Of a DNA stretch of 64,000 nucleotides, positions 1-64,000 are shown piece by piece. Numbering within the stretch: position 1 is the first letter of the stretch; the number at the start of each line of letters is the position of its first letter. The DNA is from Neodothiora populina (lineage: Eukaryota), in assembly GCF_041146345.1 (NCBI RefSeq), contig NW_027191402.1, forward strand, positions 124,001 through 188,000, in the 5' to 3' direction. The notes under the pieces were generated by a model, which did not search any database, was not told the origin of the DNA, and was given only the letters and a program-made list of their open reading frames with translations. The position numbers and the translations under genes were made by a program.

Positions 1-1454
1 ACGCTCACCCTCGGCGTCGAAGTCATCGATGTCGGCCTTCTCTTCCTCGGTGATGGGGTCGAGTCCCGGGTGAGTGTTGAACAAGTTGGCGACGAAAGCA
101 AGGTTCAGCTTGGGGTTTCCGGCGACGAGCGAAGTGGGAGTGAGGAACTTGCGGCAGTCGAGCTTGTCGGCGTTGGTGAGGACCTGCTCTGCGCGCTGGA
201 GGAGGTCGTGGGTCTGCAGAGGGGCGCGAGAGCAGATGTCGGGCTTGAGCTGGTTCAGAAGAACAGTGTAGTTTTCGCCATCCTTGACGTCGCTCGAGAA
301 GTTGCTGACACTGCATCGGGCAAACGAAGGTCAGCTTATAGCGCTTGAAAGGGAAAGAATGGAAAGAAAAGCAGTGAAACGCACGTTCTGTGCCACTTGG
401 CATTCTTCAAGTGGTAGTTGAACCAGCGCAGCAAGATCTGCTCCGGGGGAAGACGAAGGAATTGCTCGAGCGTCTCATCTTCGTCGAGCAATCTGTACAG
501 CTCGGGATGTAACTTGATGTCAATCTTGCCGAGCAGACCTCTTCGGATGACCTGCCAGATGAGACCCAAGATCAAGTGCTCCCTGCCCTCCATGATATCG
601 CCACTGCCAATGTTCACGACAGAGCAGCCGATGCCCTTGGCGGACTCAATGACGATGTTGTTGTTCTCGGTTTTGTGGAAGTTGTTGAGCGTCTTGATCT
701 TCTTGCCGGGCCTGTTCATGACACGCTCGTCAATGGTGTCCGGCACACTGTCGTTGATGAGCTTGGCGAGAACGAGACCGTCCTTGCACTCGTCGAACAT
801 CTCGAAGGTGTCAAGAGGGAAGGGGAGCTTGTGGCCAATGTCTGGGTCGCCGGCGAGGACACCATTGATGTGTCTTGTGAACTCGGTGCGCTCATCTTCG
901 TTGATGGTGTGTTGAGAGCTGGAAGTGGCACCGCCGACGTGGATCTGACCACCGCCGTGGCTCGCTCTGGAAACGTGTTTGGCCCCACCAGCTCCGGTGG
1001 CCTGCTTAGGGATGGACGCCGTGGGTGCGGCCTGGGCGGCCTGAGAGCCTCCACGGACTTTGGCGATGAGCTGGTCGTTGTGTCAGCCACTATGTTTCCT
1101 TGGTTTGTTCTGCTCGTTATCCAGTTCGGAACATACATCAACATAATCGTCCAATTCCACGCGCCTGGAGCTGTCCAGCTCGACCTCCTTCAGCGCCGAT
1201 CGCACGACATCATAAGGCTTTCCCTCGGATGACTGCGTGGCCTTGAGGACGGTCGCCTCATCTAGGTATCCACGGTCTTCCACATCCAACTTGCGAAAAG
1301 CGTCGGCCAGAGAGAAGATTTCGTTTTGCGCAAACTGCGGGTACTTTCTGTTTGTGGGTCAGTGATTCCATTCGCATTATCTACATGGATACAGTTGTCG
1401 GACGATGAATTTCACGAGATGCCCGACTTACTTTTGTAGCTTCAAGACATTCAT
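1..1454 (-). CDS. SAC6: Fimbrin (actin-bundling protein, EF-hand + calponin-homology domains); 3' part runs off the window
   Basis: Spliced model: exons 1454-1432 (MNVLKLQK), 1347-1137, 1070-385, 310-<1, with GT..AG introns. CH-domain text FDECKDGLVLAKLINDSVPDTIDERV and HLILGLIWQVIRRGLL is typical of fimbrins. Confidence 0.96.
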
Positions 1455-2596
1455 GATGATGACTTTTGTATCGCCTTGTCAAGACGTGGGTGATGGTGTG
1501 TTGTGTATGAGGGAAGTATACGTGGGAGGAGGCAGGAGCAGATCAGTGAGATACAGCAAGTGCCCGAGCGAACAGGGCAGGAGCAGTCGTCTATCAACAC
1601 GCGCGTGTTTCTTCCTGAAACCGTGGAAATCAAGATTTGGAGTAGATTGAGCAGTAGCGACAAGAATGCGAAAGATTTCGACTGTATATGATTGCCTGCT
1701 TGCTAGACAGTCAGGGATCCTGTCAACCTAAATGTAATGTTACCTGTTGCTGCCCTTTCCCTCATCTCACACTCTCTCGCCCGCGCCCGCAATCCGCAGC
1801 CCGCGCTGCCCCGAGCTTCCCATTCGCTCTGCTGTTGCGTCCCCTCACTCCCCTCCAAATGACGTTTTCTCGAGCGTGAACGCGACCTGATTGCTCTTGG
1901 CAAAACCGAAGGCCACCTGCTCCAGGTACTTTGCTGTCGCCTTTGTGCTCACTGAAGGTTAGGTACCTACATGTCGATTACTGAATTGCTGTGCAATCAT
2001 GCTGGTTTTCTATCCTGTGGCTCCAATTCCGGCAGAACACAACAAGGTACCAGAACCTTATGGTTCCTGCGCCTCATTCTCACTCGTCATCTCTTTCTTT
2101 CACTTTCCCTCGCCTCACGCCTCTGCCTTGCCGAGTCCGCTCGCCTCCGGATCTACTGGTACTGTTCGACTTTCGTGACATGTATAACGTGCCTATCTGC
2201 CATTGTTTTCTGACGGAACATGCGTACTGCATTGGTATTATCAGTGATGCCTGATTATTGTCTCTTATGTGCTGTCTGCTTTGTTCCACCCGTATAAGGT
2301 AGGCTGGCCTGACCTCAGAAAGAAAGTCGGAGCCTTGAAAGCTTACGTCGGCTTCTTGTTTACGCGTACCACTCTTCAGGCAGCGTCTTTTTAGCTTTCT
2401 TGATCATATAGTAGGAGGGGAATTAACGGGGTTTTGTGTGCGAGTATTGTCATCGAGAATATCTACTCGATGACAGGATATAAATTCCCATGTAGCTGAA
2501 AATAACAAGTCTTGTTGCGATCTTGCCGTGTCAAATCTATAGTGCGCGAAAGCGAAGAACGCAGAGCCTCGATGAGGAGCAAAAGAACAAGAGAAT

Positions 2597-4794
2597 CTAG
2601 ATGAGAAGGTAAAAACTCGTCAAAACACTCGGTCCCACAAACAGCCCGATCCAGAATATCACGTTGCCCAGCAAGTCTCTGCCCTTGAGCAGCTTCGTCC
2701 TGCTGAGACTCACGAGCGGCATCTGGAGCAGCTGCATCGTGAAGAGATAGCCCCTTACTTTGTGGAACATGCATGCCATCAGCAGCTCGTGCACAAGAGC
2801 GGACAGCAGGAAAGTGACAAATGTCGCCGACGACTTGGACAGGTGGAAAGTCGAGATGGAAGAGTGGTAGACGTGGCGCAGGAGGAAGTTATGCACCGGA
2901 CGGTTCCAGTCGCGTGCATATTGGTCCCACGATGTGCTGTTCCACCAGTCACCGTAGAAACCCCGGTCGGCAAAGCGTGTGAGTTCGGCGAGTACGTTCA
3001 GGACGCATTCCTGTCGCTCAGAGTCAGCATTTCTTTTCGATTGCATCGTTCCTGGTCACTTACCCAGATGAGATACCACGTCAACAGTTGCTCCAGCAAC
3101 AGTGGAAACGTGAGGTCGCTGATGGTCCACGGCATCTGTTCCCATCGCTCTTGCAGCGACACACCTGCCTCCTTCATGCGTACCGTCTCTGCGACTGGAG
3201 GGTAAATGTACGCCTGCGAGATGACCTGCATGACACCGAGCACGCCGAATGTGGCGACCGTCTTCTCTGCAACATAGGCCCATTTGATCTTGTCCTGTCG
3301 GGGGTACTCTAGTTCGTACACCAGAGTCGGCAGGCAAATGTAATCAGCCAAATTGCCCCACCTCAGATTGTTGGGGTAACTGTTCTCTTTGGACGCAGCC
3401 TTGCCTTGTAGCTCCTTGTCAAGCCCTTCGATCTCATCTAGGATGATGCGCTCAAATGCCTGCATCTGGTCGTGATCCAGAGGGGTTCCGGACTCCATGG
3501 CCGACGAGATGCTTGCAACATCAGAGACCTCGTTGCCGAGGTTGGTTGAAGTTCGCGGTCCCATCGACGGTCTGTGGCCTTTCATCCCGATGCCACCTGG
3601 GAGATTGGGGAGGTCTAGAGCGGTGGAACGGGCGGACTGTGGCCTGAATGACTCTGGACTGTTGGGTGCGGTCTCCATGGTGCGCATGTCCCGAAGTTTG
3701 CTGAGCTTGCTCTTCAGCATGGTCTTTCTCTTGTAAACGCTGGAGAGGTAGCCATTGTAGAAGGCGAAGCTGTGCTGCTTCATAAGGAAGACCAGACAGT
3801 GAAGTACGATGAAGACGGTGTGCGTCCACGGCCATTCGCGATACATGGTCCAACTTATGGCGGCACCAAGATAAAAGGTCTGCCAGATGTTTTGTATGAT
3901 CCACCCTGAGCGCGTCCAACTCAGGTATCCCTTGAGTACAGCTCGTTGCAGCAACAGACAGAAGGCGGTGCTCAGACACATTGCGCCATCGGTGAGTCCT
4001 AATACCATGACATCGTGGCTGAACATGAGCTTCATGATGGCTTGGTCGCCGAGCGGGTTGCCGTATTGCTTCCAGTTGTATGCCGAGACGCGGAGGAAGA
4101 CCAGGACCATGGCCAACCAGAACAAGGTGAAGAAGCCATGAAAGGGAGATTCGGAGCTTAGAGGATTCTGTCGGTCAAAAGTGGTGAACTGTCGGGTGAA
4201 GACGTAATCTCTTATGGTCCTGCTTCGTTTCGACGGGTCCTGCGATGCCTCTTCTCTTTCAAGTCCCTTTCTCAGAATTTCTCGGAGGTCTGGGTCGTCT
4301 GCGGTGAGTATGTATCTGCCCTTCTTGCTCGTCTTTTCCAACTTGATCTGAATGCTCTTGCGTCTGCTGCCCGGTGAGAGGGGACGAGCTTGGGTTTCTG
4401 ATTTGCGGCGGGCATGACCAGGGCCAGCCAAGAGGTCCGGGTGAGGGATATTGGCTTCGCTCTTGGACATGGATCTTGAATGTTCCAGTTCCCCACCGGT
4501 GCTGCCTTGGACGATGGTGTCTGGGTCTAGTTCGAGGTTGTCGTAGTCTTCGATGTCTTCCTCCGATATCAGGGCTGACTCCGAGGATGAGTTGGGGGAG
4601 GACGAGGAAGAAGCAGCGAAGACGGTGGTGGTTCCGACAGGAGCATGGTCGATGCGGGCATCGTCATCGTCATCGTCGCCTGGTCTGAGTGCTGCTGTTC
4701 CGTCACTCGACATGCTTCCGACTAATTCCCGGGCATCAAAGGTGTCATTCTGGGCCAAGGGAGGTCGATGAGGAGAGGAGGAGGCTTCCGTCAT
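2597..4794 (-). CDS. ARE2: Sterol O-acyltransferase (ACAT, MBOAT family)
   Basis: Exons 4794-3064 and 3010-2597 (intron GTAAGT..CAG, 3063-3011). Motifs PTLVYELEYPR, FYGDWWN, WNRPVHNFLLRHVY and catalytic His in SALVHE. ARE1/ARE2 naming is nominal. Confidence 0.94.
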
Positions 4795-6065
4795 GTCAAG
4801 TCTGAGTCTGCACTCTGTGACTGCTTGGCGACGGATTGGTTCGCGGCCGCTTGTGCTGTACGAGGTGGAGAGTGCCCTGTGAGAGTGGAGAGCGGAGAGT
4901 GGGGAGCTGTGTTGTAGCTGTGACGTCTGCTGGTTTAGTTATAGATGATGAACTACCTAAGGTATATGGCTTGAGTCTGACTCAGTAATGCAACGGCGAT
5001 GGATTGCTGTACGGAGGTAGTGTATAAACCCTGATACTCATATCGTCCAACCCAGAGTATCGTTTCTTTTGCAAAGCGGATATTGCGAGCCACAACAGTA
5101 AGCTATATCCGTCGAGATTGCAGCAGACATTAATTTAAATGTGATGAATCAATCAATCTGCAACCTGTCATATTCCCTCTTTTCCCTCTTACCTTTCCTT
5201 CTCACACGTGGCCGACGACTGGGTATGACGTTGCCTTAGTGTTGTCTTTTCCCTTGGAATCCATCCCAGAGCCTCACTTCAGCCGCTTCTTATCTCCGCA
5301 AATCGAATCCGTCTCCTGATCAACTCCTACATGTGTGGATTCCATCGAGATGTGAGATGTGTGAGATGTGTGTGCACACAGATACAGGTATGAAAGAGAG
5401 GAACATCAAATCCCGAGAAGTCTGAAAAGCCTCATGCACCATGCACCATGCACAAGGGTATGGCATACCTACCTTAGATAACCAGATGGCTTCTCCCTTG
5501 TCCAGTGCTACGGAATCTGGCATATGCGGACCGCAATCCATGTTACTTACGACAAGTACTCCTCGTACGCCTACCAGGAACCTAAGCTCCTCCTTATCCG
5601 GCTTGGCTCGAGCCCCGTGTGAGAGTGGGCAGCTATGACATAGATGCTGCCACATCTCTTTCCCTGTCTTCTGTCTAAGATGATACAAAGTACAGCCCGC
5701 CCTTGATGCTAGGAATCCATCTCTCACAGGACAATAGAAGTTGTTGTCAAGCTGCACACATGCTTCAGACCCTGTCTCGCAGTCTTCCCGTGCAGAGCCG
5801 CAGCAAGGTAAATTCAGCGGCAATCCAAGGGTCCACTGTGTGGCTCTGAAGCTTTGCAACTGTAACTGGCAAGCACGAAAAGACCAGAAAATGAATCTGG
5901 AAAGAGTGGAGTTCAAGCTTCCAGAAAGGTTAAAGCTCCCGTCTTTCTCCAGCTTTTTCCATGTCATACTCTTTTTTTGGTGTACTTTTCCTCGATATTT
6001 CGAATCAAAGATCAAGCTGTCGTTGTTTGATCTCAAGTACAACTTCAGTACCTGTCATCGCTGCA

Positions 6066-7429
6066 ATGCCTGGCCTCATGACAGACCAAGACACCTCCAT
6101 GCAGGTCGACACCGACACCACCATCGATGAGATTCTCCTGGCCGCTTCCAACCACGACATTGAAACCCTGCGTCAGCTCTTCCGCCAACCCAATGGCTCA
6201 GCAAATGTTCAGGACCCAGAGACTGGCAGCACACCGCTGCACGCCGCCATTGGAGCCTGCGAGCCAGACGAAGAGACTGCAGAGGACCAGAAAGAGATGA
6301 ACGTCGACGAGGCTGCCACACTGAGCACCGCAGCCTTGGAGGAGGAAGACGCTCTCAAGACCGTCAAGTTCTTGATGGAGAACGGCGCCATCTGGAACGA
6401 TCTGGATGACAACAACGAGACTCCTGGATGTTTGGCTCATCGTCTGGGCTTGAAAAAGGTCTATGAAGCTCTGGTCGAAGCTGGAGTCCGCGCTGAGCTC
6501 CTACTCGGCAGGATGGACGAGTTCGAACTGCTCATGGGCGGTGGTGACGATGACGATGAGGACGAGGAAGAGGAGACTGATGCATTCGAGATCATCGAGC
6601 AGCCGGCAGAAGGCCTGGACGAGGCACCTGGGTTGGTCGACGCGGCTGCCATGAGCGTTCCAGAGCTGATTCAGATCGACGCAAACGGCGAGGAGACCAA
6701 GGTTGATGTCAACAGCGAAGACTACCTTGCTTCGCAGCTCACGTTCAAGGGTGACCGCCTGCTCGACGATGACAAGAACGGTGTGATGATGTCCTGGGAG
6801 ACGGACATTATGCAGCAGACGGTAGACGAACTCGTCCCGCAGGAGGGCCTGCGTGTTCTGAACGTTGGCCACGGTATGGCCATCATCGATGGTATCTTCC
6901 AGACCAAGAAGCCTGTTGTACACCACATCATCGAAGCTCATCCCGACGTCCTCCAACGCATGCGGGAGGACGGGTGGCACGAGAAACCTGGTGTCACCGT
7001 CCATGAAGGCAGATGGCAAGACGTCGTGCCTAGACTTGTCGAACAGAACGAAGTCTTTGACGCAATCTACTTTGACACATTCGCCGAGGACTACAAGGCG
7101 CTCAAGGAGTTCTTCGCCGAATATGTCATTGGTCTTTTAGACCCCGAAGGTCGCTTCGGCTTCTTCAATGGACTGGGAGCTGATAGACAAGTGTGCTATG
7201 ACGTCTACAGCAGAGTAAGTTCTATCCCTGCACATCCTCTACATAATTATAAAGAAGCTAAATGTGGGCTCAGGTCGTTGAAATGGACCTCTTCGAGGCT
7301 GGTCTTGACTCGGAATGGAAGGACATCCGAATCCCAGACCTCGAGGAGAAGGGCGAATGGGAGGGTGTGCGTAGGAAGTACTGGGCGCTCGATAACTATC
7401 GCATGCCGACCTGCAAGTTCATCGGATGA
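6066..7429 (+). CDS. RMT2: Protein arginine N-methyltransferase 2 (ankyrin + GAMT-like methyltransferase)
   Basis: Ankyrin-like TPLHAAI/NGAIWNDLD, then VMMSWETDIM, VLNVGHGMAIID and FDAIYFDTF. Intron 7215-7273 (GTAAGT..CAG) gives the C-terminus VVEMDLFEAG...RKYWALDNYRMPTCKFIG*. The start at 6066 (or 6078) is inferred. Confidence 0.93.
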
Positions 7430-7456
7430 GTCATGTTTCTGATGAACACGAATGCC

Positions 7457-8820
7457 TTAGTCAGGACTCTCCGGTCGCTTGCTCTTGCCGCCGTTCATCT
7501 GCCTTCTTGGTTGGGTCCTCGCTTGCCTCCAGCTCGTTATGAGCTGGTTGCTTGCAAGACTTTGCTCGTTCAGTACCTTTTGCGCACTCTCGACTCCGTA
7601 CACGGGAAGGCGCTTCAACCCTTTCTGTTTCATGCTATCCGGCACAAGCTTGGGGTTTAGAAGGCCGATCTGCACGAGTACGCTCGCTTGATCCCAGTAC
7701 AGGCTCTCTTTATCAAGCTTGCCACCCCTCACCGCAGCGACGCACACCATGGCTACTTGCACGAATTTGTTGGTGGGTGGCACATCTGGCAATATCCTGG
7801 TGATTGTCAGCGGCGGCGGATCAAACTCGGAACACCTCACTCACCAATCCATTCTTTGGGTATGACGAAAAGATATGACCATCTCATCCACGACTCGATC
7901 GACGCCGATTGTCCGACTGATGAGCCTCATCTTCATAGGCGGGTTCTGGTTGACAAAGTGGTCTTGATAGAACCGAAAGAGCTCTTTGCGGCCGATACCT
8001 CCTGTCAAAGTAGGCACATGATTGACGCAAGGTTCTTCCACCATGGTCGACAAGGCACGAACAGCGTCTCTTCTTTCAAACTCCGAACCGAGGTATTCAT
8101 CCCATAGAGGCTCTAGATCGACATCAATGCGAAAGGCTTTGCGTATCGTAGCCAGTGTCCGCGACCACGCCAGATTGGCCGAGACACGTTCATACTCGTC
8201 CAAATCACTCTCTGCGAAGCCAACTTCTGTGTCCGGGTAGATATAGTTTCTGTGTGCGCTTCCAAACCCCTGTGTTCCTGCCAGATGGATGAGCAACTCC
8301 ATCTGCTGAGGAAAAGTGACTTTTGGCGCCGGGACCTTTTTTTGTCAATGTCAACATCATTACCACAATTGACCGATAGGACGAGACAAACCGTGGTAGG
8401 ATAATAAGCAATCAGAGCGACCATGTGATGATGCGGTTTGATACAAGCGTCCAGCGCAGCAGTGGCGGCGGACTCGTAGGCGATGAGCGCATAGTGCTCT
8501 CCGATCTCGAGGTCGTCCCCGATGTGCATGAGTTGATTCTTGAATACTTTGAGGTCGCCGTCAAAGGGCAGGTACTGCACGTCGAAGCCTTCGGACTTCC
8601 ATTGCTGGATCGTGAAGGGGTCGAAGTCGGGGTCTTCTGACGTGAGGTATATCCGGGGTGGTTTGCTAGTTGTTTTCGTTAGTCACTTGCTGCGGCGATG
8701 AATATTATTCTGTCGCTACTAGAATGCCATTGATATAAGATAGAAGAGGGGTTTGTTTTACCTGTTGAATTTGAGAAATCCTCCACCAGTATTACCAGCT
8801 TGTCTGGCCGAAGCAGACAT
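7457..8820 (-). CDS. Dienelactone-hydrolase-like N-terminus fused to a SnoaL/NTF2-like domain
   Basis: Exons 8820-8762, 8665-8392, 8335-7845, 7796-7457, all introns GT..AG. Motifs ALIAYYP, ANLAWSRTL, TMVEEPCVNHVPTLTGGIG, SRTIGVDRVVDEM and ESLYWDQASVLVQIGLL. Confidence 0.85.
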
Positions 8821-9882
8821 GACGAAAAGCTATATGTTATTTGTTACTATCTATGAATCCCAGATATAAGCCTCCAACTTGACGGATGTCGAGGTGTCCG
8901 TGGCGCAAAACAGTATGATAACGCAGCCTGTGAATAACAGTAGAGAACAACAGCCTATTTCACAGATCGTGGCGCGCAAGTTCTAGCAGTTTGAAGATCC
9001 GAAAGGTGTGGCTGGAGACTGGATAGACTAGCGATACCTATGAAACAGCAGGTGAGCAGCATATGATCATGCCTTGATCGAACCCTTGTCCCACACGATA
9101 TTCCTACTTGCTTTACTCGGTGGAGTGTGCGACGAAAGCAGGTCTCTGTACGAAGCATGTGAGGGGGTTGCGTCATACATGATCAAAAAATATCAAGGGT
9201 CACGAAGTACATTAATATCAGATACTAATTACATCCTCCGTAATTGCGATACCTAGGTTCACTTGATATCTGAGCAACAGGGATTTCGAACGCCTATAGA
9301 GCTTTAGATTGTGTACCATCGCAGTTTAGATGCCACAGTAGGCTTCTGTCAAACATAGAGTTTCTCTTCCTGTGCTATGACATCCCAATCAAAAGTCAGG
9401 TACCTAAGGTAATTACAGTACATCTGCGGCAAGCCCAAGACAACGTAGACGAACGGGAAGAAGAAGCGGGAAAGAAGGCGGGGTTCTTTCCCGCGGCGGC
9501 GGTGCACGGGGCATCAGCATGTGTTGCATGTGCGTCGCTTTGCGCCATGACGAAAACCTGCCGTAACGGAGTGAAGAGATAAAGTAGAAAGGTGATTTTC
9601 ATTATCTCTACTGCTGTGTGGGAAAAACAGGCGATCAGGCGACGAGGAGGGCATATATCTGTACTCTTGAGTGCTTGAGCAAGCTGCTCTGTTGCTTTCA
9701 TTATCTGTCACACGCATCTCAGTTGAGCGGCATCGAAAGAGGAAAAAACATGGTAGAGAGACAGAAGAATAGATATATGATTCATTAAAGACAATCTTCA
9801 TCATAGGTCGCAAACACAAGCAGCATCGCCAGTCTGGCGTACCTAATAACACCCCAAGAGGAAAGACTGGCAAAGACAAGAA

Positions 9883-9910
9883 CAGAAACAGAAACAGAAA
9901 CAGAAACAGA
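9883..9910 (+). repeat. (ACAGAA)n hexanucleotide microsatellite in the sirtuin 5' leader
   Basis: acagaaacagaaacagaaacagaaacagag ends about 10 nt upstream of the ATG at 9920. Confidence 0.85.
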
Positions 9911-9919
9911 GCAGCAAGG

Positions 9920-11143
9920 ATGGGTCAAGAATCATCTGCCCCAATAGATGAACGGACACCTACCAAAACTCTGGAGAGCAGGACTCTGGCTGGACTGGCC
10001 AAACACATCAAGAATGGAAAAGTCAAGAAGATTGTAGTCATGACGGGTGCAGGAATCTCCACCAGCGCGGGTATCCCGGACTTTCGATCTCCCAAAACGG
10101 GACTTTATGCCAATCTCGCCCGTCTCAATCTTCCATATGCCGAGGCCGTCTTCGACATTTCTTACTTTCGCACGAATCCCTTGCCCTTTTATACTCTTGC
10201 TCATGAGCTGTACCCTGGTCGCTACAGACCCACCGTCACTCACTCGTTCATCCGTCTGCTTCACGAGAAGGGTCTTTTGTTGAAATGCTTCAGCCAGAAC
10301 ATCGATTGTCTGGAGCGAGAGGCTGGAGTACCCGACGACAAGATGATAGAGGCACACGGCAGTTTCGCACGCCAAAGCTGTATTGAGTGCAAAGCTCCTT
10401 ACCCAGAAGATGAGATCAGGCAACACATAGACGAGAAGAAGATCCCGCACTGCCACGAGTGCGACGGCCTCGTCAAGCCCGAGATTGTCTTTTTCGGAGA
10501 ACAATTACCCCAAGCTTTCCACGACAACATCGATCTCCCTGCTGAAGCAGACTTGGCTATTGTCATGGGCACCAGTCTGACTGTACAGCCTTTTGCCAGT
10601 CTGCCTTCGGCCTGCAGAGAGGGCACTCCGAGACTTCTGGTTAATATGGAACGAGTCGGTGGGCTCGGCGGTCGCTCAGACGATGTACTGCTTCTCGACG
10701 AATGCGACAAAGGTGTGCGCGCCCTATGCAAAGAACTCGGGTGGGAGGACGAACTAGAAGAGCTGTGGGAGCGCACGGATCCAGGCTACGCCGGACTCGA
10801 CGAAGCAGGAAGAACGAAAGTCAAGCAAGCAAGGAAAGAAGCCGCGCGACTCGAAGCTCTGAAATCGAAGGACGAGAGACTCGCCGACGAAGTCGAGAAA
10901 CTGACGCGCGAAATCGACGAGACCTTGTCGTTTTCCAAGTCTCACGAGTCGAGAGTCAGATCCGAGCATTTACAGGACAAAATCGAGCGTGAAGTCCACG
11001 GTGTGGATGAGCATGGCGAGACGGACGCGAACACTATGAGATATAGCTCTTCGTCGTCGTCTCTCGAGTCGGCACATGCTTCGTTGGCTCATGTGTTTCC
11101 GCATCTGAAGAAGAACAAGACTGACGAAAAGTCGAACCTGTGA
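9920..11143 (+). CDS. HST2: NAD-dependent protein deacetylase, class I sirtuin (Hst2/SIRT2-like)
   Basis: Single-exon ORF with GAGISTSAGIPDFRS, QNIDCLE, AHGSF, Zn-ribbon CIEC/CHEC, VKPEIVFFGE and GTSLTVQPFASL. Confidence 0.95.
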   Translation: MGQESSAPIDERTPTKTLESRTLAGLAKHIKNGKVKKIVVMTGAGISTSAGIPDFRSPKTGLYANLARLNLPYAEAVFDISYFRTNPLPFYTLAHELYPGRYRPTVTHSFIRLLHEKGLLLKCFSQNIDCLEREAGVPDDKMIEAHGSFARQSCIECKAPYPEDEIRQHIDEKKIPHCHECDGLVKPEIVFFGEQLPQAFHDNIDLPAEADLAIVMGTSLTVQPFASLPSACREGTPRLLVNMERVGGLGGRSDDVLLLDECDKGVRALCKELGWEDELEELWERTDPGYAGLDEAGRTKVKQARKEAARLEALKSKDERLADEVEKLTREIDETLSFSKSHESRVRSEHLQDKIEREVHGVDEHGETDANTMRYSSSSSSLESAHASLAHVFPHLKKNKTDEKSNL

Positions 11144-12448
11144 AATGGTCCATGTGGACATGAAAAGACCATGTTTTTCTTCATCCCATGATCAGTCACA
11201 CAGTGCGCCCTGTACTCCTGTGACGACGAGCTTCTCCCCACCCATGGATCAGCTACAACTACGACGCAAGTGCCTCACCCAACCCTCCCGACCAGCATTT
11301 CCCCCCTCTACCGCTCGATTACACATATACATGCGCCAAAATAAGTCAAATCCGCCCATCAGCATGTCAAAAGCTTTAGGGGAAACCCCAACGAAGCAAA
11401 GCAAAACAGGCATGCTCAGAACCAACTAGGGACAAGAAGCGATAACCCTCACAGACCGCAACACGACAGGGGGTTCGGTCCCCAGACCATTACTCTCCAG
11501 CGCTGCTTCGCTCGGCAGCCCTCCATGGACCACACTGGAGAAGCACCGCGGGATGGCAAGCAATAGACCCTTTGTGTCCAGCTCTTGTTTCTCTTGAGAG
11601 GTGCATGAAGCAGCAGGGCTAGATGGTGCACTCTTACACTCTGACTTGTGGAGCATGATATGCCTCCGCCGTCCCTGTTCTCGCAATTCATGGGGAGAAG
11701 GTCGTTGGAAGGGAAGATGCAGACAGGGAAAAACATCCACGAAGACTGTGACAGACTTGACCATGACAGATTTGACTAGATGGAGAAGGAGGGGTTGGCT
11801 GCTACATTACGGTCAAAAGTGCCAGGGCAAGGACTAATAATGAAAGGGGATGGCGAGAAAGGAAACGAAAGGCAGGCGAGGGAAGCAAGCAAGAAAGTCG
11901 CTTCGAGCGAGTAGATTTCAGAGGGAACTCAGGATCTTCCTGTTGCTTTCACTCTCGGCGGCAGTAAACGCATAGTCAGAAGCAGTCGTCTCTCTGAACT
12001 TACATGCATTCATCACAATTCATTCATCCAAATCATCTTGAAACATTCATTACAAGGCCATGATCTTCGTGAATACAGGAAAGATATAAACAAGTATATA
12101 TGTATAATCGAATGAAACCAAAGACAGAAAATACAAGGCGCAGGGGGGTATCTATTTAGAATACAAACAAATTCTCGCTCGCTCGCTTGCTCTTTTTTCC
12201 AGCTCTCTCTCGCTTTCCCTTCTCTCTCTCTTTGCTATTTTGTTCTCGCTATTGTCGTGAATTAAATTACTTCAGTGTCTTACGTCCATGGCAGGGGGCC
12301 GAGTTTGTAGCCTTTGTCTTCGTCTGTTTCCTTTTCATTGTTCATCATCCTCCATCCTTCTGTCATCCAGGCAGTAGGCGCAAGCCTCCAGGCGGCCGTG
12401 ATATTTCGTGCTGTATCATCGTATCTGCGAATCATGTCTGGTAACCCT

Positions 12449-15400
12449 TCATAACGAATTCAAGATGATCTTGACTTCTTTCATGGGCACCGGCTTGGTA
12501 CGAAACTCGTCGATCCCGCTCGAAGCAGCCTCCTTTCGAGAAGCCGCAGAGCCTAATCCAGTGAGCGCAATGATTCGTGTAGCGAGTGCGCCAGGCACCG
12601 CTCTTTGTCGTTCAAGGTCCCGAATGACCCGAGACGCTTCGAAACCATTCATGACAGGCATGGAGATGTCCATAAAGACAAGATCGAAAGATCTGTTCGA
12701 CGTCTTGAATTGTGTCACTGCGTCCTGTCCGTTGACAGCCGTGGCTACTGTGCAGCCTAGCTTCTTCAAATAGCTGCCAAGAATCCTGAGGTTGATAGGA
12801 TTATCGTCCACAAGCAGTAAATGCTTGCTTGATTGAGCGCTACCTGGGCTCGTGCTGTCGTTTTCTAATGGTCGATCGTTCGCATTAATACCAGAGTTCC
12901 CTGTCTGCTGTGGGGCTGCACTCCCTCTTCGAGAAGGAAGTTCATGTCGATCCACAGCTTTCAGTGCTTTGTGAAGAGCCTTGGTGAACGTCCGTGGACC
13001 GATCGGATAGACCAACTCCGTAAGTCCATGCTCCTCTCTTTCACTGTCTGGCACTTCTGGCTGAAGCGCGATTATCTTATGGAGATTAAGTCCTGCTGTA
13101 TGGTCTTGTTGTTGTATCAGCAACTTGTCCACTGTTGCACCGTCGGTAAAGTAAAAGTCGGCATCGCATTGATCGATGCAGCGACTTGAGCAGACCTTCA
13201 TACCCAGATATTCTGTTGCAAGTCTAACGACTTGAGTCAAGATAGCAGGCGATGTCTTCTCGTTCGAAAATCCAGCTTCATCCGGCTGACGACCGTCAAG
13301 ACTGGAAGTAGGAGCTGCGGTCGGTACTATGCAAAGAGTCTTGCCTTGGAGACGCTCGTCTGGATCCAGCACCGAGGCCATTTTCGAGACCTTGGTCGTG
13401 TCTTCGCCGGCTGTTGGAGAAGCAGGAACAGGTATGACCACTTCGATGCGTGTGCCAACCGCTACCTTGCTTCTCACTTCGATCGTGCCGCCTAAGCTGC
13501 TTACTATTTGCTTTACAATGTTCAACCCGAGACCTGTTCCGGACACCAGAGCGTCTTCTTGTGTGAACGGCTTGAAGAGCTGATGCTTCAGGTAACCCGG
13601 ACCGATGCCGACGCCAGTGTCGCTGAATGTAAGATGCGCATTCAGCTGACCTTCAGTCTCCGCAGAACTGCCAGGTAACATCTGAAGTGATACTTCAATA
13701 TGGCCTGAGTGAGTGTACTTCAGCGCGTTGGCGAAGAGGTTCATGATGACTCTCTTCCATGCTCCAATACGAAGTGGCATACGCCAGTCAGCTCGATTCT
13801 CGACGTTTACAAGGACCGCCACGTGGCCATCGGATGAGTTTCGGGGCTGCGAAGAGTTATATTCCCTGCTGTAGGCTCGAGAAAGAAGTGGACGCTCAAC
13901 CCGTGGGTTGCTGTTGTTTCGCTTGGCCAAGCTGCGAGACACGAGATCCTTGGACGTTTGGCCAAAGTAAACACCTTCGACAACACTTTCGAGTATCTCA
14001 CTTAGGTCTTCTTCAGACTCTTGGCCGTAGATGTCCTCCTTTGGAAGCTGCGATGGATTTTGAACATGTCCCTTAGAGTTGTCGAATTTGTTGATCCTAC
14101 TATGGTCAAGAAGGTGATTTAGTGTCTCCAAGAGTGTGGTTCCACAGCTTTCGATCATTCGTATGAGCTCGATCTGAGAATCGTCAACAATCGAATCAGC
14201 TAGCATCTCAGCACTGGCGAGCACGCCGTGTAGAGGTGATCGAAGTTCGTGCGAGATCGAGCTAATGAAGTCTGACTTAGCCCGTGCAACGTCCAGTGCT
14301 TCGATGCGAGCGAGCTCTGTCATAACAGCATTTCCGAAAGCCGACAAACATGTAAAATCTTCCTTTTGGAATACTCGAGTAGAGTCCAGCGACCAGCCAA
14401 GAAGACCAGCAAAGAATTGCTCCTTAGAGAAATTCCACATCGGCAAGAATATGACAGATCGAGCAGCCCTGAAGAACTCCTGCAATTCGTGAGGGAGGTC
14501 TCTTATGTTTCTCGGCTGTCCATCGTGCTCTGAGGGATCCAGAGGATTAATGACAGACTCGTTGCAGGATAGAGACAGGACGCCATATTCGTCAGAGGAG
14601 AAGATATGACCGTTGGGATAAACCCTCGTTAAGTATCTTAGCGATTCTTCGTGCAGGTTCATTGGCAGCCGGGACGATGAACATGCTTCCGTTGTTCCAC
14701 CTGTCGCTATAGAACTTCCAAGAGATTGGCACAGAGGCGAGTCAGCAGTACTCAGCGGTATATCGTTAGACCCGTCCAGATGCTTGTCGGAGAAGGTGTC
14801 ATCGCCGAACTTTGGCGAAACTGGAGAAGCTTCGTCAAACGACCTTCGGCTCATACTTTGACGGACAGCCTCGCTCGACTCCTGATAGGGGGCGTCCAAG
14901 AATGCCACACCGTCCATATCCATTGCTTCGCGGATAAGTTTAGCAGCTCTAGAGAATGCAGAGCTATACAATGAAGGCATAGTCTGCTCCTCAGGCTCAT
15001 TTGGGGTTGCTTCAACAAATGCAGCCTCAAAGGTCTGGTCATCATCCGGGTTGGTGATGGGTGTATGATGCTCCTCAGGTCTCGAATCGGTACTCGCAGA
15101 CCTCCCAGAGTTTGACTGGCTCAGTGACGAGACAGGGCTGTTGAGATTTCTGTAAGGCGGCAAAGCCGACATATCCCGGTCGCACCTTGGTTCCATGTCC
15201 GGTATAGGCTCCTCGTGCGCGTCTGAATCATCCGAAGGCGTCCTGCCTTCTGCGAACAAAGACAAGCCTTCCAATAGCCGAGCGCTGCGCTCTTGATCGT
15301 ACCGGACAGTGAGCAACTCGAGATAGTCGACGATCGACGAGGCAATCTCGCCCAGAACGAATATGGTGTCATCAGAGAAGAAATCATCACGGAGGTCGGT

Positions 15401-16108
15401 ATCTACAACGCAGTAGCTGCCGATGAGACTGCCGCTGGAGGTTCTCATTGGCACTTCGGCGTAGGAACGCATGCGAGGGAATCCGGTAACATAAGGCTTG
15501 TCTTTGTACTCATCCAGGTCTCGAAAGTCCCGAATGACATATCTGGTAGCATTTGCGACTATCTGTGATGTATTGATATCTGAGGCTCCTGTAGGATCAG
15601 TGAAAACTTGAACAGTGTTCGGGCATACGCCATAACTCTTGTGGAGAGCCTGGACACCAAGGAACAATCGATCCTGGGGTGTCGCGTATCGGTCAGACTG
15701 GCTAAGAGAGATAGTCCGCGTCGCCTCAGCAATGATATACTGTGTGGACGTATCAAGCAGTGAGACAAAGGAACGATCACAATTCAAACGTAGAGGTCCT
15801 ATTTGAGTAAGACCAGTGAGATGTGTTGCGCTCGATAGAGTCGCGGGGCCTGGCTCATCACACTCGGCTGCCTTCTTGAATGCTGTGATTCTTGCTGGCG
15901 TGAAGAATCTGATGCTGTTGTCAGCCTTGTGGGACACGGCGTATGAAGAAAGATGCGTCTGAGTGGCGGCAGCCTATTTTGCTATTTACCTCGCTAGTGT
16001 CTGCGCTCGTAGACGTTCCCCCAGGTTGGGTTCATTTGGATTTGAGAGTATAGCGGCACTGGATGCACGTCGGCGGCGCAATATATCTGTCTGGACGCAC
16101 GAGTCCAT
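12449..16108 (-). CDS. Hybrid sensor histidine kinase / response regulator (GAF-like, HisKA, HATPase, REC)
   Basis: H-box SHELRSPLHG, N-box NLFANALKYT, G-boxes DTGVGI/GTGLGL, receiver LLVDDNPINL...FMDISMP...KP. Inferred exon 1 16108-15990 with intron 15989-15909 (GTAAAT..GCTGAC..CAG). Confidence 0.92.
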
Positions 16109-18053
16109 CATCCTAGGCACATTGGTGTTGTGAAATACAGTCGAGAAGGCAGGACAACATCCAAAAGCTTTGCACGCAACAAGGCATTGTAACCCACATG
16201 ATTGACTACAATGGAAGCACAGGCGCGAGAATCTACGAGCCGCCTGATCGCATCGCTGGTCGGTAGGATTCCATCACGATTGCGGGATGCCAGATCACCG
16301 ATCTTCTCGACGTTGTGAAGTTGCATCTCGATGAACGAGTGCTTGGCCAGCTAGTCGCGAAAGCAAAAGACCTAAGCGCGAAACCCTAAGGAAAGGTAAC
16401 AATAGCAATCTCGCTGTGACTTGTGCTTTTTCCCTATAACAGTGTGATCGATTTGGAGGATCAACACCACGCCGCATCGTGTTCCTGACGGAAAGTGCGA
16501 TGCAATGCTGAGGACTTATTATCGAAGTACAGTCTAGTGTTCACTGTCAAGAAATGGCTGTTCTTGCGATGGCTTGACTGGGGCTCACGGTTGAGGCGAA
16601 ACTTAACGCCGAACATCAAGTACCGCAGCCAAGTGCACGCTTACACGTTTCCCCGCCTTCGGTACGAGTAGAAAAATGGGTAAGCCCTTAGCTCACCTAT
16701 AAGCCAGTACGGAGTTACACTAACAGTTTGCGATGGACTTCCCGCCGACCTGGTCGCTGTGGGGTGGACTTTCAGACGGGCAATCGAGATCGCTGCATTG
16801 CAGAATGAATCGCTGTGGTTGTTGCTAGAGGAAGCGGTCAAGGGTGAAACCCGGTGAGGCATCCTTCCACGGTTTGTTTTGCTGTCGGGAAGTTTGCGCC
16901 CCCTGTGTCATGACTCTCTTGCGCGGAACATCGCGGCCTGCAGAGTAAGGTATTCAAAGGTGCGAACAACGAAAGATGAATGACGGTCGGCGTGGCGTGC
17001 CGTTCAGGAGAGCGCTTTCGTAAAAGCCAGCCACAAGCGAACCCTGAGCACCGTGGCAGTGGACACGAACGGAAGCTTACGCGCCGCAAGATCCCCAAAG
17101 AGCCGCATGTCGAAAAGCAAAAATCTGTAGGACGATCTTCCGATCATATCCCGGATATATCCCCCGTTCCCGAGTAGGAGTGTCGCAACGGTACAAGCAC
17201 GGGCACTAGATTACCTTGCTAACAGCAATTCTTGTCCTGTGGTAGAGACATTCCCCAGAAGAACGCTAAGACCGGGTGAGGTGCGAAGACCAGAGGCCCC
17301 TGCAGAAAGGCACCAGTGTAGCACAAGTTCAAAGTTCAAAGTTCAAGTTGGCACAGTAATGTCGTGTATTCGGAGAGGAGAGGCGTGGACAACAACTTGA
17401 TTCACAGTACAAAGGTAGCATGTCAAGTCATCCGCACAAGACCCTTGGACGGGATATCAACCTTCTACTGTACCTTGTCGGCTTTGGAGTTTCACATCAT
17501 GGTATATTTCCCGCCTCAACCTCACTTGCAGAGTATGCTGAGATGCAATGCCGCGGCCCCTGTCAACGGCATCGCCGGCCATCTCACTTGGAGGTAGACA
17601 GAGCAGATACCTACTAGGTACTCGCGACCTGGTTTTCTCCGTCCAGCGCCGAGTGACGACCGCGGCCCTTGAGCGTCACGTGGCGTTGCACATGCGTGCT
17701 ATTGGCCATGACTGGTCTGATGCGCGGTGCGAACACCAGTGTCTGCATCGCGGCTTGTGTTCTCTTGATAGCTACCGTAGCAGTCGTAGCATACTCTGAC
17801 CCGAAACAAAGCATAAGACAAAAAGTGCTTCAAGGTCTTGTCAAATTCCACGGATCTTCATCCTCGAGGCTTGACCATGGTCCTTCGATGCAAGTGAAGC
17901 AATAATTCATTTTGCTAGCTGCACAACCTATCGGTATCTTGTATGTTGGTACACATATCATCCGGCGGGCTCTCCCGATGTGAACGCCTGTTGAACGCCT
18001 TGCCATGCTCATATCTTTTTCCGTTTCCTTGTTTTCCCAGCCGCAGCGATGTT

Positions 18054-18861
18054 CTAGATGGCCCATCTGTATGATGCATAACGACCAGCAGTCTCGGACT
18101 TTCTGATGATCTTGACCACCTGGCCTCTCCTCAAGCCCAGATACTTGGCGACGGGATCCTCGACACGAATACGTGGCAGTTGGGTTTCCTTGAGGCGGTA
18201 TCTCTCGAGGAGCGCCCTCTTCTCCTCGGGGCTCAAGAGAATGTGCTTCGGTACCAGCTCGTGCTTGGTGATGTTGACAAGCAGGTCCTGTTCGCTGAAG
18301 ACCTCGATGGTGATGGGCAGATTGGCGGCCTGCTTGATGGCAGATGCAGTGACGGTATCGCCTGCGATGAAGACTCCAGAGTAGTAGTTCCTGTCGTGAA
18401 GAAACTGGGCAAAGGTTCGCAGGTGCTTGATGCCGATATGGGGTTCCGTGGTGAATTCAAAGTAGATTGTGCCGATCGTAGGCTCTTGCGGTTCCGGGCG
18501 AGCCTTGGTTGGGAGAGGAGTGTATTTTGCGAGCATTTGAGAGGTAGGAATGGCCGAGAAGGACATCTTCGCTTTGCTGTAGTGAAGTGTTAGATGCATG
18601 CCAGCGCAATCAGATGGGGTTCTTCGATCGAGCGTACTTGGCGGCACCGGTTGCATCGCAACACTGATCGCGGAACTGATCCAGGGAGATGTCTAACTCA
18701 TCCTCGTCGACAGTGTAGCCCTGTCGGATTGTCATCAGTACTGGCGCGCGTGGTGCAAAAATTATTCAGTGGGCGCGCACTCTGTCGTAGGCCATTTGCT
18801 TGGTGGTTTTGTAGACACGCCACAAGCGAGAAGTCTCGCGCCTGTTCTCGTCGTCGGCCAT
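18054..18861 (-). CDS. RPB5: RNA polymerases I/II/III shared subunit RPABC1
   Basis: Exons 18861-18781 (MADDENRRETSRLWRV), 18720-18638, 18576-18054. C-terminus NITKHELVPKH...LPRIRVEDPVAKYLGLRRGQVVKIIRKSETAGRYASYR. Confidence 0.97.
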
Positions 18862-19976
18862 TATGATGGAATCAGTTGTGCTGTCTGCGGTGTTGTGATA
18901 TCGCAAAGTCGTCGCAGAATGAATCGCAAAGTCTTGGGACATGAAGGCTGCCTCTGCCTGCACCTGCCAAAATCCATACACAGTCGCCAAGACCGAGACT
19001 CGCTGCGGAGCTGTGAGAGTGTCATGCCAAGACTTGACTTCTATATCACGTTGACCACCCCTTGACTTGGATGATTTTCTGAGATCTGATCATCATAGAG
19101 AAGATGACAGTACCCTGCGCTTACCTTGTAATGTGACACCTGCTGTCGACTAGCTCCCCACGTCAGATGCGATTATTTCACCGTGATAGAAGGACTATGG
19201 CCCCTTCACATAGGATGGGGGAGCATAGGAGAATGGGAGAATGCAGAAGACGACGACTTGCATGCATAGGGATCTCCTGGCTAGACCATCTGGCTATTCA
19301 TCTGGCCATTGCGGACAGCAGATATACGCCAGCAAGTCTTAAGAAGCTTCGGTGCCAGCGACTTTCCTGATAAGGAAGGGTAATATAATCAAAACAGATT
19401 TCTGTGGTCTCGATTTCTTGTTCTTAGGACGCTCAAGATAGGGTAACAATGATACAACTGCACTCCGCAACCCTCCAGCCCATTCCCTCCGATTAGATAC
19501 TGAAGATCAACCGATGCTTGCCTCGTCGGTAGCTTGCTGATGACCCGATGGAAGCAAACGGCCATGCCGGCCGCATTAGCATGAATTTGAACGGGAAATC
19601 TAGTTCGTGGCCAGGGTTGCCCCTATTCTGTGATCACACGAGGAAGTAGGGTATATCGTACCACAGCATTTGAACAAGACAATTTTGTATCGATTTCTGA
19701 TCACTACATCATTGAAACATGCTCTTTGTCTCTTTGCGATAGGTGACACCTGAAACGACCAGGGCCAGAATCGCCGAAAACGTAGAACAAAACCATTCGA
19801 GTTCTTGGCGTTTGACGTCGGGTGTTTTCGCGCTGGTAGGTAGTTGGTATACAACAATCACAGTAGATTTCCCCCCGTTTGTTGACATTCACTTTTTATC
19901 TTCCTCATCAACTCATCGCAATGCGGCGCAGTTGACACACCATCACGAATATCAAAGATTGAGAGAATGAGGGATC

Positions 19977-22248
19977 ATGTCCAAATTTCAGCCCACTTAT
20001 GACTTCCTCGCCGGTGACTCGCCGCCGCCGCGACAACAACCTCTGCGAGAAACATTCCGGCAATCAATTGCTACCACCGTCAGGCCAGGTTTGTTCTTGA
20101 TGAGCCGAAGACGAATTACATGTGTTGACGGCAAGGGGCAGATATCGCCAATGAGTCACTGCGCGCGCAATTGAACACTTTACAATATGAACTCGATTCG
20201 CTCAAGCAAGAGAAAGAGCTTGCGACACTTGAGCACCAGAGCGAGATTCGCGAAATAGAATACAGGGCAGAGGCAGACTTTAAGCGCGCCCAGGTCAGTC
20301 GATGATGGATCAGCAGAAACATGACATCAGCAGCTGATTCGTAAATTACTAGGCTGCAGAAAGCAGCGCGAATGCCGCAACAAAGAAGGCGGAAGCTCTC
20401 GTTCGCGAGTTGCAGGAAGCCGAAAGCCGCGCGACAAACGAGAAGATCGGACTTGAGCGAAGAATTCGGACTCTTCAAGAGGACACTCAGAACCTGAGGG
20501 AGGAGCTGGAGGATGTCGAGACTCAGCTTTCCTCAGCCGAGCGACAGCATAAACATGGCTTTTCTGATCTGGAGGCTCGCCATACCGCGCTGCAGGCGTC
20601 TTTTGAGGAGGCCCAGAGAGATCTGGATTCAAAAGTGAATGCATTGCAATCGACACAACAGAGATTGTCTCAGCGCGAAGTTGAGGTCGGCACGTTGGAA
20701 AATGAGATTTTGCGATTGAAGGCACAGACTGGAGACGCAGATACCCTTTCCGTCATCAAGCGCGAACTCTCCGATCAAGTCGCCCATATCCGGAACCTGG
20801 AGTCAACAAATCAAAAACAACTATCCGAGCTCAAGCAGCTTCGAAAAACTCACAAAAGTGTCGAAATAGTCGAGGAAGAAAAGCGAGTTCTCGAGAGCAA
20901 AGTGCGCATCATGGCAGACCTGCGCAAGGAGCTGGCAGAGGCGCAGCTACAGCAGCAGATCCTGGAGGACGAAAAGCGTAGCTGGACGAGTTACCTGGAA
21001 AGCCAAGCTGCAGGAAACGAAGACATGAAGTACGACTCTCCACAGGATCTGGCAAAGGCATTTGTCGCCGAGCGATTCGAGAGATTGAGTCTGATGGAGA
21101 GGCTGGGCGCAATTGAGCCTGAGCTTGCGGTCAAAGACGACAGCATCAGGACGCTCGAAGACGATAAGGCTCAACTCAACGCAGAATTGATCAAGCTCAA
21201 GACAACGAGCAATAGCAGCAGCAGTACGGCGGCCCCTACCGACAACAAGGCTTTGGCAAGGCTACAACGTCAAAAGAACCTAGCCGTGAAAGAAGTCGAG
21301 TACTTGCGCGCTCAAATGAAGGCTCTGGAGGACGAACAGATCGAATTCGATCCAGAGACTGTCGACGAAGAAGCAAAGAAACGTGCACAGGAACTGGAGA
21401 GCATTATTGATCAATATCGCGCCGAGGTGGAAACTCTGCAGGCCGACCTCACGAAGCTTGAAGCCAATCCTCCGACAGCCACTCCTCCGACAGCCACTCC
21501 AGCTGCAGCTCCCACACTAAAGCGAGCTCACGAAGAGGATTCAGACGAGAGACTGGGAGAGCTCCGTCGCAAGATGCGCAGCCTCAACAACGACCTCAGT
21601 CAGCTGCAGACACGCAACGCGACTCTAGAAGCCGAGCTGCAAGCCAACGTGAGCCAACTAAAAGCACTCCGCGAATCCTCAAAGACGCGCGTGCTCGAAT
21701 TCAGAGACAACCCAACCGCGCAGACGGAACGGATCAAAATGAAGACGCTCTCCATCCTGAAAGAAGAAAACAAAGCCCTTCTAGACCAACTCGAAGGCCG
21801 CCCAAACGGCACCAAAGTCGTGCCCATCAGCACCCTCGACAACGTGCGCGAGCAAATGGCCGAGCTGGAAGCGACCATCGCGCAACGCGACAAGAAGCAG
21901 AAACGGCTCAAGGACATCTGGACGGCCAAGTTCCTCGAGTTCGCCGAAGCAGTGGCCTCGGTCCTCGGCTGGAGAGTCGTGTTTCAACCCAACGGCCGCT
22001 TCAAGGTCACTTCGGTCCTGTATCCCACGCATCTCAGCGACGACGGCGAGGAGGAGGAGAACAGTATCCTGTTCGATGGCGAAAAGGGCACGATGAAAGT
22101 CAGCGGTGGAGAGAAGAGCGTGTTCGCGAATGAGATACGTCCGCTGATCGAGTTCTGGGTCGACGGGCGCAAGGAGATTCCTTGTTTCCTTGCCGCTTGC
22201 ACGCTGGAGTTTTACGACCGCACTACTAGGGCTGCGGATGCCACGTGA
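19977..22248 (+). CDS. MAD1: Spindle assembly checkpoint component Mad1
   Basis: Exons 19977-20088, 20142-20293, 20353-22248. Long coiled coil, Mad2-binding-like RVLEFRDNP, RLK motif, and C-terminal FWVDGRKEIPCFLAACTLEFYD. Confidence 0.92.
21468..21500 (+). repeat. 15-bp in-frame tandem duplication in MAD1 (PPTATPPTATP)
   Basis: tcctccgacagccac occurs twice in tandem, followed by tcc. Confidence 0.9.
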
Positions 22249-22692
22249 GCAGGGGACTGAGCTGTATTTTGTCGTGTAGTCCCCCCTTTTCCACACTCTT
22301 CAATGGACTCAGGGGGGTTGTGTCTTAGATATGCTCTGTGATAGTCGCTCACCTCACACCAGCTCTGAATCCGCGACTCTACCAACGCATCTCAAGAATA
22401 GTTATATCTAAGCTGTATACATCTGCTCGAGTTGTTCCTGCTAGGACCAAAGATCTCTCTGTATCGAAAATGTTTCGAATGCGTACTCGTTAAGACGCAG
22501 CAGCCCGCTAAAGAGTGCACTACTGTGCAATACGAAGCCGTGCAACATTATTGCCACGAAACTTGCATTTCATGGTCCGAGAACGCTCTCACTTAAGACT
22601 AGGACATGGTTGAAATGTGACTGGTAATTTGTTTTCATTCATCTGTACTACAACTTGCTATGATATCTGTTCTTGCTTGCTTCATGTTTTAC

Positions 22693-23793
22693 TTACCAAG
22701 GAATAGTCATGATGATCTTGCCCTTGGTCTTATTACTCTCCATGAGCTGATGGGCCTCGACAATCTCCTCCCAATCCATGACCTTCTCAATGTAAATCTT
22801 GAAGCTTCCATCCTTGAACTTCGGCAGCGCGTGCTCGACGAGCTGGTCACGCAATTTCCCCTGGTAGGTCTCGTCGCGGGCGCGCAGGGTGCTGCCCTCG
22901 AATCTGATGCGCTTGCGGATGAACAAGCTGAGATCCGTGTCTTCGGAGGGCTTGATGCCCGCCAGAGGCGCCAAGTTGACAATGTGTCCGTCCATGGCTG
23001 CGGCCTTAAGGTTTTTCCCGAAATAGCCTCCGGCCATGAAGTCGATGATGACGTTTGCGCCTTTGCCGCCCGCCGCTGTCTGCAGGTCTTCGCTCCAGTC
23101 CTTTGAGGTTTCGGTGTTGAAGGCCGCTGTGGCGCCGAGTTCTTCGACGCAGAATTTGTTTTTCTCGTCGGAGCGTGTGGTCGCGTATACGGCGGATGCG
23201 CCGTTGCCTTTGCTGAGTTGGATGCCGGCGATTGATACCGCTGAGGCTCCCGCGTGCCAGAGAATCGATTGGCCGGGCTTGAACTCGCCCACGAGGTACA
23301 TTGCTTGCAAGGCGGTGATCCAGACTTCGGGGATGCCGGCGCATTGCTCCCAGCTGAGCTCGTCGGGCTTGTGGATCAGCATGTGCGTGCTGACGGCGAT
23401 GTATTCGGCGTATGCGCCTCCGTAGGCGAGTCCGAAGACGGCATCGCCCTTTTTGAAGCCCGCCTCGCTTTCGCTGGCGAGTTCTTCAATCACGCCTGAA
23501 AATTCTACGCCGAGGGTTGAGGGGGCCTGAGGAGGAACGGGGTAGTTGCCTTCTCTTTGCATGAGATCCATGCGGTTCAGACCGAATGCTTTGACCCGCA
23601 CGAGAGCTTGAGTGCTCGTGGGCTTGGGTCGCTCGATGTCATGGATAAAGAGAGAAGTTGCAGGGCCTTTGCCACCCTTGATGTCTGCATGTTGAAGTGA
23701 GCAATTGTGTTCTTGATTCTACTTTGTAGGGTTAAATCTCCAGGCATCGATAAGAGGTATAGTATGCTTACCGACAGCGCGCATGGTCGCCAT
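22693..23793 (-). CDS. NADPH:quinone oxidoreductase, PIG3-like medium-chain dehydrogenase/reductase
   Basis: Exon 1 MATMRAV (23793-23772), intron 23771-23685. Motifs VKAFGLNRMDLMQREGNY, LGVEFSG, GGAYAEY, WHAGASAVS, GSTLRAR and AHQLMESNKTKGKII. Confidence 0.92.
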
Positions 23794-24200
23794 TATCTCC
23801 TGCACGATTATACTTCTGTTATAGCTGCTCTCCGTAGGAAATTGACTAATCCTTTGCAGATATAGTTGTCGAGGGCAATATGAATCGTCTCAAATAAAGA
23901 AGAAGTCAGAACTCAAAAAATACTATACCGTCCCTTCGTTTGTAAGCAAGCGGTGTCGGGAATAAGATAAATAGACGACCAAGAGGTGTTCAGGCCGAGG
24001 TTCGCGGGGTTTCGATGACGTTTGGTGGGGCGGACTACAGCGGATCGGTCGACTTGATAATCCCGGTCTCTTTTTGATATGTTTTTATGCATGAATCTTG
24101 CATGATCCAACCACATCCAGCCTCCCAGTATCCCAGTATGCAGCATATCATCACTGACTGCGAAGTTGCTATTACATACTGTGATACAGCTTCCAGAAGA

Positions 24201-24671
24201 CTAGAACCTGATTAGATCATTGAGGTAGGCGAACAGCTGCGACTCGTACACGTCGCGCAGGTTCTCTTCGGATTGCATGCGACAGATATCTCGCAGATTG
24301 CTCTCGGTCGGCGATGTGCATCTTCGGAGTGAAGGCTTCTTTTCTCGTTGGAGAATGCGCACTCTGACGCTCATGGACTTGCTCGAGTCATCGGTCATCG
24401 TCGGGCTTGTAGACGTTGTTGTAGACACGGTGGAGCCGCTGTCTGACGAGAATGAAACCCGGGCACGGTGATCATGAGGACGACGTCCATCTATGAATTG
24501 ATTTTCTTTGTTTGTGGAATCATCATGCCATTGCTCTTCGCAGTCGTAATACAGCATCAAATCCATGGACGATCTACTCGAGTCTATAGAGCTGCGCTGG
24601 TTCTGTACATTCGTAGTGACCCTGAGTAGCCGTCTCGGCGACTTTCTCGTCAATGGTGGTGGGCTATCCAT
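24201..24671 (-). CDS. Hypothetical small Ser/Thr-rich protein (156 aa)
   Basis: ATG-initiated ORF with a plausible start context (GTCGCCATGG), low-complexity S/T tract and helical C-terminus (QSEENLRDVYESQLFAYL). No family recognised. Confidence 0.6.
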   Translation of the reverse strand: MDSPPPLTRKSPRRLLRVTTNVQNQRSSIDSSRSSMDLMLYYDCEEQWHDDSTNKENQFIDGRRPHDHRARVSFSSDSGSTVSTTTSTSPTMTDDSSKSMSVRVRILQREKKPSLRRCTSPTESNLRDICRMQSEENLRDVYESQLFAYLNDLIRF

Positions 24672-26268
24672 GGCGACCGTTGTAGTATTCGTTCAAAACA
24701 AGTGCTCCGTATACGAATAGAGAAAGGATGCGAATGTGGGAGTGTGGGAAAAGGTACTTTTGGCACTGGGACCAGCCACAGCTTTGAGTTCCAGCCAATT
24801 TATTTACCATAAATCAAGGATATCCAATCCATCTCGTGAGATGCTGTCATCGCCAAAGCGTGAAGCCAGGATCTCATAGCGGGGGTAAGGCAGAAACCTG
24901 AAATGCATGAATGCGTGCAAGCGCGGCATTCTCTCGATCGATATACTGTAATCAACCTCAAGGTTGTTGAAGAGGGATATGAAACATTGCTACATTGTTT
25001 CAGGGATCCAGTCCTCGTGCCTATGACAATGTAGTCGTGCGGCTGATCCAGTAGCATTAGTGTATACACCTATGGACGCATTAGAAGGGACTCCGTATGA
25101 CCTGCATGGACGTTTCGGCACCCCAATAGCCTCTCCGAATCTTTTTCAGCTGCGATGACATGCATCCACCCAAATAATTAATCAGAGTGAGATTCCCTAT
25201 CTTGGGATGCTAAGGTGACGGTCTAGCAATGGTTTAGTGGAGCGTGGCGTGGGTGATGTGCGTCGAGATGTGGAGGCCTAGTCGATCATACTGTAATACC
25301 TTGTGTAGATTATATTCTTGCTGCACATATTTCCCTGCTAACAATATGCAGCTACTTCACATGCTGTGTGCCACTGTCGTATCAGTACGATTGTACTAAC
25401 ATCAAGCCTCAAAGGTAAGACCGTGCCCAGGAGGACTCGTGTGGTTCGCATCCGAAGTGACCGATACCATTTTTCGTCAGGTATCCTCCTCATACTCGTA
25501 CTCGACAAGGATACAGCTACAGTACAGGACAGTACGTGAGGTTCGTCCGCCGCACTGAGGCTGCCTGAGCGTTCCCTCTTACCTCATCTCGCAAACAGCA
25601 ATGCGAAAGTAGCAGTATCGCCACAAGCTACAGCAGATGTGTCACTTGCCATTGTCGACTCAAGAAAACATGCTGCGAACAGAACAGCCGTTTGCAGCCG
25701 CGCTTACTCGATGGCATAAGCGCAGTGACAACCATCAAATGGACTCACCTCCAGAACATACTCATGACTGGGTAAAGTGGCCAGATCGCAAGATATTGGT
25801 GGCGGGCAGCAGGGATGATCGCGTGGGGGGAGGATAAGCGCACAGCGCTTGGCGCATATCGATGTGTGGGTGTTTGCATGTCATCTGTATATGGTGCTGC
25901 TCATGTCGCGCACCCGATGGTGACCTCTAGATGGACGATTGAGGAAAATGAGGCAAGGCTGGAGTGAATGGAGAAGCGGTGAGTGATGAGGTGATTCCAT
26001 TCGTGGCATGGTCTACAAGCCTGGCGGAGATGTGATGTTGACTCTAATGAGAAATGCCAAGTTAGCGCACCTGCCTTGACCGTTGCAAGTGTTGGAAGTA
26101 GGCCAGCCACACGTGAGGTGAGAGAAAAGAAAAAGTACTGGTGTATAAAACATGATGTATTTGTTACAAGAGCAAGATGACCATTCACTAAGCTTTTCCT
26201 CGCTCTATCCGTACGCCTGTCCAATGCTAAAAACATATCTCCTAGATTAATCGTCCCTCCACGAGCAT

Positions 26269-28061
26269 TTAGTCGAAAGTGATCTTGGTGGCCTTCTTGC
26301 CCGTGTCTTCCTTGTAAAAGGCACCGTAAGCATCGTGAGACTTCTTCTTGACAGTGGTACCGAACTTCATCAGATCCTCGGGCACTTTTTGGTTTGCGCT
26401 CTTGAGCACATTGATGAGTGCACCGGCGAGACCCTTCTCATGATCTGTGAAGAAGGTAATGGACCTGCCATCTTGTCCAGCACGACCGGTACTGAAAGAG
26501 AACAATTAGTATGATGTTTGCACAAAATGAAGCTGATAGCAAAGTCAAAAACTTACCGGCCAATGCGGTGAACATAATCTTCAACAGTCAGGGGAAAGGT
26601 GACGTTGATGACCAACTTGACTGCTGGGATATCCAGACCGCGAGCAGCAACATCAGTGGCAACAAGCAAGGGTACCTCGCCGCTCTTAAAAGACTCCAAA
26701 CTAGCCATACGCTGCTGTTGACTCAGATCACCGTGGATACCAGCAACCTTGAAGCCCTTTGATCTGATGAATCCTTCGATGCGGGTAGCCTCCTTCTTGT
26801 ACAAGCAGAATACAAGAATTCTGTCAGTCTTGTTCTTGCCGGATTGATATTGCTTGAGGAGCTGGATGAGGCGATCGTTCTTTCCGTAAGGGTCCATGAC
26901 CTCGACCTCCTGAACAATCCTGGTGTTGGCGCGCAGTTCACCGGTGGTGTTCTCACCAATATTGATTCGCACAGGGCTCTTCATGAACGTGGCGGCCAAG
27001 TCGCGCACGGAAGGAGGCCAGGTGGCAGTAAACATGAGGGTTTGACGAGTTGGCGAAGTGCTGCTGAGGATCTTGCGGACCTCCTCCTCGAATCCCTTGT
27101 CAAGCATACGGTCGGCTTCATCGAGCACAGCGTAGTCTGCGTTGCCAAGGTTGATGGAGTTCTCGCTGATGAAGTCGTTGAGACGACCAGGAGTGGCGAC
27201 AATGATGTGAGCGCCTCTGAGAGTCTCGCGCTGCTGATCCTTATTGACACCGCCGTAAACGCACACAACCTTCAGGCCAACGGGCTGCGCAAGCTTGACA
27301 AGCTGCTCGTGGATCTGCAGAGCCAATTCTCTGGTGGGTGACACAATGCACGCCTTGATGCCCTTCTGCTGCTCTTTCTTGGGGAGCGAGGCGATGTAGC
27401 GGATGCAAGGCACACCAAAACCCATGGTCTTTCCAGAGCCAGTCTCTGCAACACCAATGACATCGCGACCGGCGAACAGATAAGGCCAAGAAGCGGCCTG
27501 GATGGGAGAAGGAGTCGAATACTGGGCGAGAGGGGCGCGCTGGGCCTTGTCGGTGATGGGGACGTAGTCGAAGGAAGTGATGGGCCTGTAGGCTGGAGAC
27601 TTCTTGCTCTCGTCGGTGATGGTGATGAACTTCTCGGCGACGAACTTGTCAATCTCAGACTGAGGAAGAGCGCTGAGTCTTGGGTCTTCTGTGTATCCGG
27701 AGCCGTCGTCGCTGGCAGGGGCGCCATTGGTGGCGGGGGCGGGAGTGGGAGTTGGGGCGCTCGCGCTCTCTTCCTGCTCCTTCTTCGCCTTCTTGGCCGC
27801 TTTCTTTGCTGCCTTTGCGGCTGCCTCAGAGTCGACGTCTGCTGACTTCTCACCCTCCTTCTTTGCCTTCTTGGCGGCCTTCTTTGCGGCCTTTGCGGCG
27901 GCCTGCTCTTCCTCGGTCTCTGCAGATCCCTTTTCTACTTCCACATCCTTGCTCTTCTTTTCCTTTTTCTCCTTCTTGTCCTTCTTGACTTTCTTGCTAA
28001 CAGGCTCTGCGCCGTTGGTCTCGACGACCGATGCGATCTCCTCGCGCTCGCGTTTGGCCAT
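26269..28061 (-). CDS. DBP3: DEAD-box RNA helicase Dbp3 (60S ribosome biogenesis)
   Basis: Lys-rich N-terminus with two [16 protein letters not shown] repeats; [25 protein letters not shown] and HRIGR|TGRAG. Intron 26556-26492. C-terminus [20 protein letters not shown]...KITFD. Confidence 0.95.
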
Positions 28062-28955
28062 GATGTTTTGCTGATGTGTAACACAAAAATGGGGATATCA
28101 AATGGCAGATTTATCGCCAATCACTTTTTTTCCGGGCGAGAGACAGTTTTCTCCACGCCAAGGCTGGCGTCATCGGACATGTCGGCGATTCGGGTAGACC
28201 CTCATGAATCTAATCTTAGCGCAATCGTCAGCTTCTACAAGTATATACTGTACAGTACAGGTAATAATGTATGGACCTTATGGCTTACCTTATGGCTTAC
28301 CTTGCGTTGCCTTGTTTACTTCAGTATCTACCAATAACTCATGTTGCTTTGCTGCCTCTACACACCCCCTTGATATGCCACGTTGTCTGAAAGTAGCCGT
28401 ACATGTACAGCCGACTTACTGGCCCGTGGCTCGCTTTATGCCAAGGTCAGCCTACTTTGATGCTGCGCCCTGTGCGTTCTACACAATTGGAGGGTAACCG
28501 GAGCGAGGTTCAACATCAGAACACCGCTGTTCGCGTACGGCCTCGAACTCCAGTGGGTTTGCGTTTAGCCTACGAATCGTACCTGTGATAGTGGAGTCGT
28601 CTCGATCCAAGAGAGATGTCTTCCCTCCATCAGTATGATGGACCTAGCGGAATGGACCGGGTGAGTGTGCAAGATTGGGGCAGAATGAGCGAGCCTATGT
28701 TGGCGTTGTGCCACAAGATCTCCATCTACATGTTCTGCATGCAGTGGACGACTCGACCGGATGCCAGTTCTGGTCAACAAATAACGATGGGACCGTCACT
28801 TCGTCCAGGAAGAGTAATTGTATGGCGTTGCAACTTCGCTTTACAGAGTTCAAAAGATGGGACCTGTCCCGACATGCTCTAGGCTTCAGCCTGCAAGCTG
28901 AGCAGCATACAATCTTTGCGACTTCGTATCTTAGCTTGCTCATGTTTTAGCTGCG

Positions 28956-31473
28956 ATGGCACCTTCAGTCCTCGACAGATCTCCGTCGATTGTTGGTGAT
29001 CATGAACAACTACTTCGTGTCCCTTCAGAGACATTGTTATCTGGCAAAGCATCACTTCCCAAGTCATGTACCCGACAACCTTCCTCAGGCTCTCTCTTGA
29101 GCCAGCACTCCCCTCTTAACCTGTCCTTGACTTCACTCGAGGATGTGAGTGACCTGCCGTCAAGCCAATGTGACAATGGTACCAAGCATCACGAACCCTT
29201 GAGCTCAGATGATACCGGTGGTAAGCATACCACGTCCGCGTCTGTAGGTCGCGTCGATACCTGGTGGATTTGGGAAATTGCGTGCCTATTGCTCAGTACT
29301 GCCTGCTTCATCACCATAGCCGTGGTGTCGAAAATTCACGACGGTCAGGAAATCTCGACCTGGACGTTCTATCTGTCACTCAACACTCTTGTATCCAGTC
29401 TGGGAACTGCCGCTAGAACCTCGATGCTCCTCGCCATCTCCGCTGCTCTGGGTCAGGGCAAATGGAATTGGTTCAGCAGGAGAAGTGCCAAATTATCGAC
29501 TTTTGACCTCTTGGATAGTGCTAGCCGGGGTCCCTTGGGGTCTCTCCTGCTTTTGTTCCATCTTCGTGGCTAGTACGTACCCCTCCCTTGGCTAGCTGAT
29601 TGTTCAGATTATTTATGAGGTCTAGTCATCTGCTCTCCCTAGGCGCAGCGGTCACGGTCCTCAGCCTCGCCATAGAGCCAATGTTCCAAGCTGTCATGAT
29701 AACTGTTGGCGAGACCAAACAACTTGGTCATGGCTCCGGTCTAGCTTCCATACATACCACGAGTCGCTTTGATGGTGGAGGTGAATATGTGCCCAGCACG
29801 TCCGGCATATACACAGTATCGCACACACCGTCCGTAACAATCTGGCCCGACCTTGGTGTCAAGTCCGCCATCTATCAAGGCCTCTATGCGTACCAAAACA
29901 ATGACAACTCCTCCTTCATCACATACTCCTGCCTTACAGGTAGTTGTACCTGGCCCATATTCGTTACTCTTGGTATATGTAGCTCTTGCCACGATCTGTC
30001 GAATATCTAACGTCAAAGTCTGTCAGCCCCTTCAGCCCGGAATTCGGCATTGCAACCGCAAGTGATTCACATACAGAAGAAAAGGGAATAGAGTGGTCTC
30101 TGACTTCTGGTCTCGAGATCGGTAATCCTACAGGGTGGATCACGACTAATCCTCACGCACACCTTATGAAGGCAATCATTACCGCCGATCCATTAAAGAC
30201 GAGAAATTATCAGAACGCCGAAATTCTGCTCGCCGCGTTCACTCTGCTACGCGCTGCAGACGAATACGCAAACAATCATTCAACATGGGAAAACAGTCGG
30301 CCTGCTGCGATGGAATGCGGTCTGAAATTGTGTCTAAAAGCAATTAATGCTACAGTCACTCAAACCAAGCTTATGGAAGTCATGCTGAACACGACGTCGA
30401 AAAAGATTAAACAATCATACCTTGTGGTCGCCGACTATGAACCCACCGATACCGCTGGTCATGTTAGCCTTGATGAGAATTCAGCATATCAGACGCAGTA
30501 TTCCCAAAGAGATGACTTTCAGCTTGACGCCTCTTCGTTCAACCAATCATGGATTCACCCTGACACGACGTACAATGTGTCGCAGGTCTTCATCGACAGC
30601 TCCATTGCGTTTCTCATTAATACTTTCGGCCAGAAGGGAGCTTTAGTATGGGGTGGACCTATGTTCGAACACGATTACCTGCAGCCTTTGTACTCGTCAC
30701 AAAACTGGACTGCTGCCTTTGAAAGTGTGGCGAACAGTCTCACGAACGTCCTGCAAAATTCTGGACAGAGCCCTCTTGAAGGCGTTGCGATGAACTGGAC
30801 AACCAAATACCACATCAGATGGGCGTTCATGACACTTCCCGCTGTCGTCATGCTGTGTGAGTTGTTACTTTCCATTAGTAAACATTATTGATTTTCATTT
30901 GCTACGACGTGGAACATGTACTGAACATATTTTCTATCAAGTACAGCCGGCATCATCTTCACCACTTTCTCCATCATCGAAACACGCAGACAGCAAATCC
31001 CAGCATGGAAGACCAATGCACTCGCAGCGATTGCTTACGGTGCAGACGAAGCGACAAGAAAGCAGCTGCGCGCAGCCTGCATGACGGAGAAACTCGACAA
31101 GGCAGGGTACATGACAGTGCAGATGATGGCAGGCACAGACGCAGTCGAGCTGGCCACTTCTCCTCCTCTTGTACCACCGTCATCTTCTCCTCACAAGTTT
31201 GGCAAGTTGTTCGAGATGGAAAATCTCTGGAAGCGACGTAAGCACACGAAGCCTGAACAGCTACAACAAGAGCGCAGCAGGAATACAGGTCAGGATGTGA
31301 CGTTTGGAAATGCTGCCGACCCCACCCTGACAACGCCATGCACGCCGTCACCTAGCCTGCCGCAGTTTGAGTTTGAGAGTCATCATGACGGCGCCGACGA
31401 TACTTTGATCGGGGAAGCTGATGGATATTCGTTGCGCAATGGTAACAACGCCAGAGGTTATCGGCGTCTGTAG
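28956..31473 (+). pseudogene. DUF3176-type fungal membrane protein with an apparent 1-nt frameshift near 30000
   Basis: Motifs WWIWEIA, LSLNTLVS, ALGQGKWNWF, DSASRGPLGS, CLTGSCTW, LGICSSC, AMECGL, YHIRWAF and IPAWKTNALA. Introns 29573-29625 and 30857-30946. Frame break between CSSCHDLS and EYLT. Could be a sequencing error in an intact gene. Confidence 0.72.
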
Positions 31474-32389
31474 AGACTATGCAGTGTTAGAGGTCGAGGG
31501 CTGTGGTCATTCATTTTTTCTCTCCTTTCTTTTCTTCTCTTCTCTTTTCTTTCCTTTAATGACGACAACGAATGATCGTCTTATCATCACTAGACATACA
31601 TATACACGTACACATGAAAGCCTGCCTCAACTCAAGCATCAAAGTCAAGTGAACGACGCGATTCCGAGAAGTGAAGCAAATGGCCGATCCCTGGCCGATA
31701 GTAACCAAGAAGCCGAGTCATCCGCACCTACAAGGGACCATCAATCCAGCGATTCGATCAGCGGGGCGAATCGAACAGTCAATCGTACCTGTTTCCCTTT
31801 TCCTCATCCATCTCAGTATCTGAGGGAAAAGTCGAGTTTCCCCACTACATTCGAGAAGGAAAGAAACAAATAGTAGATTGTTTCTTCCCCATATGTAATC
31901 ACTAGATCCCGTATATTTTAAAAGCCTGCTAGTACATAACAAGATCCGCACGATTCCCATGTTTATCACGATACCGTGGTACAGGACCGTTAGCCCTTGA
32001 CACCAACTTTCTCAGGGCAAGAAACGAAAAGAGAAGAAAAAAAAGATGCGAACGAGGGTGTTCTTTGGTCGTTTTCTACCTTGGTTACATGGACGCTTTG
32101 TTCTCGGATTCCTTCACTTTTAGATTCTCGGTTTTGTGGACGGTCTTTTATGAATCATCAGGTATATGATCCTTCGCGGGTACAGCAGTGGTCTGTAAGT
32201 GTAGGAGAAAAGAAAGAGTAGGAGTCTTCACAAACAAGGACAAAGTCTGGGAAGGGAGATGGAAACAGAATCTATGATTACTCTTTTCTCGTCGTCCAGA
32301 TACCGATGTCATTTCTCCGCTTAATGATTCTCCCTGACAAGCGTATGCATGCATGCAGCAGAGCTCTTTCTGTCTGCTTTTTGGTATTT

Positions 32390-34945
32390 CTAGTCTTTCT
32401 TGAAGAAATAAACGTACGCGAACCGACTCATCTCGACCGCGTCCCCTCCGAGTGCGACTTTCTCGTCGTTGAACAGGATCCATTCTCCCTTTGCCTCTGC
32501 TCCCTTGCTGTCATCCGTGGTCTTGTTGGCCTGCTCTTTGCGTACGAATGCGACGTAATGTCCTGCGTGGATCGAGGCGCCCTTGTGGCAGACGATTGCC
32601 TGCAGGGAGAATTTGGCTGGGCGGGTGTCTTCCTTTTGGGGTTCCGGTTCTTGCGCTGATGGGAGTTGGGTCGCCTGGGTTTCGTTGTTAGCTTGTTTCA
32701 ACTGTGCAGAAGATGGAAAGAAATAGAGAAGACTCACGTTGTCACTACCTCCGAAATCACCTTCGGCTTCGGGGTGATTGAACAACCAATCGACTGCTCT
32801 CTCGACGTCGCCTCCGGTCTCTTTGAGCGCCTGTCGGCCCTGAGGCACGGAAAAGCCCATTGCGGATAACATTTCTAGTTTGTCCTCTGTGACTACTTCT
32901 TCGCCTCCTGATGCTGCGCCCGACGATGAAGAAGAAGCGTTGAAGTCGACGGGATCGTCGATGTCCGCGTCTTCCATGTGCTCGAACAGCCAGCCCGTGG
33001 CCGCCTCGGGGTCTTGGTTCCCTGTGGCGTGAAGCGCTTTTTCACACCTCACGCGGGGAAATCCCATGGCTTCTAGCATGCTCAGGGCGCCTTCGTTGGG
33101 CACCCAGGCTGCAGCTGTTGGCGCGCTGGCATCATCTCCGGGCAGTTCTTCCTCGTCTGCTTGGCGGCCGGGGCTGCGATAGCTCTCAAAGTCCAGCGAG
33201 CCTTCGTCCACGATGACGGGCACGTCTTGCTTCGTCGGCACCCAGTTCACCAGCTCGAATCGGCGGGCGTTGATCGCTAGGACCGAGGGGAAGGATTTGA
33301 ATAGTGATTGTTTTGTGAATCCCGACTTGCCGCAAGACGAACATTCCAGCTCGACGACTTCTGCGGCTGTGAACTCGTCGAGACATTGCTTCAGCGTTAC
33401 AGGCTCGAATTGGACGGGTCCCGGCTCCGCTGCGGGCTTGGTATCGTTTCCGGTCGGGTCTGGTGTCGTGTTTTCCATTTCGGTGTCCTTCTGGATCCTC
33501 TTGACGGGCACGGCGACAGAGATGTTTTCCATTTCGTCTTGGCGGTAGCGGACTTTCTTGCAGTTCAGGCACTGGAGTTTCTGCTCCATGACAAATCGCA
33601 GAGAATCGACGGGATCGGTGATGTTCGAGTATTGAGCCTTGGCTGCGTTTTGCGAACGCGAGATTAGTTTGAGGATATGCAGAAGAAACTCAAAGGCGTC
33701 CTGCTGGCGCATGGTGGAAAACTCCGAGTGTCCTCTGCCCACGAGATGCTTCAGCATGGCAGGGGCTATTCCCTTCTGATAAGTCTGGTGCTCTGAGTAG
33801 TCGTCTCCTGCAGGCACGACGTCCGAGTCTGGCTTCGCGTAGCGGCCCGAAAGCAGACCGTCCGCCACCTTGCGCAACTGAATCTCGAGGTCTTCGGCAG
33901 GAGTTTGAGTGAAGGGCAATTTCTCCGAGGGACGGTAGTATCTCGAAGCGAAGTCAGGGAACGAGAACAGACTCTGCATGACACTGTTGAGGTAGCAGCT
34001 GTTGCCCAGATTCTTGAGTCCAGTCAGGCCCGGGCCAAACATGGGCTTGAGTTCCCTGCCGTCCTGCGTAGTCATGTTGAACTCCCACCTGAGGTTCTGT
34101 TCGATGTTCATCTCGGTCAGACTCTTCTCCGTCTTTTGCCTTGCGGCGATATCGATGCCCCAGTGGGCGAGATGGGCGACCAGCTCGGGATCCGTCTTCT
34201 CGTCATTGCAGGCGTAGCAGTAGATGTCGGCGTTTCCATCCGCGGTCAGACTGCCCAGCTTGACGGCGACAGGGTGACCGGTAGAGTCTGTGTGGGAGAC
34301 GCCGTGTGAATTGCCGCCGACGTCGCTGCCGAACTGCTTCCTTCCGCAACCCAGATTGCCGCAAGTCAAGCACAGCCAGAGATTCTCCCGCAGGTCGCAC
34401 ATGCTGCAGTGACCCAGCTCTCCGCTGTCTATCTGACGTGGCGCCTCCTGCTCGAGACAGAGCGCGTGCTCACAGGGGATCATCTCCTGCTCCCACGCCT
34501 TGACCTCCTCTTGCCTTGCGAATGTGTTGGCCTTGAGCACTCCATCGACGACAGCGCGCAGCCCCTCGTCTTCAACAGCGACATGGTCCGACGCGCACTC
34601 GTAGCACCTGACCCGGGTCCGAGTATCGTATCTGTCCTCGTCGGTCTCGGCGGTGATGGCGAGCTTGCTGATCTTGGCTGGCGGTTCCGTGTCTCTGAGC
34701 TTGCGCTTGCGTGTGCGGCGGATGTTCAGAGCGAGAGGGTGGTGGGCGGCGTCGGCGTGGTCTCGTGCGTGGTGGCGGGCTGGTTCGCAACAGCCTCCGT
34801 TGAAGCAGTGCAGACACACATCCAGGCCGTGTGGCGAGTCGATGCTGTCGAAGCAGAGGGTGCAGTCTTCGCGGTATACTGATTGTGTGGCCTTGGGCGG
34901 GGCCAGGGACGCCGTGGCCAGGTGAGGACAGTCCGTCGTGGCCAT
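32390..34945 (-). CDS. UBP14: Ubiquitin C-terminal hydrolase 14 (USP5/13 family; ZnF-UBP, USP, two UBA domains)
   Basis: Start MATTDCPHL inferred at 34945. ZnF NLWLCLTCGNLGCGR, Cys box GLKNLGNSCYLNSV, QQDAFEF, His box HKGASIHAGHYVAF, UBA MGF motifs. Probable 63-nt intron 32737-32675. Confidence 0.96.
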   Translation of the reverse strand: MATTDCPHLATASLAPPKATQSVYREDCTLCFDSIDSPHGLDVCLHCFNGGCCEPARHHARDHADAAHHPLALNIRRTRKRKLRDTEPPAKISKLAITAETDEDRYDTRTRVRCYECASDHVAVEDEGLRAVVDGVLKANTFARQEEVKAWEQEMIPCEHALCLEQEAPRQIDSGELGHCSMCDLRENLWLCLTCGNLGCGRKQFGSDVGGNSHGVSHTDSTGHPVAVKLGSLTADGNADIYCYACNDEKTDPELVAHLAHWGIDIAARQKTEKSLTEMNIEQNLRWEFNMTTQDGRELKPMFGPGLTGLKNLGNSCYLNSVMQSLFSFPDFASRYYRPSEKLPFTQTPAEDLEIQLRKVADGLLSGRYAKPDSDVVPAGDDYSEHQTYQKGIAPAMLKHLVGRGHSEFSTMRQQDAFEFLLHILKLISRSQNAAKAQYSNITDPVDSLRFVMEQKLQCLNCKKVRYRQDEMENISVAVPVKRIQKDTEMENTTPDPTGNDTKPAAEPGPVQFEPVTLKQCLDEFTAAEVVELECSSCGKSGFTKQSLFKSFPSVLAINARRFELVNWVPTKQDVPVIVDEGSLDFESYRSPGRQADEEELPGDDASAPTAAAWVPNEGALSMLEAMGFPRVRCEKALHATGNQDPEAATGWLFEHMEDADIDDPVDFNASSSSSGAASGGEEVVTEDKLEMLSAMGFSVPQGRQALKETGGDVERAVDWLFNHPEAEGDFGGSDNVSLLYFFPSSAQLKQANNETQATQLPSAQEPEPQKEDTRPAKFSLQAIVCHKGASIHAGHYVAFVRKEQANKTTDDSKGAEAKGEWILFNDEKVALGGDAVEMSRFAYVYFFKKD

Positions 34946-35280
34946 TCTTCTCGTCGTTGGGGGAAGTCTGAGGATGGAAAGGAGAGTCAAAGGTAAAGAC
35001 AGACAGGATATACAGATGCACACTTGATTGGATACTGACAATCATTCAATCAATCAGTCAGTCAATCAAGAAAGAAAGAAAGTTGCATCTGCGGAGGGGG
35101 CGGTGAGTCGCACATCGCGGGGCAGTCGCGTCTTTTTGCCAGATGACGTATATGATCCATATAACACGGGCAATCAACATACACAGATGGTACCTTGGAT
35201 ACAATAACATGGCGTGCATGATGTTTGCAGACTAGAACACTTTACCGTGCTTGATATACAAAGTCACACGAGGGACACCC

Positions 35281-37258
35281 TCAGTTCACAAACAAGCTGT
35301 CGCTGTTGTCCGACAACGTGTACTGCTGGATCAGCTCCGCCAGCTTCTTGGCCTCGTTGGCGTAGTTCAGAGGCGCCGCCGAAGACACTTGATATCGCAC
35401 CCTGTCGTTGCTTGTCAGCACCATGCTCACTCGTCTCCATCATTCCACACATACCTCTGCTGGTCCTGGAACGTGTCCATCTTGGCTCTGCATCTGAACA
35501 GCAGCGTCTTGCAGTTGGCCTCTGCAAAAGCCTCCGTCGCTGCTCTCTCGTCCTCCTCCCTCATCTGCATGACATCGTTGGCCGGCATGCCCATGATGAT
35601 CCTGCCCACCTCGTCGAAGCAGCTCAGCCACATCTGCCCCGTGTGGTCGCTGACATTGACGCTCATGATGTATCTGTAGTCTGGACGATCATGCGTCTTG
35701 TCGCACTTTTCACAACGCCACTCGCCAGGCTCCGTCTCCACCACCTTCTTGTTGCAGCCCTCGGACAGACAAGCCGGGTAGCAGAAGTTGTCCTGCTTGA
35801 CGTAGATGATGGTGCCCTTGACGCTGAAGTACTCGGCCTGTTCGCTCATGCCCAGGTTCTCGTCCTTGATCTGTGCGATGCTCTTGTATTGATCGTTGCG
35901 TCCGCTGGCTCCGCTCGTGCTGCCCATCGTCTGCGCGTGTGACTGGAAATTGTCGTTGCGTCCCTGTGCCTCGTACCAGCCCTTGAGCTTGTGTGACTCG
36001 TCAATGTCTGGGTTCACATTCATCGTACCCGACGACAGGAGCGACAGGCTCCTTCCACCGAAATCCGACACCTTGACGCCCTTGAACGCCACCACGCTCT
36101 CCAGAGGCACATCGAATGTTTGTGCCGTCTTGCCCCACACCGTCAGACGCACGCTGTAGCCTGTGTTGTCGACGAGGGTGAGCTCTCGCTTGTTGTATGG
36201 TTTTGCACTGCTCTTGCCGATAATCTCAGACACCTCGCCCGTCTGTTGGAGAATGCCAATCGTGTCGATCGTCGTGTCCTTGTCTATCGTCTGCAAGTCT
36301 GACAGAGTGGTGAAGTTGTACTTGACCTGCGGCACACCCTCGCTGTCCTCGGCCTTTTCAATATGAGTGTCACGCTCGAATGTCATCTCGTAGTCGTTGT
36401 TGACGTTGGAGAACTGCTTCTTGGCGGGCTGGATTCTGCAAGGCGACGAGACGTAGTAGACGGACCCTTCTTGCAGCACGTCATACCACGAGTCCACGGC
36501 GTCGTTGAAGCCAGTGGCGCGGATCTCACCACTCTCGTCGAGCAAGTTGACGCTGAAGAGCTTGCCTTCGCCGTTCTTGTTGTGCCATGTCTTGATTTCG
36601 CCCTTGCTTGTCACTCTTGCCTTGATCGTCCACTTGTGTGCGTAGGGCGAGAGCGCTTCGATCGGGTAGATGTTGGCGTGCGAACCACCGCCACCGGCTC
36701 CGTTGGATCGTGACGGCAGGTTTCGCTGCGGCGCTTGCTGCTGTGGTTGCTGTGCAGGCTTGTTGCCATAAAAGTTACTGCCAGAAATGCCTGCTGGCTG
36801 CTGCTGGTGAGGAGCAGCGGGGGATCCTGTGTCTGCCTTGACAACCTCCAGTGCTTGTGGCTGGCCGAGCTTCTCGCTCTCGCCGTACTCCTCTAGCACC
36901 TCGATGTCTAGAATGACTAGGATGCTGTTGATGGAGTCAGAAACGCTCATTTCGGCAGTCAAAAGCACAACACTCACGGCTTGTCCTTGACAGAGTTGGC
37001 CTGGAACTGCTTCAGTCGACATAGAGATCCCTTCTTGAGCTTGCCCTCTTGCACGACCCAGTTCACCTGCTGTGCGATCATGCTCTGGATGAAGTTGACC
37101 GTGTCGTTGAACACGACTCTGTATCTCTCTTGTCCGGTCGCAGTCGCCTGCATCGGTTTAATCTGCACACACTGGACGATGGGGTCGATGACATCCTCGC
37201 CTGCGAAGACGCGGCGTAAGCAGCCATGGGTGATGGCTGAAAAAGCGTCGTTTGCCAT
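35281..37258 (-). CDS. RFA1: Replication protein A 70-kDa subunit
   Basis: Exons 37258-36978, 36924-35455, 35401-35281. Motifs PIEALSPYAHKWTIKARVTSK, EGKLFSVNLLDESGEIRATGF, KVSDFGGRSLS and Zn finger CLSEGCNKK...CEKC. Confidence 0.97.
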
Positions 37259-37430
37259 CTTTTCGGCACAATTTGTTCTTCTGTAGTGTCAGTCTGAACG
37301 ACGAGGCTCAAATTGACAGGGAGAGGAAAACTCTTGATACAATTTAGACAGTGTGAAGAAAGGGGAGGCGAATGTCGAATGTTATAGACGCTGTTTTACC
37401 AGACTGGGAAATCTTGGTGGAGGGGTTCGG

Positions 37431-37447
37431 ACGCGTGCCAGACGCGA
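37431..37447. promoter_or_regulatory. MCB (MluI cell-cycle box)-like elements upstream of RFA1
   Basis: ACGCGT at 37431 and ACGCGA at 37442, about 180 bp upstream of the RFA1 ATG. RFA1 is an established MBF target in yeasts. Confidence 0.6.
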
Positions 37448-38172
37448 CTGCCTGGAAAGCGTGTTTGATTGCTCATCTACGTCTATGTACCTTATTATTT
37501 TATCTAATCCATCTCGCTCTTGGCACGCCACCTGCCGGCCAGACTCCAACACTTTCGCATCTTTCGCCTCCCTGAGCATGCCGTTCGGTATGGATATCCT
37601 CGTGATGTAGGCACTTTTACTGATCAGGAATGACCACTGATAGTCATCAATCATATGCCTAGGCTGCTTCTCCGACTTCTCTGCAGTCGTTGTCTTTTCG
37701 TTGAAGTATATATACCATATATGTGGCGACTAGCTGTATTTCAGCTCCGCGGCTATGGAGCTTGCAAGACATGTTTGCCAGCATCTTGAACGGCATGTGT
37801 TATCGCACACTTCACTGTGGCTTTCCTATCCTTGTTTTGATGAGAGATGCATCGAGTAGGCTGTTCGATCGTCTCGGGTCAAATCAGTGATAGAATACGT
37901 AGGCATGGCTGGAGTACCGTCACATTTGTGAATCATGATGAGATTTGAGTAATATGATACACTGTGAATGATCATCATCTCCTGCGAAGAATCAACAACG
38001 CCAAAAGCGTGTGCCAAACTCGAAACATCCTGATCCTGATCTCCAACGAAGGAAAAATCTGTGCTGTTTTGGGAATCATGTACCTCCACACAAAGAAAAA
38101 AGCCAACCCTTGCGCCGTCGGAAATTCGCTAATTAATCAAAGAATCATACGCAATCTCTTTGTTCGACTGCT

Positions 38173-38969
38173 TTAGGCGGTAGCGGCGGAGGCGGTAACT
38201 GTCTCAACCTCGATCTTGGGCATCGAGGCACCGGTGCCGCCGAGGTCAGTGACCTTGGCCTTGGGGTTCTTAGTGTAGTAGTTGGAGATTGCGGACTTGA
38301 TGGCATCCTCAGCAAGCATGGAGCAATGGACTGCAAAAGAACGGGTTAGTGTCAACCCGCGAAAATGACATTAACAAGTAGTTTTCCACATACGCTTGAC
38401 AGGAGGAAGACAGAGCTCTTTTGCAATCTCGGTGTTCTTGATTCTGGCAGCCTGTTCAAGGGTCATGCCTCGAACAAGTTCAGTCAAGTAAGATGATGAC
38501 GCGATGGCCGAGCCGCAACCGAAAGTCTTGAACTTGACATCGGAGATGGTGTTGTCGTTGGGGTCAACGCGGATCTGAAGCTTCATGACATCTCCACATG
38601 CGGGTGCGCCGACGAGACCAGTGCCGACATCAGTGTCGTTCTTGGCCATGCTGCCGACGTTGCGAGGCTTGTTGTAGTGGTCGAGCAGTGCTAAGAAGGT
38701 CAGCTTTACGTCCTCAGAAAGAAAAGATGTGGCGACAACACTCTGGCTGGCAGCACAGATGTCATGTCTTAAAACAACATGTGCCAGGCCGGGCCATTGA
38801 CGCCAAGGGAGGGAAAGGACATATCTTTCTCGTGGTAGCTTCGCTTGCTGGCAACCTGTGATATTGCGGGTGCTGCAGCTCTGATGGATGATGTAAATCC
38901 AGGGCGAACCGACGTTACGAGAGCTCTTCCGGCTTGCGCTGGTGCGGTGGCGATGACTCTTCTGAACAT
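38173..38969 (-). CDS. ISU1: Mitochondrial iron-sulfur cluster scaffold IscU/Isu1
   Basis: Arg/Ser/Ala-rich presequence MFRRVIATAP; GLVGAPACGDVMKLQI, FKTFGCGSAIASSS, LPPVK|LHCSMLAEDAI. Exons 38969-38825, 38687-38394, 38330-38173. Intron 1 is read as AT-AC. Confidence 0.96.
38688..38824 (-). other. Non-canonical U2-type AT-AC intron in ISU1 (137 nt)
   Basis: GAG AAA G|ATATGTCC...GCTGACCTTCTTAGCAC|TG CTC GAC CAC TAC splices to E-K-V-L-D-H-Y, the conserved IscU motif. Confidence 0.8.
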
Positions 38970-39143
38970 ATTGTGCGGCTTGTTCTTGTTGTATGAGCTG
39001 ACTCGGATTGTGTGATGAGTGATGGATTGGATGGGATGATTAGGCAACTAGTTCTGCGTGATGCGGTCGGAATTGCTGTGATAGGTATGTGTATCGAGGA
39101 AGAAGATGTTGGAAAGAAAGCTGACTGAGGGTCATGACTTCAG

Positions 39144-39226
39144 ATCAGATAAAATCCGAACTCGGATCCGAATCTCCGCGGTACCTGCCGCAGCCAATGA
39201 CGAGCGCCGGGATGGAAATCTTATCT
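39144..39226. promoter_or_regulatory. Iron-regulatory promoter module of ISU1: SreA-type GATA site plus CBC/HapX bipartite site
   Basis: ATCAGATAA at 39144-39152 (ATCWGATAA consensus); CCAAT-N12-GAT at 39194-39213 (CSAAT-N12-RWT consensus); a second AGATAAG on the minus strand at 39220-39226. Confidence 0.68.
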
Positions 39227-40183
39227 CCACCGATGACGGCAACTTCCATCTTCTTAACTCCATCAATCACCGATGTGTTACAAGTGAGCTCCCAAGGCAA
39301 GTCCCCGTAAAAGGTGTGTAATGATACACATCTGATGCATTTCTTTCCCTCAGTTTGTGACTAATAGAGCAGCGGGATGAACCATGGCATATCGTCGATT
39401 AAAGTGTTGCGGACGATGCATAAACGGACAGGCCCATTTTCGAGTCAGCCACGGGAGCTAGAAAAAAGAATCCGAAGTATTTACTCGAGCCGGCGAATTC
39501 GGCGGATGGAGTACAGCATACCTTAATAAAACGTAGCTATCTTAGCTATCTTAGCAATTGTGCGGCGCGAGACGTCTCCCAAGGGACAGCAGCGATCCTA
39601 ATTGCAAGATGAAAAATCGTCTCAAGCCTCTGCATGGACCAAAGACACGGGCTGTCGCTCCCCTGAAAGACTTTTTTTTCCTCGGTGCGTGGTAGTGGTA
39701 CATTAGTTTAAACACTCTTTATGTTTCATCATGAAAAGGAGTGCATGTGTCTTATGCTGATGGCATATCAATGTGTTCTGTTGTACCTTGCTCATCCTGT
39801 CACGACGTGACCTCTGCAGAGCCTATGGCTTGCTACGATACTTTCTCACATAGGTGTAGTCACTGTTAAACTCCATCAATTCGATTTACCGAGCTGGTGT
39901 TTCGAGCTGTCACCGAATGTCTCACCACATCTTTGTCGTCCGCATGCAGAGAAAGTGGAACAGTCTCGGAGAGTACATGACCGCAAGTATAGTGTGACTG
40001 TCGGTGTGCATTTAACTACGGCGATTAAACCATGCGTTGTAAAGTTTCAGAACGAATATCCTCGAGCTTTGGCTTTTGGATTCTGCTCATAGGAATGTCT
40101 CGGTCAGACAATCCGAAGGTCCCCTTGTCGTAGGCAAAAGTTCACAGTACGCCTAGCTGACACAGACTGACGTTAAGCTGTCA

Positions 40184-41005
40184 TCACAGTGTCGACAGAG
40201 GTAGAGCTTGCGATGGTTCTTTGGCCGCCTCCATGGAGTGGACCCCGTTCATGCTGCAACGCACCCCCCCAACTCCACAACCTCCCTTAGTCAGTCCTCG
40301 ACAGGTCTTTCGAAGACAGAGCTCGTCGTGAACATGATACTCACAAGGATCCTCAAACCTCGGCAACACCTTCTCTCCACCATCCCCGTCCTCCCTTCCT
40401 CTCACGACCTCCAGCAACCCCCTACACAACCCACCCAAAAAGTCCAACGGGATGCGATCTCCACGCATCTCAAACGCATCAGGCTGATAAAAAGCAAGAG
40501 ACAAGTCTCCGACCAGCCTCATCATCTGCGTCTCAGGAATCAGATCAGCCAGCATCGCTTTTACGGGAATGGTTTCGTATCGCTCGCTCGTCTGCATCAT
40601 GTCGTCCACACAAGCGTTCTGTAGTCGTGCATCTCCCATCTCCCATCCGAGATTGAAAAGCCTTATCAAGTCTTTGAATCGGCCCTGGTGTTGTTCACGC
40701 AATTGTAGTGTAGTTGACCAGGAGATGTAGTCTTGGAAATCGAGGGCGTTGATCAGGGGTAAGTAGACCGTGACGTTTTGGGTGTTGCTATTGCGGGTGA
40801 CTTCTTGAACGGCGCCGAGGAAGACTTTTGATATTGAGCATATTGTTGCGTGAGGTAGTGTTAATGGCTTCTTTCCTGGTCCGATCAAGGTTGTGATGAC
40901 TTCAGACTCGTGTTCTGGCAGCTGCTGCTTCTTGACATGATAATGATGACGTTCGGCGTTGCCAGTCAGGTCGTCTGGCCCGCTGTCTTTGCTGTGCCTT
41001 GACAT
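40184..41005 (-). CDS. Divergent BTB/POZ-like domain protein
   Basis: ITTLIGPGKKPLTLPHATICSISKVF, VYLPLINALDFQDYISW, LFNLGWEMGDARLQNACVD and CEYHVH resemble the fast-evolving fungal BTB family. Confidence 0.65.
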   Translation of the reverse strand: MSRHSKDSGPDDLTGNAERHHYHVKKQQLPEHESEVITTLIGPGKKPLTLPHATICSISKVFLGAVQEVTRNSNTQNVTVYLPLINALDFQDYISWSTTLQLREQHQGRFKDLIRLFNLGWEMGDARLQNACVDDMMQTSERYETIPVKAMLADLIPETQMMRLVGDLSLAFYQPDAFEMRGDRIPLDFLGGLCRGLLEVVRGREDGDGGEKVLPRFEDPCEYHVHDELCLRKTCRGLTKGGCGVGGVRCSMNGVHSMEAAKEPSQALPLSTL

Positions 41006-41999
41006 GATGTCGATGTTACCTTAGCCAGAGTCTGATTCCCATCGAGGTTGTGAGATGCGTTCATCCGTGAAGGAAACAACAGACTACAGTCGTGACCTAC
41101 GTCTCGACAATGACATATCATAAGTTGATACATCAAGTCATGGCGAGAAATGAAGCCATCAGTCGCAGGTTGAATTACAAGTCAACTGATAATGAAGACA
41201 ATTCCTTTGTTCACAGTGACACATTCGAGTAGAAATAAAAATGCTGTTAGAAGAGTTCTATGATCTTCCTCTGCTTTGGAGGAGATTGTCTCTATGGAAT
41301 ATTGTAATATTGGGGAAAAAGGCAAACACGAGCCCATCGAAGGACCGATCAAGCCGCGGCAACGCTGATAATACAGAAAAAGAGCTCGACTTCTGGTCGG
41401 CGAGGATGAAAAGCGCACCTGAAAGCGCGAGTGGGTTGTGAATAGAAGTATCCGCTAACACAAGAAAAGTATGGCTGTTGTAACTCAATGAAATTGGTAT
41501 TCTTGCCGAAGGCTGATCGGCTTGATCGATTCGATCATGGTCGTCTCTGCGCGGTGAACGCATGCGAGAGAGGAAATTGACATAGGCGGCAAGGCAGGCA
41601 TTTCCGCCATCCTTGAGCCATGCCTTGTCTGCTATGCAAAGCGTGATTGTTGTACAACCCGCCAGAATATTTTGCCCAGAGGGTAGCCCCGATTGAAGGA
41701 GCAGCAAAAGCAAGCAGGGCGAGGACTACCTCAAGCCCGGAGAAGGGTATAATCGCTCAACAAAAGAAAACCCAGTGGCTTTTTCTTGCAGCCAGCCGAA
41801 CGCCGCACATTGCCGTCGTTTGTATCAATTTGCGCCGTGATGTAAAATATAAGGGAGGTTGATGCGGCGGCTCATCGAGAACGCCAGACATAGGAAGATG
41901 CTTGGAGGGAGTGGGACCAATGAAAGCTCCACTCGAATGGGAAAGTCCGGAACGCCTTGCTGAAAAGTGCAGTAGAGAAAACAAAAGAAATTAATGAAA

Positions 42000-43838
42000 T
42001 TAGTAAGAGAGTTGTCGGCGAAAGTGGGTCTGGCCCAAAGGCGAGTTATTGTAGTCGGGGCTGTCGAGTATGGTTTGCATGCGTCCACTAGCAGTGGGGC
42101 TGTCTTCCATATGACAGGACTGTTGTCCGAAAGCAAAGGTCTGTGCGCGGCTGAGCTTTGCTCTGTTCTGCTTGAGCATTCCCAGGCCTTTCTCGCACTC
42201 TTGCTCGTGGTTCTTGTCCTGCATCTCGACGTAGTTCTGGGGAAAGCACTTGGTTCTGTGGTTGGCAAAGAACTTGCTATAGCCACCGTCAAGGATGTAC
42301 ATCTCGGGGTAGGTAAGCTTGGGATATTGGAAGTCATTGACAGCTCGGTCGCGGTTGCGCACAAACTTGGCCATGCGAGGGGCGCGGAGCTCAGAATATT
42401 CACAGTGAAAGACAAGCAAAGTCTTGGAAGAAGGCTCGGCCTCGAACAACTTGCCGGCCAATGCTTCCTTGTCATTGAAGTTGAGAGCGCCATCGATGTG
42501 GCCTCCGTTGTATTCGTACTCGAAGCGGCAGTCGACAATGTAGATCTGGTCATAGTATGTGTTGTAGTTGCCATTGAGAATGTTGAGAAGGGTGTCTTGT
42601 TGGATGCGAGGCAGGCTGTCTGGCTCGTCATCCGGGATGAAATGGGGGAGCATGTGTTTGTACTCCTCATTGACATCCATTGCCAGAGGAGAGTTACTTG
42701 TAGCGGGCTGGTACTCTTCACTGTGGTCCTTCATCACATCGTCTGGGTGTTGGAACATGCTCAGAGAACGGCGGACCTGCTTCCTCGGCGGAAGGCGCAC
42801 CGGGGCGATCTTCTTGACGTGTGAGTTGAGCGGTGAGCCGACGTTGCGGCAGGCGAGAGACGTGCGCCTCGACGGCGGGCCGACGGGCAGGTTCATCGGG
42901 ACGGGTTTCCGGTCCGCAATCGGGGACTCGAAGCACTCGTCCAAGCTTGTTGTGGAGGCTGACGGGCCACCGAAACGAAATGTGGGAAGTTGGGAATCGC
43001 TGCTGGATGCTTTTTGAGGGACGGATGTGGTCGAGTACCCCTTGTGTCTGACCAGTCCAGGTCTACGAGCAAATCTACGCTCAAGGGGAACGGACAATGA
43101 CTCTGCACCCGAGCGACTGGCCAGCGAAGGTCTCGACACAGAGTAAGAGAAGGAATCGTCCTCGTCGTCTTCTTCGGGGGTGGGTTCGGGTGAGGGGGAT
43201 GGTAGTGTGACGTTGATGGCGACATTGTTCGCAAAGCAAGCCTGCTTATGTGGTAGCGGTGAGATGTCCATCATCAGGTCGTTGCACGGAGAGGACGAAG
43301 GGATCGGAGGCGTCGTCGTGCCTTCAAAGTCGACGGGAGGCGTGATTAGGTCATCTTTGAAATTACCGCATTAGCTTTGCAGCCGAGAGCACACCACACT
43401 TGTGGTGTTAATAACAGTAACAGTAGACCGACCTGTGTCACATGGCAACATGAAGCTCGCGCTGAACAGGGAGCGTCTAGGGGTGGGAAACTGCGGGCTA
43501 ATGGATTGTGAGCATTCGTGTCATTCCATACTCGATACTCAATACCCGTCGGCATGTGACGGAGATTGGGTGTTGTGGAATGCTGCATACCTCTGGTCGA
43601 TGTGGAAGTTTGATGACAAGTCGGCTGCCAAGCTTGACGTGGGAGAGCAACCACGTGCTGGCTTCAGAGTGAAGTAATCCGACGAGCTTTTCCTCATGCT
43701 CAACTCTTTGAAGTTGAAGCTGTTGCTGCTGAAGGTCTGGGACCCGTACATTGATCTCGAAGCTGGAAGATCGCGACGATTGCCCCACGGAGGGCATGGT
43801 GGTGGGTGCATGGCTGCCAACGGAGAAGAGAATTCCAT
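42000..43838 (-). CDS. cdc25: M-phase inducer phosphatase (Cdc25/Mih1/NimT)
   Basis: Exons 43838-43591 (MEFSSPLAAM...SPTSSLAADLSSNFHIDQ), 43497-43433, 43354-42000. Rhodanese domain IVDCRFEYEYNGGHI, active site HCEYSELRAP, YPEMYILDGGYS. Confidence 0.95.
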
Positions 43839-46800
43839 CATTGATGATTGAGTGCGCAATGGTTCCGGCTCGATAAGATACGTTGGTAATTTTCTCTGGA
43901 ATGTCCAGGTGTGAAGCTTGGTCGGACAGCTGCTGCGTGCGTGCGTGCGTGCGATGCTGATACAGAATGGATTCCAATTTCGATAGATCCGATTAAGCTG
44001 CAAAGACAGTCGAGATTGACGATGATGATGATGATGTTTGACGTGGTGATGTTGCAATAGTACAATAGCAGTAGTGGCAGATTTTTAGATTTTAACAAGA
44101 AACAGTAATCTGATTTCTAGGACGACGAGGGGGGCAAACAGAAGCTCTAGAACTTGGTCGCTGGTATAGAGGGCAAAGCTGGGACTGATGAAGGCGCAAC
44201 GCTGGCTGGCTGGAGTCGAGTGGGAAAGCTGCTGCCAAACCCAATTGGTCTTCGACACGGAAAGTACGATGGGAACCTCGGTCGTCTTCCTTCTTCTGCT
44301 TCGTCTCTTCGTCGTCGATGGTCGTCGTCGTTATAGGCTACTGCCCTTCTCTGAGGAGAGAAGAAATGCCAGAACTGCAGGAAGCTCTCTAGATAAAGAG
44401 GTCGTCGGCTCAGGCGAAATCTCCATGCCAACGCTTCTTCCTGCCTTGGTCTGGCTGGCCTGAGCTTGAAAGGCACGCCGCTCCACACGTTAAACTGTCA
44501 CACGGCAGACAAGCCCTACATCGCTAGCTCGATGCACGACAAATGCTTATGATGTTCCCGTTGGACAAATCATATGCCATACTCGCTTGTTTGCCGCTAC
44601 CCCTCCAGGTGATCTTGCACAGCATTCGGCAAGTCAGCCAGAGAGGCGTATCGTCGATACGGTCCTTGCTAGCCAGCTGTACCTTACGCACTACCACGGC
44701 CTTGTGGGATTCCAAGTAGAGTCCACAAGTCCACATATCCACTTTTTATCCTCAGGTACGCCGTGCATGTTGGCTGCATGTAGGAACGTAACGCAACGCA
44801 ACGCAACGCAAGCTCTCCTCCCCGATTCCACGATCAGGCTTGGCATTGCATTATTCCACCAGAGGGGAAAGTTGCCGTGGTTGCAGTCAACCGTGCCACC
44901 GTTCAGCTAGGTGAGAAGCTATGCTATGCCAGGGACAACCTGCACAAACGATCATTATTGTCTCCGTTGCTCGGCTGATTAGCCAAAGTACCTTCATTAA
45001 GGTACAGAGTAACTCCACGACGCCCTTGCTTCGCGCTCAGTGCAGTTGGACCCGACTCGACTCGACTCGTTGCGGCGCGTCTCACAGACCACAGGCTTCG
45101 CTGACCGGCCTATCCCAAGCACTCGTGCCACCCGAAAGACACGCATCCTTCTTCGGAAAGCCAATCTTCGCAATGTGCGAGATTCTGCGCTTCTTCCACA
45201 ACCTTGACCGGTGCCCACTCCATAAAGTCTATGTGGAAGCTGGAAATAAGAGCAATCTGCAATGATTTACCTCTTATCCCTCCACTTTCCAGATTAAATC
45301 GACAAAAGGATCAACAAACGACATCTGGAGTGACAGCACGAGTACTGTGCTTGGTTACTGTACATGGAGCCCACACCTTGTACATAAGAAAGCAATTTTT
45401 GTCGTCATATACGAAACCGTGCACTAATGCTCCGCAAGGAACTGATCCAATATGAGCAGGCGTGTTCTCTAGTTTGCTAATCATGAATGCGGCTAGACGA
45501 TCCTCAAGCTTCCGTATCTGAGGGTCCCCTCTCTTTTTGGGTGAAACCGGGCATCTCCCAGCCCGCACGGCCAGTTTACAGACTAACGTCTCGAGAGCAA
45601 CGCAGAGCAGCCCACTCAGTGTCCGTTCCTCGAGCCCTTACGTGCTTCTCGTCGCGTGGCTTTGCGAACGTCCGACAGCCGAGTCGTCTCTCTGCAATCG
45701 CAGATTCTCCGCCAATTCTGTGATCCCTCGCAATCCCGACGTCACTCATTCTGCCTTGAATCGGCCTCGAGGTTCGCTCTTGGAAGATCATCATTATCAC
45801 GCTTGCACGTCCATCCAAACACTCATTCGTCTGGTAGTTGCTATGCGGTCCTGGATTCACTATCATTGGCGGCCTTGCTGCGCAATTGTGCTTGGAGCTT
45901 AACGGCTCCTTCTTCTTATCCTCGTAGTGGTGAGCCCATGCCACCATAGTAACGCAACCTATTCTGCTCTAGGCTTTCGGTCCTCCCAGCCAATGACAGT
46001 GCGCCGACCACCTTTGAACTTAGATTGATGATCTGATCCTGCCGCCAGTGTCGACGACTGCCCTTGTCAGACTCGGTCTGCTCACCATCTGACAAAATCT
46101 GGTAGCGAAGTAACCGGGGTGGACGCGCGCTCGTCTCAAAGTCGACAGAGCTAGGGTAGCTTCTCAAACGCGGTAGAAGTAGTCAGGGTTGATGTATCAG
46201 AATGCACCTTGCATTCACTTGTACATACGCCTTTATCCAGTCTTGACAATTTCCATGTTCGGAAAAAACTTCTCAAGCGTTCTTGCACTGTATGCATATG
46301 ATTTTTCGTCCTGAAGGATATGCAATGGGAACTTTCGTCTTGCACCTGGAAATTATCCATCTCGGCTTACCTTTGCTATACGATTCAACACGACCCATGC
46401 TCTGCACAGCTTTCGAAACATCCACTTCCGGCCCGCGAAGGTTTCGTTTTCTTGCGCAGGCCTTGCGCAGGCGGCAGTCTTGTCAGCGTTCGGCGTCTAT
46501 ACCTGGCTTGTCTTTTTTCCACGCCAATACCTCTAGACCTCGCGTTTCTTCGCCTTGCATCCACAGCATCGCGCATGTGGGTCTGACAAGGGGCGTTGCA
46601 AAAATAACGTCCCGCAGTCCATTGACAAACCGTTTGCTAACAGCGAACTCTGTCCGTAGCTGTTCATAATAAATGTCCAGCTGTATAACGGTCATATAAA
46701 GAAAATTGTTCCTTTTACACGAACATTGACAACCACATAATTATACCGTCTATCCAATATCTGCCTTCGGTAGTTACTGTGCATATCTGAGTATCAACGT

Positions 46801-47735
46801 CTGTATCTGTCTCGCCGCTCTAGACGCAAACGACATACATGATGTTCCTTCGTATGGTCCGCAGGATACATGCTCAACGCTTTACAATCTCGCTGATGAT
46901 CACCCATCCAGGTCCCAGCCAGACCGACCAACACTCGGCTGAGATCGTAAGCACAGGTTAACGTCGCTCTCTTATCTTTACGCTGTACAGGTATCTTGCT
47001 TTCCAAATCAATTATGCTTCGAATCAGGGATTGCACCGTACTGTAGGTTACTGCGCGCAATCGATGCAAGTCTTGCTTTCGTACTTTCCTTACCTGGTAA
47101 TAGAAAGACAGAGCTATCACATCATCAGTCCTTGGCTGGACCACAAAATCAACAAGGATCCGCCTTGCCGGCGATGATATGCTACTGTAGAACACTCCGT
47201 AGCCCATCGTGGAGCCTTCGTACATGATCTTCAAAGCAAGACAGATACACTCCAACCTTGTCCTTCGGACAGCTCAACGACTGACCTTTTCCAGGTGGGC
47301 GGGACGTCTTCCCGGCGTCATCTTTGGGAATGGCTTGCATATGATTCCTACCATACAAAGTAAGAAGCTGCAAGCTGCAGGGGTGGAAGCATGAGTGCAC
47401 ATCAGAACCACTGACGATGGTTGTGGGTCCTTTTTTGCGGAGACGTCGACTTTTTTCGGCATAGATGCCGATGGATTTATACTTAAGCATGAAGCCTTGT
47501 GCTGTGAACAGATGTTCATGAAGTTGTGGAGAGGCTCTATGTAAAGCATTGCAATAATACAGTGTGCAGCATGCCTGTTTCACGGGCAATCTCAGGGTCC
47601 TCGGGGCTAAGCTTGGCTAACCGTAGCGCCAAACCTGAGACAAACTTCGAAATCGAACTTTTTTATAATTTGCGCTCCACGTATCCATAATATATCACAC
47701 AATCGCCAATTTCGGGTGTGGAAAATCTGTATAGA

Positions 47736-50700
47736 ATGGCCGGGAAACGACGCAGAGAAGCCAACGTAGTCGAGGACAGGTCGGCAGATACTGTCCATCC
47801 CTCGAGAAAGCGCCGCCTCGAGTATTCAGAGACCGACGCCAAGCTTGCTTCCTTGTTCAATGATCTAGCAGACGACGTGAAGTCGACCAGAATAAAAGCT
47901 GCTGCGGAGCTGATACGTACTCTCACCGATGCCGATGCCGTAAAGCTCGACAAGGCATTGACAAGACTCATCAAGGGTCTCTGTAGTAGTCGCAAAGCGG
48001 CGCGTTCGGGATTTTCGGTGGCGCTGACCGAAGTCTTGAGACTCACCCCGAAACATGCAACGCCCACGTCTACTGATGGCTTGAATTTGACCCTTTCATC
48101 CCTCATTAATAGGATCGTCACTATTGCGACTCCGGATGTCAGAAGCAATAGTCAGGTACGCGTTATCTATGGAACTAATGTTGCCTGTACGACTGAGCTA
48201 ACATGACATGTTCAGGAAAGACGAGATTATCTTCTCGGACGATGCTTCGGCTTTAAATCACTCATTCAGAGTCAGCTCCTCTTTCAGGAAGACGTCCCTC
48301 TCGGTCAATGGGAGAAGGTGCTTGACTACATTTGCCAATTGGCATCGGAGACGCTATGGTTGCGCAGAGAGTGTGGAATGACACTTTTCGAGTCATTATC
48401 CACGTTGGCCTCGATCAAGGGATTCGATATCCAATATGCTAACACAGTGTTGGCGAAGCTTCACCAGCACAAATTGCTCAAGACTCCTGAAGGTCTTGCG
48501 ACCTGGCTCACGGCTACTGCCTTGTTCCCCGCTATCGACTTGCCCAAGGGTGTCTGGCACCATAACGATCCTCTGAACGGCAAAGAGAGATCTGTCGTTG
48601 CGAAAGTTCTTCGGAACAACAGCAGTCCTGCTGAAGATGAGTCCGGCAATACGAAGAACACCGGTGCTGCACAAACAACTCCATCATTCGCATGGCAGGT
48701 TGTGCTCAATAAGCTTTACGAACGTAGGGCTGGAGAGAAGGGACACGAGGACGTCGACAAGTTTTGGGTAGAGGCGGTTGACAGTGAGATTCCCCATACT
48801 TTCTTTATACGGTATCATACCTGCTAACACAGTTCAGACGGACTTTTTTCGTCCTCTGCTAGCACTGAACGAAAGGCTCTTGGCCTCCAAGTAGTCACTC
48901 TAGGAATCATGACTGCTCCATGTGAACTACTGGGCATCGTCTTCAGTCCAAACGTGATGCGCTGCATCATGAATCAGCGGGCAGAAGCCGATCGCTATCT
49001 TCATGAAGCTGCGAAGGGTCCTCTTCTGCAAGCGGTTGCACGCGCTAAAGCTGAACACGAGGCTGTTCCATATTTCCTCGAGGCTTTGCTTTCGTCCAAA
49101 GGTGCCATTGATTTCGACAAGATGACTAAGACCAAGACGGTAGAAGAATTACTCAAGCGCGTCAAGAGCGAAACGCAGGGGCGTTGCCTAGATGTGCTGC
49201 AAAGCTTGATCGAAAATCCAGGCACAGATGACCAACAGCTAGCAAACAACAGGCGACGCATACTTGCTGATATGCTCTTGACCTTGGTCAGAACCACAGT
49301 GGCAGAGGAAAGCGTGGAGACCATCAAAGGTCTGCCCGTCAGCTCACTTGCCCTCTCACTGATGGTCAAGTTTGGCTATGGTGATTCTAAAGATCCCGTA
49401 CCAATCTCCGAAGCCACGCGAGAGATATTTAGAGCTCGACTAATATCCGGGCTCAATCACACCATGTCTACTCGACGGGACAAGGATTTCAAAGTCCCCG
49501 AAAACATAGCTTCGAAGGTCTGTGCGGCCGATAGCACCTCCAGCTCCGGCCTCCGCACAAAAGCGGATAAGCAAGTTATCGACGTCGTAGAAAGGTCGCA
49601 TGCCATACTTGACGAATTAAGTCGCTTAGACAAGAAGAACAAGGATAAGGTGAAGCCTGCCTTACGTGCCTTCAAAGCACTTTTCGCGCTTTCAGTCATA
49701 CAGGCATACAATGGCGAGGCCGACGTCATTGGGGTCCTCGAAGATCTGGAGATTGCTTACCAGTCATGGCAGAACAATACAGATGCATCAGTCATGCTGA
49801 TAGAAATTCTTTTGAGTTTCATCTCAAAACCATCCGCAGTGTACAGGAAGCTGGCTCAGCAGGTCTTCGGTGCGTTTGCGCCACAGATGAACGAGGACGG
49901 TCTGCAGTCCATGTTGGATATCCTTGAGAAGAAGGAGAGCCTCGCTGGACAGCAGGAGCTATTCGACAACGATGATGATGCCGAGGAACTTGCAGGGTCT
50001 TCGGACATAGAAGGCGAAGAAGACTCGGACGTTGAAATCATAGACGGTGAAGACGCCAGTGATGTCGAGGTTGACGAGGGTGGCTCGGACGAGGATGAGG
50101 AAGAAGATACAGATGACTCTTCCGAAGAGGAGCAAGCAGGGGGAGATGAAGAAGCTGAGTTCGAAATGAAGCTTGCCGAAGCACTTAGGACATCTAAAGC
50201 CGGTGCTGAACCTAAGGAAGCTGACTCGGACGACGATTCGGACATGGACGATGAGCAAATGATGGCCCTAGACGGCCATCTCACAACCATATTCAAGGAG
50301 CGCAAGAAGAACTCTAACAAGAAGAAGGACAACCGCGACGCGAAAGAGAACATTGTCAACTTCAAGAACAGGGTTCTTGATCTACTCTTGATCTTCACAA
50401 AGCAAGAACATACAAATGTCTTGACTCTGAGCCTTATTCTCCCAATGATCACTCTGGTCAAGACAACTACCAGTAAACAGCTTTCCGAGAAAGCATTCAA
50501 TTTGCTACAACAGTACTTCGGTGCCTGTAATAAGAGCAAGGCATTTCCGGAGCCCGACGACGATGCCGAGGCATTGGACTTGCTGGAAGCAGTTTTCGGA
50601 GAAATACGCTCTAATGCGTCCAAGCTTCACAGCAATGCTTGTAGTCGCTCGTCCTTGTTCCTCGCAAAGATCTTGGTCAGCAAAGACGTCGAAAATTATG

Positions 50701-50828
50701 CCAAGATTGCCGACATGTACACGGAGCTTCAAAAGGAGTGGTATACGGAGCCGAAATCACACATTCAGGCGAGCGTTTTCACCGAATGGACTAGCTGGAG
50801 CATAGTGACCAAGAAGCATCAGCACTAA
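47736..50828 (+). CDS. POL5: DNA polymerase phi / MYBBP1A-like nucleolar protein
   Basis: Exons 47736-48155, 48216-48783, 48838-50828. Motifs RLIKGLCSSRKAARSGFSVALTEVL, ASTERKALG, acidic tract, DMDDEQMMALD and NFKNRVLDLL. Confidence 0.92.
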
Positions 50829-53800
50829 ACACACAAAACGTCTTCACAGTGTACCTTTGCTCGTGGCAAGAGAAGTACACAGGCATAGGTCACTTGCCTG
50901 GCACGGCAGACAAGATCGCGATTTGGATGACGAAAGTCAGATAATCGTTGGTATTCCTGTAATCATGTGGTCATCCTGTCAATAGTTGTCTCTTTGCACA
51001 AGGGATGTGAACTCGTCATAAGGCCTTGTGTCTATTAGGGCCATACCGACGTCAGTTCTCATTTCCTATCCTATCGAATTCCAACGTCTTGATGACCCAG
51101 GGGTTCATTCAATTTTCATATCCTGTCATCTCCCAGGCCGTTGCACCTAATGCCCATAGCACAAATTCAATGGCGTGGCCAAAAGTCGTGTCCGCTACAC
51201 AAGAATATACTGTACCTCCAACAAACCCGTTGCGCACAACGGGAACGTCTGTAGTTGCTAAGAAAACGCATTCGGCCTCGACTCGATTGATAAGGTCTGC
51301 TGGACCCGAAACCGACTTTTCGACAACCTTCGCTGCCAAAGACCCTTTTCAACGGCCCGGTCGACACAGGTTCTCCCATAGCACTGGAATTGAGGCTTTG
51401 TATTTCTCCGCATTTCGGAAACTGCGTCGGTGGCTGCCGCGCGCATCGCTCTGTGCCCCTCCATCAGGAAATGAACAGGGCCAGTAAGGCATTCAATTCT
51501 ATTGCGCAAACATTGCGCATTATTCCCTAATCAGAAACACTTTATTTTCACGATCTCCATGACTTCCAAAGACAGCCTGCGGGAGGCACTCGAGATCGCG
51601 CATGGCATTGGGCGCCCAGGAGTGCTCGCGACGTGTTGATGTTTTCCTTCAAATCTCTTTGTTTGGGGGGAAAGACGTCACACCCCTCAGAGGCGCTAAA
51701 CTAAGAGCAGTAGGCACTCGTCCCCACATAGAAAACCAACAATATCGCAATCTTCGCTGACTTGCGATCGTGATCGCTTAAATCTCAAACAGCGGTCAAT
51801 TTACAGGAGTTGTTATACAGACCCCCACGGTGCCTCCTCGTCATCGTCGTTGGATCACTGTTCGCATCTTCGATCTGTTATCTCTGCTGACGTCTTCAGG
51901 CGACTTTGTTCTCACCAGTTCTAGTCTTCCATGGGGTGAAACTGTGAGCCGCATAGGCGCCATATCTCAGTCCTTGGTGCGGTCATCTGAGACCTTGCGA
52001 ATGTGTGATCCGCAACAGCAAACAAATAAACAATCTAACAAAAGGTTCGAGTGTTCCACGTTTGTAAACACATCTTTCCCCACAGATCTCGATCTGATCT
52101 GGTCTCGGTCTCTATCATATCTTCAAACACCCATCTTTACTGGTATGGATCAAAATATCACGACACACGTTGTATACCGAGGTCGCCACTCTATCCATCA
52201 AGGTTATGATAGTGGTAGCCATATCCGGTTTTGACGTAAGCTGTGACCGGTCGAGGCTTGCCGACTACGCCGACTCGATACCGGTGACAGGGCATACTAT
52301 CGCATAGACCACGCCGTCGCGACGCATCGACCATGATAGCCATTATAGGTCTCTGTCAAGTCTCCGCTCTCACTTGGTCACGAAAAGGTCTGCGCTGCGG
52401 ATGATATGACGTCCGACAGCGCGGATCCCGAACACCACTATAGCGATTGACCGGGAGAGAGGTTATTCGAAGTCGAGATGCGACCACTGGCCTGATTCTA
52501 CGTCAGCCGACGCAGTTGGGCGCGTATGTTGATTGTTGATATTGTTGTTATTGTTGATATTGATGTTGTTGTTGACTTCGCTCTTTGCTGACATACCGAG
52601 GTATTAATTACTTGCGCATGCCTTTGCGCTTGCGCCGGCGCTGCGATAGCATATTCGCAAACACCAAGAGGACGCGCAATGTGATTGGGAGGTGTCCCCG
52701 GTGTAGAAGAGAGACACGCCATCACGCGACACGACCAATAGATATTCACTTTCCGGACGTGGAAGCCATAGCTCTACTCGAACGAGTCGCATAGTCGATT
52801 GACCGTCTCTCCGTTGCACTGCCGATATCAGGGCGAGCCAAAGAAGCATGGAGTTCCGTCGCAGAGCTTCGCAGTGTTTCTCGAAGTCGAATCTGCTTGA
52901 TGGGAGAGGTATCGTCCATACAAGGTGGGCTTCATCGATGGTATGTGTAATCAGGTCACATGTCGCTGCAAATGTTGTCAGCTGCGTGTGTATTACTTGG
53001 AGCATCACAGTGCTTCACCATTGCTTACGATATAAGCTTGACACTGGTATGATACTTGCACTTGTTGATGCCAAGACTGATCATCTAGTAGTTGCACATA
53101 AGTTGACATGGAATGTTGTTCTGACCCTTTCATGAAACCGCAACAGCATACAATGACTCGAAGACAGGTCATGTTGCCGTACACATGCATAAGCGGGTGG
53201 TCAATGGACTCTCCTCCGTTAATTCGTTGCTTATAGGAGCGTTGACATTCACTACCAAGGATATTGTCCACTGGCCCCTGTTTACGGTCACAGAAAGAAG
53301 GACAAGCTCGACTGGAATGAAACGCGCATGCACAACTCGTGACTCTCAATATCACATCCCTTCTAATGACTGACTGGCACAATAATCACGATATCCCACA
53401 TGGTTTATTTGACCCCTACATACGATATTCCCGACGTCGACCGCATTCTGCAGGGAAAGACGGTGTATCGGGACAGGGGTGTACAGCTACCGGCGCTCAG
53501 CTGCATGTTTCATCATCTCTACTCGGTAAGTGATGAACATGATCGAAAGCAAGGTATCCGATAGATTACTTGCAGAAACCTTGCTAGTGGCATGACTTGC
53601 GTGATGCTCGATGTTGCATTACAGAGCCCTCTGGCTGACTTGCTGTGTCGCCGAATAAGAAAGGTGCAGAGGTCGAATGCAAGACTGTTCGACTACAGGG
53701 CCGTATCGGTATAATGTTCGATTCGATCTTCCATGTTTCGAGTTTATATGCTACACTAATGCATATTCCTACCTGCTCCAGGCTTTATGCTGTCACTTCA

Positions 53801-56172
53801 CATGGGCCACATAAAGCGCAAGTCAGTGACATTTTCTCCATCGGGAAATTATGCAGCGGCTCTCAATGATCTTCTATCTCAAATCGTAGGTTGGAATGCT
53901 TGACTGCCTGTGCATCATATACTATATTATCGTGATCCTGCCAAAAGTACAAAAGCTTGGCGGCTGCGGATGCGAAGTCGAAAGTTCCAGAGTCCATACA
54001 GACGTCGAGGAACGACACGGAAGGATGGAAGTGTGGAGAAGGGCGTTGGAAATAGAACAAACTACAATTAGTCCGACACGCCCATTCAATCTATGACTGG
54101 GGTATACACTCTTGGAAGTCAGTTTATCACCCGTTGACATATCGATTAATCTATGAATATCAGAATATGTAGGATTTGCTGCTTACGCGATCTCTAAAGG
54201 AATACGACATTCCTGCGTCCGGACATTTCTATCATAGCAACACATAGTAGTGTTACGAGCTCGAACCGGTCGACGGATACAACGCTCTTCTTCTTTTCTC
54301 TTATCTCTGTCTACTCTGTTGAAAGCGAAGCTTAGGAGAACACGACCAGCACTTACATTTATCAGCTGCTACTGCTGCACGCTACTCCTCGCACACATCA
54401 CTTCACCACGACTCTTCGCAATCATCATTCCACAATTCTTAGTCCATGTCGTCGCAAGATGACTCGACATGAACGCCAAGGCCCAAGTTTAGGTCTACAG
54501 CACTAGACGTTTGTTGGTTGTACAGTGCAGCAGCAGAAGCATCTACATATTAGGGTTGGACTAGTTCCTTTGAGGTGCAGGGAGATACCAGCGCAAAGGA
54601 CGCGCATTTTTGATCTTTAAGCCAATCGAGGTTCATTCATGCACTCCGAAACTCAGAGTAGTCATCGTCTCCACCTTGGCTACATGCTGCAGGTTTATTA
54701 TCTACATAGTCACCCACGGCACGTTCTTGTTGCTTTGAACGCGTGTGTGTGTGAGTTTGGCTTGGTCTTCGCATTTGATCTCTTGTTGTGTATACTTGTC
54801 AACAAACGCCCTTGTCCTCGTGGTTGCTGCGTACTGTAAAGAGCTGCTGGGCCCCGAAGCATAGCAGCAGCAGTAGGGTTCAATACACGAGTACCCACCT
54901 TATCTACTCTTATCTTCCGACGACCTTCCCTTGACAATTCATAATACAATATTATCTCATGCATGACACAACGACCGCACATACTGCCCAGACCCTTCCT
55001 GACCACAACTCTCTATCCTACCTTACCCTTGCTCGGGTTCCCCATCCAAGCAGAGGCGGTTTCAGTTTTACTAGCCAAACCCAGAATCAATCGCTTAGGA
55101 AGGTGCAGCCAGCCTCGCCCACTCCCTCCCTTCTCAGCTGGGCGCGGCTCAGCCGTACGGCATACAGTACAGCTAGGCTCCGTAGCAGGAAAGCCCAACT
55201 CTCAAGTACAGTACGCAGACAACAAAACGGGCCCCCCACTTCAATACCCCGAACGGGCCATATAAACGAATGATAGCGCAGCCACACACTCTCTCTCTCT
55301 CTCTTGCCCTGGCTGCAACCCGTACAAGGGTCGTACTGTGGAAGGTCCAGAGCAGAGCTTAGATCGGTAAGGTGGTTTTTCCTCACGGTTTCTGGTTGCT
55401 GCACTAGTCGGCGGATGTGATTGATTCTCCGATGGAACGGAGTAAACAGAGGGTCCGCCCTTTTTTGGTAGTGATAGGCGACTTGAGCATGAGTGAGTGA
55501 GGGTGGCCAGGAGAATGGACGCTATGCGCTCCCGCTGGTAAACTGTGGATGGACCTGCTAAAGCGGCTATGAAGGTTAAGTAAATAGAGATCGTGATGCT
55601 AAGGTAGGTAATTCTGCGTGAGGCAGCGAGTACTGGTGGACGTGTATCAATGGATATGCCGGAGGAGCTCTATATATTCACTGATCTTCTCCTTTCATGT
55701 ATATATCCCTGCATTGTGTTCTAGGTATGTTTTCGAATGAATGCACTGGTGGTCATGCATTATTGAATTATTGTTTTCTTGATCGGGCTTGCGTATAGAC
55801 GCCGTCTGGAGGGCGACCCTGGTCACTGGACCAATCATTGTTGGCGATTCCTATTCGAGTCGAACCAGGGCGCGCAACTATATATCACAGCACTCATGGT
55901 TTCTACAGTCCGTACTCGATATCTTAGACCTTTGATACATAGGCGAAGTGGTGATGCCACATTGTCATTCATTACCACTCTCGCATCAGTGTCTTGAAGG
56001 GGAAGGTAGACCTAAAGGCATCCATCCACACTGATTAGGCAACGACATTCGAGCTGTGTCACATCGAGAACATCAATAGAATAAATATATATCCACATAT
56101 AAAACCCAGAAACCTTCAATATCAATGAGTGGTCCCAACACCACCTCTACCTATCTGCTTTGAGTGAAAAAC

Positions 56173-56883
56173 ATGGCGTACGAAATCACGCCCATCAAGT
56201 TCTGGGAGCTAGACACCTTCATCTATCACCAACGCACCACATTCGCATCCAGCGATGTCAGTCTTGAAAGAATGTTCTTGCCGAACGGATACACAGTGCA
56301 CATGCACACGTTCGCGCGTCGAGGTCTAGAGAAGGACTATAAGGATCCACACAAACTATGCACGCTTATCCGCGACCCGGCGACAAAGCAAATCGCCGGC
56401 GGCGCAAAGTGGGAGATCAAGTCTGAGGCGGACGCAATCGAGTCGCTGATCGAGGCCGAACAGCAAGGGACAAAGGAGGGCGAAGAGACGGAAGAGGTAA
56501 GAAAGGACGTCAACTTTGCGGCGATGGATGCGAGTCACCTGGTCCAGTCTCGGTGTCGTCGTGAGATCATGAAGGGCCAGCCGCACGTCTATCTCTGTAC
56601 GCTTTTCGTCCTGCCCGAGCACCAGAGACGCGGCGTCGGGCATGCAGCTATGCAATGGGGAATGGAGAAGGCAGATGCGCTGGGCTTACCGGCGTATCTC
56701 GAGGGCTCGGAGGCTGGCAAAGGCTTATATGAGCGATGGGGGTTTGAATTTGTTAAACTCTACCCTCTTGATACTCGAGCCTGGGGGAGCCCTGATGCTG
56801 GAGCACACTACTGTAAGGTCAGGAAAGCCAAGAATGACGTATCTGGCGATATTCCACCAGCGAAGCACGCTGTGCTTCAATAG
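56173..56883 (+). CDS. GNAT-family N-acetyltransferase
   Basis: Acetyl-CoA motif LFVLPEHQRRGVG, then AYLEGSEAGKGLYERWGF. Confidence 0.88.
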   Translation: MAYEITPIKFWELDTFIYHQRTTFASSDVSLERMFLPNGYTVHMHTFARRGLEKDYKDPHKLCTLIRDPATKQIAGGAKWEIKSEADAIESLIEAEQQGTKEGEETEEVRKDVNFAAMDASHLVQSRCRREIMKGQPHVYLCTLFVLPEHQRRGVGHAAMQWGMEKADALGLPAYLEGSEAGKGLYERWGFEFVKLYPLDTRAWGSPDAGAHYCKVRKAKNDVSGDIPPAKHAVLQ

Positions 56884-57784
56884 CATGATCGCACTTTGTC
56901 TTCACAGCAGTGGCGGGATCACCTGACGGAGGGAATGAGACCACCGTCGTCGTCAGCGCATGCACATGGTCCGGCAGACCTAGCAAATGGACGTGGAGAC
57001 AAGGATGAATTAGTGCTGGAAACATCGGTTACATGGGCGGGCAAATTGCATAGGCGCTTTAGCAGTTAATATATGGGGCTGACGCTCGCATTCGTGGAGA
57101 ACAAGCTGCATATATTCCTTGTATCCGCTTAAGACGACTTCCTTATCAAAGCGTCCATGATGGATGAAGCATATATAGTTCTTCTTGAACCACGTTTATT
57201 CGACGTTTGCACAAAACAGGTTTGCAAAAGGGTGCGAACAGGACTGTTATCTGGCTTTTGTCCTTCCACCAGGCCCTGCTGGAGCCAGCCCCGGAAATGA
57301 CGTCGTGTATCGTTGCTCAATGATGTAAGGTATAGGTAGTCGTCCAAGTACCTAATCACCTATCCGTAAGACAGATCTCGTCCATAATGTGTTCGTAAAC
57401 CAGGCTCTGTCGCAAGCGATCGGTTCTTTTGTTCTGCGCTCCTAGTGTTGCGATGCAATCTCTGAATGATGGCCTCGTCAGCAAAACACAGCACTGTGCA
57501 GCATAAACGGACCATGGCACGTATTGTGTCTTATGTGGTTCATGGCTAAGATCAACAATTCAACCGAAGTGGAAGTCTCACTTCGCACATTGGAGAGCTC
57601 AGATGTCTTCATCAGATGATGCGATCCTTGTGGTCCCTCCGTCTCGCAGGACCGCAAGTGCGTGATCGGAAAGCGACGCAAGTCGGAGAAATCAGGCGTA
57701 TCCAAAGACGCATGTCCGCATAGATTATCGCACACTCTCCTCTCCAAACATGGCGTCTAGATGGCCGTGATCATCATCTCATCA

Positions 57785-58492
57785 TTACACGCCTTTCTCG
57801 CCGGACGGCCTATCGCTCTTCCTCGAAATCCAGCTCATTGCCATCGCCCTCAACAAGCCAACAGTTGTAGCTTGTCCTATGCGCAGATTCGGTTGCACTG
57901 TCCCAGGCACGTGCATGAACATAACAGGACGCTCATCCATCTTGTCGCTCTGTACGCGATCTTTCTTCCGTCGCCAATGTTCAGCCAACATGGAATAATA
58001 GATGAAGTCGCAAAGATAGTGACCTGCGTCGATGCTGGGTCTTAATATAAGTCCATTGAAGACGGATGAGGATGAGGTTTCTTCAGAAGAGCTCTCGAGC
58101 AAGATACTGCGCCAGCGTTGAAAGATGTCATCAAAATCAAGAGAGGTCTCGAGAATTGGTGGACAATCGGGCCAGAAGATCTTCCCATCGTCTTTGTCTA
58201 TGATCTTGCCATATCTGTCTTCGTGTACATCATAGTTGTCTCTGTGAGCTAGCTTTTCGATTGAATAGTAGTTGCGATTCATGATCATGCCCATGTGAAG
58301 CACCATGTCGATGTTCTCGTAGGCGGCATAGAGTCGTGGTACAAGGTTGCGGATCTCTGCATAAGATGGAGGAATCTGGTATGGATAAAGTGTTATCTGG
58401 ATAGATACTGGACATTTTGACGTTGGTGGTATTGTTGCTGGAAGTGTCGACGCGATTAGGTAGGATGGATTTACACGCTCGTCTCCGAAGGG
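57785..58492 (-). CDS. Pyroglutamyl-peptidase I-like protein (peptidase C15); main exon, 5' exon unresolved
   Basis: After branch GCTAAT and acceptor TAG (58493) the frame reads PFGDERVNPSYLIA...VLHMG...IEKLAH...DAGHYLCDFIYY...FMHVP, retaining the Glu/Cys/His triad. Confidence 0.8.
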   Translation of the reverse strand, partial: PFGDERVNPSYLIASTLPATIPPTSKCPVSIQITLYPYQIPPSYAEIRNLVPRLYAAYENIDMVLHMGMIMNRNYYSIEKLAHRDNYDVHEDRYGKIIDKDDGKIFWPDCPPILETSLDFDDIFQRWRSILLESSSEETSSSSVFNGLILRPSIDAGHYLCDFIYYSMLAEHWRRKKDRVQSDKMDERPVMFMHVPGTVQPNLRIGQATTVGLLRAMAMSWISRKSDRPSGEKGV

Positions 58493-59546
58493 CTACGTAG
58501 AGACATGGATTAGCTCCTGAGGAGTGCTCTTGGCGAGCTGCAATTACTCTGCTCACTACTTCACTCGTCGACGAGCGGTGCTAGTGAAGTAGCCCAACGA
58601 TACCGACTCATGGTCTTGCTGAGGATGTCGGCCTGCGTCTCGAGAAAGAATTGCTCGGTCCCGCAGATAAGCACGGTGAAGCTTCGCGGGGAGGAGCAAG
58701 TCTACATCTCAGCGAAGACCCAACGTGAGGCCTCTTCTAGCATGCGTGCTCGTGTAGTTCAAGGAGCAGGATATATTGCTTACACCAAAGCCTGTCAGAA
58801 GGACAGTGACCGTCTTGTGCTTGTTGTCCATACGTGCGTTAGCACTGATCGAATCTGTTGCGAGACCGTGGCAGTTGTTCAACCTCCAGGAGGTGAATTC
58901 GAAAAGACAAGGAATAGTGCGATGCAGGAGAAAGCATACTATCTAACGATAGGGTGAGCAACTGTTTTCATTCGACCCAGGGTATCACATTTGTGTGCAA
59001 TGGCATCTTGATGAGGTCAGTAGACCTTGTCGTGTCCACTTGATTGATGTCCAGCGTGAACGTCATTAGCCGCTTAACAGGTCAGTCAGCCTAAACTTCC
59101 ATCTAAGCTACAACCTATTGACGACGATTTTTGAAACCATGCCAAATTGTTCATTCAATGCTTCATCATCTAACATGTTCATTCTAATACTAGGATCCTA
59201 TCGATAGTCAAGTCTCATAGAGATCTTCGTTCTGTCTTATTGCGACTCGCGATAGGACAATCTACATATCTACGAAGAAAGTGGCATTCTTTGGACGCAA
59301 GAATCCTTGTGAAGTGGCAAATCACACTTTTATTTCCCTCAAGTAAATCAACATCGATAACACCAGATGGGCAAGTACAGCGATGATTAATTAGCGTAGT
59401 TGAGGTTCTGCTCGAACTGGCGCAGCGTTGCTGGCACGAGACAGAGGTGTGTTCATCTATTGAGGCCATAGTCATCGTAGCGGCTGGTGGTCAGAGATCT
59501 GAATAGCCGGAGAGGGGTTTCGATGTTCCCCTCTCGTTAAGGCATC

Positions 59547-61088
59547 TCATAAGCGATTCACTTTGATCTCCGCCGCCTTGCGTAGTCGATTCATGACCGC
59601 AGCGGCAGTGTCGCCCTCGAGGTCTTCGATGCCTTCAACGATGATAGCATCGACATCCTTCTGGTCAAGGGTCCTCAATGCAGAGAACAGTCCCCGCGCC
59701 ACAGACCTCGTGTCTGGTCCGATGTTCAAGTCCCAAACGTCGAACACGCACGCCTCGGTATCTTCTACTGAAAACTTTTTCGCTGGTGCGCTCTCTTGAA
59801 CACGCGATTCTTGCAGTAGCTCTGAGATAGGTGATGTGTTTGCCAGGTCGTTGCGACCTTGTTTCGTGACTTCGTCGGACGTCTCTTGTGAGACGTGTTG
59901 CTGTGCTTCGTCCGTATCCACCCCCGCGATCGGTTGCCAATATTTCGTGCGAACAATTCCAAGGGTTCGCCGAGTGCCTAGGTGGCGAGCCAAGTCGTTC
60001 TCAGTAGGCTGTACTCCGCCGGCCTCAAGTAGGATCACAGGAGCTTTAGGTGAATAGTGACGGTACTTCATCCCAGGCGCTCTTGGCGCTGTGCCCTTTT
60101 CAGAAGCATCGCGATAGCCCACTGTTGTGTTTTCCCAACCGGGACAACTTCGGATCTGTTCCAGACCTATACCACCAGGTCGCAGAATAGAAGGTGGTAA
60201 GGAAAGACCATCTACGACTGTGCTCTCGACGCCGATATCGCAACAGCCGCCATCCACGATCAACTCAATACGACCGTTGAGGTCATGGAGAACATGTTCT
60301 GCTGCTGTAGGCGATGGCTTAGTCGAGGCATTTGCTGATGGAGCTGCGACCGGCACATCTGCGAGTTTGATCAAAGCGAGAGCTAGTAGGTTCCTAGGCA
60401 TGCGCGCACCAAATGTGTCGAGACCAGCAGTAACCTCGGGCGCGAGTGCAGAACCCACGGGATTGTTCAAGAGGATGGTAAGGGGGCCAGGCCAAAATCG
60501 CTTGATGAGAGTGTGATAGATCGTAGGAATGGGATCTTCGTATGCAAGTTGTGAGTCTGAGGTAGCCCCGGTCTTGCTGGCAGGGTGAAGTAGCCTGCGC
60601 AGCTGACTCAAAGAAGCGACATGCACGATCAGAGGATTATCAGATGGCCGCTGCTTCGCGCGATATATGCCTTTCACAGCAGCACTTCTCGTAGCGTCAG
60701 CACCAAGACCATATACAGTCTCGGTAGGGAATGCGACAGGTATGTCGGAACTTTTCAAGTGCTCAGCCGCCATTTGCAGATCAGCAGCGTCCTGTGAAGA
60801 GCTCAGTCGGATTTCCCAGTCCTCCAAAGGTAGATCTGTGTTCGCAACATCAAATTCGCCAAGGTTGGTCGACTTGATGGGCAATACCCTAGTGGCCAAT
60901 TGACCTTGATCCTGCGCATCCGTTCCAGGACTTGTTGTGGAAGCCATCCTGTAGAGCCGTGAGATTGATGGTGCTGTTGAAGTTATGCCTGAAAATGAAG
61001 TGCTGGTCGATGCACTTATATGATTGCACCAATTCCGTCGTGTTTTGTGAAAATTAAATCTGATGTGAGCTCGAAGCAGTGCCTTCAT
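59547..61088 (-). CDS. SUA5: Threonylcarbamoyl-AMP synthase (t6A tRNA modification, YrdC + Sua5 domain)
   Basis: VAFPTETVYGLGA, KQRPSDNPLIVH, FWPGPLT, APSAN, GVESTVVD, APGMKYRHYSP and AVMNRLRKAA. In-frame ATGs at 61088 and 60947. Confidence 0.95.
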   Translation of the reverse strand: MKALLRAHIRFNFHKTRRNWCNHISASTSTSFSGITSTAPSISRLYRMASTTSPGTDAQDQGQLATRVLPIKSTNLGEFDVANTDLPLEDWEIRLSSSQDAADLQMAAEHLKSSDIPVAFPTETVYGLGADATRSAAVKGIYRAKQRPSDNPLIVHVASLSQLRRLLHPASKTGATSDSQLAYEDPIPTIYHTLIKRFWPGPLTILLNNPVGSALAPEVTAGLDTFGARMPRNLLALALIKLADVPVAAPSANASTKPSPTAAEHVLHDLNGRIELIVDGGCCDIGVESTVVDGLSLPPSILRPGGIGLEQIRSCPGWENTTVGYRDASEKGTAPRAPGMKYRHYSPKAPVILLEAGGVQPTENDLARHLGTRRTLGIVRTKYWQPIAGVDTDEAQQHVSQETSDEVTKQGRNDLANTSPISELLQESRVQESAPAKKFSVEDTEACVFDVWDLNIGPDTRSVARGLFSALRTLDQKDVDAIIVEGIEDLEGDTAAAVMNRLRKAAEIKVNRL

Positions 61089-62332
61089 ATAGTTTCTGAT
61101 GGAACTGTAAAGGTGATTCCTAACCAGCGCATTATAGCGAGATTGATTTCTTCCTTTATTTACTTCATGGATCTCAAGTCCATGGTTCGATGAAGTCACT
61201 ATTCATAATTATTGCAGTATGAGTAATGTACAAGTACAACAGGAAAAAAGTCCATGTTCGGGCGCAAAGGGTCCATGACTAAGCAAGCGCCAGTCTTGTC
61301 GCTCAAAGTAAATTATTAAGATTCAAGAGCAAAGCATGACCAGGTCGCGGTGGAGGTGAGAATAATACTTTTTTTTGACCATGAACGATCCAGGTACGGT
61401 AGGTAGGAAAGGTAATAGATACCGTATGAATGAGTGATTATAAGGGAAACGAAAAGGAAAGGGCTCTCTTAATCGTGCGTGTAAAATGGGGCTGAGGGGC
61501 GATCAGATATGCTTTGTACGTCAGTTATCTACTGTACCTTAGCCTACCTACCTAAGGTACCTGACCTTATGATAACACGCCTCTGCCTAAGCGGAGTCCG
61601 CTTCCCCACTGTGTATGATCATGTGAATGAGGGACGTACGCTACGCCATACAAGTTGTACTGTACATACTGATAGCTAGTGGAGATGTTTGACCAGGTGC
61701 AGGACACGACAGGGGCTATCGACATATCGCAGCATATTATAAACATGTAACATGAATAGGGCCACATCATAAATGATGGCCAAGTTCTAAGGTAGACTAT
61801 GATTCATAGTAAAGCGCACGAGGCCCTATCGCAAGTAGACTAGGGTTTGTCTGATGACCTCCAAGAAGTCATTGGCGGTCCTGATATGGCTATCATATGC
61901 CCTTATTATGTCAAAACCCAGTGAGGAACACTAATATAAACACATACTCCAATGTCAGCATTCAAAAGTGCTCGATGGAATTGTAGTTACATGTTACAAT
62001 GGCAGAATCGAGTCCAGTGAACCATTGCAATCCAATGCGCTGCTCCTGCCTACTAAAAGGGTGCGTGAAGTCATTAGCGACCCAACACTCAAAGTCCGCA
62101 GTACGTGTAGAATTGCTACCGCCCAATACCGTACCAGTCCCTGCATCGCCCTGTGGCCTGCCCCTAGTTTGAGACCAATAGACGTTCACTGTCTTTAGCT
62201 TTCAAGTGGGCGATTGGCCGACCAGACCTCCTTCACCATGAACGCCTCCCAGATATGTTGCCTTTCCCCCGTATATGCTTGCTGTCCTAGGATATCCTGT
62301 TGTTGAAGTTTGTCCTACTCCAACCTCCACAA

Positions 62333-64000
62333 TTACTGTTGTGCCTGCATTTGACCCTTCAGAGCCTTCAATTCTGTCATTCCAGCTAGAATAACTCCCA
62401 GAATATCGTCCATTGACTTGCAATCCTGGAGTATACCTGGCCTGAAAGGTTGTACCATGTTCCTCAAAGCCAAGGTCGTAACGCACGTCTGTAAAATTTG
62501 TTAGCCTGATATATGGTCATTGAATACATAGGATGAAAACGTACCTCAATTCTACTGATCTGATGTTCAACAAAATTGACGACGAAGCGATCCGTAATCT
62601 CTCCACCCCGCGACTTCATTCTCTCGAGTAATGCCGTTTCCGGCGGCTTAAGCTCTGTGATACCCGGGCATTGCAAACTGCTGCACAGCATTTCAAGTCT
62701 CAGGCTGACTTTCCAGAGATCCCAAACGTGCTGTGTATCAATGGTGAGTTGACTGTCCGCGCTCTTCTGTGCGACTGTACCATCGGGGCCTTCAACGCCG
62801 ACATCCTTCTCGGCCGCTTGCTGTTGCTGAACAATCAGACGAGATGACAGTGCGTGAGGATACATCAGATAAATATATTCGGGATTTTCGAGACCCTTCA
62901 GGTTCCGCTGTCCAAGATCTTTGACTTCGAAACCTTGACTACTCAGGGAACGAAGCTCGCGACGGATCGCAGCACCCATCAGCTCGTCGCCCATGGCGTC
63001 TTCGGACCCCGTTGAGCCAACTCTGTCAGATTCGATGTGCGTTTCCAGGAGACGCTGAATTTCCGCAATGAAATCCGATGAGACAGTGATCTGACCTCCG
63101 TCGGCCACAGACGATATACGAGCTGCACGATTGACCATGGGGCCGAAGTAGTCCATGCGCTTGGTGACTGGATCTTGTTCGCACACAGGATGTCCCCAAT
63201 GGATGCCCATACGCACAGACAGACCGCGGAAGATCCTGTTGCCGTCGTTGTCCAGTACTTCTTGACCGTGAATACTTGACAAGATCTCTTGTGGCCAAGG
63301 TACATCCAGTAGCTGTATCTGCACGGTGAAACACCAAAGAAGTGCACTGGTGACAGTTGAGAATGCGACCATGAAGGCATCGCCTTCAGTCTTGACTTCA
63401 TAGCCACCAATGATACGCAGTTGTCGTCGCATGATCTCGTTGTGCATCTTGATAGCGCTGCGCATTGCAATGGGGTATGTCTCCCAAAGCATGGTACTAT
63501 TCTTGATGTCGGTGAAGACAAGACTTACCTCGCCCTGCGGAGGCTCAATCTCTTGATCCAGTCTTGCTAGTTTTGAGTCTCCGACATTCTCACGACCACG
63601 TTTAGCACGGCGGTTCGAGGTAAAATAATCGTCCGGTGTACCAGACGGACCCATGCTCATGCTATGGGTCCGGAAGCGAGCGCGCTCACGTTTGCGCATA
63701 TCGCTGACGCCCAGCATCATCACCATAATCTTGTTGTTGGCACCGAACGCAATGGCCAGATCACGCAGCTTCTGTGCTGCACGCATTAGATCCCCACGCT
63801 CTGAGCGTGCTACGTCAACTGCGAAGTCTGTTGACAGGTAGTCCCACATCTCCCTGGAGGCTATCATGACAATTTCATCCGACTCCTTCAGAGACACGTG
63901 ACTGGTGTGCGGAGCTGCTATCACACCCGGTAGATGCTGAACATAGCCAAAGGCACGAGAGACTTCGAGGACGTCGTTCAACTTTCCTTGTCGGGATACG
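62333..64000 (-). CDS. CYR1: Adenylate cyclase, C-terminal part (PP2C-like domain end + catalytic domain); 5' part outside the window
   Basis: VFTDIKNST, YEVKTEGDAFMV, GLSVRMGIHWG, RMDYFGPMVNRAARI and LKGLENPE. Intron 62544-62489, last exon TCVTTLALRNM...QMQAQQ* ending at 62333. Confidence 0.97.

Follow-up and report, generated by a model that had tools for sequence, protein, structure and literature searches.

The 64,000-nucleotide stretch of Neodothiora populina DNA analysed here, which we call the window, carries a gene for the Fe-S cluster scaffold ISU1. Its first intron begins with AT and ends with AC. Is this unusual junction genuine, which splicing machinery removes the intron, and does the junction regulate the gene? 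The original prediction proposed a U2-type AT-AC intron with a competing AG acceptor, acting as a switch on Fe-S biogenesis. We addressed these questions through the gene itself, through related loci in metagenome contigs, and through the gene models that databases hold for its homologues.

The ISU1 gene and the signals of its first intron

The gene is read from the minus strand and consists of three exons and two introns:

38825..38969, minus strand: ISU1 exon 1, with the ATG at 38969..38967, ending in YHEK plus the first G of a Val codon
38688..38824, minus strand: ISU1 intron 1, 137 nt, phase 1, AT-AC termini, with the same site and termini in the related loci L002 and L005
38394..38687, minus strand: ISU1 exon 2, the TG of the Val codon followed by LDHYNKPRNVG...PPVK plus C
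38331..38393, minus strand: ISU1 intron 2, 63 nt, canonical GTATGT...ACTAAC...CAG
38173..38330, minus strand: ISU1 exon 3, with the stop codon TAA at 38175..38173

The product of exon 1 is a 48-residue mitochondrial presequence that ends in YHEK, its last codons being TAC CAC GAG AAA G. Exon 2 opens with TG CTC GAC CAC TAC, the first T lying at 38687. Joining 38825 to 38687 completes a Val codon (G+TG) and gives YHEKVLDHYNKPRNVG, with the junction YHEKVLDHY. When the AT38824/AC38688 join is combined with removal of the canonical intron 2, the result is a protein of 198 aa identical to database protein P0009, which is a depositor's hypothetical protein assigned by its source to Neodothiora populina. 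A taxonomy check places this species in the Dothideales, Dothideomycetes. The identity of the gene is clear from its exon 2, which is a NifU_N/IscU domain (Pfam PF01592, E 1e-38), and from the motifs GAPACGD, FGCGSAIAS, and LHCSMLAED, which mark the translation as an ISU1/IscU Fe-S scaffold. The protein is 93-96% identical to named fungal Isu1 proteins. In Neodothiora populina itself, use of the AT-AC junction would follow from this homology and from the depositor's gene model.

The neighbours of ISU1 are ordinary, and no Pfam family matched the long ORFs at 40187-41020 and 41828-42730:

32393-35041, minus strand: UBP-type deubiquitinase (ubiquitin hydrolase) with zf-UBP and UBA domains
35430-37157, minus strand: large subunit of replication protein A (RPA)
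42003-43370, minus strand: rhodanese-domain protein

Four elements define the splicing signals of intron 1:

38819..38824, minus strand: 5' splice site ATATGT, the fungal GTATGT with G1 changed to A
38699..38704, minus strand: branch-site motif GCTGAC, with the branch A at 38700, 12 nt from the last intron base
38691..38692, minus strand: AG three bases upstream of the true 3' end, the competing acceptor of the original prediction, which is not conserved
38688..38689, minus strand: terminal AC of the intron, from a single-base check

On the minus strand the bases are A at 38824, T at 38823, A at 38689, and C at 38688, and the 3' end reads TTAG CAC. Apart from its first base, the donor is of the U2 type, being ATATGT in the window and ATAAGT in both L002 and L005. 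The branch motif is of the same type, GCTGAC in the window and GCTAAC or ACTAAC in the relatives. The distance from its A to the end of intron 1 is 12 nt in the window, 12 nt in L002, and 11 nt in L005; for intron 2 of the same three loci, it is 15, 12, and 11 nt. The coordinates and the description of the AT-AC intron in the original prediction were therefore confirmed by the minus-strand reading and the single-base check. The same holds for its claims that AT..AC splicing restores the protein exactly and that the donor is a U2 donor with G1 changed to A, followed by a U2 branch site of the CTRAC form.

In excerpts of two earlier studies, /ATAAGT is given as the donor consensus of U2-type AT-AC introns and /ATATCCTT as that of U12-type introns (PMC5029451, PMC1557818). 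Neither this U12 donor nor the U12 branch site TCCTTAAC, expected 10-15 nt from the 3' end, was found in intron 1 of the window, L002, or L005, and the window intron shows ATATGTCC and AAGCTGACC instead. Since one class of U12-type introns typically has AT-AC termini, excision by the minor spliceosome has to be considered. Against it stand the ATATGT/ATAAGT donors, the CTRAC branch motif, and the loss of U12 splicing reported for Ascomycota, including Pezizomycotina (PMC2846911). An Rfam scan of the 64-kb window matched no family, a result that says little about the genome as a whole. We consider a U12-type intron extremely improbable. Since U12 splicing is reported to be missing from this phylum, the major spliceosome would be the one that removes ISU1 intron 1.

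The junction in related loci and in database gene models

Metagenome contigs were scanned with exon 2, and 80 loci were kept. Five of them were fungal (84-92% identity), and only these were examined; the other 75 (65-75% identity) are bacterial-type by reading and were not individually checked. Two of the fungal loci are genomic, and both carry the intron:

L002 (22.7-kb contig), 1394-1498: AT-AC intron
L005, 1371-1498: AT-AC intron

Both loci have G/ATAAGT at the same phase-1 site, a CTAAC branch motif, and an AC end, the intron finishing with ...CCCCTCAC/TG in L002 and with ...CACAAAC/TC in L005. Their second intron is canonical (GTGAGT...TAG) and positioned as in the window. The named protein nearest to L005 comes from Lecanoromycetidae sp. 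(97%). The AT-AC intron is present in all three genomic loci seen, which span two classes, and the conserved phase-1 AT..AC intron that the original prediction had proposed looking for was found in both related genomic contigs.

The lengths of intron 1 and intron 2 are 137 and 63 nt in the window, 105 and 61 nt in L002, and 128 and 58 nt in L005, the first intron being about twice as long as the second. The original prediction had also called the 137-nt intron the longest of any gene model in the window. The plausible short introns in our motif scan, of about 48-100 nt, agree with this, as a rough check by an unspecific scan. As a separate observation, the AT-AC introns of L002 and L005 are markedly C-rich and G-poor, and that of L002 is nearly unstructured (MFE -0.49 kcal/mol over 105 nt).

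The remaining three fungal loci (L001, L003, and L004) are transcript-like contigs, and their junction is known from transcripts alone. All three read CAC GAG AAG GTx CTC GAC, that is, YHEK-V-LDHY. One of them, L004, groups with clean Sordariomycete-type proteins.

Database gene models provided a second view of the splice sites. We pooled 341 proteins from three protein searches and sorted them by junction. Clean YHE[KR]V[LIV]DHY junctions were found in 258 proteins, and 33 were non-fungal or had lost exon 1. The other 50 read past YHE[KR] into the intron; these models are related by descent, so that counts among them are not numbers of independent events. In a phase-1 intron such as this one, G and the first two intron bases make up the first read-through codon. 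The residue at this position is Asp (GAY, that is, G/AT) in 50 of 50 models, and Gly, as GT would give, in none. In second position, 26 of the 50 have Lys, 13 have Met, and 5 have Asn, corresponding to ATAAR, ATATG, and ATAAY. At the other end, the final read-through residue is Leu (C or T as the last intron base, followed by TG) in 49 models, and Val, which a terminal G would give, in 0 of 50. A branch-like motif (Leu-Thr or [SPTA]-[ND]) stands exactly three codons before the final Leu in 40 of the 72 non-clean models, which is 11-12 nt from the intron end.

Several read-through models have a clean counterpart. Outside the junction, the model P0033 of Botryosphaeria dothidea matches the clean P0029, which lies on a contig of 1,173 nt, at 100% identity. 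Two further read-through/clean pairs are P0080/P0075 (100%) and P0042/P0036 (99.5%). Where the ISU1 ORF runs without a break on a contig of about 1 kb, spliced RNA would be the implied source. In total, at least 71 of the 341 proteins are fungal ISU1 models with an error at this place, either a false insertion of 5-51 residues behind YHEK or a first exon that was lost or replaced, as the original prediction had expected of gene predictors. The mis-modelled entries fall within P0018-P0121 and P0241-P0343, and for several species a wrong model stands beside a right one. The best-scoring longer matches, P0003 and P0004, are a 523-aa ISU1-named protein from Symbiodinium microadriaticum and a firefly protein of 312 aa. 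Both have higher bit scores than identities of 59-72% would warrant, which suggests that they may hold more than one IscU domain or be fused models.

The names of the read-through sources indicate how widely the intron is distributed. They include Aureobasidium, Alternaria, Bipolaris, Exserohilum, Didymella, Phyllosticta, Botryosphaeria, and others, a group which we take to be Dothideomycetes. They also include Pseudevernia and Xylographa, both confirmed as Lecanoromycetes by a taxonomy check, as well as Alectoria and Heterodermia, presumably of the same class. A model from Candelina (Candelariomycetes) and two Geoglossomycete models have lost exon 1 and show the same read-through at the intron end. 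Meanwhile, a search centred on a Sordariomycete transcript returned 118 new proteins, all of them clean, and 71 of the 103 new proteins of the third protein search were clean. Clean junctions were also seen in 8/8 named entries of Chaetothyriales, 9/9 of Leotiomycetes, and 8/8 metagenome-assembled genomes of Teloschistales, the assignment of these entries to the three groups being our own assumption. The Teloschistales genomes share their locus-tag style with the mis-modelled Pseudevernia entry, which suggests that the difference between clean and mis-modelled entries lies in the DNA and not in the annotation pipeline. Judging by annotations, the clean groups would either lack the intron or have it with GT-AG termini. 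As read from these sequences, the ISU1 AT-AC intron is deeply conserved, having apparently been kept in at least two classes of Pezizomycotina.

Alternative junctions and the proposed splicing switch

An AT..AC pattern alone does not exceed chance, because a motif scan of the window gave more than 100 such hits, next to 47 GT..AG hits; many of these lie within long ORFs and the scan is unspecific. The case for the ISU1 intron goes beyond chance because the conserved junction is exactly restored and the arrangement is kept in relatives. We enumerated all combinations of GT, GC, or AT donors with AG or AC acceptors that keep the frame open into LDHY. Among the 119 in-frame and stop-free combinations, YHEKVLDHY results from AT38824-AC38688 only. 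None of the GT donors shares a frame with the AG at 38691, in agreement with the original prediction. GT donors do fit the frame of other AGs, for example 38801-38704, and then yield insertions of unrelated residues.

These insertions leave room for a canonical GT-AG or GC-AG intron as the one really used, in which case the protein would carry extra residues, such as YHEKDMSFPSLG-LTFLALLDHY from GT 38801 to AG 38704. Several combinations of this kind are open, and 50 database models of relatives were built with such an insertion. However, the insertions in those models are unlike one another and vary in length from 5 to 51 residues, and transcript-like contigs of the same species, or of one almost identical to it, show the clean junction. 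The candidate donors (GTCAAT, GTCCTT) are poor, and the sole branch motif would become exonic. A canonical intron with an insertion is very improbable on this evidence. A sequencing or assembly error is a further alternative, since one base change, a true G at 38824, would create the canonical donor GTATGT and an ordinary GT-AG intron ending at 38691. That intron would yield EKALLDHY, which occurs in 0 of 341 homologues. Two independent genomic contigs also have A at +1 and a last base other than G, and the read-through models, from many assemblies, point to A at +1 in 50/50 and to a non-G end in 49/50. We consider such an error extremely improbable.

ISU1 intron 1 is very probably a genuine U2-type ("type II") AT-AC intron that is constitutively removed by the major spliceosome. 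What our data show directly is the sequence, the exact restoration of the protein, the conserved termini and branch spacing, and the spliced transcripts of relatives; the choice of spliceosome, constitutive splicing in this species, and the account of step 2 and of a lock given below are inferred from them. During the second step of splicing, G1 and the last G of an intron interact, and an A-C pair can substitute for them. The donor of the ISU1 intron would be the normal fungal one with G1 replaced by A (ATATGT/ATAAGT), and its CTRAC branch site, also normal, would be followed at 11-12 nt by a 3' end in which C has taken the place of G. The G1-G(-1) contact of step 2 would be replaced by a compatible A1-C(-1) pair, and the nearby AG would be passed over because an intron that begins with A is incompatible with a terminal G. 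Both ends may have changed together in a shared ancestor of Dothideomycetes and Lecanoromycetes. The AT-AC state might since have been held by an epistatic lock, because reverting one end alone would leave an essential gene defective in splicing. That splicing is constitutive in Neodothiora populina is suggested by the dominance of clean junctions on the short transcript-like contigs of relatives, which come from assemblies that drop minor isoforms.

The original prediction went further and gave the AG at 38692..38691 a regulatory role. It would compete with the AC, so that the pre-mRNA is divided among AT-AC splicing, AT-AG splicing with one additional residue, and stalled or retained forms that decay, perhaps as an iron-responsive control of Isu1. 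The tandem TAG-CAC is indeed present in the window intron, and the predicted AT-AG product, EKALLDHY, is open and in frame (199 aa). Retention of the intron would leave a truncated ORF of 66 aa as a possible substrate for decay. A long and non-canonical intron has also been retained by an essential gene, and the same fungal lineage cleaves its telomerase RNA by first-step-only splicing with a distinct, non-canonical donor, as described in PMC9564094 and PMC4993307.

The comparison with relatives speaks against such a switch. No AG follows the branch site in L002 or L005. Among the 50 read-through models, the final Leu is preceded by Ala in 15, by Ser in 15, by Pro in 10, by another Leu in 7, and by Val and Thr in 1 each, and one model ends differently. 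Within Aureobasidium both Pro and Ala occur before this Leu, so that the base at -4 varies even within this genus. A G at -4 is a precondition for an AG at this place, and an AG is therefore possible in only 16 of the 50 models; in the other 34 the base cannot be G. The tandem is not supported as a conserved switch, and its AT-AG product, although open, was found in none of the 341 proteins. The window intron differs from first-step-only cleavage as well, in that its 3' end is AC, the join of exon 1 and exon 2 encodes a conserved protein, and joined transcripts exist in relatives.

A conserved intron structure was likewise not seen. The fold of the window intron has a z of -2.49, with 5 of 200 shuffles as good, and the values for L002 and L005 are +1.07 and -1.04. 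We rejected intron folding as a conserved feature, as L002 and L005 do not share the z of the window. The fold of the window intron could reflect something lineage-specific. In the predicted structure, the donor region (UAUGUCCUU) pairs with GAGGACGUA just upstream of the branch site and would bring donor and branch site together, a pairing that is not common to L002 and L005.

Taken with its supporting points, we regard the switch as unlikely. A related and similarly doubtful idea is that the AT-AC intron might be removed slowly, or in a step sensitive to proofreading, and thereby set how much Fe-S scaffold is made, with the AG of Dothideales diverting pre-mRNA to a stalled step-2 complex and from there to discard or NMD. 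If this were true, the output of ISU1 would respond to the state of the spliceosome or to iron status, and the gene would be a coding counterpart of telomerase RNA half-splicing in the same fungi.

The region upstream of ISU1 contains other candidate elements. A CCAAT box (ATTGG on the gene strand) lies at 39198..39194, and a GATA-type AGATAAGAT at about 39226..39218 in the minus-strand reading. These motifs are presumably of the kind used by CCAAT-complex/HapX and GATA-factor iron regulators. Transcriptional control by iron would be a more conventional route for ISU1. A direct duplication, GCTAAGATA-GCTAAGATA, is found about 570 nt upstream of the ATG (~39534-39556).

Known AT-AC introns and the significance of the ISU1 case

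The class of intron to which we assign ISU1 intron 1 is already known. U2-type AT-AC introns, recognised since the studies of human SCN4A and SCN5A, rank among the rarest kinds of intron and made up 24 of 608,562 U2-type introns in five model species (Sheth et al. 2006, PMC1557818). These animal introns resemble the ISU1 intron in their AT-AC termini, their U2-type donor, and their conservation over long ranges (PMC1557818). The ISU1 intron differs in that it belongs to a fungus reported to be without a minor spliceosome and is a short intron of the fungal type, with a CTRAC branch site 11-12 nt from its end; its dependence on the U1, U2, U4, and U6 snRNAs is a prediction.

In filamentous fungi, AT-AC II introns have been hypothesised for xylanase genes, as mentioned in Sheth et al. 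(2006, PMC1557818). From that mention, which is the sole source of our comparison, these would also be U2-type AT-AC introns of filamentous fungi, in other genes. In fungal annotations at large, AT-AC introns are very rare and appear mostly as a line in genome-wide statistics (PMC7072748). A nested AT-AC intron in yeast RPL30 was described as the first endogenous yeast case, and it gives a side product of 1-2% (Gould et al. 2016, PMC5029451). In both RPL30 and ISU1, the AT-AC junction is endogenous and the fungus is one without a minor spliceosome. However, the RPL30 donor is unlike /ATAAGT, whereas the ISU1 donor is consensus-like and its intron is the sole route to the protein.

The pairing logic that we propose has a laboratory precedent. 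In S. cerevisiae, a change of G1 to A at the donor was reportedly rescued by a change of G to C at the last intron base, in work attributed to Parker and Siliciano in 1993. Splicing of an engineered AT-AC intron in yeast is stated in a passage of PMC5029451, which cites Parker and Siliciano 1993. The yeast intron and the ISU1 intron would follow the same step-2 pairing logic. The former is a laboratory construct, whereas the latter is natural, conserved, and located in an essential gene.

Telomerase RNA offers a comparison within the same lineage. Its donor in Pezizomycotina is reported to be AUAAGU, a finding attributed to Qi et al. in 2015, and would thus be of the same A-initiated kind as that of ISU1. 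Maturation of the telomerase RNA of filamentous ascomycetes proceeds by first-step-only splicing with a distinct donor, according to PMC4993307 and PMC9564094. There the second step is blocked and the freed 5' exon is the product, whereas the AC end of the ISU1 intron is predicted to allow both steps and to lead to an mRNA.

Full-text literature searches for AT-AC introns in ISU1 and in Pezizomycotina, the papers for the latter being judged by title or abstract and most subscription journals lying outside the coverage, found no report of an AT-AC intron in ISU1. The intron class is known, and the ISU1 intron is a new and unusually well-conserved case of it.

These findings have implications beyond the single gene. 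With both compensating ends present in an essential, single-purpose gene, the ISU1 intron is a natural and testable example of the A1-C(-1) pairing rule of step 2. It is found in the lineage that halts the splicing of telomerase RNA halfway by combining an A-initiated donor with an AG. For Dothideomycetes and lichen fungi, meanwhile, the wrong ISU1 models affect orthology, the prediction of presequences, and any modelling of the Isu1 structure.
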